Shown here: positions 1 to 64,000 of the stretch, one piece after another
Numbering within the stretch: position 1 is the stretch's first letter
Layout: each line of letters opens with the position of its first letter
Assembly (NCBI GenBank): GCA_964016885.1
Contig: OZ024742.1
Location: forward strand, 51,708,001-51,772,000
Direction: 5' to 3'
Source: Eledone cirrhosa
Lineage: Eukaryota
DNA length: 64,000 nucleotides
Notes under the pieces: model-generated
Databases searched by the model: none
Seen by the model: the letters and a program-made list of their open reading frames with translations, nothing else
What the model was told of the DNA's origin: nothing
Position numbers and translations under genes: made by a program

Positions 1-253
1 AGTGTAGAGAGATCTCCAGATATAAAGCAATGCCTGTGCCGTGAAGCTTTTATAGTGAGCAAAGGCACTGCACAAAGCCAGTCCCACTCTCTTAACCAAG
101 ATGATATTTACCAAAAAGAAGAACAAGTCAACATCATTGGATACCATCAGGGTTGCAGGTGTTATATCAGAGTTTTCCTTCTCCTAGAATTCTGCCTTGA
201 CAAAGGCTAAGGGTTCATCTTTCCTTTGATTAATTTACTTCACTTTGAGTATC

Positions 254-712
254 ATACGCACATACATATATGTATACAGACGTACAGTAGTATTTATATA
301 TATACATACATGCACACATAATGATATGTACGTATGGGTTTATCCAACATTTATTATAATTCTCAATGTGTTTGTAAACAAACAAACAGCCCGGATTAAG
401 CCGTACAGTGTTTAGCAACCATCGTTGCCCTTTTGTTCAACACTGACAAAGGAACGATGTACTAGTTTCAAGCTTATTAGCTATCGTCAGCATCGTATAC
501 CTTCCTGCCAGATGATTGAACGTCTGAAAGTATATAATTTCCTTATGCATATTAACGGCTGAGCAGCCTAATTTGCATATCGAGTGAGTTAGTCGGCCGG
601 GCGCATCGAATACGATAAATGGAAGGAATGAAACGAAATTTCATTTCTCACTCTTACTACGGCTGTTACTTAAATATAAGTAATATACGTACATACATAT
701 ATGTATACAGAC
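254..712 (-). repeat. ~431-nt HHR-containing repeat unit (PLE pseudo-LTR or retrozyme-like) with terminal redundancy
   Basis: ACATACATATATGTATACAGAC occurs at 260-281 and again at 691-712 (period 431). Homologous copies lie at ~57218-57550 (opposite strand) and ~62700-62820. Confidence 0.75.
454..496 (-). ncRNA. Type I hammerhead ribozyme, minimal with palindromic stem III
   Basis: Minus strand reads acgatg-CTGACGA-tagct aata agctt-GAAA-ctag-TA-catcgt: perfect 6-bp stem I, 4-bp stem II, intact core, GUA cleavage triplet. Confidence 0.85.
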
Positions 713-914
713 ATCAAACCACAACAGAAAATACACAAACCCTCCATTAATAAATAAATATTTATTTTCCTTATATTTGTAAGCATGTGTGACATCTTTA
801 AAAAACTCATTCATATATATATATATACACACACACACATATATATATATAAATATATATATATATAGATACACAAAGACACACATATATATATATATAT
901 ATGTACATATATAT

Positions 915-2720
915 ATACGTCCAATATTGTCATATATTCCAACTCACAACCCAAGATATACGGAAGCAAACAACTGTATCTACAACATCCCACTATTGAA
1001 ACAAGACTCAAGAATAAAAAAAAGCATTTGGAACACACAATATAATCAAAAGCAAAAGGCAACCTAATTCACTAAAAACATTATTCACCAATGCCAAATT
1101 ACCCACCACAAACCCCAAACCAACTGTCGCTCTAATTGCGGAACTTGCCTTCACCTCATTGAAGTTTCAATGTATACATTTCAATTAGGAAAGCATGTTG
1201 TTGCAAAAAGTCATTTCACATGTTCATGAAAATATTTACTTTATGCCATTAAATGTAAAGGATGTAATGAAGATTATATAGGGCAAACTAAAGTCACGCT
1301 CAGAAATAGAATGATAATTCACCGCCAACAATTACGAGACCCTACCACAATACAGATACCACTCAGTAGACATCTAGACATATGTGCAAACAACAAGACA
1401 CCCAAATGCCAGATCCTCCCACTTCATCTTTACACTGACAATACAACAAACGAAATACGAATAAATAATCAAAATATGTTTATTCAAAAATATAGACCAT
1501 TAAATATAGTTTAATATACATTAATATGTTATCAACATAACATGCTAACCATCCACACTCACATATAACACCTTTCTCTATATTCAAATATAAAATACCA
1601 GAGCTAAATATACTTTAACATACGTTAATATTTGAACACTTTAACATGCTAACCATAACCCCACACACACATAACACCCTTCTCCACTTCTACTACTGAA
1701 ATCATTTTTATTTCTATTATAAAGACGATAAACTGCTTTGTCACACATGCACGCACGCACGCAGACACACACACACACACACACACACACATACTCGCAC
1801 ACACACACACACACGCACACACACACACACAGCTACACAAATAAAAAAAATATATTTCTCTTTTCTACCCTGCCACCATCATCTCTGTCACCACCACTAT
1901 TGACACAAACATTCAATTTATTTCAATAGAAAATCTGAATTTTGACACCTCAGCAAAAGAAAACCCACACTCACTGAACCAGAACTGTATCTCCCCTCCT
2001 ATTTCTTGACCATTATCTTTTGTTTGGCGTGGATTGGCAGTATCAGTAGAGGGTCGGACGCCATGCTTTCCAGCATAGTTACGTCCCTTTACGATCTGAG
2101 TTCAAATCCCGCCGAGGTTGACTTTGCCTTTCATCCTTACGGGGTCGATAAAACGAAGTACCAGTAATGCACTGGGTATTTGCTGGCCTTGTGCCTAAAG
2201 TAGAAACAATTATCTTTTGTTTGGCACAAAACTTTCTATGACAAATCATCCTTTTCTGACACCTATATTATGTCTAATCATTTGACTGCGACCAACAATT
2301 AAAATGGCAAATACAATAAGAAGCATATGACACTTTTAAAAATCAACAATTTCAGCCACACCTTTTAAGGCAAATACAATAAGAATTTTCAAACACGAAC
2401 TGGCGCCATATTTGATGTACTTATTCACGTGACAGTCATCAACCAACCAAATTACTTTTGAAAAAATAAATCAATTCGAGCCACTCTTTCCGCGTAAAAC
2501 AGAAAGAGCTTTCGAACACGAACCAGATGCGAGAGAAACCACAACAGAAACACAAACCCTTCATCTCAATTATAAGAACTGTGAAACCAGTAAAGTAAAT
2601 AAATAAATATTCTTCAAAGACTCCAGCTGCATTTTCAATTTCTTTTCCTTATACTTTCACATTCGTGGGACATCTGCGGTTTAAAAAAAAAAAACTTATT
2701 TTCTTTTATATATATATAAA
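915..2720 (+). mobile_element. Penelope-like retroelement 3' fragment (Cys linker + GIY-YIG endonuclease, degenerate) with 3' UTR ending at (TA)n
   Basis: Translation gives CRSNCGTCLHL, LYAIKCKGCNEDYIGQTKVTLRNRMIIHRQQ and ENQNMFIQKYRP-like motifs (~1125-1514). The segment at ~2538-2710 resembles 718-815, as expected for a pseudo-LTR pair. Confidence 0.8.
2026..2212 (+). mobile_element. tRNA-derived SINE (octopus-type), full length with TSD
   Basis: B-box-like GAGTTCAAATCCC, core CTTTGCCTTTCATCCTTACGGGGTCGATAAAA, and ATTATCTTTTGTTT(GGC) duplicated on both sides. Confidence 0.9.
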
Positions 2721-4371
2721 TGTGTGGTTCTTTGCTTTAATCATTATGGAAAATGAGAAACAAATACAGATAAGAAATAAATTTGGTTATTTGGAAGAAT
2801 GACAATGCATGCTTGGTAAAAATGCCAAAATAATAAGAAAGTAGAAAGTAATACAATACGAATGTAATAAAAACAAAATTATGAATTAGATAATGTTCTG
2901 CTTGGTATTGGCATCAAAGAAACAAAATAGTCATTGTTATAACTCATTTCATTGATTGTAGAAAAGTTTCTTTATATTGCACTTCTGGTTACTCAACAAT
3001 ACAAACTACGCGATTGAGGCCGGTCAACAAACTGGGGGAAGTTTGGTTATATTAGCACAGGCACAGAAAATTTACTACCGCCAACGTAGATTAACTGTAC
3101 AGTCATATTCAAGCAGCATGATAAGCTAGTTTACTACTGCATACCTTACAATGGCGTATTTCACATGTGTCTGCGAAAGTGATGTCGATAAACATTCAGA
3201 TAGCTTAAATTGCATTGGAAACAGTCTATTCAAATGAAGTTCATGAACTCGCTTATCAAAACATTCCAGCAATTGGCCCACATACGTCTAGTCTTCGCGC
3301 CATGAATTTTGCACCGTTCCCCTTTACACGTTTTACACATCTTCCGTGCTCACAAATCCCATATTGTGTCCATTACGCTGCGACATCGTTATTTTTTCGT
3401 AGCACAGCAAACCTTCAGAACATATATTCCCCAGATAACTAAGGTGGAGAATTAAGAAAAGATATATACAATGAAGATGATTCTTTAGCTATCATTTTAA
3501 ACAGATGAACGCAGATTATACCACGGCAGTATCAGTGAAATAGATGTAGGACTCTTTACGAATGACAGGAAAACTCGTGTTTTCATTATATATTTTGAGA
3601 TGAGCCGTAGGTGTAATTCTTTGGAGCAATTATGAACTATTCTAAAATTCAAGTTTTCTAGGTGACATTAAAATGTCAGTAATAGGAGATATCTTGTATT
3701 AGATATTTATGATTTCAATTTCATGTAGGGCATATATACATGAGAGTGAGACTGTTCGAACAGAAATGGAAATTTCTACGAAGAATTTTATTTGTGTTGT
3801 ACGTTTAGCCATATGTAGTGTGATCAAATGTTCTTACAAATTTATTGTCTTTTGCTGTGGGATTTCTGCTTAACTAGTTATCTTTTGCTGTAGTATATAA
3901 TTGAAGACGATAGTGAAAAAACTAATAGAGATACTTGATAATGAGCAGATGCACAGGTAGTAATTTTTTCAAATGAAAGAACTTGACTCATAACTAAAGG
4001 ACCCGTTAATAATATATGTTTATCAAACTTTTGTTCAGTTATTTTTTATTATTAATTTGCATTCTACTTTGGTTCTGTTATTTTATATAGAGGCTGGTAT
4101 TTTCATTGACATCATAATTGTTGTCCTTAACTTTATTTCATAATGCAAGATGTAAAATTCTGATAAGTGTAGTATTTTTAGAACGAAATATCATCAATAT
4201 GGTTCTATCGCGAATTAGCCGATTGGTGTCACTTTCGCTTCAACTTACTGATAGTGTATATATATTCATACTCACACACACGGGAACTTGAACATTTTGC
4301 TATTACCCACTCTACTACCCTAAGTGTTGAGTACTCTGGTTCGTGATGGTCCACTTTACTACACTTCATTC

Positions 4372-4409
<38 letters not shown>

Positions 4410-4417
<8 letters not shown>

Positions 4418-4645
4418 TCAGATTAAAGTTTAAGCAAAGAATCGGTGATTTCACCCTTAACGGGATCTTCTGAAACTAAAAAAATCAATCTGTGAACGCA
4501 GAAGTAAATATTTAGAAAAACGTTCCAACCGAAGGAAGACAGGAAGACGATACTTTGGTTCGTGGAAACGTTCCCTGGCTAAGAACGGAACAAACGAAGA
4601 TGATACGTCATTATTTGGAGCGGTGAAAACGCAAAGACATATGTA
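4410..4645 (-). repeat. Family-A (TA)n-anchored repeat 3' end with variant HHR (4427-4477)
   Basis: Nearly identical to 12580-12790 and the reverse complement of 13815-14035. It abuts (TA)n at 4376-4410. Confidence 0.8.
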
Positions 4646-6879
4646 TGTAACCCAGTACAACATGAAAAGGGAGGAGGAACTCAGCAGAGTCAACGGCTAT
4701 CTAAATATCACTTTTCTTTTTACCTGGGAGTGAAAGGCACTCAGTTGTTGTCACAACATCTTTCTAGGAGAAGGAAATTCTGACAAAAATCTGCGTCTTC
4801 GGATGTATCCGATGATGTTGACCAGTTCTCCTTTTTGGGTAGTGTTTTCGATGCTCAGAGAGTGGGGTTGGTTGAGTGCAAGACGCTTCTCCACTTACAA
4901 AGCCTTCAAAGCACAGGCATTGCTTGTTCAGGACATGTTACAAGTTTGTGTGGCCAGCCGTAGCCTAAAGGTGCACCATTTTCTGTAATCTGACAAGCGA
5001 TTGCAATATTCTTAGCAGAGTTTGCAGGCCATTATATATATATATAATTTCAGAGTTCCACACTTCCTTGCGGCAAGTAAGTACCATGGTCTGTGTGTAT
5101 TGTAGCCGATATCTAGGCTATCATTTATAGCAATCGACTATGATTACATTTATAAGAATTTCAATATATATATTGAGATATGTTGACACGTAGGTATCAT
5201 GACATATATATATATTCAGTCATGTTTAGAAAATAATAACAACACCAATATCAGCATGCAAACAAACACCATTTTATTTTTTCTCAAATATTTGTAAAAA
5301 TAAAAAAAGAAGAAAATTCAACTAACGATGAATTTTCTCTACCGTGATTTTCTTCCCTTATGTTTTGATAGATCATTTAAAATCTAGTGCTCAAAGAATG
5401 CTGTGAGCAGAAAGCTTGTTTCAGGACATAAAACCATTTAATGTTTGAAGGTGAAATTTCAGATTTTTTTCCACACTGTCCACGAGTTATCTCTCTCCAA
5501 GACGACAAATCTGTAGAAATGATTTAAGGTGAAGTTTGTTGCAGCTAATTAATTCGGATGAAAGAAACTGTTATTGTTATATATAAGATGTAACGAAAAT
5601 GTATTTTATGTAGGTTAATATTTATCGCCTATTGGTAAGAGAATTTTTTCTCGTGCACAAGATGTTCTTCTTTTAATGCTAGCGTGGTCGTATTTGTTTG
5701 ATACTGCACATTCAAGTATGTGTTCGCACTATATGTATTTGAGTATCTTGTTACACTAAGATATGCATAAGGTTAATTTTATATTCGTATGAAGTCAATG
5801 TCTGATTAAAGCTGAAACATTTTACCGAGCATTAATATTAATCGTACAAATATATAAATATCGGCGATTGGAATGTCTTGCCTGGAGAAATAGATGCAGT
5901 GATATAAAAATGTATAAAATATACATTTTCTAATAATATTTCCCCCGCCTGAAATATTGAAAATCCCTGAGTGTATGAATTAAATCATTTCCTGGTTATA
6001 TATATTAAGATTGAATATTGCTGCAGACCATTCCTGAACATGTGACCATGGGGAATATACGATATAGACGAAGATAATAGAATATGCTCTTTATTCAATA
6101 TACATAATTTACTTCCAATATGTTGAAACTCATATTTTACAAATTATAATCATTATGCCAGAAAAGTTAAAATAACGATGCATTACATGAAATATGACTT
6201 GCAGGGATTAATAACAAATTAAGCATTTGCCATTTATGTTGAAACCACATTCAAATATTGATATTGAATATTTCAAAGTCGAGATAAGAAGAAAGCCATT
6301 GTAAATGAAAGGTGTCAATTGCCTTGAAGATTTATGAATATAATATAGAACATAAAAGTTTGAATAGAGAAAAATTTGAAATATATGAGTACATCTTTCT
6401 ATTAAAGGCCATTCAAACGAAATATCATATCAGGTAAATGGATTTAATTTTTCTTACATACACCACTCAAAGTGAAATGGTAATACTTCGACATCCATAT
6501 GTAATAACAAAAATGAGTGTATTTACGAGGCATAAGAAGTAGAATAAAAAAAATACAAAAATCTATATATAATATAAGAGTGATGTTTCTTGGTTGGTTT
6601 GTTTAATCACGCGGAAATGACACACACACACACATACACGCAAGCACACACACACACACACGTACATAGGCACACACATACACATCTAAAGAGAGAGAGA
6701 CAGAGACAGAGGGGCAGGCACACAGAGAATGAGATAGGCCGTTATAGAGAGAGAGGTACAATTAAAATGTTAGATATTCATATATATATATATATATATA
6801 GCGTGAGACAGAGAGTGGCAACGAACGCTGGTTTACACACACACACACACAAATATATATATATATGTATATATACACA

Positions 6880-7374
6880 CATTCTTGCTCTTGTGTTGGC
6901 ATGTAAAGAGAACTGCAGACACTAGGGTTTCTGGGTGATTACCTTTCTTGAGTACAGTATACTGCTTACCTGCCAACTTTCAGAACTAGTTAAAATATAT
7001 GATATTTTCTAAAATATAATGGCTGATCGGCATGATTTGCATATTAGCAGGCTCTCTGATCGGTCAGATCTGCATATTAACAGACCTACTGATCAGCCAG
7101 ATTTTGATATCAGCAGATAGGCCCGTCGGTTTCATGTATACGAGCGATTAATGACCGGGTTTGCCATATTTGAATATGAAACATGTAGTTTATCGGCTGA
7201 ATACAATAAATGTAATCTGAGGTTTTCGAATATTAATAATAATATTGATTCGTTTGCAATTATGCAAACAGCCTCTTTAAGGCCATGTCAATAGAATGAC
7301 CGCGTCATTTTTGGCCTTGTGTTGTCATGTAAACAGATGAGGGTAATCACCCAGAAACATTAGTGGCTTCAGTT
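6880..7374. repeat. Repeat with 34-bp imperfect inverted repeats and internal ~28-bp subrepeats
   Basis: 6911-6944 is an imperfect inverted copy of 7341-7374. The segment 7195-7335 is homologous to 62868-63012. GCATATTA-type subunits are repeated internally. Confidence 0.6.
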
Positions 7375-7469
7375 CCGATGGATACAATTTCGCCTTAAAA
7401 CAAGTAAACCCTCGTATAGGCGAGGATACTAATAAACCGGTCAGTTGCAAACATGTTTATTCATTTCAC

Positions 7470-9490
7470 TTGATGGTAAAGGATTGCTTTAAACATGCCC
7501 TAAGAATAGAAAGACTTACAAGTCAATTAATGGTTGATGTTTACGCCAAGATTGAAGCTGAACGGTTGGCATTCATTAAAAACAAACAAGCTAAACTTAG
7601 AGAAGAGCAATACATCCATTTGAGAGATGCCATTATGGAATGAATCCTTCCAGTGTTGGTCAGCCAGTCATTCTGTCATTCTGCTATATGGCTGAGCGCA
7701 CACAAGATGCCATGGCATATGTCAGAAAATTTGGTTGTCCAGAACTTTTCATTATATTTACATGCAATGGTAGTGGCCAGGAATTAAAAATGTACTGTTT
7801 GAACACTAATATGCAAAAGATAGACATGACATCATTGCCAGAGTTTTTTTATGAGAAACAGATGATCTTGATGTGGTTGCTAAAAGATGGACAAATCTTT
7901 GGCGAACTAAGATGTTGGCTTTACACTATTGAATGGCAGAAAATATGTCTTCCGCGTTCACATACGCTAATTTGGTGTTCTGACCACATTCACTCAGATC
8001 AAATTGATAAAATCATAAGCGCCGGATTGCCCGATCCTGACGAAAACCCAGAGCTATTTGCCATTATCTCAACATAAATGATACATGGTCCGTATGACAG
8101 TATCAACCCTAAGTGTGTGTGTGCATGGGAAATAACAAACGTGAAAAACGATATCCAAGGCCTTATCAACAAGAAACTGTAACTGGTGATGGCGGGTGTC
8201 CTCAATACAGACTGTGAAGTCCTCACTGTGGCAGAAAAACTGCGATTATCTAGATGCGAGTTCAAGACGTTCAGGTTTGTAACAATTGGGTCGTTCCCTA
8301 CAATGCTCTATTCTGCAAAATCCTGAGTACAACGCATCAGTAAAATAAATTAATTATGTTTGTAAATATGTCAACAAAGGTAGTGATATGGCACAATTTA
8401 CTATTGGTGGCGATAACCAATTGAAAGAAGTTAAAACATACCTAACAGGGAGATATATTTCTAGCAATGAAAGCATATGAAGAATCTCTGGTTTTGACAT
8501 ACACAATAGAGACCCAGCTGTATTGAACCTGGTAGACAATTTGGAAAATGGTCAAAAGGTATATTACACTGAAGAAAATGCACAATTGATTGCTGCATCT
8601 ACTCCAGACACAGTGTTCATTGCTTTTTTAAAGTTGTGTGGGAAGATGCCTTTGCTAAAACCTTGCTTTATCATGAGGTTCCCACATTCTACACATGGAA
8701 TAAAAACAAATGGAGCAGACGAAATATAGGCAATCATGTGGATGGCTATCAAGACATCAAAGAAAGTGGTGAAATAGGAAGAGTTTACACGGTCCATTCA
8801 AGACATAGGGAATGTTTCCATTTGAGATTACTCATTTACACTATTAGGGGGCCAACATCATTTGACAATATCAAAATTATACATAGAACTCCTTGTGCAA
8901 CGTATGCTGAAGCATGTAAATTACTTGGCTTACTTGAAGGAGGGGCATATTAGAAAAAGACATTGGAAGAGGCAGCTGCCACACAAATGCCTAAAAAGCT
9001 TCAACAGCTCTTGAATGTAAAGCTCACTACGTGGAATGTTTAAGATCCCTTGAGTCTCTAGGAAAGCTGCAAGGAAGACTTGTCGGAAGACATAATGCAC
9101 AGGGTCTAAATTCAAAACACAGCATTAATGTAGATGTTTTTCCACCTAACTCCAATGAAGCACTTTCAGAAATTAACAACCAACTGAGTGAAATTGGCTG
9201 ATCCCTTAAGGATTCCGGTTTACCAGAGCCTGAGTAGACAACTGCATACTCTATTGCACAGGATATATGAAACAATATTGACCAGTATCGACTAGAATGA
9301 AGGAGGCCTTTACTTTTTGGATGATCCTGGAGGAAATGGTAAAACCTTTATAATGGATCTCATATTAACAAAAGTAAGGCAGCGAAAGCAAGTTGCTTTT
9401 GCTGTTACATTAGGTGGTATTGATGCTATCTTAGTTAATGGAGGCCAAACAGCACACTCAACGTTCAAGTTGCCATATACTATGCACGAA
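7470..9490 (+). pseudogene. Helitron Rep/helicase pseudogene (HUH Rep domain + start of PIF1-like helicase)
   Basis: Motifs across frameshifts: VDVYAKIEAERL, QDAMAYVRKFGCPELFIIFTCN, YTIEWQKICLPRSH, NNWVVPYN, KYVNKGSD, GRYISSNE, IRGPTSF..YAEACKLLGLLE, FLDDPGGNGKTF (Walker A-like), GGQTAHSTFKLP. Confidence 0.92.
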
Positions 9491-9639
9491 CGGTAAAACA
9501 AAGAATTTGGTGCATCTGGACGTGTTTGTGACGTCTTTTGTCACACACACACCACGGTCTCGCCTCATGCTGTAAATCAGACAACGCATTCAATACAGTC
9601 GTGTTGTCTTCTACCTGTCTTCTCTTCTCAACTATTCAT

Positions 9640-9666
9640 CCAGGCGAAGCCACTTACCTCATCTAG
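9640..9666 (+). mobile_element. Possible degenerate Helitron 3' terminus (hairpin remnant + CTAG)
   Basis: CCAGGCGAAGCC..CTAG|T lies just downstream of the Rep/Hel remnant and resembles the terminus at 11998-12025. Confidence 0.45.
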
Positions 9667-10578
9667 TAACATGATAATTGGTAATACAGAAAAATCAATA
9701 TAGAAGCGTACATCCCAGATATTTCTTCAATTAATTAGCTTCCAGTGGTTTTTGAATTGTCATCATTGAAAGGTTTAATATCCTTTAACATATTAAAAAC
9801 ATGACGCAATCAAACAATCACTTACATTCGAGATAATACGAAATAAGCATGGGAATTAATAAAAATGATACACATCGATAAAGGTATTTACGATAAAGGT
9901 ACTAACGACTTCCAAATAGAATCTTACCAAGAGTAGATATTTGATTATAAAAACAAATGAAATAATAAACAGTCTTAAATAATCATGCTTTTTAAAAAAA
10001 AAATTACTAAATAATACATTGACCAAGTTGTATTGTACACATACAAAGTTGTAAAAAATGTTACGTCGTACCAATGTTTTCCTTTTTTAAACAAAAGATT
10101 CTAAAAAATTACTTAATTTATAATACAGTCTTTTGCACAGGAAGTGAGTAACTTGTCGGGTGTTTAAGTTCACCAGGGTTTGTGTCTTCATTATTAGCCC
10201 ACCTCTAATGGCATTTTTTGTTCTGCTTACGACTAAATGTTATGAGCGTATTTGCAATTAATTGCGCACACGTGCACACCTGCATGCAGATAGACACTGA
10301 CAGCCAATAAAAAATCGATAACTTGCTTATTAAGATATCGGTCAAAAAGAGAGATTGAATGTACTTTAGAACATTTTTTGAATATATTGTTCTGTTTGGC
10401 ATGATATGTCAGAAATATAGCTACTATACACTTTGGTTATTTTGTGTAACTAAAAAACGGTTCCTTTTGGGTGGATTCTTAACGAGAAAAATCCTAGGGT
10501 TTTGGACAAGTTTGTTTCAGGCGCTGTATAGACGCCTATTTTGTCACACCTTGGTCATGAATTCGTATTTTTTTCCAA

Positions 10579-10837
10579 TAGATATTTTCCGCTCTATAAG
10601 GCTCACCAGGATATAAGGCGTATCATTTAAAATCAGGTCCGCGCAACGGCGTGTAAGGCCAAGCAGGAAAATGCTATCTTCTTTACTTTTAGTCTAGATC
10701 TATTACTTCTGTTAGAGCCGTGATTGATTACCATTGTATTATTTATACATAAGGCTCACCGGAGTATAAAGCGCAGAGCTGTTTTTTGATTAAATTTAAT
10801 TATTTTAGGTGCAATTTATAGACCGGAAAATTCGGTA
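10579..10837. mobile_element. Tc2/pogo-like non-autonomous DNA transposon (MITE) remnant
   Basis: The ends ATATTTTCCGCTCTATAA and TTATAGACCGGAAAATTCGGTA are imperfect TIRs. Internal TATAAGGC(T/G)CACC repeats are typical of this group. Confidence 0.55.
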
Positions 10838-11997
10838 AGTTATTGTAATCATATTTCCAAACCTTCCCATTCACCAGTAACCATGCTAACGAATCTGGTG
10901 TCATCTCTCTCTCTGTATTTAATCACCTCTCTCTAACCTAACAGCTTCGTTACACGTCGTTATGCCCACACGGAAACGTTCAAGACTTACCTCCAAAAAA
11001 GGTACAGCTACTGCTTTGAGACAACGAATTAGGCGTTCTCGGGTATGAGTTCATTCACAATTGATTAATCCTTTATGCAATATTCTCCCTTAATGTTAGC
11101 AAGTACTGCGTTTATCCTAACTGTCACCACTTTTAAGAAACTACAATATTCTAATCGTAGTTATATTAAATTTATTGTCATACCTTGATTCCCTTTTGTT
11201 CATGTTAGACTTTTCTCATTTACTATTGACACTGCCATTGGCTTAGCTAACCAGTAGAATTAATTAATTTTCTCTAGGAGACACCTGCTGAGCGCGAATC
11301 TCGACTCGCTGATAGACGTCTTTCCCGGCTGGTTGAGTCACCAACATCACGTACAACAAGGTTTGCTGATGTTCGCATTCGTCGCCAACAAGCGCTGACG
11401 GAGGAATCACCAGCATCCCGTCAGACGAGGCTTGAAGCTGTGGCAAAGGGCAATAACCCTAGATACGATTTTGATAAACTTTTTTTCACCTATAGTAAAT
11501 TTACCGGGACAGGTTTTTAGCTACTCAAATCTACTTCAGAGATCACGCATTGATGTAAAAAATCAATAAAACTGAAGCGGGGCTCGACATTGCGCAAAAA
11601 CAAATGGCAAAGTTCCACATGGGAAACCTTTTTACAGGAACGTCCTATATTCTTGAAAACTGTCACAAAAGACTTGCCATTATGCCGCAGTTAAGATAAA
11701 GGCCCTTTTAATTCTTCTTCTGCACATGTGAGCGCAAAAATTGTAAAAAAAAAAGAACCCTGAAAGTAATCGACATTTTCACCCTGCTTTAAATTAACTG
11801 AACATTCAATATCAAGCGATTTTGACTTCCGTCAGTCGTGCAGAGAACAATTTCAACGATACACTGAGTAACTACAATTAATGAATTACACACCTGTGTC
11901 TACTAACCTATTTTTTTCATTGAAGTTCGAAGTTTTGAACCTGTGATGCGCGGGAAGTAACTTTCAGACATTCTAACAGACCAAAGGTCGACTTACA

Positions 11998-12024
11998 CCC
12001 GGGCGACGCCGGATACTTCTGCTA

Positions 12025-12025
<1 letters not shown>
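11998..12025 (+). mobile_element. Helitron 3' terminus (GC hairpin + CTAG), followed by (TA)n
   Basis: CCCGGGCGACGCCGGATACTTCTGCTAG|T is the classic hairpin-plus-CTRR end. The 5' extent of the element is not defined. Confidence 0.7.
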
Positions 12026-12067
<42 letters not shown>

Positions 12068-12257
12068 TGTCCATAGATTCATTTGATAAAATATATACAC
12101 CATATTTTATCAAATGATTCTATGGTCGTACTTTATTGTATATTGCTCTGATTGTTGATTATTTAATTAATTAATTCGTCATTGAGCCACATCGTGAATG
12201 GTTGCGAAAAGCATATATATATATCTATGACTTTGTCTAGTTTGTGTATATGTAAAT

Positions 12258-12317
<60 letters not shown>

Positions 12318-12320
12318 AGA

Positions 12321-12436
12321 AAAAAGTATGACCCCGACGGCAGAGCTCAAGCTGTTCGACGGCTGTTTCTGGACAGAAATAGTCCAGAATTAGCCGTCGA
12401 AACGGCTTGAGCTCTGTCGTCGGGGTCATACTTTTT
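12321..12436. repeat. Near-perfect ~116-bp fold-back palindrome
   Basis: AAAAAGTATGACCCCGACGGCAGAGCTCAAGC... pairs with ...GCTTGAGCTCTGTCGTCGGGGTCATACTTTTT around a short loop. Confidence 0.9.
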
Positions 12437-12515
12437 CCTATTTCCCACTCTACTACCCTAAGTATTGAGTACTCTGGTGGGTTATGGTCCATTTGGTTCC
12501 TTACGACAATTCCTT

Positions 12516-12574
<59 letters not shown>

Positions 12575-12581
<7 letters not shown>

Positions 12582-13325
12582 TAAAATAACAGATTAGATT
12601 TTAAGCAAAGAATCGCTGCTTTCACCCTTAACGGGATCTTCTCAAACTAACAATCTGTGAACGCAGAAGTGAATATTTCAAAAAAACGTTGCAACTGTAG
12701 GAAGACAGGAAGACGATAATTTGGTTCGTGGAAACTTTCCATGGCAAAGAACGGGAAAAAACGAATATAATACGTCATTATTTGGAGCGTGAAATAAAGT
12801 ACCAGTAATGCAATGGGTATTTGCTGGCCTTGTGCCAAAAGTAGAAAAAGTTCTTTGGAGTGGTGAAAGACAATTAGACGCAAAGGCGAAACCACGTTTA
12901 AGGTATAAAAGAAGTCGTAGACTAATATTCTATTAGGTGGTTCATAGAGACGTTCTCTGGCAATGAAGGGAAAAAACGAAGATAATACGTCATATGTTGA
13001 GCGGCGAGAACAATTGCACGCAAAGACAAAACCACCTAAGTGGTATAACTGAAGTCGTAGAGTAAAATTCTAACTAGGAAACCGAATGATTCTCGGCTTC
13101 AGAATTAAGAATAAAGTAAATAAAATACAGAGTTAATTGAAAATAATAAATACATACACGCATCCAAATACGTACATACACAAGCATACGGGAAAACACT
13201 CGCCGTAGGTATACAATTACACGCACGAACACAAAGAAAACCCGCACGCATATACAGAGCCCACACAACGCCTGTACCCGCACGCATACGAATGAATACA
13301 CCAAATACACATAAAATATATATTA

Positions 13326-13360
<35 letters not shown>

Positions 13361-14038
13361 GCGGCGATGAATTAGTTTAGCGAGGTTTTTTATATGAAAT
13401 CGTGTGTCGAAACAGATATTGTTATACTTGGGGAGGGTCATATTTGCGTAATATTGCCAGAATTAATAACAGAACACACTCACTGAGGACCGAGTAAGTT
13501 AGATCGCAGATATAAAAGACAGCGAGAAGCGAAAACCAACCAAACAGTGAGTGTGTTCTGTTATTAATTCTGGCAATATTACGCAAATATGACCCTCCCC
13601 AAGTATAACAATATATATATAGTAATAATAATAAATTTGAAGACTAAAATCCAAAGAGGGCTCGATAAGGATAAATATATATCAAATATATAAGAACCGT
13701 AGAGTAACGTTTTTTCGTTCATTGCCAGAGAACGTCTCTATGAACCACCTAAGAGAGCATTAGTCTACGACCTCTTTTATACCATAAACGTGGTTCTGTC
13801 TTTGCGTGTAATTGTTTTTCACCGCTCCTATTATGACGTATTATATTCGTTTTTTCCCGTTCTTAGCCAGCGAACGTTTCCACGAACCAAAGTATCGTCT
13901 TCCTGTCTTCCTCCGGTTGCAACGTTTTTTGAAATATCCAGTTCTGCGTTTACAGATTGACTTTGTTAGTTTCAGAAGATCCCGTTAAGGGTGAAAGCAG
14001 CGATTCTTTGCTTAAACTTTAATCTGTTATTTTAATAA

Positions 14039-14040
<2 letters not shown>
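12575..14040. repeat. Head-to-head inverted pair of family-A repeats enclosing a perfect 70-bp-arm hairpin
   Basis: 12575-~12990 is the reverse complement of ~13705-14040, and both outer ends sit at (TA)n. The inner arms 13416-13485 and 13545-13614 are exact reverse complements. Confidence 0.88.
13968..14018 (+). ncRNA. Type I hammerhead-like motif with variant core (CAGAAGA, U4A)
   Basis: agttt-CAGAAGA-tccc gttaa gggt-GAAA-gcag cgattct ttgc-TT-aaact. All three stems can form. Confidence 0.6.
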
Positions 14041-14103
<63 letters not shown>

Positions 14104-14114
14104 TGTGTGTGTGC

Positions 14115-14169
<55 letters not shown>

Positions 14170-15374
14170 TGTGTGTGCGTGTATACATATAATTAAATAA
14201 ACGTATATATATTTAAATAAATGCGTATATAACAAGCGCACACACATACCTGCATGTAAATACACATATGTATTTGTGTATTCATGTGTGTGTTTATGTA
14301 TATATTTATGCGTGTGTGTGTGCGTTTGTGTGTGTTTCTGTGTCTGTGTATGTGTGTAAAGAACAGAATTTGTAAAAACACTTTAGAGCTTTGTGTAAGA
14401 TTTACTTGAAATAACTCACTTTGCCGATTCCAGACAATTTTCAAATGTGACTGGGAAATACGTGAACATTGGACGTCGCATCTTCCGTTCCACTGGATTT
14501 TGACAATCCTCTTCTTTTATAGAGAATGTTGTCTTTGGTTGAGGGTGATCATGTTATTAGATATACATTTTTGTTAGATCTCGGTTACATCCTTGCATTG
14601 CAAACAAATCAAAGCTGCCTATTCGTTAGGTTAAGTATAAGAATGGACAAGATTTGTATGTATGTATGCAGGCAGAAAATGTGTTCTCTACTATGTCCCT
14701 GCGTTAGTGACATTTCCGAAAGTGTCATCATTGCGCTCAAAGTTGAGATTATCGTCTATGTATCTTCAACATGTGAAATCGTATAATGGAGAATAATGTA
14801 TTTGCACACGTGTGTGTGTGTATGTGTGAGAGAGTGTATGTATGTGTGTGTGTGTGTCTCTGTTTGTTTTTGTGTAGTTGATGCTGAATGTTAGTTGATT
14901 CTGAATCTTACTTGTTAAAGTTTATTCAGCCGTGGTATGTATTTTTCTATAAATATATTTTGTTTATTTATTCGTGTTTAATCTCTAGACAATTTGAAGT
15001 TAATTCTTTACAGGAACTATTAGCAACTTCGTTCATGTGGGTTTTAAAGCGACTCTAGAAATTGCTAATTTTTCGTTAAAAATGCGATAGTCACATCCTT
15101 TGATTGTTATACCATTTTGATATTGATGAATGAGTATGTTCAGTTTTGTTATCGTCTTTGATTATTTGTAATTGTGTAACTTTTCATAATATGCATTGTT
15201 TTACAATAGAGATAATATAGCATGTTTGTAGTGTTCAACAATACCACTTCCCTTAACAACTTCCTTAATAAGGTTACGGTTATTATTTTTGACTTCCTTG
15301 ATAAATCCCCATTTCTTTCAACTGGTATTGGCTTTGGGTGAGTCTGTGCGGTAGTTCGATTTACAAACAAATAT

Positions 15375-16020
15375 CTAGGACAACGATGGGTACAATTTAG
15401 TCATGGCATACATGGGAGATCAAATATATGAAAAATCTAGATGATAATATGGCTTAGATACCCATAAATATCTGCGAAGAAATTGGAAACGTTACGTAGA
15501 TGACTGCCTAATTTAGTGGACGTACAATTGTGACCAACGAAATGATTTCAAAACGCTAATTTTCAGCATAAACAATATGAAATTCACAATGGAATATAGT
15601 CATGATGAACGAAAAAGACAAAACATTGAAATGGATATTTGTTATGAACTAAGCGATGCTAAACATTACTTGATATTAACCTCAACCCATCCAAAATGTA
15701 AGAAGACGAATATTTCGTTTCCTTTAGTATGAAAAGTCTACATAATTATTTCGAATTATGGAACTCGATGCACAAGACTCCATGATTTCAAAGAATTACT
15801 ATTGAGAAGAAAGTAGCTATAAATGTTAATAGAACGTGCCAGAGCAATAGATATCCAAGAACAAAAACACTTCAGATGCATACAATACCCTATCCTTGAT
15901 CACAATACACAGCCTAAGTAATACAAAGGCATACCACAATATCAACCAGAACATCCAACTATTGTGACAATACCCTAGAATAAAAATAGCATAGGAAATA
16001 TACAAAACACTCAAAAGTAA
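15375..16020 (+). pseudogene. Penelope-like reverse transcriptase fragment
   Basis: TMGT..LVMAYM, NWKRYVDDCL (catalytic DD), MKFTMEY and the thumb-region STHPKCKKTNI are present, with many stops and frameshifts. Confidence 0.8.
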
Positions 16021-16589
16021 ATGACAATATATAGTCTGATTGGTGCTTCAGCGGAGAATGGCCAGAGAAACACTCTTCAACTGCCACCCTCAACACGAGG
16101 CTGTCTCCTGAACTGGTTTGGCGTCTTTCCGACTCTACGGAGGAAGTCAACAGTGAGAGGATGAATTATGCTAGAGGTCTCAACAGAGACCGGTGCATTG
16201 AGAAAGCAGTCGGTCATGATCCATTATATCATCATCTCTTTCGCCTTGTGGAGGGTATATAATATTTTGTCTCATATCTAGTTAGTCCTCGCCTTCCTCG
16301 GCATGTTTTCAATAATTGGAGTATAATGCGTTTTTTGTTATTGTAAGTTAGCATTTATTTTGGGGGAAGAGGGCGGTATCGTGTCTGGATTATTAAGCTT
16401 TCTGATCATGCAGATACAGATTACTTATTGTTCTATAGTATTATTCTACATATTACTGCTGAGGGTATGTGATATATAAACGAAACGAATACACATAACT
16501 TCCAGCATAAATAAACTCATATACATTGTCTCCATCGATATCGAGTCTTTCCTATGAACATATGTATAATGACGGTTTCTTATATACGC

Positions 16590-16782
16590 ACAAGGCCAAC
16601 AATTTGGGGGTAGGAGAAATTCGATTAAATCGACCCCAGTGCGCGACTGGTACTTTATTTTATCGACCCCTTAAGGATGAACTCAGACCCTGTAGGGATT
16701 TGAACTCAGATCATAAAGGACTGTAACACTATGCTGCAAAGCATGGCGCCCGACCCACTACCGATATTGCCAATCCACCGCA
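16590..16782 (-). mobile_element. SINE copy (same superfamily, variant tail)
   Basis: GGTACTTTATTTTATCGACCCC..AAGGATGA and GGATTTGAACTCAG on the + strand. Confidence 0.8.
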
Positions 16783-18131
16783 TGTACGATAATGATATGA
16801 AATTATCACCAACACGCAGAATGTTTCCAACATGATCTGCTTCTGAAAATAAAAGTAACGGCTGCTCAGATGTCTGCATCATAAAATTTATTTGTTAACT
16901 TAAAGTGTCTGTAACATAAAAGTATGGCATAAAATATACGAAAAGGATAGGAAATTTGCTGATAGGAATTTGAGCAAACACATAGTAAGAAAAAAGTTAT
17001 CAATAGTCTAAAAATATAAATTTGAAATAATATAGAATATTTAATTTTGGACAATGGAATTTCTAAATTTGTTTTTCCTGTTGAATGTATACCTAAAGGA
17101 ATAGCGTCTTTCCATTTAAAGGCATTACACTAGAAAATCGCCATTCAGGATGCAGTTCTTTAGAAGGAGAAAAATAACTGATTAAACGACAACTGAATGA
17201 TGTACCAATTTCTTTTATATGTACACAACAGGAATCTAGTTTTTCTCTTCACTGAAGCGGCACCATTAACGAAACACAAGTGGCAGCTGGTGCTGTTAAA
17301 ATTGGTGATTGGTTAGGTCTGTCACAAGTGTGGAAAGAGCCGGAATCACAACTGAAAGACATGTCATTTGATATTCCAACAAATATTCAAATGTAACGCT
17401 GAGGATCGGTTATTTATTTTATCGAGAACAGAATAGCAGTTGACTTTCGTGGGATTTGAATTCCGATTGCAGAGCACCAAAACAAAGAAGTATTGTGTTA
17501 ACATACTCTAAGGAATCTCCCAACTCACTGCATTGTATTAATATGTTTGTTCATATTTATTTTTCAGTTTGTGCCTGTTTGTGTGTCTATGTGTTTGTGC
17601 GTGTGTATGTGCGCGTATGTGTGTGTGTGAGTGTTTGTGCGTGTGTGTGTTGTATATGTCTACGTTTTTCTTTGCGATCTCATGTGTGCATGTATATATG
17701 TAATTCCTGAACATGTGATTTACGGACAAACCATATTTATTTCGACATATATCGTATCGAAATAAGGATCGCTCTCTATATATATATTAAGTCTCCATAA
17801 CAAGATCAGAAATTCCGTTGTAGATACTGTCATATTTGGTTCTTAATATCTTTTACTTTATTTTCTTATTGCTCTTGTACCAATTATTGTAAATAAATCT
17901 GTTTTATGGAAGACGCCGCGTATCTACGGGGAGATCAATACGCTTTTAAAGAACTAATTTTTTTACTGTGTCCCATGAGAACTGGTTATGTTTCTTTTAT
18001 ATCATTAGACATCTTTCGAGAAATTATTGCTTTTGTATAGCCTTCGCATATTGTTTAGAATAAAACGTTGATTTATTGCTTAAAAAGTCAACAATACCGC
18101 ATTATATTTTATTAAGGTTATTATAGTACTA

Positions 18132-18275
18132 GGCGGCAAATTGTCAGTTACGTTACAGTGTTGGATATAATGCCTTACTGTATTTCGTCTTGAGTTCAAA
18201 CTCACTGACGTCAAGTTTGCCTGTCCTCCATTCGAAGTTGATAAAATAACTTGCAGTGCAATATTTAGGTCGATT
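18132..18275 (+). mobile_element. Diverged SINE copy
   Basis: AGGCGGC start, GAGTTCAAACTC B-box-like motif, TTTGCCT..GTTGATAAAATAA. Confidence 0.55.
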
Positions 18276-18777
18276 TTTCTTCTAGCTCACTTTCACACCT
18301 CCTCCCTTTCTTGCTCTTTCTCTCCTTCTTTACAAGAAATTAACTGACTTCAGACCTACAGAGGGATAGAACTTCGCCAGGTCTAACATGCCCAAAACAC
18401 ACCGCATATTAATACGGCGCCCCTATGTCAGCATCAGGATTTACGTGTCCATATTTAAATATGTTTTAATACTGAAGGATATGTTTCCTTCTGATCCAAA
18501 TTGATAATTATGATATTCAACTGCAGATCCATAAATAGAAATACATTACGGTTTGCGATCATGCAATTTTTTTTTAATGAATAGAAGACTACATTGAGTA
18601 AATCAGAACATTTTTTTATTTGTCCGCTCATAAGAAATGAACTAATGTTAAACAAAATAAAACTGATGAATATATTTATATCTGTGTTACACCCACCTTC
18701 ACCACGCATCTTGGTGAGGTCTCTTTCTTTCTTTCTATATACATAAACACACAAACAACCGGATGGCTGGTAAAAGA

Positions 18778-18826
<49 letters not shown>

Positions 18827-21034
18827 AGCAATGTGTTAATGTGTAGTGGGGATGCGTACATGTATATATGCTACAGCACAGTGGAGCTTATAATGAGATC
18901 TCCTATGACAGAATTGAGGTATTTTGTCTTTACCTGAGCCTTCTAAGTATGGGTAATGCTATATGATCATGAATATAATTATGTATACATCAAAAAGTAA
19001 ATTTTGCGCACTTAGTTCCCTGTGTTCTGTATATTTATTTGTTAAACAACTGCACTGACTTTTTTCTGGTATGTCTTATTCACAATGTACATCTAAGTCA
19101 GGTGGAAATCATACATCATTTCACAATTTCTGTTTTTGGCAATCACGGCAACATGATATATCTTCTTTCCTGTGTTTTATTTCTGTGATGTTTCTATAAA
19201 AGCTACAACATCAAAGATTTAAACTATGTTTCAACAAACGAAAAAGATGTAACTATTTAATCTCTCATTGGATTATATTAGTTTTCATGTCTGGCTTTAG
19301 TTTTGATTTAGCATTGTTTTTCAATTTTTAATAAAATATATCTTCTTTTAAGTCTAATGTTTTACCAAAAATATTTATATTTATGTTTAACATTTTGTTA
19401 CCCAACCTTTGATGTCTTTAATATTTTGCTTTTATCATTTACTGTTTCGTCTTTTCCCTCTACATTTCCACTACTTTAGAACACTTTATAATTATTCATT
19501 TCACTACAACTTTTCCTCCACTTACATTCACTATTGTGTCATTTAAACATAATTATTTCACTATCATTTTGATACTGGTTTTTGTTCCACTTGCAATTTA
19601 TTACTCCGCTGTTTACGCAATAAAATGTTAAATTCCAATTATGTATAAAACGAAAAATTGATTGATATTCACGAAATCCTCCTACTTGACTTAAGTATTA
19701 CGAACATCAAGTGGATTTGAAGTATATGTAAGTCATCGGGCAAAAGAATTTCCCATCTTCTGCAGCGAGGTCTACTCGGCAAAATAAATACCATGCCAAG
19801 TAGTTTCGTCTGTAGACTTCGTCAATCATATGTATTGTCTCTTACTCACGTTTTCCCTCTCTCTTCTTCTCTTGCTTTGTCTAGCCCTGTTTCTCTCTGG
19901 TTTAGTGCTCCCGATCTTGCAAACTGTAGTATCTTGGAGAATTACATTGTCCATTTTGAACATCATCCGTGTGTTGTAGACACTTCAGTTCCTCAACTTA
20001 CACTACTCTCTCTAATGTCATATCATAATACGCTAGTAAATCTAAAAATCCTATATTCTCACACACCAATCTGATTGGTGACGTCTTTCGTTCTACTTTT
20101 GTTTTATATGGTGCAACGTTTATATGGTGCAATGTTTATGGTGATGCCGGTGGTAGTGGCGGGGTTGGAGTATTTCTGGGGGCAATGATGATGATGATAA
20201 TAATAATGACGATGAGAACGAGAAGGGTAACTGTATGTCGATGAAGATCACCACAAACGATTGAATTGGAGTGCAAGACTATTTCAGTGGCATTGATCAA
20301 AAGAGGAAAATATTTCCTTCAATATACATGATAAATCATTTGATGTCCAGTCAGATCGCCCGTCGAGATGGATAGAGCAAATTCAATAATTTATGCGCAA
20401 ATATCTATCACAATAAAATGATTTCTGAGTATGCAAATGAAATAAATGAATCTAGTTACAAAATTGTGACTCTATTTGAAGACACCTACTATTAAAAATA
20501 TGACTATTGTTGCACTTCAAATCTCACAGGGTAAGTCACAGAGAATCATGTGTGGGAACGTTTTGATAAATTCGCTGGTCATAACGTTATTTTAGTCCAT
20601 ATATAATCCCATAAAACATGTCTGAACATTAGAAGAGATTAAATTATGTTAAGTTTGTTCTGCCAGTCAAAAAGTGCAAAAAATATTTCAATTAAATTTC
20701 GACACATTTCTAACATTTCAATTGCACTTGAGTTTACCGAACCAATCAATCATCTGTGATCGATCAATATGTACAGATTAATATAATCTAGAAATAACTT
20801 CTTATATTGGTTGATATGTGTGTATGGTTGTCGCAGTTATGGTGTAAGCTTAAGATTCTCTGAATGTGCTTTGTAATTGGATATATGTAACATATTATTA
20901 GTTTATCATATATATATAACACAAATTGTTCCTTTCAAACCTTATTTTTTTAATTAAATCTTCTGCCTATGTTTGTAAAACTATTTTGAAAATTACACAG
21001 ATCTCATAGTATGAATTTGTTCTTGTTATTAAGC

Positions 21035-21262
21035 TGGTATTTTAGAGTAGTCATTGAGCATAATCTTGAAGCGTTCGACACATGCTTGGTGTCATTTAGT
21101 TTTGGTCAATTACGTTCTGTGTTCAAATCCTACCGAGGTCAAATTTAATTTTCAACCTTCTGGCGTCAACAAAATAGATCACAAGTTAAGTACTAGGCTC
21201 GATACAATCTACTTTCACTTTTCCAAAAATTGCTGGTTTTGTGCCAACAGTAGAGACAATTA
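21035..21262 (+). mobile_element. Diverged SINE copy
   Basis: TACGTTCTGTGTTCAAATCCTACCGAGGTCAA and the tail TTGCTGGTTTTGTGCCAA..GTAGA. Confidence 0.65.
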
Positions 21263-21754
21263 TTGCGTTGGAATTTGTGACAAAACTATACATAGGTTAT
21301 TCAATATGGCAGAAAATATTCGATAAATATAAGCATTTCAAAACAAACATATTTTAAATCATAGGGCCAGAGACCTTTTATAAGATGAGTAAACGTACAT
21401 ATTTCACAACTCTTCCATTTAATCTCCAACAAAATGAAGCATTAATTCTTTTAGAATTTAGCAAATGCATATGTAACTGAAGGAACAGGTGAAGAACATA
21501 TTTTGAAGGCCTAAAATGTACTGTCTGGTGGCAAAACGTATGTTATGGAAAATAAGCGACAGATGTCAAGTATAATTATATGCAGCCATTACACGAAGTT
21601 ATAGTTAACATTAAATAACAATGTATGAACACATAATCTAACCAATCGGCAGATGTCACGATCTGAGTTAAACAAAACAAAGACTACAATGAGATTATGA
21701 AACGAAGAAGCATGAATAGAAGTTTCCAAAAAATTAATCAAAACTAATATACAC

Positions 21755-21868
<114 letters not shown>

Positions 21869-22475
21869 TATACATATTTATATATATATATTTATATATA
21901 TATACATATATTTATATATATATACATTTATATATATATATAGGTGCGTGTTTTAGAAATTATGGAATAAAAACTGTTTATTGTCAAGTCACAGTAATTA
22001 TTGTAGTGAAATAAATATTGCACACAGTGATATTTCAACAAATATAATAAAAGAGTTAAAACATTGTTTCCAACATATTCGTAATGGTTGTAAATCTGTT
22101 TCGGGCCAAGTGTCTCAAAATAGAAATATCTCATAAGATAAACAATAAAATACAAAAATATATAAACTTAAATACTCATAATCCGACAAAAATTAAAATG
22201 AACAAAGTTACTTCTAAAATACTAGAGGACTATAATTATCATTGAAAAAACAAAAGATAGCTAAAATTTGAAACATAAAAATCACAGACATGTGCTTATC
22301 TTTGTCTCTGATTGCAATTTCAAACACAACAGTCTTTTAGCACGAGTATGCGTTAGCTAATGGAATTTAATATACAGCCAAGAGATCATGACTAATTGCT
22401 ATAAAACACATTGTGTATTATTCATCATAAGGTCAACAATACGTATACGAACAAGCAATACATTGTTAAATATAC

Positions 22476-22521
22476 ATTTTTATTGTATCTATGTGTGCAA
22501 CAACTATGATTGCGCATGAGT

Positions 22522-22593
<72 letters not shown>

Positions 22594-22738
22594 CCACATG
22601 TGTATATATATATATATATATATATGTATTTTTATTGTATCTGTGTGTGCAACAACTATGATTGCGCATGAGTGGATATATATATATATATTCCACTTAT
22701 GCGCAATCATAGTTGTTGCACACATAGATACAATAAAA

Positions 22739-22745
<7 letters not shown>
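22476..22745. repeat. ~50-bp unique segment copied twice in direct and once in inverted orientation around (TA)n tracts
   Basis: TTTTTATTGTATCT(A/G)TGTGTGCAACAACTATGATTGCGCATGAGTGGA at ~22478 and ~22628, with its reverse complement at ~22692-22740. Confidence 0.9.
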
Positions 22746-22827
<82 letters not shown>

Positions 22828-23210
22828 TGTATGTATGTATGTATGTATGTATGTATGTATGTATGTATATGCCTAGAGGCTTATGCGTACAATCATACAC
22901 TCAGAGAAACAAATATCCCATGAATATATACGCATTAATGGCTCGCTAATATGTTCTGACTTGATAATAGAGGTGAAAAGTGCGAATGGTGTTATTATTT
23001 CTTTAACTATCGTCTGAAATTATAATACATAAAATACAAAAGCAGAATTATTATAGACGTCTCAAATCTTTTATGTACATATGTACATATGTATGTATAT
23101 ATATATATGTGTGTGTGTGTGTGCGTGTGTGGGTGTGTGTGTGTGTGAGTGTCTATGTGTTTGTGTGTGCGTAAATGTATATTTAATAATCAAGCGTACG
23201 CACTAAAGCA

Positions 23211-23263
<53 letters not shown>

Positions 23264-23497
23264 GTTTTCTCTGGGGGCTCCTAAACAATTAGTTTTTAAC
23301 CATCTAAAGGCACCATATATAGAACATTTGTCATACGTCTTTCCTATGTAAATATTTATATCGATTCATGTTTAAAATCGTCTGGACTGCATTGTTTAGG
23401 ATGAAAATGATAAAAGATTATATATATATATGTATATATATGTTATATAATATATATATAATATATAATATATATATAATATATAATATATATATAT

Positions 23498-23550
23498 GAG
23501 ATTCCTGATGATTTCTAAAGAATGAAACAGTTCTAGTCCTGTAGAAACTC
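23498..23550 (+). ncRNA. Type I hammerhead ribozyme
   Basis: gagattc-CTGATGA-tttc taaa gaat-GAAA-cag ttctagtc ctg-TA-gaaactc. Stem I extends into tatatat/atgtata. Cleavage triplet is GUA. Confidence 0.8.
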
Positions 23551-23633
23551 ATGTATATTAAAACTGTTATACTCAGTTATGTATTGAGTACCTTACTTAC
23601 TGTGGTTACCTCCGATTCAACCCGGAATAACTT

Positions 23634-23732
<99 letters not shown>

Positions 23733-23807
23733 AAATATAATGAATACATTAAATGCTCATTTACGAACGTTTCATTCCATCCCTGGGGCTTTTCAGAACC
23801 AGTTATT

Positions 23808-24137
23808 TATTAATGGTTTCTACTTTTGGAACAAGGCCAGCAATTATCCTAGTGTATTACTGGTACCTTATTTTATCGACCCTGTAAGGATGAAAGGCAA
23901 AGTTAACCTCGCTGGGATTTGAACTCAGACCATAAAGGGCCGTAGCTCTTTGCTGCAAAACATTGTGTCCGACCCTCTACCGGTACTGCCAATCCACCGC
24001 CTTAGTTATTTAATAATAAACCAGTTATTTAATAATTGTTTCTACTTTAGGCACAAGGCCAGCAATTACCCAGTGCATTATTTTATCGACCCCGTAAGGA
24101 TGAAAGGCAAAGTCAACCACGGCGGGATTTGAACTCA
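23808..24137 (-). mobile_element. Two tandem SINE copies (one full, one 5'-truncated)
   Basis: Two ATTTTATCGACCC..AAGGATGAAAGGCAAAG cores. AACCAGTTATTTA is repeated at the flanks and between the copies. Confidence 0.88.
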
Positions 24138-24199
24138 TTAATAAACCAGTTATTTAATAATAAATCCTTATTATAATCTCACCAAAGTAATCACCTGCA

Positions 24200-25465
24200 A
24201 GCCGTTACAGAGAATGTTTACATTTTAAAATAAATTGGAAATGACGCCATTATTTATCGAAAAGCGATGTTGTTTAACTACAGAAAAAATAAGGTCAACC
24301 CACCCTGGCACGAACCCACTCTTAACCTTAAAAATGACAACTTTAAACCAACTTTAGGTGATAAAGTCGTTAGTAATATAGATGATACACTAATAAAAGC
24401 ATGAAGTAATAAAAGTAGTTAGTAATATAGATGATACACTAATAAAAGCATTTTAGGGAAGGCATAAATCAAGAAGGAAAAATGTATTTGGTATAATCCC
24501 CCATTTGGTATTCAGGTCACTTCTAATGTACCTAAATTACTCTTTTATATAGTGGATAAGAATTTTCCTCCCAACCATAGATATTATAAAATATTAAATA
24601 AAAATAATGTGAAATTTCATTTTCTACAACCCCTAATTTGTCGAACTACTTAGGAATGAACAATAAAAAGAAACTTAATTTCTTTAGAATAAATAGAGAC
24701 CTTTAACTAATAGTGGACCCTCTAGAAATAGTATAGGTATTAGTACCACTAATAATATTAATGGTAATAATATCCTGGTTGAAAATAATACTGTTAATGA
24801 ATGTATTTCTACTCTTAATATAGCAAATGAAACACTCACTAATCTTGGTAATAATTACAGTCTCAATGGTATTGAAACTGATACTTGGAATAATGATAGT
24901 ATTGTTAACATTAATGTAAACACCCAAATCAATTCTAGAATCATAAATATTTTTGGTTTCCTTGATAAAATTAGGTATACCACTAACATTTTTTTGATGG
25001 TGATCATAACATAGGTATATTCAATAATATTAGTCGACCTATAGTGACTAAATGTAATTGTAGAATTCCTAATAATTTCCTATTTGGAGGTAAATTTCTT
25101 AAAACCAATGTTACTTATAGATGTGTGGTTCCATAATTGTTTTGATTATGTATGTGCCTCTGCCAATAAATTCAAAACGAGATTCTATAGCCATATTATT
25201 CCTTTTAAAAACAAGAAGCTGAAAAATGCAACTACTCTGCAAAACTAATCTGGTCCCTCAAGGAAGATAAGAATCATTATAATATTAAATGGGCTCTAAT
25301 TAATACCGCAAGGCCATATGGGGGGATATATCCACGTCTAATCTTTATTTAACCGAGGCGTTTGAAATGCTAACCTCTAATTAAACTTATTAAATACTAA
25401 AAACGAAATTAATCCTTTTTTGTCAACATAAAACACTTTTTATTATAAAATTAAGGAACCTGACT
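24200..25465 (+). pseudogene. Penelope-like element C-terminal region (linker + GIY-YIG), degenerate
   Basis: CIWYNPPFG, FPPNHRYYKILNKNN, KCNCRIP, SANKFKTRFYSH and IWSLKE..IKW are spread across frames. Homologous to the PLEs at 30811 and 50207. Confidence 0.82.
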
Positions 25466-25515
25466 AGAAATATGTCATCTTGGATTCCCCCATCCATTTT
25501 GTACGTATATATGTA

Positions 25516-25612
<97 letters not shown>

Positions 25613-26027
25613 ATTTGTGTGTGTGTGTATGTGTGTGTGTGTATGTGTCTGTGTATGTGTGTGTGTGTGTGTGTGTATTATTATGTATATGTCTTTGTGC
25701 GTCTATATTTATATTTATGTATGCATTTTTTCTTCCATGCGAATGTTATTTTTGTAGGTAGGGGCCTACCTCTTTCTATTCTATATATATTTAATTTTAT
25801 TTTTTATTGATATTTTTATATATATATTTTTATGTGCATATATATTTCTATATATATAGTTTTTTTTATATTTATATGTATTGGTATTTTTGTAATTTTA
25901 ATGTGGGTTAGTATATATGTGTCTATATGTGCGTGTGTATATATATGCATATATTTGTATGCATATGTGCGTAAATATATATGCATATATTTTTATATGT
26001 ATGTATGTATGTATATATATATGTATA

Positions 26028-26192
<165 letters not shown>

Positions 26193-26754
26193 AGGAGACG
26201 TAAAATAAGAAAATTATAAATTAACTTACTTACTAAAATATCACTTCCAACTAATTAGTATCTGGAATGGAGTAAATATATTTTCCGAAGAATAATATTG
26301 AGAAGCATTCCGTCGTCAGGAAAGTCATGTAAGTTTCCAGGCAAAGCGAGGACACTGGAAACTTATTAAAAAATAATTCAGTGGATAGGAAATAGCGAAG
26401 CGTGGACTGAATTCCAAGCCTTTGAGAAAATCACTGCCTCTACGTCTGTGGCAAATTCAAAAAGAATCAAACACGTGACATCGAGGTCAATCAGTGGAAA
26501 GTGGTTTGCTAATAAGACAGCGGCCTGCCTACAACCGTAGCAGCAGTCATGGCCAATATTGCTCGACAAATAATTTGGAGATAATAATAAAGAATTCATA
26601 TCTAGTAACATCTGTTACTAGATATGAATTCTTTATTATATATATATGTATATATTTAGACATAGTCACAGATACATATACGAGTGTGGCTATCTTTCTA
26701 GATGCACTCCAAGCCTCGTGGATAAATCCAGGATCGGATATCTCCGCAAAAAAG

Positions 26755-26950
26755 GAGCGAGATTGCCGGCAGTCGGGACTAGAGGGTGGGATGCCATGCT
26801 TTGCTGCACAGAGTTACGACCCTTTACGTTCTGAGTTCAAATACCGCAGAGGTTAAATTTGCCTTTCATCCTAACAGGGTCGATAATATAAAGTACCCGT
26901 AATGCACTGGGATAATTGCTGGCTTTGTGCCAAAAGTAGAAACAATGATT
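26755..26950 (+). mobile_element. SINE copy with (TTA)n tail
   Basis: CCCTTTACGTTCTGAGTTCAAATACC..TTTGCCTTTCATCC..GGGTCGATAA..GTAGAAACAAT. Confidence 0.85.
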
Positions 26951-27392
26951 ATTATTATTATTATTCTTTGAGTCTGAGTCATTGATGTTATTTAACTGGA
27001 AAGTTTGTTGAAATGAATATCAAGCCACTACCTGCAGCCTCAGATATTCAAGTATATCGGAGGGTTCTTGCTGTTGCCAGCAAACATGCTTTTGGAGTGT
27101 TCCAAAAAGCGGGGCTGGACTAATCTTCTTTAACCATCCTTGGAAAATCTTTGAGGCAGTACCTAGTGCGCCAATGACAATCGGGACGACCTTGATTTCA
27201 TTATTATTATTATTATATTTATTGTCCCATACATGTCGGCCCTTGTAGCAAATAGATGAAATCATTATTATTATTATTATTGTTCTTTGAGTCTCAGTCA
27301 TTGATGTTAGCTAACTGGAAAGTTTGTTGAAATGAATATCAAGCCACTACCTGCAGCCTCAGATATTCACGACATATCGGAGGGTTCTTGCT
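26950..27392 (-). mobile_element. Two 3'-end fragments of an R4/Dong-like (restriction-like endonuclease) non-LTR retrotransposon in (TAA)n tracts
   Basis: EIKVVPIVIGALGT..LQK C-terminal motif. The ~110-bp 3' end is duplicated at ~26963-27073 and ~27282-27393, each with a (TAA)n tail. Confidence 0.7.
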
Positions 27393-29964
27393 GGACCACA
27401 AATTCGTGATCTGTGTGCTTGACTTAGATACGCTTCATAGACGACGACCCGGCTACTGGAAGCTAAACGCGTCCTTACCAGCGCGCAAGGCCTACAGAGA
27501 CCGGATTAGCGAACTAGTTAAGCGGGCGTTGACGGGGGCCATCGTTAACAACAAGTGGTGGTTTGCTCTGAAAGAGCGATTAGAATAGAGTCCATTAGGT
27601 TTAGTAAGGCTTTAGCAATAGAGAAAAATAGAGCAGAGGGAGAATTAGTTAGAAAATTAGACGAGGCACTTAGCAAAGGCATCGCGACCGACGTACTTGC
27701 GGCGAAATTGGCCCTTCACCAATTCTTCAATGCAAAGCACGAAGACTGCGTTGTCAGAGCTAGGGTGCGTGCTCTCAGACACGAGGGGACGAAAGCCGTT
27801 CAATGGGTCCGGGTGACGGAGGCGCGTCGTGGCAACAAAGCCACGACCCGGTCTTTGGTGGACCACGACGGGCGCATGCTAATCGATCCCGGGCAAATGA
27901 GTGAAGCTTTTCAGCGACACTTCGCTCAGCTGTTCGGGGGCAGCGGTGGGCCGGGTCGAGTGATGGACTTTAGTGTCTACCTCGACAGACTGCTGCGGTT
28001 CTCGGTCATTGGAGTGGAGTGTTGCGAAAAGCCGATAACAGCCGCTGAGGTACGGCAGCCAATGACTGGCTGCACAATGGATAAATCTCCTGGTTTGGAT
28101 GGTCTGCCCTATGAACTTTACGTACAGATGCCAGACTTGTTCGGAGGCCTCTTGGAGGACGTATTTTGCAACTGTTCAAGATTTTGGCCAAGATGCTAGA
28201 CAAGAGGTTGGCGCTTGTCGTTGGTGGTCTGGTGCGAGAGGCGCAGACATATGCCATAACCGACAGATCCATCCACGACAACCTCCACCTCATGCGATAC
28301 ATTGTAGCGAGGGTAGCTAGGGAGCCGGGTACGGGTGGGTCCTTGAACAATTTAGATCAGTCGAAAGCTTTCGATGGGGTCGACTATCCTTACCTAGCGG
28401 CATTCCTGAGGGCGGCTGGCTTTGGGCGCGTCTTCAGAAGCTGGATCGCTGCCAGGCACAGCGACATCTGCTCTGTGGTGAGAGTGAACGGTCACCTTTC
28501 GGAACCGTTCAACATCATGCGCTCGCTCCGCCAAGGATGTCCCCTCTCGTCCCTCTTGTACGTATTGACTCTCGGGACATTACTGCACAAACTGGAGACG
28601 TTGAGGGGTGTCCCGCGCGAACTAAGATGCGGAAGATCTGCGTCAGCATATGCGGACGATATCACCGTAGCGGTGTCGACGCCAAACACATCGAGGCGAT
28701 CGGCACTACACTAAGAGAATACGAAGCGGTGACAGGAGCAATGATCAACTAGGAAAAGTCAATGGGCCTGCAGCTCGGCACCTGGAGAGGCAGGTACATG
28801 CCATCCAACAGCGTCGTCGGGCGCTGGACGGACGGACCGGTTAAATTGCTAGGGGTCTGGTTCGGTCCGGACCTCCAGACGGACAAAAACTGGCACGAGG
28901 TGACGAGCAGGGTGGATTCTCTCTCCCAGAAATTGGCGGAGAGGAAGCTATCCCTGAAAGGTCGAGCGGAGGTGGCTAACGCGTACATTGCGTCTGTCAA
29001 CTACTACCGCCTGACCGTCGTACCTTGTCCTAAGCCTCGCCTGACTGCGCTGGAGCGTTTGCTCTTTCGCTTTTTGTGGAAGGGACGCGCTCCGATGGTC
29101 AGGCGGTCCATCTCCTGTCAACACCCGCTACGTGGAGGGCTGGGCAAGCCGTGGCTGATGATGCGCAGACACGCGCTCAGGCTACGGCATCTTCACCTCT
29201 TCCTCGGTGGTGCACATGTGTGGTCGCCGTTTGCTAGACACGTCTTTCCCCAGCTCGTCTCCTTGACGGAGCTGCAGTCCTGGGTAAAGCGAAGACCGAG
29301 AGGGAGCGCTTGGAGACTGGAATGTCTTCAGGCGCTCACAACCCTCGACCAATCGGGCAATGTGATCGGTGGAAACTCCTCCTTGGTGTTCTATAGAGGA
29401 TTAGGGGAGGGGAAGAGCGACGACGAAAATCAACTAGCCAATCACTTCGGAAGAACTTTCGGGCCGGGGCCTATGGACAACTTCCAGAAATCCCTGGCCT
29501 GGCAGGGCTACCGAGGAGCTTTGCCAGTCCGGGATAAACTCTACAGGCATGGAGGTGCCGTCAGCCAGGCATGTCCGAGATGCGCGCAGGGCGACGAAGC
29601 CGTCCTGCACGCACTCGTCCAGGGTCCGAGCATTGCTGACTTGTGGGTTTATGTCGAACACCTGCTTTCGTGTGTAGGACGGATCCAGCTATCAGCTGAG
29701 TCCATCGTGTGGATTGCCCCGCCCTCTTCCTTTAGCCGGGAAGGGCAGGCAGTTTTTATCTGTCTGGTGGCCATGGCGAAAGAGATAGTAGGGTGGACAC
29801 GTTTGAAAGGGCTGAAGACGAGCACTTACCTCTTCGGTGATGCCCTGATTAACTTTTTCAAATTTCATTTGAAAATGAAAATCAGAGTAGAGAGGGAAGT
29901 ACTCTCTTCCCAGCATTTTGTTGAAAGATGGGTGAAAGAAGCCAGTATGGCCCGTGTATATTAG
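27388..29964 (+). mobile_element. 5'-truncated Tx1/L1-clade LINE ORF2 (APE C-terminus, RT, C-terminal Zn knuckle), frameshifted
   Basis: DHKFV..GYWKLNASL, KSPGLDGLPYELY, SIHDNLHLMR, LDQSKAFD, RQGCPLS, AYADD, CPRC..E..H. GC-rich relative to flanks, with an internal deletion near 28170. Confidence 0.93.
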
Positions 29965-30474
29965 GAGGGAGGGGTGAAGTTGTTAGAAGTATAGTTGAAG
30001 GAGTGGTTTTTCGATAGCAGTGAGAATTCTTGGTGGCAGTGAGTAATTAGATTCCCATCTGTTGTTTTGACATTTTTTATAGAATATATTATTGGTTATT
30101 TTTCTAAATCTATAGAAGGATTAGAGATAGTAAAGATATGCGTGGTTGGTTTTGTGTTTGCACTTAATTAACATTCAGACTTAAATTTTTCTTTCAAGTG
30201 TACGTATCCTTTCACCCACGCATTCACACACAAATATATTTGCACACCTCTACAAAATACATATACTCACAATTCACATATTCATACTTACATATATATA
30301 CACATGTATACACATATATATACACACATGTATTCATGTACATACATACGCGCTCATGTGTATACATTTTCATACTCAACTTATCTTTATATACACACGT
30401 ATAGACACACACATATATAGATACATACTCTAGTCCATGTGTACACACATACACATACATACACATCCATATAC

Positions 30475-30543
<69 letters not shown>

Positions 30544-30810
30544 CACTTTAATACATGAATACACTTACATCTAACTATACACATCAAACATATATATATA
30601 TTTACTTATTTATATACATTTTCACATATATATACATACTTATGGACGTTTTTAGACACATTCATTATCGCATATTTGTACCTATTCTCATCAGCATATC
30701 TTTCCATTATTAGTGTGGTAATTTAAGGTTATTAATATATGTTGAGAAGAGATTGTTTTTATATTTTTCTAACTAGATTAAGGTTTATATAGTTGGGGGA
30801 TGTCCCTCTT

Positions 30811-32150
30811 TTATGTAGTATTCGGCTTGTAGTGGGAAAAAAGGGTTTTAGTTCTGTGACGGCAGAATAATGTTCGTTCAATTCTGTTATTCAGCAGTTT
30901 CTTCTTGTGTGTGATTATGTAATAAATCTCAAGATTACACAATTTGCAGAAATTTTGGCTCCTGGAAAAGCTTTGGGTTTTAGCTAATTTTTCCCATTTT
31001 AGGGTAAACTTCTGATCGCTATCCCTGAGCGTCCAAGCTTTTTCTGCTAAAGTTGTTACATTTCTTTGGCTCTGGTGTTTTATTGAGTAAGAATGCCTAT
31101 ACAATCGAGATTTAAACGATGTTGCCGTTGATCCCACGTAATACCACTCGTTGCCTCCGGATTTAATGGTACACTTATAAATAATATTTTTTTCCCAGGC
31201 AGTTATTGCCGAGGGGGCAGTTGTCAGGATAGGTGCAGCTACAGTTGTGTACGTTGGGTTTTCTCTGGAGTAGTATTGCGGACGAACTTAGGTGTGGTTT
31301 ATTTATGTTCTGTAGTGTATTGTCTACTGTTTTTTTGTGTTCTTTGTACTTAAGTTCTTAGTGTTTTCGTTTAACCTTCTAGTATTGATCTTTTTTATGT
31401 GTTGTTCAAGGTTTAACGCTGTAGAGTATGACAGTCTTATAGTGGTAGGGTTTAGGATTTTGTGGTATGTGTGTGATGTGGGAAAATGTCTTTTAATTAT
31501 TTTAAAGAAGAGTACTGGTAAATTTGTACTAATGGAACTATTGTATTCGGGGTTATACCATAAGTACTCTTTGCACCGCTTTCTATTAGTTTTGTTTGTT
31601 GGTTTACTGGTGTGCATACTATGGTAGTAAGTGTGGTTTGGTGTTGTGTTATTATATCTACCTATGTGGGATTTATTTTGGGTGTTTTGATTGTTCCCAT
31701 CTATGTACTCTATTTTGTTGAGGTAGCCTGCTTTACTAAGGGCGTTATCGTAGTACTCGGCGTGTTCCTTAAATACTTGTATGTTAGAAGATAGACCCGA
31801 GATTCTAAGGGAAATATTTTTAGGAATAGATTTAATTATAGAGATGGGGTGGTTAGACCCAACATTTACGTATTTGAGATTTTCATTCAATTTATGAAAC
31901 GGTTTAATCAAACCAGAGTTTAAATTGAGTGTGACATCCAGGAAGTTAACTACTTTAAGGTTGTATTCATATGTTATAGTTAGTCCTATTTCGAGTAGTA
32001 GTTTTCTTATATCTTTGCGTAGTTTTTCTAGTTTTTGGTTATTAAGGTTTTTAGCTAGGAGGAGAACATCGTCGCGGTATATTCCGCCGTGGAGATTGCT
32101 GAATTTTTCCTGGAGTCTAAAGGTCCTCAGTAATATTATTCTGATGAAAT
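30811..32150 (-). mobile_element. Penelope-like element, RT C-terminal half + GIY-YIG endonuclease (best-preserved PLE in the window)
   Basis: GIYRDD, VNFLDVTLNL, YVNVGSNHP, LWYNPEY, RLSYS, CSCTYPDNCPLGNNC, IIYKC..YYVGST..FKSR..H, CKLCNLE, LLNNRIE..CRH. Confidence 0.93.
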
Positions 32151-32157
32151 GACAGTA

Positions 32158-32332
32158 AATAATTGTTTCTACTTTTGGCACAAGGCCAGCAATTACCCAG
32201 TACATTACTGGTACTTTATTTTATCGACCCCATAAGGATGAAAGGCAAAGTTAACCTCGGCGGGATTTGAACTCAGATCATAAAGAAAACATGGCGTCCA
32301 ACCCTCTACCGATACTGCCAATTCACCGCCTT
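32158..32332 (-). mobile_element. SINE copy with 14-bp TSD
   Basis: TGACAGTAAATAAT at 32150-32163 and 32335-32348 flanks a canonical SINE body. Confidence 0.9.
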
Positions 32333-33467
32333 GTGACAGTAAATAATAATATATATATATATATATATTTTAGTACAGCATTAACGAAGCTTTAGTTCGC
32401 GGCCAAGTTACCGAATGCAAAATCGGTATGTAGCTTTAGAACTCGGATGGGGAAAAAGTGCCCCAGAGTAATAACAATACGTTTAGACAGCTTAGCAAAT
32501 CAAAAATAGCGAACGGCAGTGCAGCCGCATCACCAGAGCAACGAAAATGCAGGACTCAGGAAAAGATTTTAGACTGACCTGGACAAAATGGTGAGACTGA
32601 ATGCAAAATATATAATGCATATCGTATAGCACACGATATACATCACATACAACACACCACATCAGCGCTAGGTTTCTGCAAATCCAAGATCGACAAATTC
32701 CGCTTGCAGGGCTCTGCAAGATAATGGTTTTTGACGACAAAACAAAGGATTTCCTTCTTCAGCAAGTCTTGTGTTATTTAGCCTCTGCGAGTATGCTCTA
32801 GCATTAAATTTCGCTATAGGCACGTTTGTACAATTGTACTTATTTCCAAAATATGTAAATTAATTTTCATATTGTAACTCTTAAAATCTCCCCATCTCTT
32901 TGCGACTCGCTGATAATTGCCGCTAATTTGAGTTTGTTTAAGTTTTCTTTTCCAAGACGGGAGGAAATTTCCGTTCACTATATTTTCTTTCCTGTATTTT
33001 TTATCAAGCTTATCTTGGTTTTATTTGAATTATTTCCAGGTGGGAATTATTTGGGAAATACGGAATATCATTAGTTTATTTTTGATTTAGCATGAAGGTT
33101 CTGAAAGTAGAAGAGAGAAACGTGTTTATACATAAAGGAAAAGAAAATGAATTGCTCAATATACAATCCGCCATAAAATCAGGGGTGAACGTGTGTTTGT
33201 ATGTTCGGAATATTATTGGCTAAATATGGCAAGTGGAATAAGTTTCACTCTAATAAAACCAACCTTGCATGCAAGAGAGAGAAAACTTATATATATATAT
33301 ATATATCAAGATGTAAGGACAGTTCGGTCAGGTTTTTGTAAAGTAAATCTTCAGTTCAGTTTAAAGGTGTCTAAAATCTTAATTATATTAGATTATGCCG
33401 ATATCTCTAACCTATTTCTTTCAGATTTTGTTAAATTTATCTTTACTGAAGCTTTTGTATTGCACCA

Positions 33468-34420
33468 TGTTCACTCCAAGTAAAAAACACATCCTTCATG
33501 TTATTCCTTAAGAATTTCAAAAACTTAATCATACAAGGGCAGCAGCAAAGCCAATCAGAAACAATTATGGCGATAATGTAGTGACTGGTGATCGTTTTCA
33601 CGATTCAGATACGGGAACTACAGCCTGCAGGATGAATCAAGACTAAGGCACCCAAGAGGACTGGTGTCTGATATACTCGAAGTCACCTTTGATGCAAACC
33701 CGACCGCTGCAATTCACGAACAAAGCACGGACTTAAATGTGAGCCATATCATTGTTCATTGTGAGCTGAAAAGACTAGGGAAAGTTACAAAGATTGGAAG
33801 ATTGGTTCCACATGTTTCTCTGCAGACAATTGAAAACAACCTGTTAACTGCTGTGCATGATTGCGTTCTCGCGAGCTGCAAATACGTATTTAAACGAATT
33901 AATTATTTGAGATGAGATATGCATCCATTACCATAATGTTAATCAAAGATATCAGTGGATCAATAGTGGTGAAGAGCCAGCTCAGCAGGCCAGAAGTGTC
34001 TTATATCCAAAGAGTATTCTTCTGTGTGGTTAGTTATGGGGGTAATAATTCATCAAAATCTGCTTGGCGATAATGAATCCATAACAGCCGAAATCAATCG
34101 CCAACAGCTAAGTCGTTTGTAAGCAGCTTTGAAGCAAAACAGTTCATCATGAACAAACAGAACAGGAATCATCATATTAACGCTAGATCTAACAATGCAC
34201 AAAAGACCAAATATCTCCTAAACAAATGAACCTGGGAAATTATGCTTCACCCAAAATATTTCCCAACAGACTACTATCTTTTTTAGAATTTTGTCACATA
34301 ATTTGAGTTCACTAAACTTGCTTCAAGAGAATTATTCGAAAACAAGTAAGCTCCGTTCTTTTAAAATTATAATTTTAAAGGATTTTATCAACGTGACATT
34401 AAAAAGCTTATTGAGAGGTG
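33468..34420 (+). pseudogene. mariner-family transposase pseudogene
   Basis: HTH region RFRYGNYSLQDESR, LKRLGKVTKIGRLVPH (WVPH-like), xDE motif, and HPKYFP..TDYYLF (YSPDLAPSDY-like). Multiple stops. Confidence 0.85.
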
Positions 34421-34434
34421 AAGAGAGAGATCAG

Positions 34435-34690
34435 ATAGAAGGATGGGGATTTTGTGTACGTGCTTGTACGTGCTTGGCGGGTGTTTTCGTGTATGTATGT
34501 GTATGTACGTATATGGATGCGTATATGTATATATTTAATTATTGTTGATTTCAATAACCTCTGTAATTTACTTACATTATTCTTAATTCTGAAGCCGAGA
34601 ATTATTCGGTTTCCTAAATAGATTATTAGTCTACGATTTCATGTATGCCATAAATGTGGTTTTGTCTTTGCGTGTAATTGTTTTCACGTA
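34435..34690 (+). repeat. Internal fragment of family-A repeat
   Basis: Reverse complement of ~13005-13250. ATAGAAGGATGGGGATTTT..GTACGTGCTTGTACGTGCTT is duplicated at ~34435 and ~34694. Confidence 0.7.
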
Positions 34691-35222
34691 CACATAGAAG
34701 GATGGGGATTTTGTGTACGTGCTTGTACGTGCTTATGACTGATAGTCAAGTGTTAACGCACGGCTCCTTTTGTTGAGCTAAATTTTAGTCCCATAAAAAC
34801 GGCTGTTATTTCTAGCAGCACGAGTATGGGGATAGCTAGGAACTGAAAAACCATGTGCGTTAACACTTGACTATCAGTCCTCCTAAGTATTTCGAGGTGA
34901 AACATAGCAATTATTCTGGATACCTGCCGATGAGCACAGGAAATGGAATCTTTCACTCTCTCACTTATCTTTGCGAAACTTATTTGGGTTTTGAAATTTA
35001 AACCTATCTACGGAACAGGTTTGAGTTTTGAAATTTAAATTTGTCCAGGTATCACGGCTATTGCCAATATGGGTTTATTTTTATTGATTTATTATTTTAA
35101 ATCGAGACAGGCAAACTGTATTAATCTAATTAGTATTTTTCAATCTAGCTAACTTGGTCATTTGCAATACAAACACTTATATGATTGTATTAGTGTTTAT
35201 CATATATTAATTTATATTAACT

Positions 35223-35294
<72 letters not shown>

Positions 35295-36984
35295 CATACA
35301 TATATATAAGAGGCTTTGTAGCAACCTAATAATATATACTTCCAGTTTATATGTTTTCAATATACCTTAAAATATATGCCCTATTCCTAGTAGAAAGTTC
35401 ATCCTAAATTCTATAAATTAATTTCAATATTTTTCTATTTGCTTTATATTTCCTTTCCTTTATCGAACCGAATTATTTATTTCAACTCTCCTTTGTCTAG
35501 CGCTGAGAATTATATGAGTTTATAAAATTGTTTTCTGAAAATGAAAAAAAAAGAAGAAATTGTAATAAATTGTGTTATTGTATGCTCAATGTTCTTTAAC
35601 AAAATTAGAACACGAAATAATTAACAAAACAATGAAAATATATACTGATACCCAAACAATGTACGATATAGCATGGCTACAAAAACTCAAGGGATATAGT
35701 GACAGTTTTATTTTATTTTAATAATCACATTTCTGGCTCTTCATCACATTTATATTGAAATAAATCACAGAATCTAATGATTCAATGACAATGGAAGAAC
35801 GATATAGAAAAGAAAACAAAAATGAATTTCACATTATATTGTTTGTGCGGAAGTGTAGAGGAAATGAAGTTGATTTGTAAAAATCAATTATTTAAATCAA
35901 TACACAATTATGGAAGAACAATTGTGTTGCTTTTTTTGTGCTTCTATTTGCTGTTTAATTTCTCATATCTTCTCACCCAGAAAAAATTACAACCATACTT
36001 CCCGAAACTGAGATCAAAGTGTTAGCATAACGTTACATTGTTATTTTTTAAATTTGTATTATATCTTTTATATCCGAAGTTAAACGGAAGCTAAACTGAA
36101 CAATGAAACAAAGTCAACTTAGCTTCATTCAATGTTTGGTTGTGTTGTTGTTTGTTTGTAGTTTGTTTACTATATATTCTTTAATGCTTCCTATTTAGAA
36201 AATCATTATGCAGATTCAAATATTTTCTGAATTATTCATGCAGTTTCAAACGTGAATATAAGGAATATTGCCTATTTTAATGAATGCCGATTATATTAGT
36301 ATTAACTAGGAGAAAACGCAATGCAATTCTTAAATTGTTAAGCTGTTACGTTTAAGTAACTCTTTAGCACGTTAACATGAATAAACTAACTGCATAATTC
36401 CTCAGGCTTTTCAAAACGGTGAATACCTTCAATAATACGTTGCTTAGGAAGGACCAGGTTATTAGAACGCCTTGTGAACCTATGCAATTATAATCAATAC
36501 TTTGTAAGTCAAAGACACCTGCTGATTCAAATGAGAATAATATTTGGAATACAAATTAAAGGAGCAATATTAGAAAATATTTTGTATTATTTTGTAGACG
36601 TATAGTGATAAAAGTTTTTTGTACATAATTTTCTTAAATATCTAGGCTTATGTATGTATTTGAAAACAGAAAATCACATAAATCCACGAAATCCCACATA
36701 TGTCATTTGGTACTTTAAACTTATATATATATATATATATAATTTTTCTTTTATCTATCATGAACAAATAACTGTGTAAATTGTAAATATGCGAATGTGA
36801 ATACAGAATATACATAGATGTATGCATATAAAAGCAATTATATTTTACATAACTATATAGATATGTAAAAATACATTTGTATTATTTACCAATTATTCAA
36901 AATAACTTATAATTCAGAAAGGATGTAAGTGTGCATACATCAAGTATTATACACTATTAGTCTAATTCATCTCATCACATCACA

Positions 36985-37612
36985 TCTGTCGCTTAGTCTT
37001 GTGGACCGATTGGACAACTTGACTACAAGCTCCTACCATTCTTCTCGCTTCTCCGTCCTCCTCATGGTTGCAACCAGCATCACGCCTGTACATTCCGGGA
37101 CGTTGTCCTGCCATCCCTTTTTCAGTGTATCTCTCTTCCTCCCACCTTTGTACTATTCCCTGCAGGACAGACTTGGCAAGCCCTGAAGATCTTGTAACGG
37201 GACCGTATCATCTCAATTTGCGTTTTGTTTTATAATTGTCAGTAGGTCTTCGTAGGATAAGTGATCTCTGTAGATGATTCCAAGGAGCTTTCTGAAGCAT
37301 AACATCCATATAGCCTGTATCTTTCTTTCCAGATCTGCTGTGATTGTCCAAGACTCTCAGACATGCAAGTATATGGACTTGATTAGATAGCGAATCAGTC
37401 TGATTTTTCAGCTGAGAGCTATTCCAGATGGTCTTAGGTTTTGTAAATGATGCCGTGGCTTGGGAAGGTCTGGTGAGTACTTCGGGATCCCATGTATTAT
37501 AAGCTGTTAACGCGCTCTAGTTTCCCACCGTTGGCCCCTATGTCAGTGCCGATGCCGTTGTTTTGTTGGCCATCAATTTGGTATTTTCTGCACTGATATG
37601 CATGCTGTAGGT
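36985..37612 (-). mobile_element. RTE-clade LINE, 3' portion
   Basis: Minus strand MHISAENTKLMANK..RKLR*YG.VTR..GLAKSVLQG. It continues in frame from the piece at 40997-41520. Confidence 0.85.
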
Positions 37613-39962
37613 CAGGCATGTTAAACTGAGGATCCTCCAAAGGACACTTGGGTCACATATGTGTTGTCTGAGGACCGCACACGACAACTAATTGTGCACA
37701 TTACCACTAATTAAACTCACTTAATAAAATTTATTGCAGACAAATTTTTTACTTAAATTCAGAAACATACAATCTACATACAAATATTTTAGCAGCATTT
37801 ATGAATACAAAGTAATGAAGTGGTTTCACAAAAGACTAAAATTTTAAATGGTAACATATATTTGAAGCCTGCAACAGCAATAAAATACATTGTACAAAAA
37901 TGACAACAGTTCAAAACTGAACATTTATGTGCTACTATTCAACCACCTTTAGTGTTTTGTCCTGAGGTTTGACACCTCTTTTTGTTGACATTTTTTGTAA
38001 TGTCTGGTTTAAATGTCTGTACAGTTCCGACTTTGATCAGAGATGACGTGTTGATCAGTCAGCCTTGTTTTCTGAGAAGTTTTTAATTTCATGAAGGAAA
38101 ATAACTGTTCACACACATAGGTAAAACCAAACATTGCCATAATCTTTGTGGCAACCTTTCTGAAGTTTTTTAACTTTTCAGGAAGGTATGAAAAGAAACC
38201 AGGTATCCCCACTAAAAGATACGTTGCTTTGAGTGTAGAATCTGACTGCATTTCCAATATTTCCACCTGAAGGTTTTCTTCTGCCTTGACAACATCAAAA
38301 GGGAATGGTGCTGAGAATAATGCAAACTGATGTTCAAAAGATGAGAAATCACAAGATCCTTCCTGAAATTCATTTGACAACAATTCCAGGTGACTGTCAT
38401 ACTTAGCAAAGCTAATTTCAGAATCAGTATTGGCAGTATTTTTCAGCTCTTTGCACGTAGGAAAAATAACTAAATTTCATTTTACAACAGTGACCTCCAT
38501 AAGCTTAGTTTTCTAATGAAGCACTTTATGTCATCGTATAACTGAGTGATGAGTTTGTTTTTGCCTTGTAATTTCACATTAAGATGAGTTAATTGTGCAG
38601 CAAAAGCCACATCTTGGAGCTAACTTTCATCTTTTATTTCATCTGTGTTTTGACATTTCATCTCCAAAAACATAATTATTTCTTGTCTCAACAAATTGAA
38701 TCTTTTCAGCACTTAGTGACAACCATCAGAATTCTGTGTAGAATAGGACATCGGTGAACTGATTATTCATATCTTCCAATAACTGGATGAACTGACGGCG
38801 GTTGAGAGCACGACGACCTCTGACATTGTGACGAAACTAAGCACATAATGCAATTTTAAAATCTTTGAACACACATTTTGCTGATGAATAATACAGTGAA
38901 AATGTGCAAATTATGAACCTGGATGCACGTTTCCTATTTTTGCTTGTAAATTCGCAGCACAGTCAGTAGAAAAGCATGCCAATTTACTCAAAACCATAGT
39001 CATGCAGAACCTGCTCGACCTTCACAAAGATGTCATGGCTGTTATAGTGTCATGCATGGGGACCAGTTCAATCATTTCTTCATAAATATTAAATTCACTG
39101 TCACAGGCCCTGATGAAGAATGCAAGCTGTGCTATTCCAGTGATGTCAACGGTTTCATCAATAGCAATAGAAAATATTCAAACCTTGATGATACAGCCTC
39201 CAACTGTTGTTTCAGATCACCTGACATTTCATCAAACCGTTCAGCAACATGTTGCTGGTTAATGAAATATCTTTGAATAACAGTGCATTCTCTGGACCTA
39301 CAATTTCAGCTGTTTTTACAAGGCATTGCTTTACAGAATCTCCTTCACTGTAAGGTTTCCCACATATGGCGATCATTCGACTGAGTTCATAGCTTGCAGT
39401 AACGGAAGTGACATTCTCTTCCTGAATTTACATAAAACAGGTATGTTGCTGTGTCAAGTTAGCCTTGGATTCCTTGAGTCTTGAAACACGTATTGGGCCT
39501 TCATATTTATAGCAAGATCGATGGTTCGTTTCATAATGCCTTTTTAAATTGTACTCTTTTGGCGTGGCGATGCAGTTGCGGCAAATTAAAGTGTATCTTT
39601 CCGTTCACCGTTGTGTAAACATACTGTAATTCCCACTTTTCTTGAAACACTCGGCTTTGTTCGTTCAATTTCCTTTTTCTCTTAGCTGGAGGACCACTAG
39701 CCATTTAAAAAAAAAATAACTTTTGAAATTTTGAAAGAAAGTTTTCTGTTTACAACTGTTAATGAGCTGCGCGTTATTCGTCAAAAGTTAAAAGTAGTTG
39801 ACAAAAATCGCACCAAAAAAAAAAACAATCGTATCGAAATTTGTTATTTAATTTAAATTACGAAGATAAAACATGCTCGCGCTGTAAAAACCTTTCTGTA
39901 GGCCGCATGTGTGCTTGCAAGCGGCCGCATGCAGCACGCGGGCCGGATGTTTGACATGCCTG
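37613..39962 (-). mobile_element. hAT DNA transposon (Charlie/SPIN/GTF2IRD2-like), full length with decayed transposase
   Basis: TIRs CAGGCATGTTAAAC / GTTTGACATGCCTG. Motifs RVFQEKWELQY, KEYNLKRHYETNH, FSIAIDETVDIT and the dimerisation motif AMFGFTYVCEQLFSFMK..RLTD. Confidence 0.93.
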
Positions 39963-40023
39963 GTCTAGATAAATGAAAAACAAAACGAGAATGTAGTTTA
40001 TGGAGCACCCAAATGATTTAGAA

Positions 40024-40457
40024 GTCGACCTTAAGTAGGAGCAATAACGTTAAGAAAGACATGAACGACACCACATGATATTGTATTGAAATTTTTGAAT
40101 GTAGGTTTATAAGCATGAACTTCCAGTAGATTTTCGTATTTGTCTCTGTGGCAGGTACTTGAGATGGTGGAGGTCCTGGGCTTGGGTTCAATCCTGGTCA
40201 AGAAGTACGTGTAATCTTTTTCAGTTTTTATTTTACATCCCATAGAAAAAAAACTTTAACGGCTTACCTACTTCAGACAAAGATCGAACTTCAGACCAGG
40301 ATCACCACCAGCTATGATTCTTTCAACTAGGCCACCGAGACAGTAACAAAAGTGTGGTGAAAATTAATAATTATAAACCTACTTTCAAAATCAAAGTTAA
40401 AAAGATGTGTGTCGTCCATGGCTTTCTTCGAGCTATTAGTCATATTTAGAGTTGACT
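40024..40457. repeat. Diverged fold-back/MITE-like element inside the hAT passenger segment
   Basis: TTTTGAATGTAGGTTTATAA pairs with TTATAAACCTACTTTCAAAA, and AAGAAAGACATGAACGACAC pairs with GTGTCGTCCATGGCTTTCTT, in inverted order. Confidence 0.6.
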
Positions 40458-40794
40458 TGTCAATCTTCTGGCTCTTTGGTGACGACCTTATTATGCGTAT
40501 GTTTGATTAACTGATGAATTAATTTAATTTAGTTAATTTAACAAACAAATAATATATATATATGTGTGTGTGTGTATGTGTACGTGTGTGTGTGTGTATA
40601 ATGCCAGTCATTGTAAGTTTAAATCTAACTGACATGCAAATATATATATATATATGAATAAGGTAACCCCAAATCATAGATACAAATATCACAGAGAGAA
40701 AGAGAGAGAAAGAGATAGAGAGGGGAGGAGGAGGGGGAGAAATGAGGCGCGACAGCAATGAAACAAGCTTTACAGGTTAAAATATAGTCTAGAT

Positions 40795-40996
40795 CAGGCA
40801 TGTCAAACTGAGGGTCCCCGAGGGCCACATAGATCACATATGTGTTGTCTGAGGAACACATACGACAACTAATTGCACACATTACATCTATTTTTTATTT
40901 TATTTTATATTACGAAGATAAAACATGTTCGCGCTGTAAAAGCCTTTGTGCGCGCCGCATGTGTGTTTGCAAAGGGCCCCATGTTTGACATGCCCG
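40795..40996 (-). mobile_element. 202-bp internally deleted non-autonomous derivative of the adjacent hAT
   Basis: Same TIRs (CAGGCATGTCAAAC / GTTTGACATGCCCG). Subterminal sequences match both ends of 37613-39962. Confidence 0.92.
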
Positions 40997-41522
40997 CTGT
41001 AGGTAGTAGATGTCTTGTCAAGTCTTTCCACTAGGTTGGCTACCTCCTCTTCCTTCCCTGATACACCTTCTATGTCGTCGGCAAAACACAAGTTCATAAC
41101 AGTCCTGTCGCTAATCTGACTGTCCCTTCATTGTCATCCAGTGTGTCTGTCATAATTCACTCTAGGAAGATGTTGAAGGGAGTTGGAGAGAGCAAACAGC
41201 CATGTCTTACTCCGACAGTGGTTCTGAACGAGTCTCCAACGTTTCTATTAAAGTAGACTGCGCTGGTGGCTTTGTCATATAGGTACCGCATTATCCTGAT
41301 CAAATGCCCATTGATGATCTACAGCTTCATTACAACACACAGTGTTGCGTGCCAAGGCCTGCCGAACGCATTCTTGAAGTACTCGAAGTTGTTGTAGAGG
41401 TCGTGCTGATGGAGTACCTTTCGCATATTATTCTAAGGTTGAATATCTACTCTGTTGTGCTTTGCCCTGCTCCGAAGCCTGCTTGTTCTTCAGCGATAAT
41501 ATTTTGTGCTTGCGGCTTCAGT
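40997..41522 (-). mobile_element. RTE-clade LINE RT fragment
   Basis: EEQAGFGAG.STTE, VGVRHGCLLSPTPFNIFLE, NLCFADDIEG, LVERLDKTSTTY. Confidence 0.9.
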
Positions 41523-44500
41523 CTAAGTATTGCCTCATACTTATTAACGAATGACTCATATAAAGCCATGAGAACAAACAAAAATTAAATACCCTGAGAT
41601 TATATTTAACAATTGTGTTGATCAGATTCTTAATTATATGTGATGTTAATGTATAATATATTTTCGTTACAGTCTCCTAATGGTAAGACGACTCCTACTA
41701 CCCTGTTTAAGTGAAATATCGAGAAGGGAAAATGTGATAAGTTTAGTTTCAATTATTATGCTTAGATTTAATCCAAGGATTTCCTCCTAACATCGTCTAA
41801 TTGACAAACGTTAAATTTGTGACATCTTCATTGTAGCTTGCTAAAGTTAGTGTGTAGTTTCTAGCGAAATGCTTATAGACAAATTTATTGATATCTCACA
41901 GAATGTACGCGCGTCTGTTTTTATCCACATGGACTTTTCAAGAAATGCGAAATATCAACTTACATATATCATGATTCATATACACGTGGTGACTGTTGAA
42001 TTGTGGTTTGCGGTGGTAACTTATTTTTAAAGTAATAGTCTAGTTATTCCCTGTTGCGATTACATTTTGTGAAATTATTTATATTTACATAAGAATTATT
42101 TACCAAACTAGTAAAACATTAAATGATGGTCTGTTGCTTATGTAATATTTGCGAATATTTTGTTTTGAATTATCGAGCTGACTCTATCAATTTCAGTCCA
42201 AGTGGATTTTATCTTGACATTACCATCTATAATTCTACATGTCAGTTTCTCTTCAGTTTGTTTGCAGCTCTGAAATAGCTAATTTGATTTGTTCGTTCCT
42301 GTTGTTTAATCTCACGTCAGATCTTTACAGGGAGGAATATTATCTAATGCGTTGAGGTTGTGAACATATATCTGGACACTTTCTGTCTACAACGATGTTA
42401 TATAAAGTATCGTTGCTATTGTGAGCATTTGTGTTAGGATTTGTCGGAAACTTGTTTGCTATTTATTATTGAGCTAACGCCTACATTATGGTTCTCTCTT
42501 TAACTTAGAAAGTGTGTGTTCATATTTTAACATTTCAAGGAACTCTAAGAATAATGAAGATGTATTAACTTATGTTGTTTTTACCAATGGAAATCATTAA
42601 TAATTTCTTTGGACTCATGCTCTGTATTACTAAATTGGTTCTCCTAAATTGGTTCTCTCACCACTGCAAATTTATAATGTTTTATATATAACTCCAAATA
42701 TTGACAGAGGTCCACCTATTTTGAAAATGGGCTATAATGTATTTCATTACGTAGCCACTTAAAAGACGAAAGGTAATTTCAACCTTCACCGAAATTGGAA
42801 GAGATTACATAAAGGGAGATAATTAAATGCTACCACTGACTTTGTCTATTACTATACTATTTCACCAAATTCATGGCATAATGAAATATCCGAGTGGTTG
42901 GTAGGAGAATAGACATAGGAATGAATGCATAATGGTTTGAGCAAGTAGTTTTATTTGATTTTAGGTGGATAGAAGGGCTTATAGAATTATATATTGAACA
43001 ATAAATAGATAACACCATGAACTGAAGTGTAAATTTAGTTATTACTTAAATCGGTACGCGAATAAATAAATTGGTAAATGAAAATTACCTGGACAGAAAA
43101 TGACTACGTTACATGATAGTTAAATAAGCGCAGAATAAATTTGATTATGTAAAATAAATAAAGATATTTTTGTTTTAGGTTTTGAGTTAGATAGGAAAAT
43201 GAGAAAATAGATATACTTAAAGGAAAGAAATATATACATATTCCTCGCTTCTTATCTTGTATAGCACTGTAGTTGATGAAAACAAATTGAACGCCAGCAA
43301 AACCTACCGTTCCGAGGCCGCTTGAAGCTGATAATTTTAATCCAAAATGGTTTTCCTTCACTAAATACTATGCCAACGTATATGCAGTTCACTGATGGAA
43401 GCTATTAACACTCGCATGTGTGTACTGCGCTCATCTATGGAGACTATTCATTGTATTTACTTAATAATATTTAGGAACGTTTCAAATACTCGGCTAATGG
43501 ATATGGATGCGATTTCCAAAGCTCTCTATCGGTGTATCAGCTAATATATGTAGTTGTTGGGGAGAACGTTGGTCAAAGAATGTTCTGCTAGTTATGTAAT
43601 GGAGATAAGGAGAAAAGGTTGATATATTTAATGAAACAGAGTGTGAAAGAAACACGCGAATATCTTAAAATAAACAAAGACAAAACCAATGTAATGTATA
43701 CGTAACGAGTGATATTCTAATAAGGACGTACATTTGAATGCGTTTAATCATGTGCAAGCTAACATGTCGTCCTTCTAGTGATTTTATATGTTCAAGATTA
43801 TGTTGTTTAATGTACACTTTTTGAAAGATATCAGTGCATTATTCACTGGGACTCACTTGGTATATCTGTTGTTGACCCTCGGGTGACACGTTGAAGTGCA
43901 GTTCGGGCAGTAGAATATATATGGAACTAATGTTGATGTGCAATGGTCATGAAGATACTGTTTCCAATAGATAATCATGTATAGCAAATAATGGGTGTGT
44001 TGTTGGCTGACATATTCTCAGGAAATACACTTTGATACTTATTTCTGTAAGTCCGACACTATAAACTCCTTATATGTGAATATGGGTTTATGTATGATAT
44101 GGAGTGCGTGATTTTAAACACATAGAATTATCTACATAACACCCCTTCATTCACACTCTTTCCCTTGTATTTTCTATCCTTCTACAACCTACTACAGGCA
44201 GCAACTATATAACACAGCGAATGTGTTCTTTGACACGTTTTTTTGTGTATATATATATGCGTGTCTGTATGCGTGGGTGTGGGTGTGCGCGTGTATGTAT
44301 GAGTGTATGTGTGGCTGTGTGTGTGCGTGTGCGTGTGTGTATATGTACAAATATCTGTAGATGTAAAAAGGAAAAAGGAAAACAATACCCAATCGGGAAG
44401 GGAGCAGAAATATTGTTTTATTCATGTCCATAAACGGAACAAAACCACTACACAAGATTTCAAGGTCTAAATTGGCCCATACCACCAAAAAACAAGCGGC

Positions 44501-44550
44501 ATTTGAATACTGAAAACTTGGTTAGCACTTTTGATCGGTGTATGGACGTT

Positions 44551-44708
44551 AATAATTGTTTCTACTTTTGGCACAAGGCCAGCAATTAACCAGTGCATTA
44601 CTAGTACTTTATTTTATCGACCCCGTAAGGATGAAAGGCAAAGTTGACCTCGGAGGGATTTGAACTCACAATGGAAAGGGCCGTAACTCTATGCATCAAA
44701 GCATGACG
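44551..44708 (-). mobile_element. SINE copy, 5' end lost at (TA)n
   Basis: Canonical core TTTTATCGACCCCGTAAGGATGAAAGGCAAAGTTGACCTCGG. Confidence 0.88.
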
Positions 44709-44756
<48 letters not shown>

Positions 44757-44926
44757 CATCAGTTGTTCTGCAGAGCAGTTATATAGAATTCACAAGATTC
44801 AAAGCTATGTTCAAAGCATTTATTCACTTGCAATTGTTTCATCCAAACCTAGGCTTGGTGTCTTCGGACCATTTTTCAATGTTTGTACATATACTTGACC
44901 TCCTTTCCAACGCAAGAGACATACAG

Positions 44927-44968
<42 letters not shown>

Positions 44969-46271
44969 ATGTACAGTGGAGTGACATATATTATACTATA
45001 CTATTCTTGTACAACAATTCAAAATCAAAATCAAAGTCAAAATAATAATAAAAATTAAAATTAAAATTAAAATACATTCGGCAGATAACACAGATAATGC
45101 AAGAGGATAGTTTGATAGGCAGATCTAGTAGGTAGTGTATGCGTTAGTCATACATGGAGCATGCAAGTGTGTCTCACTTTTATACTATTATTCTGTGGCA
45201 GGGTGTTACACTTAATGCAAGCACTTTAAGCGGGTAAGCAAGATTATTAATTAATGTGGTTGTAGTGGTAAGGTATTTTTTGTATAGAACAAAAAAGTAT
45301 GTGTGCAGAAAAATAAAAAGAAAAAGAAGAAGCAAAAGAAAGTTATGGTTTTCGTATCCACCACCATTTTCACATTCAGCAAAAAGTAAGATATAGTTTC
45401 TACATCCATCACATAAGTAACAATGATTCCGTATTGAATGTTTGATGCATTAAAATAAATGATTTTAACGTATTGAGGCTCAGTGTTATTTAATCCAAGT
45501 TTATAGAATAGGTTGATTCTGCTGCGAGAATTTACAGCGGTTTATCACCCGGAAGTATGTGTGTAATTAAGGAGAGTTAATGAGTAAGGGGAGGTAACTA
45601 GCCGAATCTCATAACTAAATTCATTGTTCTAACATACATTATAAGGTGCTTCAATTGAGTCCCGTATATAGACGGTAATACATTTATATCTAGTTTCCAA
45701 TTTTAAATACAGTCTACTCTATCATGATGTACTAAAGGTATCTATATTAAATTGATTACTCCCTAGTATATAGTGCTACAATTGAATATTCCATACAAAG
45801 TGCCATACGTTTATATCAAAGTTCACTGTAAATGCAGTCTACTCTCAGAACATATCAGGGGACCTATTAGAATTTTGTCTACATAACTCCTGGCAAGTTA
45901 TGGAGCAGCGTATGGCTGTTTTCATGGCAAAACAAAATACATCTATAGGGCAGACAAATACATACCTCATTTACAATGTCATTAATCTATCCATCAAGTT
46001 ATACTTGCATATATAATTCATATATAATTCATACATAATTCATTGCAGCACCCTACATATAAGTTAGACAGATCTCTTATGTTAATAAATTAATCTTATA
46101 TATATCCAATGTTATCACTCCATACATTAATTACAAATGCATAAATAATTTATTGCCGTATCTAGTATTTAAAGTTTATATAGACTGTATTGTATCATTA
46201 TATAATTACAAGTAATTGAAAGTAGTTATATTAAAAGTAGGTGTTTATGGGGATAGTTCTAGGGTATAAAG

Positions 46272-47140
46272 TTATAGATAGATGGAATGATTTGTGTCGA
46301 GATAGGGTGGATCAGAGAGTGTGGAGTTGTGGTGTAAGGTGTGCCCTTGAGGTGTAGTGTTAGAAGTGGTGATGGGTTCAAGTCCGACATTGTTATATAT
46401 TGGGTTTAAATTTTGGAAGAAGTGACGGAAGCGGTGCTGGCACGAGGCAAACACTTCCGATTTTTTATTAAGGAGGTTATGTTTTGAGAAGATTATAGTA
46501 TGGGTCTCTAGTAGACAGAGGTTACAGAATTTATTAGGTGGTTTGTACGATGCCGCCTTACCTATCACTTCCCATTGAAGTGTATAAGATCTATTTCTAG
46601 TTTTTAGATCGTATATGTAGCTAGATAGTGAAGTGGAGTTGGCTAGACTGTGTTTTTTGAAAGAATGGAGGTGTGAATTGTATCTGGTTTTGAAGTAGAG
46701 CCTATATAGGTTTCAGAAGAGTTGCTAGTTCTGACGGTGCATGAGTATAGGATGTCCTTGATTAAGCAGTTTTTTTTTATCTAAAGGGCAGGTTCTATTA
46801 GATCTACAGTTACAATTATTTTGGATGTTAACCTGCCGGTTATTATGTTGCGTAGAAGTCTGGTTGCTAGGTATTGCATTATGGCTATGGGGGTTGTCGC
46901 TCCTAGCGTTATTGCTTTCACTAGTGCTATTACTATTATTACTATTGATATTAGGGTTTGCAGGTATTACGTGGTTTTGAAGGTTTACCCCCTGCTGTGT
47001 TTTAGTTTTTGGAAGTAAGTATTAATTTTTCTTTTATTGCTACTAGCTATGTGGTATGCTATGTTAGGCGTGGTAGAGTATGAGATTTTAATGGTGTTTT
47101 TATTTATAAGATTATGGTACTTGTGACCAGATGGGAAGGT
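46272..47140 (-). pseudogene. Penelope-like GIY-YIG endonuclease fragment
   Basis: FPSGHKYHNLINKNTIKISYSTTPN, CNCRSNRTCPL, FKTRYNSH, CNLCLLE..LLNKKSE..CQH. Confidence 0.87.
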
Positions 47141-47570
47141 ACAATAATATGCGCAGGTACAATAACAACAACCACACATAGACACACACTAGTGAGCAGA
47201 GATAAAATACACAACACAAAGACTCAGACACTAACACACACCGAACAGAAAACACACACATAAACGCATGCGTAAACAGAGACAAGCATAAAGAAAACAA
47301 ATAAATATAAGCATAGACATTACAATACAACGGGAGGAAATATAATAGTACCACTGATGATGATACAGGTGTGTGATGAACTAACTTTGATAGACTATAT
47401 ATATTTATATCTATATGTTTAACTGTTGGTCAATCAATGATAAACATTGATTGCCAGGTAAAATAACTATAGGCATATAGAATATACAGAAGCGAAAACC
47501 AGTCCAAACAAAACAGTGTGTTTTATAGTTATTTCTCCCAATATAATAACGATATGAGCATCCTCAAGTA

Positions 47571-47618
<48 letters not shown>

Positions 47619-47624
47619 TCTATT

Positions 47625-47928
47625 CTAGGGCGGGTAAAATTCCCGAGACCCATGGACGAGTTCTCTCCAGCGGTCTCTGTCCCTCATTATCGCTGCCATG
47701 TCCTGCGTCTCCAACATACCAGTGTCTGTCCCTAGGGAATCAACATACGTTATATCCAGTGTATCCATGTAGGGACTCCCACAGGAGCACTGAGGGCAAT
47801 GTCAACTCTGGATGTCTGTGTCACGTTTGAGCTGACTTTTCGGAGACTCCCATACAGCTCGGAGTTTTCAACCTCAGTGTATACTAATTAATGTTCAGAG
47901 CCATCCTCAGCATTCTCGTGTAGCACCC
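47625..47928 (-). mobile_element. RTE-type LINE 3'-end fragment between (TA)n tracts
   Basis: GCYTRMLRMALNI..ELYG.L and WESLHG..TYVDSLGTDTG..MRDRDRWR in shifted frames. Confidence 0.75.
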
Positions 47929-47961
47929 ATATATATATATATATGGGTGCTATATATATAT

Positions 47962-48160
47962 AACAAAGAACATGTTCCTTATATTAAAAAATTCATCATT
48001 TTACGATCGTTTCTGGGATGTATATGTGTGTTGGTAATTTATAATATTTTTTACATAGATCTTTAACATGATATGCATACCAACACACATATACATCCCA
48101 GAAACGATCGTAAAATTATGAATTGTTTTAATATAAGGAATATGTTCTTTGTTTTTATTA
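47962..48160. repeat. Inverted duplication of a PLE 3'-terminal segment
   Basis: 47962-48035 is the reverse complement of ~48078-48153. The same family occurs at 49366-49517 and 63893-64000. Confidence 0.85.
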
Positions 48161-48240
<80 letters not shown>

Positions 48241-48489
48241 AGGAGGTAATAGTTCACTTGAATCCAGGATTTGCCATGACTTGGCAAGCTATTTTGAACA
48301 CTGGTTTAACAGCTTTACTTCTCTCCGAAGAAGAGATATTATCTCGAAAATTAAGGACATTTAAATAAATCTAAGGTAAAAGACTAATTGTCAACAATAT
48401 CTTTTGCATTTGCATTCTTTATTCTATGTCCATTCGTGCATTGTTTTGGCTTTATTATACATATACAAACGTTTATATATATATAGCAC

Positions 48490-48526
<37 letters not shown>

Positions 48527-48531
48527 AGCCA

Positions 48532-48566
<35 letters not shown>

Positions 48567-48708
48567 CACCCATATATATATATATATATATATAAATATA
48601 TATATTTATAGACATACAAAATGAAAATAGCCGGTGTGAACCCATCAGCCACTGGAGCCAAAAAACGAAGCAAGATAAACAGGTTAAGAATATATATAAA
48701 TATATATG

Positions 48709-48907
<199 letters not shown>

Positions 48908-48920
48908 AAACGAAAAATCT

Positions 48921-49233
48921 GTGATGCACCTGAACTCAATTTATTGTGTGTTACAATGGTTTCGCCGGCGGACAGCTCGAGACGCGCTCATTGTGTGGAT
49001 CTGTCTGATTCTGGACCAGCAGGTTCGACGGACACGTCTAATGATTTCGGAGAATATTCTCTCACTAGGTTATCTGACAGATACACTAGTGAGAGAATAT
49101 GCTCCGAAATCATTAGACGTGTCCCTCGAATCTGCGGGTCCAGAATCAGACAGATCCATAGAATGATCGCGTCTCGAGCTGTCCGTCTGCGAAACAATTG
49201 TAACACACAATACATTGAGTTAAGATGCATCAC
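48921..49233. repeat. ~313-bp near-perfect palindrome
   Basis: Centred on TATCTG-A-CAGATA. The ORF track shows near-identical peptides on both strands (48921+ and 49233-). Confidence 0.95.
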
Positions 49234-49312
49234 TGAATTTTCAAGTCAACTAAAACAAGAATTACACATATACACACACCCACCATACGTACATATATCC
49301 ATATATACATAT

Positions 49313-49363
<51 letters not shown>

Positions 49364-49365
49364 CA

Positions 49366-50870
49366 TAAATTAATAAAAACAATGAAATAAAAACAAAGAA
49401 CAAGTTCCTTATATTAAAAATTCATCATTTTACGATCGTTTCTGGGATGTATATGTGTATTGGTATGTATATCATATAGATCTATGTAAAAATATTACAA
49501 ATTATCAGAAATGATGAGATGTGTTTATTGAAAAAATAAACGAAGATTTAATATAAACGGTTTGTTTCGGAACTGGTTTTGAATTGACCAATAGAAAAGT
49601 AGTGAGAGGTCAAGTTGATAGAATAGTAGTAGTAGAAATTTAATTTAGGGGTAGAGGAGTGCAGACTTATGATTTGAATTTGGGGATGAAAAGAGGTCGA
49701 GCCAAGGAGATAGTGAAGAGCACACGAAAATTTGATGTTATTAAAGAATAATGTTAAAAACGAATGAAAATAAAATTTTAGGGTAACGGTATTAATGAGA
49801 GATACTAATCTTATTTAAACCACAAGGAATCTAGATCTATAACAAGAAATTAAATTAATTGATAGGTATACTTATAGGGATAAAGTTATTTTAATTCATA
49901 TGAATGTGATAAATAAGCATTAGATGTTATTAAAGAGTGTTGTTAAAAGCGAAGAAAAGTAAAATTTTGGGATAAGGGTAGTAGCGAGAAATACCAATCT
50001 TACTTAAACTACAAGGAATCTAGATACATAACAGGAAATGAAATTAAATTATAGGTATACTTTTAGGTATTAATTTTAGGAAAAGAGAGCTGTAAGAGGG
50101 AAATAAAATTATGAAGTTCCCTGTAGTAAAATACTAATTATAGGTTAACTAAATTTAAAAAAAAAACAATTATAATAATTTGTAAAATATAAGAGTAAGG
50201 TGCATATTAATTAGGTTTATAATATTTGAAGGTTCTTCTAATTCTATGATTGCAAGATATCATTATTTCCTGTCGCTTATTTAATAGGATATCCTTAGAT
50301 TTTATGATTTCAAAAAGTTCATGGGAGTATAACATACACTTGTATCTGCTATTTTGATAAGGGGTGGACTTTTTGAGCACGCTCCAGGTCAGGCTGCAAT
50401 TAATATTCTTCTTTCTATAATTATTAATTATTTCAGCCAATGATGTTGTATTAGCTAATGCGGCATTTTTAAAACTATGTTTGTGGGTATTAAATCTTAC
50501 TTTAAATTGGTTAGACGTAGCTCCTATATATATATAAGTGGAGTCCTTAGTGCTAAATTTACATTTATAGACTATGTTATTAATAAGACAATTTCCCTTT
50601 AATGGGCAATTTCTTTTGATTCTACAGTTACAACCATTCGTGAATATTACATCAAGGGAGTTAGTCAAATTTGGTATTGAGTTTACTCGACTTGTTGTGG
50701 GTGAAGGAGATGGTGGTTTGTTGCGGTTTATTTTAGTATTATGGTTGGTTTGATGTGTTGGTAGTATATTTGTGGTTTGTTTACACTCATATGCGTTGAC
50801 CGTATTTATAATCTGTTGTATACTTTTGGTAGTGGAGTAGGAAAATTTGACATTTGATCTATTTAAAATA
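49366..50870 (-). mobile_element. Penelope-like element 3' portion: GIY-YIG ORF (50207-50668), 3' UTR, decayed HHR (49422-49517), end at (TA)n
   Basis: CNCRIKRNCPLKGNCL, IVYKC..YIYIGATSNQFKVRFNTH, LLNKRQE..CNH. Downstream lies tcatcattt-CTGATAA-...-GAAA-cgatcg-TA-aaatgatga. Confidence 0.88.
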
Positions 50871-52334
50871 TATATATAGTGTTTTTAACAATACACTGTA
50901 TGCTTAATTAAAAGCATTTTGAAGACCTTACGCCATTGTTTTAAAGTAGTGACTATGTCACTTACTTCTTTGTTTTCAACAGACAAAGGGAGATAAGATC
51001 TCTGTTTCATACTGTTGGTATTCCTCAGAGTTTAGCACTCCCCTTGTTTGTTGAAAATTATGAATGTTGGATTCTTATAGAATTCAAGTAATAATCAGGA
51101 ACTGATTATACACAGCGGTTGCCGGTCCAGCAAAAATTGAAAATTATAATTGGTGCTCTGAAAAAAAGAAGTAAGTCACAGGGACAATCGGGGACAGGGC
51201 AACAAGTGGACAGGGCAATCGGGGATTAGAGCCCTGTTCAGCAACGTGGGTTTGAAATTTTGTCCGGGCTGATTCATTGCTTTGCATCTTGAAAGTGAGT
51301 AGGGGTGGCGTCACGATGCCGATGTGGTGACGGCTGCGGGTTTGGAAGGAGTAAAGGATTGATTAGTGTGGAAATGTGCATAAAATGTTGAAATAGTCTG
51401 TGAAGAAGAAACAAAATATTGAAGTGTTCAAAAATAAATATATAAACAAATAGACACATATATATATAAAGTAATCGATGGACGACCGCAAAGTTATAGG
51501 TAAAACCTAAAATGTGAAAGCAGTTGAAATGATAAATCAATCCCGTTTATGGATCATGGGCCAAATCGTAAAGTTTAATCATCCTAAAGTATATTCTTGT
51601 TTGTTCTAGACGCACGACAGGGTTTTGATTATTGTTGTTTTATTTGTTTTGTTTTTTTGTTTTGATTTCATTTTCCTTTCTCTTTTATCGTGACCCTCTT
51701 TTTTCAGCAGGGTGTTTTCTGCTTATTATAGGTATCCAATGTCTGTATGTTTAGTAAACTAGATTTTCAGAGTTGAATGTAAATTCATTCGGCGTAGATT
51801 CAAACTTCGTATGTGTTACTTGTCGTCTGATAATAAGATCCTATTGTAGACTTTTAATTCAAGATTTATAGATTTCTGTCATTCATACCGACAGAAATAG
51901 CGGACAGCTTACTGTGGAAGTCAAAGTTAAACAGCACGGGATTCTATCTCTCAAGTATATAGCTAGATATGTGTCTATCAATCCATATATACAAGCGTGA
52001 ACCTAATATAACTGTAAATTTGCGAACCTCCCCCCCCCCCATGTGTTTTGTTTGTATGATTTATTAACTATACTAGCATACACAGATATATATGAACACA
52101 TATACACACTCTGCCTAGCCTCTAAAAAAACAGCGGGTTTAAGAAGTCAAATTTATATCTAAGAGTCTCTCCCTGCTATTTCAAACGTTAGACTAATATA
52201 TTTCTTCCATGCACTGTGCCGTTTTGTTATTTTTGTTATTTCTGTTTGCTTTTATATATATATATATATATGAAGTAATTCCGTCGGAAAAGTCCAGGAA
52301 AAAAGAGTGCTCTATGTAGGTAACAGAGCTTAAT

Positions 52335-52767
52335 AGTTATGTAATAAACAACATAAGGCAATTATTTGATTTACCACTGGTTTCTTAAAAGCAAAAAAAA
52401 ATTGCTTTCAATTATCAGAATGAAAAAATCCTGGTGTATTTATTGACGTTGGATTTTAAAACCAAAAATGCAATCTATATGAAAGTGAGGCTGCAAAAGG
52501 AAGAAAGAAAGGAAAAATAAAATAAAAACCTACATGCAAACACACACAAACACACAATTATATACATACACACACATATATATATATATATATATACACA
52601 TACACACATACATACACACACACATATACACACACACACACACACAAAGGTTCATATGAATTATCTAAGAATGAGTTTTACACACATATATATGTGTGTT
52701 TGTATTTGTATGTATGTGTTTGTGATATGTATGTATATGTATGTGTATATTTGTATGGTTATGTATG

Positions 52768-52814
<47 letters not shown>

Positions 52815-53404
52815 ATATATGTATGTGTGTGTGTATGTAATTGTGTATGCGTATGTATGTGTTTATGTATTTTTATATGTATATTTATGTGTGAGAGTGT
52901 GTGTATGTATTTATTTTTACGTATGTATGTGGACGTGGATTTGTGTGTATTGCTTACCACGTGTGTTTGTTCATTTATTTGTTGCCTGTATCGCTGTCAA
53001 CATTATAATAGTCTTTATATTCATTTTTATTTTTTATTATTATATATTTTTTCTTATATTTATTTGTGTGTGTGAGTATGTAGAGGTGTGTGTATATATT
53101 TCTATTTTTGTGCATGCGTATGTATGCGTGTATATATGTGTGTATGTATGTGTATGTATGTACGTATGTATATACGTATGATTGTGTGCATGTATCTATG
53201 TATGTGTATGTATATGTGTATGTATGTGTATGTGTATGTGTATATATATATATATGTGTGTGTGTGTGGTTGTATATATGTATGTGTATGTATGGATATG
53301 TTGATATTTATGTGTATATGTATGTATGTGTATATGTATGTGTATGTATATATATACACATATATGTGTGTGCGTGTGTATATGCGTGTGTGTATGTATG
53401 TGTG

Positions 53405-53453
<49 letters not shown>

Positions 53454-53675
53454 ATAATTGTGTGTGTGTGTTTGCATGTGTGTTTTTATTTTATTTTTAT
53501 TTTCTTTCTTCCTATTCCAGCCTCACTTTCATATAGATTGCATTTTTGTTTTTTAAAATCCAACGTCAATAAATACACCAGGATTTTTTCATTCTGATGA
53601 TTGAAAGCAATTTTTTTTTGCGTTTAAGAAACCACTGGTAAATGAAATAATTGCCTTATGTTGTTTATTACATAA

Positions 53676-53677
<2 letters not shown>
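52335..53677. repeat. Inverted pair of HHR-bearing repeat ends flanking a (TA/TG)n-rich spacer
   Basis: 52335-~52560 is the reverse complement of ~53455-53677. Confidence 0.9.
53587..53647 (+). ncRNA. Type I hammerhead ribozyme
   Basis: tttcatt-CTGATGA-ttgaaagca..tgcgtttaa-GAAA-ccactgg-TA-aatgaaa: perfect 7-bp stem I, long stem II, short quasi-palindromic stem III, GUA triplet. Confidence 0.85.
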
Positions 53678-53725
<48 letters not shown>

Positions 53726-54504
53726 GTGTGTGTGTCTGCGTGCGCGCGCGCGCGCGCGTGTGTGTGTGTGTGTACATACTTATATATAGTAGTGCATACA
53801 TATACTGGAATGTGTTATTCCTTGTCTGTGGTGCAATGACGCGCTAGAAGCGGCAATCAGTTCTCCATTAAAAAGAAAACTTGTAGCTCTAAAAAATATT
53901 AATAATGTTCATTCTGAGATGGGTTAAATTATAATACATCCTCGATAATTACAAACTTTAGATTCCTCGGGTCATATCTTATACCTCTACAATACGATTG
54001 GCTTGTTGTATGTTGCCTATAATAGTTTTATCTCAAAGTTGTTATTTCACTATCGCAAGATCAAATACAATTCATTTATCTTTGAGAGAAGCTAATATAG
54101 CAAATTTACATTGTGTCTATAGTGATATGTATCTATAGATATTCGGTCAAACATCCGTCAGTGTGTATGCAATAATAGGCTCTTCCGTTTTTCTATTTTG
54201 ATCTCGTTTATTGTTGTAGTTATTGTACACCGATTTTTATTTGTACTTGTGTTGTTGTTACTGTTATTGTTGTTATTGTTATGTTTATTGTATGTTTATG
54301 TTGCCGTTTCAGTTAATTGTGCATGTGCGCGTGAATGTCAATGCATGTTAAATAAGACCAGCCACTACTTTAGGGGAAAACTTACATGAAGTATCTAAGT
54401 GTTGCTCTATACAGGCGAATTCAAGGAAGCATATCTAACTGGATATTGAATACAAGCTGTTAATTCTGTTCCTTGCCGGGTCATTAATCACAATTTGTAA
54501 AATA

Positions 54505-54672
54505 ATTAATTGTTTTTACTTTTGGCACAAGGCCAGCAATTATCCAGTACATTAATGGTATTTTATTTTATCGACCCCGTAAGGATGAAAGGCAAATTTA
54601 ACCTCGGCGGGATTTGAACTCAGATCGTAAAGGGAGGTAACTATGCTGCAAATCATGGCGTCCGACTCTCTA
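54505..54672 (-). mobile_element. SINE copy with 18-bp TSD
   Basis: ATTTGTAAAATAATTAAT at 54493-54510 and 54672-54689. Confidence 0.9.
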
Positions 54673-55039
54673 TTTGTAAAATAATTAATGATTTCTTTTC
54701 AGCCGATTTGTGCAGATGTATACATTCCAGCAGCATAGGGAGGTGGGATACAGATATAAGGAATGATGCTGTTGATAAAGCCCTGTGTTTCGGTCTTGTT
54801 TTGTGAATATATTTCAATTTGTGTGAGTTGCTGCTGACTCTAACGGAGCTCCTCCAAAAACACATCTGCACAATTCTTGGCCATGCCATCCGTTTCCTTT
54901 CCTTTTTTGTGTTCCTTCCTTTGGTGCTTGCCCCTTCTCCCCTCCTCTCATTACCCTCAATTCGAGATATTTTCTAGACGAAGGCTTGGAGAGGTAGCAA
55001 GCTGAAACTGCCTAGATCATGGTCGACCCTGGAGAACTT

Positions 55040-55109
55040 TCTCGCATTCGTCGGTGGCGATTGTGAAACTGAGATCTCAGTTTGACAATCGCCACCAACT
55101 AATGCGAGA
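55040..55109. repeat. 70-bp loop-less palindrome
   Basis: TCTCGCATTCGTCGGTGGCGATTGTGAAACTGAGA|TCTCAGTTTGACAATCGCCACCAACTAATGCGAGA. Confidence 0.9.
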
Positions 55110-56270
55110 GAGATTTTCAGTAATATTTAAAAGTCTTCCCACCTAAGTTAACAAAGAACTTACTAGATCTACCAACCATATATATTATATTATAAAATTA
55201 AATCAATTTGTTTGGAATTACAAGTGAAGTCATTCGTTTCCTTTTTTTCAAATATACCTAACTGTACTAAGGATCTCACACATTTTCCAATATATATATA
55301 TATATATATATATGAAGTCCAACGAATGCCACCGTCACCAGTTACCAATTATATGTGTGCACTATATGAGAGAGGGCTCTACATGTTGCATAAACCCAAG
55401 GTTATTACATCTCATCTGTCCAGCAGACAAAATGAAGAAGGCATTACACCGGTGGATGGTGGAGGTCCATTGAAATAGACATTCTAATTCACCTTGCTCA
55501 CTCCAGTGGATGACCAAATTCCTCCAAGTAGCAGAGAGTAGGGAGCTTGTTTGGAAACCCTAGAATTCAGACTGCTATAGTTTCACCGACACACATGTCA
55601 AAATGCAGCAGAGAGACTACGTGGGTTATGAATGTTGTAAAGGGACACACACACTGGTGTCTGTGATGTATATTGAGAGGTTGGTTAAGTCTATTGTGTC
55701 ATCTTAAACTTTTTGCACATGACGTCATGCTGAGCTTAATGTCTTTTCATTCTAGAGCGCCTTTTTTGATTTTCGATCCCCTAATATTTCTCTCCGTCTT
55801 TTACAATATTATACTGTGCTATACCATCATATAACTAACGCTCACACAACTAAAACCTATGTTGCTGTGTGCTTCACAAGCCCCAACATTCTATTTCACT
55901 CTATTTATCATCCATCCGTTTTCATCTGCTTTCTGCATTTTTTCTTTCTTATTTTATATTCTTACTACTTGTGCTAAATATATACAACGTGAATGATTAC
56001 TCATTGCAACAGATTGATTCATTGTTTACATATGTGTACAGGAACATTGTAGAATTTAATTTTAAAACCTTAGTTCCTTTAATTTAAATATGCATGCTCT
56101 ACTGCCCTCACCGTCTTTAACAGCAAGTAAATTAACCTTCGGTATACACTTTCGATTGGACTTGAATTTCTAATTACTGTCGACTTCACGTATGTATTGA
56201 CCTTCCCACACATTACCAAAAATAATAGTGTACACCTCTATTAAAATGACTCACACACACAGACATATAC

Positions 56271-56419
<149 letters not shown>

Positions 56420-57217
56420 GAGAGGGGTAGATAGATTTATTTATTTATTTATAGATTACGAATTGATAGATAAAGGCCTGAGAGGATCTCTCACTGTGCT
56501 TTTAAGTACTGGTGTTTAATTCCGGTTTCTTAGTGTTTTATTGATGTAAATAACTATGTAACCATGTTCAATAAGCTTTCCCATTTGATCTTTTCATATA
56601 ACCTAATATCCCAATGTACTGATTGGTGTACATGATACAGGAGTTAATCGTACACCACATATATTGGTCATATAGCATCCATTCACATTATAATTCAAAA
56701 TAACATTAATTACATTCAAGCAATCTGTATGGCAATACATATTTTGTTTCAAAATAATGCTGAGGAGTTCAACACGAACTGTAATCACATTTACTACTCA
56801 TATATTCCCCTTAAAGCAGAATTTGTATTGGTATTAAGACCGTTTAGAGTAGAACCATATAGCATCCTAATATTCTACATGTCCTCAATAGTATTGATTC
56901 ATCTACTCTCATATAATTGCTGCACTCTACACACTGTATTCATGTGCTACTTCATGTTTCAAATATTCATTTCAACATATTCATTCGTTCATGCATATAT
57001 ACATACATACATGAATGTGTGAGTGCATATATGTATATATGTGAATTTAGGGAATTCCAGTGCATGTTACCAGCGTATTCAATAAATGAATCGCTACGAG
57101 TAATATAAAATACACAATACACCATCTATCTATCCATACAATACATAAATATACATATGTGTAAACGCGTGAGTTAGTGGTTAGTACGTTGTGTGCACAA
57201 TTAGTAAGTTGTGTGCA

Positions 57218-57393
57218 CAGGAAGATATGCAATGCTGTTGACAGCTAATAAGCTAGAAACTAGTTCATCGTTCCTTAGTCAGTGTTGAACAAAAGGGCAA
57301 CGATCGTTGCCGAACACTGTACGGCTAATAATTAGAGCTGTTTGTTTATAAACAAACCGAGCATTATAATAAATGTTTGGTAAACCAATACTT

Positions 57394-57428
<35 letters not shown>

Positions 57429-57545
57429 TGTATGTATGTATATACATACTACTGTACGTATGTATAGATATATGTATGTACGTTTACATACTTATAATTA
57501 AGTATCAGCCGTACTAAGAGTGAGAAATGAAATTTCATTCTTTCC

Positions 57546-57550
<5 letters not shown>
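57218..57550 (+). repeat. Second copy of the 254-712 HHR unit, core mutated (CTGTTGA)
   Basis: Reverse-complement homology to 254-510, continuing into 616-712. HHR remnant at 57229-57271. Confidence 0.8.
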
Positions 57551-57609
<59 letters not shown>

Positions 57610-57823
57610 GGAAAAAATGAAATTTCATTTCTCACTCTTAGTACGGCTGAATATATATCAAGGTAGGTGAAGGTAAAACCCAACCGCGACGCCCAAATGA
57701 ATACAAGCCGAAACCGCCAGGTGTTATGGATGTGTTTTTACCTTCATCTCTCTCTCTTATGTATATATATATATATAATATATATATATATATAAATATA
57801 ATATATATATATATATACATATA

Positions 57824-57883
<60 letters not shown>

Positions 57884-57997
57884 AGAGAGAGAGAGAGAGA
57901 GGTAAAAACACATCTGTAACACCTGGCGGTTTCGGCTAGTATTAATTTGGGCATCGCGGTCGGGTTTTACCTTCATCAACCTTGATATATATTCGGC
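57505..57997. repeat. Two abutting (TA)n-centred inverted repeats
   Basis: 57505-57650 has ~45-bp arms and 57646-57997 has ~110-bp arms. Each loop is a (TA)n tract. Confidence 0.9.
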
Positions 57998-60919
57998 TTC
58001 TTCCCATGTACAGAGAACTCCCTTCATTTGTAGTGATTCCGGTCTCAGCACCACACTCTATATATTATAGTTATTGTTTTCAACATATAAACGTTGCTAC
58101 CTCAGGTTTCAAACTGTGCATCTGAGGTTGATTGTGGATTAGCACAGTCAGTTGCATCATTAGCATTCACATAACTGAAAACAAAGATTAACGAGATCTT
58201 GTGTTAATAGCGTCGACCATCTTTATTTACAGTTGCCGGGAAAACAATGATGTAAGTGACTGTACACTGTCCAATCTAACAGTTATAAGTTTGAAATGTG
58301 AGGTAGCAACGTTTCTGTGTGGAAGACAATAACCACAATATTTCAGTTCTCTTCTCTGCATAGAGAAATCTGTTTCTTTTGTCTGTTCGATAGAATTCAT
58401 CAAGATTAAATATATATATATATATATATATGATAAAGAACACAAGAGCGTCTACAACATCAAGAAAATGTTATTGGCTTACAATGTTTCTTCCTTACGT
58501 AACCGTAGGATCCTTCAGAGCTATAAAAGGGGTTTGATTGGTGTTATGGACTCTACCAACCAAACATTCAAGAACAAAGAGTAAAGAGAGTAAAGAGCAA
58601 AAGCAGGGGACAATAAGTCTAAATTTTGGTGCGGGAGGGTGGGGTGTGGGTCCTTGTTTACTAGCTGTGGTCATATTCATTCCCGGTAGTCGAGTGGTTA
58701 GTGGAGCCATAGATGGGGTGGCGTCGATAGTAGGGTGCAGAAGGTGTGCAGAGGCTACACACACACAAAGGGCATACAATATATATATAACGGAGGAGAA
58801 AGTACATGAGGTAATTAGAAATGGAATAAGAGTAATAATAATAATCTATAGTTAATAATGTATAATAAGGCATGGGGAAGATTACACTATAATAAGGTAT
58901 AAAAGTAAGAATAAGGTAAAATATAAAGGAAGATGAAAATGAAAATAAGAATAAAGATACAAAAATATATATAAAAATATATAGAGAATATATAAAAAAT
59001 ATAAGCAAGTATTAGAAAGGGAAAAACACAATGTAAAAAAACAGATTTTGTCAAATAAAAATATTATAAATATGGGGGAAGAAAACGGGAGAGAGAAATA
59101 TAATCAAATGTGATTAGTTGAGAGAATATAAGATCATAATAGTTATGTCAAGTTTATACATCTTAATAATAAATAATATGCATATCAGAGTTACACATCC
59201 TTCAATTCACTTGCAAGTTCAACCCACGTCGCATGGTCCATTGCTCATCTGTGCGGTCGTGTGCGTTTGTGTTTGACACCACAGCAGATGCACAAGTTCG
59301 TAAATTTCAATGCAGATATAAATCTATTTGTGCTTACCCGGACATTGACGGAGGATCCAATATTCCTAGTCCATTGACGACCCAATATGTGTGTGGTGTT
59401 ATTTTGGTCGCACAAATCAATCACTTGGTTCAATATTATGGAATATGGTTTCTGGTCTTCGTTACACTATCAGTGGTTGTATATCTCGAAATCACAAGGA
59501 TCACAGTACTCCGGTTTGGTGTGATTATCGGTCATCCAACTATGTTGTCGGTGGTTGGATTCAATTATATTGCCCAGAACGTATAACTTTGGTGTTGATT
59601 GAACATTAACGAGGCAGAGTGAGATCGCATCTGTGGTACAAAACGGTACGCAAGGAAATTCTTCGTCTTCGTTTCATCCAGGTCTAGCAGTCACGTGCAA
59701 GAACCGCTACGTAGTAATTGTGAGGGTAAACGGTCAAGATAGTAACTGACCGAATATTCTCCTGGGAATTCAGACAGGCATGACAGGTACATTTAGGTCA
59801 GCAGTTTCTTCATGTGTACGTGTGTCCGATACACACAGACACATATTTATATGTATTTCAACTCAAAATATTCAATTGATTCGCTTATTGATATTATATC
59901 TCTGTTGCTCCGATGTGCATGTTGTGATGTTCTGGTCGTGTTTACCATTCACTGTGTTTTGCCATTACCTTTGAATGTGATGTTTTGGTCATCAATATTC
60001 CGGCAAGCGCATTCCTCTCTTATATTGTGGAGGATGGTGTTCTGGTCCTCAGTAAACATTTGGGTCAGCAGGAGGGGTGGTGGTTCTCAGTTTCAACTGC
60101 GACAATACATATGTGTTACTCTACATATCGTGCTCCTCTCAAAGAAGAGTATTATAGGATGAATTCATGCCAAACACCACATATAGAGAAGACCTCTACA
60201 GAAAAAAATTCTCTCTCCGAGAGTTCCTTCCAAATAACCTTTCGGCGACACATAGCGAAGTACACAATACGTAATATACAATATATAACATATAGTGTGT
60301 TATTACATGAGTAGATATTCACCTGTATCATACATGAGAGGCAATAGGGAGTGGGGAGGAAGAGGCCCTGCTTTTATGGTGGAGGTTGGGGTAAACTAGT
60401 ATAAGAATGCACACCCGCAGACGTTCCCGCATCTGTCTGAGTGTACACATGGACAGCGACGCACACACTCAAACACGCATATATGTATACACCCATGCAC
60501 ACACACACGCACGCGCATATATATATATATATATACATACCGCTGTGTGTTAATGAATTTTGTCTTAAACCTGTGAAACACAGTCAGCGTATCTTTGTAT
60601 TTACATATAAATGTGTTTGGGTTTATGTGTATGTGTGTATTCCTGTCGTAGGATTTTATATTAGCAATGCTGCAAGTGCTTCTATTCCATGCATTCAGTA
60701 TTTATGGTTCATTGTGCACTAGTATTGCTTAATGCCATTTATGCTGCCCGCTGTAGATGCTTACTTATGTGGTTTATCTAAGATTCAACTCTGTAACCTT
60801 TCCATTTCTTTTTCAATCTCTCAAAGGTTATCTTTCAATCTCTGGTTATGTCTATCCTCTCTCTCTCTCCCTCCCCCTCTCTCTCACCCCCTCTCTCTCT
60901 TTCACTATGTTTCACTCTC

Positions 60920-61008
<89 letters not shown>

Positions 61009-61054
61009 GTGTGTATTGTGTGCGTTTGTGTGTGTATATATATATGCGTGTATT

Positions 61055-61085
<31 letters not shown>

Positions 61086-61109
61086 ATATATGTTGTTATT
61101 TATTAAAAT

Positions 61110-61200
61110 GCTCTACGGTTCCTATATATTTGATATATATTTATCCTTATCGAGCCCTCTTTGGATTCTAGTCTTCAAATTTATTATTATTACTATATAT
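61110..61200 (+). repeat. (TA)n-anchored repeat end, reverse complement of 13618-13704
   Basis: TTATCCTTATCGAGCCCTCTTTGGATT(C/T)TAGTCTTCAAATTTATTATTATTACTATA is shared. Confidence 0.8.
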
Positions 61201-61389
61201 ATATATATATAGATAATTTAATATATCTACTAACATAAGCGCACAGATGTACGCTAATGCCAGCAAATACACAGGTTATGTCATAGTACCTAGGTGGTTC
61301 AATGCAGGAGAATGCAGAACAATAATATATAAGACGTAAAATAAGAAAATTTCTTTAACAAATTTTTTTTTAAAATTAACTTACTTACT

Positions 61390-61451
<62 letters not shown>

Positions 61452-62475
61452 CATATATATATCAGCATATATATATCACCATATAAAGAGAAGTGCACAT
61501 AGAGATATGTGTTCAATCATACGGGATTTGATATAATGGCTCCTAATGCTTCTTAAGTTGAATTGTGCTGAGCTGCCGTCTTTAGCGGTCTTTTGGTCTA
61601 TTCACACCAATATGGACTATAAAACGCACATGTCGTTTCTCTATACCGTGCGTGTTTTCTTAGCTATCTGATATATGTTTAGATGTGTTGATCTTATAGA
61701 TAGGCAGTCGCGGATAAGCCACACTTACAATATGTATTCTTCACTTTTTAAAGCAAAACATACTCTAATTTGAATATGTTCGCATATTAGTTATACTTGG
61801 ATGGTCAGTACACTTTAATATATTCTTTTAATAGATTTGTATTCACCATTCCTTCCGTAGTTAATATGTTCGTCACTCTAAAAGTTTTTGAACCCCTCTG
61901 ATTGAACATATATCTCTATGTGTACTTCTCTGTATATGCTGACTCATAAAGAGCCCGCGATCTATACCTTGAGTTCATTAGATTATATGCGATAAATGTC
62001 GGTCTTTAACTACGTTTTAAATTTGATATGTATGTATATATATATATGTATACATACACACACACACACAAAACCACCCTCACCCACACACAGACACACA
62101 TATACACATATACATATATCACTGTGTCTTCTTGACTGTCTGACTAATATCTATCAATCTGTCTATCATCTATCTTGCTCTCTGTTGTGTCTCTAATTTT
62201 CTATCTCGATATCTATTCAAAGGTCAAAATCAAAATATCAGGCAAATAATTGAAATAACACTCTAATAAGTTAGTTTTAATCAATGTAGTTTAAGCAAGA
62301 GAAATTAATCGAATTAAAATCATTGATAATGAAAATCATTAAGAAAATGTTGCCAAAAGTATATAACATTATACCATCTGGTGACACCTAAATTAGCCAC
62401 GTTATTTTCAATCAAGGATACACAAATTTCGTATACAATATGGTGCATGGCTTCTAAATACACTACTATGGATCA

Positions 62476-62567
<92 letters not shown>

Positions 62568-62602
62568 ACACCCACACACAAACACACACACATATGTATA
62601 TA

Positions 62603-62687
<85 letters not shown>

Positions 62688-63687
62688 GTAAGTATGCATG
62701 TATGTATACGTACATACATATATGTATACAGACGTACAGTAGTGTGTATATATATGCATCCATGCACACATATATATATGCACGTATCGGTTTACCGAAC
62801 ATTTATTATAATGCTCGGTTTCATTCTATTCCATATATATATATACATAAAGAATTTTTCGCTCTACATGGCTAAATACAATAAATGTAATCTGAGTTTT
62901 ACGAATATTAATAATAATATTCGATTCGTTTGCAATTATGCAAACAAGCCTTATTTTTAAAGCCATGTCAGTAGAATGAGCCCCCATTCTTGCTCTTATG
63001 TTGGCATGTAAGCAGAACTGCAGTGCAAGCTCCTGTGCTTTGCGAATAAGAAATTCAGCCCTTAATATTCGTCTCAGTTGTAAATACAATATCTTTGTTA
63101 ATGCTTGAAATATTTGACGCACTTTCATTAGGTCGCCACGTTTAGCTCAATAAAGTTTGCGATTTGTAGGTCAATGTTTGAGATATTCTGAGGAACTATG
63201 TGTAAAGCAGTCATCACATTGGTGGTTTATAAATCTAGCAAGTTTATTTATATGCTTCAAAATGAGACAGCATCTGGAATACGAATAATGATGCCGAGCT
63301 GAGACATCTGGAATGGACATATACCTTAGTTTCGATAGGATGTTTATTTGAGATTTCATACGTGTATGTGTAAATAGGTGCATATATGTGTTTATATTTT
63401 ACTTTGGGAAGAGAATATATTTGTCGTTTCTGCACTTTGCTTACATATACACTCTTATTTACTTTCATATATCAATTGTGATCCATTTATGATTTAATGT
63501 TATTTATGATACCCTGCACCAACTTTGAATGTTTGTGGTTGCCTAAGATCTTGCATGATTAGATAGATGTTAACGATAGATATATATTGATATATCAATA
63601 TATCAGAAAACCGAACTATGGTAATTCTAAGCTTTTCTTCTCTTCAACCCACTTTCTCACTCTCTCACTCCTTTGCTTTTATTCCCC

Positions 63688-63849
<162 letters not shown>

Positions 63850-63892
63850 GTATGTACACACACACACATATATATACGTATATATATTTATA

Positions 63893-64000
63893 TAAATAAA
63901 TTAATAAAAACAATGAATAAAAACAAAGAACAAGTTCCTTATATTAAAAAATTCATCATTTTACGATCGTTTCTAGGATATATATGTGTGTTGGTATGTA
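63893..64000 (-). repeat. PLE 3'-terminal segment (same family as 49366-49470), cut by the window end
   Basis: AAAACAAAGAACAAGTTCCTTATATTAAAAA..TTCATCATTTTACGATCGTTTC, including the HHR 3' half GAAA-cgatcg-TA on the minus strand. Confidence 0.85.

Follow-up and report, generated by a model that had tools for sequence, protein, structure and literature searches.

Dozens of old copies of a two-part hAT element that moved as one unit in the genome of Eledone cirrhosa

Introduction

Compound structures among hAT elements have been described in maize. In the Ac/Ds macrotransposons and the compound Ds-l4-483, an autonomous element forms one end and a non-autonomous element the other, and their outer ends move the DNA between them and make a new TSD; the available part of that account (PMC3260210) describes single events or a single element. 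In animals, multicopy Pack-TIRs are TIR elements that carry other DNA and have been amplified with distinct TSDs. They are rare (four cases, 1.4%, with one frog hAT case on three chromosomes), and in the available text their cargo lies within one element, at microhomology breakpoints (PMC8277862). KolobokP, as far as the accessible part of its description goes, has a terminal module at either side, both in direct orientation and each bearing TIRs; it is a Kolobok element with identical modules (LTDRs) and, in the middle, the transposase plus a His-Me nuclease, and it is also found as solos, multimers and LTDR-(INT)n-LTDR forms and with single-module excision (PMC9587614). Bacterial composite transposons and IS6/IS26 cointegrates, covered to some extent by the same source, have direct-oriented elements around a cargo. 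In the Teratorn piggyBac-herpesvirus fusion, one permuted unit of 180-kb viral cargo lies between two identical transposon copies, and the portion available of the report proposes a transposon-bearing concatemer as its source (PMC10175614).

Here we analyze a window of 64,000 nucleotides from Eledone cirrhosa (contig OZ024742.1 of assembly GCA_964016885.1, positions 51,708,001 to 51,772,000), in which a previous sequence-only reading had noticed two hAT elements around a passenger, with flanking 8-mers that match crosswise. Almost certainly, the block belongs to a two-part hAT element that exists in dozens of old copies and whose parts moved jointly. It works in the manner of the maize structures. 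Compared with these (as available in PMC3260210), which are single events or a single element, it has been multiplied to dozens of copies and consists of two complete elements with one founder TSD split over their inner ends around a permuted repeat period. The solos, multimers, (INT)n forms and single-module excision of KolobokP have counterparts in the compound family, but, set against the available part of PMC9587614, its modules are unequal (2350 and 202 bp), a hAT-type transposase lies in the left module and the middle, an 816-bp microsatellite-bearing repeat, is non-coding. It shares with Teratorn the single permuted unit between two transposon copies, although the unit is here an 816-bp host repeat (PMC10175614, in part). 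Unlike Pack-TIRs in the available text of PMC8277862, it has a complete element on each side of its cargo, which ends at intact TIRs and an 8-bp duplication, and its copy number is about ten times that of the multicopy Pack-TIRs. Its TSD geometry resembles that of the IS6/IS26 cointegrates; in contrast to these, it needs no replicative mechanism, and the footprint of one copy (L155, below) points to cut-and-paste. By its features the block is a hAT and a compound transposon; it departs from a classical cointegrate, a Pack-TIR and a KolobokP. Our literature search, with Repbase, Dfam, most subscription journals and supplements outside its scope, returned no account of this family, nor of any hAT compound that exists in many copies and has its founder TSD split.

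Results and discussion

Structure of the block and its host

All coordinates of the sequence-only reading were exact on re-checking the window sequence, and the pairing of the outer 8-mers, that of the inner 8-mers and the two hAT elements were found again as it had described them. The block of 3384 bp lies between two copies of CTGTAGGT (37605..37612 and 40997..41004, no strand), which pair with each other and are particular to the insertion at hand. From left to right it consists of element A (37613..39962, minus strand), a 2350-bp Buster/Charlie/GTF2IRD2-like hAT with ~14-bp TIRs; a first copy of GTCTAGAT (39963..39970, no strand); the passenger, 816 bp between the inner 8-mers and 832 bp with them; a second GTCTAGAT (40787..40794, no strand); and element B (40795..40996, no strand), a 202-bp non-autonomous derivative (MITE) of A's family that is abundant also alone with its own TSDs. 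All four ends of A and B have the ~14-bp TIR CAGGCATGTCAAAC in common, with 0–1 mismatch. The similarity of A and B is confined to positions 1–100 (83%) and 2227–2319 (85%) of A, and in this window comparison B is a deletion derivative of A.

The block is inserted in a host reverse-transcriptase retroposon on the minus strand. The part downstream of the insertion (37000..37604, left limit approximate) is colinear with other host copies across the empty site, and the upstream part (41005..41500, right limit approximate) contains the FADD motif. Since the outer flanks, when joined, give the reverse-transcriptase frame ..FADDIEGVSGKEEEVANLVERLDKTSTTYSMHISAENTKLM.., and since a single 8-mer occupies the insertion point in 9/9 other host copies fetched, CTGTAGGT is the TSD of the whole block. 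The claim that removal of the block restores an RTE frame holds as regards the frame; the host had no match in Pfam, so that its naming as RTE is owed to the frame with FADD and to the sequence-only reading.

Misassembly, which that reading had allowed for, is ruled out, since both outer ends recur in 23 further copies. Contigs from three runs of one sample, possibly the assembled one, also bridge both outer junctions and the junction of A with the passenger with 0–1 differences; the junction of the passenger with B is unbridged among the pieces listed for that one sample's contigs.

On the minus strand, the transposase frame of A begins at 39704; in the window it is broken. A sister copy, L131, keeps an open frame of 521 aa that reads as a DDE transposase with CxxH and a hAT C-terminal region, with Pfam scores below the cut-off (Dimer_Tnp_hAT, E 0.0023; Spin-doc finger, E 2.2e-5). 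Its nearest Atlas clusters are GTF2IRD2/FAM200-ZBED5 at 0.97, a search against PDB gave no match, and the motifs AIDET, STDGA, CEQLFS and CIIH were recognized in the transposase by eye. Solo B and the composites are flanked by 8-bp duplications. We take element A to belong to the Buster/Charlie group, of which the target preference nnnTAnnn is a feature; the 52 paired sites of the family show a preference for RTN-NTNTANAN-NAY, with TA at positions 4–5 in 96% of the weight.

A family of compound copies

The compound family to which the block belongs is old and has the form A-GTCTAGAT-P-GTCTAGAT-B, where P is the passenger (in shorter formulas, G stands for GTCTAGAT). Searches with both inner junctions and the left end, whose matches were fetched and mapped, led to 67 loci that contain one inner junction or more; pattern counts scale to about 40–57 copies with a divergence of 5–7%, and we put the family at about 40–60. 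The outer 8-mers have 0, 1, 2 and 3 mismatches in 9, 6, 7 and 2 of the 24 copies with both outer ends. Thus 15/24 true outer pairs lie within one mismatch, against 5/552 mispaired flanks taken as control (0.9%), and 22/24 within two; there are 23 distinct left 8-mers. The count leaves out L133 (a separate solo B), L146 and L147 (ends unresolved) and L211, with its left end called one base off and 8-mers that match by eye; L135 was entered by hand, and L128 was kept though its left end is perhaps that of a neighbouring solo. The inner flanks are constant, within one mismatch of GTCTAGAT at 43/48 A-right and 39/42 B-left junctions, and are inherited from the family founder.

The outer TSDs are new in every copy, and therefore the block moved as one unit, as had been proposed from the window. 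The proposal that the TSDs were swapped at this locus has to be revised: since the outer 8-mers vary from locus to locus while the inner ones stay the same, the swap was made once, in the founder, and each jump made a new outer TSD. The crosswise pattern is family architecture and no one-off. Two elements with complete ends around other DNA thus have new TSDs outside their outermost ends at unrelated loci.

Divergence from the commonest letters is 5.2% in composite A and 5.5% in solo A, so that both belong to one old burst. About 23/40 of the long-element copies nearest the window's are compound, in a sample biased to the window's copy. The family is dead, and since its cargo is a non-coding repeat, the impact on the host is probably small. 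It shows that an animal genome can harbour a hAT macrotransposon as a stable, autonomous family, and the founding TSD, kept in every copy, allows the birth of a composite transposon to be traced in the sequence. For annotation, it is a warning that a single hAT copy whose TSDs do not match can be part of a compound unit.

The passenger is a permuted unit of a free repeat

The left 583 bp of the passenger match a high-copy repeat at ~85% (3044 first-look candidates), with roughly 800–1400 intact repeat junctions. The passenger is one circularly permuted period of this abundant, tandem-prone repeat. Its first part, P1 (39971..40552, plus strand), is the section of the unit that naturally follows GTCTAGAT, and the last, P2 (40597..40786, plus strand), the section that naturally precedes it. 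A single GTCTAGAT joins the passenger's right end to its left end in 29/35 free loci, which bears out the predicted permutation. Genome-wide, exact 27-base empty junctions number 192, and exact filled junctions 13 and 10; of the 192 listed, 19 lie in one array and some inside multi-unit composites. Two or more units occur in 9/35 free loci. The (TA)n(TG)n tract between P1 and P2 (40553..40596, no strand) had been expected to be a novel junction, but it is the natural head-to-tail junction of two units, the same in the free arrays L181, L190 and L220 (3/35 free loci by a strict probe). The free unit has (TA)n on both sides and usually rides within a second, unrelated TIR family. With the passenger a repeat unit, the unique donor locus that had been foreseen is ruled out, and a simple donor P2-G-hAT-G-P1 was absent among all 37 and 27 pattern matches examined.

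P1 contains an old imperfect palindrome (40009..40471, no strand) with an arm identity of 66% and, by eye, a tRNA-like B-box motif in each arm. An RNA gene was rejected, with 0 ARAGORN predictions and two sub-threshold microsatellite matches in Rfam; the cargo is an ordinary, non-coding host repeat. Position 123 of P1 is A in 47/55 composite passengers and in 10/39 free ones. Composite passengers thus share marks absent from most free units, which is what descent from one founder would lead one to expect.

A and B belong to separate lineages

Position 26 is A in 33/36 composite A and 8/8 solo A, and G in 33/37 composite B and 25/27 solo B; position 176 is C in 33/42 composite A and 7/9 solo A, and T in 31/35 composite B and 23/26 solo B. 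At left positions 26, 64 and 82 and right position 176, composite A equals solo A and composite B equals solo B, the solo Bs compared being those chosen by likeness to the window's B. Overall, A and B differ at at least 5 of ~200 shared bases (~2.5%), each like its solo family, so that they diverged before meeting. Composite B has in addition a private T at 134 (29/35). Conversion has later blurred this history, since positions 18/20 vary within composite B, and the Bs of the window and of L111 bear the A-type letter at 176.

The sequence-only reading had asked whether the two ends of each copy are chimeric. They are not so at the four diagnostic positions; the last 46 bp hold no diagnostic A/B site, and a crossover in the last 26–46 bp would be invisible. 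The inner TSD pair does surround a permuted molecule, as in a cointegrate, but the flanking elements are neither identical nor, at these positions, reciprocally chimeric.

These data bear on a route in which A was duplicated with the unit (or by a sister-chromatid cointegrate) to give A-P-A, whose right A was deleted to B and later seeded free B. That B is a deletion derivative of A would fit this, and so would the A at position 20 in most composite left ends (29/36 composite A, 25/37 composite B). We nevertheless consider it very improbable: no A-P-A was present among the 67 junction loci, B differs from A by ~2.5% where composite and solo A differ by 0.12% (3/2402 columns), and some solo Bs (L246) bear 18A/20A yet lack the marks that are private to the composite.

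The target site of the inner TSD

A coincidence at a dominant target, with the passenger colinear elsewhere, had been named as another explanation of the inner match. It is ruled out: GTCTAGAT is modelled to take ~1/317 of insertions and is the TSD of 0/52 paired sites, the passenger is permuted, and two independent target sites of the family (from the 52 sites) would be identical by chance in ~1/611 of cases. Two unpaired ends elsewhere lie on GTCTAGAT (L215, L243). It is a good target site, not a dominant one.

Within one repeat unit, GTCTAGAT ranks among the top two or three sites, with 17–36% of the target weight. This would favour two independent insertions, of A and of B, at the same site in adjacent array units, followed by macrotransposition, and the separate lineages of A and B would suit such a history. 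Yet the rough expectation that a second element hits a particular site is 6e-5, against 0.1–0.4 B at such a site among all units (from first-look candidate copy numbers and the site weights of the 35 free loci), and a hot spot should have left simple insertions among the ~1000 free units, where none was found. We regard two insertions as improbable, given that one TSD-making event is far likelier than two. Reinsertion of reversed ends into their own intervening segment was rejected; it would need A and B in both (TA)n tracts of one unit and is no likelier than two insertions.

Origin of the compound family

In sequence, a circle of one unit is identical with a single period of a tandem array. 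The reading that we prefer, with about an even chance of being right, is that B inserted once at GTCTAGAT, the unit was duplicated, and the transposase-bearing A was recruited afterwards. The insertion of B would have duplicated GTCTAGAT, and unequal exchange between the (TA)n tracts flanking the unit would have duplicated unit and B together, giving B-G-P-G-B, whose outer ends the transposase would then take. The left B would then have given way to A, through template switching or crossing over within the terminal 26–46 bp, which A and B share and which hold no diagnostic difference; the template switching proposed for multicopy Pack-TIRs, in the part of PMC8277862 available, offers a model for this step. 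Now autonomous, A-P-B would have amplified in the same burst as solo A, and one copy would have landed in the retroposon of the window and decayed. The inner 8-mers would be the halves of one founder TSD, everted as the unit became periodic. This reconstruction starts from the observed family, its outer TSDs and constant inner 8-mers, the permuted period, the separate lineages and a mobile B-P-B.

Tandem duplication is the commonest observed way to a periodic unit and explains the geometry without a circle, and B-P-B would be its direct product if the founder was B. Several observations count against the preferred reading. No survivor of a donor P2-G-B-G-P1 was present among all 37 and 27 pattern matches; B-P-B is rare (four loci) and equally derivable from A-P-B by unequal exchange; a replacement of B by A in the last 46 bp would leave no diagnostic trace; and the star-like trees of A and P1 give no order of events. 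No B...A precursor was seen in the loci fetched (solos with flanks of 1–1.5 kb), and the missing B was absent from 9–10 further 10-kb neighbour stretches (L250–L258 empty).

The sequence-only reading had offered two routes, a tandemly duplicated hAT locus and the capture of a small circle. The first is favoured by the multiple units in 9/35 free loci, although simple duplication of one element leaves the separate lineages of A and B unexplained. The second is less probable than the preferred reading. A circle made of a single repeat unit, which had looped out between its flanking (TA)n tracts, would have been taken up once, either when a reversed-ends pair, formed by the right end of an A with the left end of a B close to it, inserted into the circle at GTCTAGAT, or when a B-bearing circle recombined into a chromosomal A within the terminal 26–46 bp, the latter being the cointegrate of the sequence-only reading; B-P-B would have arisen later by unequal exchange. 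A single step would then account for an A unlike B, unchimeric ends and a TSD split over two elements, as well as for exactly one period, the natural junction, the absent donor and the predominance of A-P-B. According to the available part of PMC3470690, Ac/Ds ends in reversed orientation give rise to circles and to permuted intervening segments. On the other hand, capture would need a hypothetical germ-line circle as target, the tandem duplication common in free units yields the same sequence, and the diagnostic region excludes a crossover at any point within it. We are slightly more doubtful still of the full claim that a hAT transposase caught an extrachromosomal circle in an animal germ line via the ends of two elements, the product becoming a self-propagating compound of ~50 copies. 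If true, the family would preserve as a fossil how alternative transposition captured a circle, and it would be a composite transposon of the bacterial style whose founding was a single, traceable step.

Variant copies

Two or more passenger units are found in many compound copies. The four B-P-B loci are L115, L139, L152 and L242; outer TSDs match in L152 and L242, and the left Bs of these loci bear the composite-B marks. In L155, A is missing, and the gap is marked by a 15-bp inverted copy of the inner flank. Judged from the sequence, this footprint is as expected from a hairpin-type hAT excision and points to ordinary cut-and-paste. Finally, L128 contains a solo with the left part of A and the rest of B, flanked by the TSD of the composite.

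Passenger units in a second transposon family

At four loci (L184, L190, L220 and L229), the free passenger unit, that is, the repeat as it occurs outside the hAT composites, sits within a second non-autonomous TIR family, the ends of which are CAGTGGCGGACT...AGTCCGCCACTG. In this family the right end is duplicated around the passenger units, and an apparent 8-bp TSD was found at L229. This arrangement indicates that the same cargo is carried by two unrelated families, with different permutations.

A fragment of the second TIR family was also found in a tandem array at G000:C1:441188368-441218679 (loci L259 and L260), which comprises at least 19 units of ~1684 bp. Every unit contains a tRNA-Ser(TGA) gene together with this fragment, including the empty GTCTAGAT junction, in which the right end of the passenger joins its left end through a single inner 8-mer, with no hAT element.

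Rearranged composites and solo elements

In the composite at L155 (oriented positions 7803-7850), excision removed only the transposase-bearing element A; the outer TSD is partly preserved at the gap, alongside a 15-bp stretch that repeats the inner flank in inverted orientation. L142 has GTCTATAT at all three readable flanks (left of A, and left and right of the short derivative B); here the inner 8-mer seems to have been converted to the outer TSD, unless the match is a coincidence. The composite at G000:C3:328448000-328451200 (L145/L219) shows a post-insertion inversion of the B half and outer TSD.

Four solo copies of A, L210, L212, L213 and L207 (G000:C25:20069856, 20085928, 20358667 and 23414713, respectively), share their flanks and the TSD ATGTAGGT, and represent a segmental duplication.

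The ends of the short element have grown into minisatellites at two loci: the 57-61-bp units of L211 consist of its right end plus flank, and the 31-bp units of L249 derive from its left end.

Other features of the window

Positions 40009-40471 hold an old palindrome whose two arms are tRNA-like and converge; A- and B-box-like motifs were recognized by eye, and neither ARAGORN nor Rfam gave any call there. Positions 28001-30000 form a GC-rich island (55% GC, versus 33% across the window).
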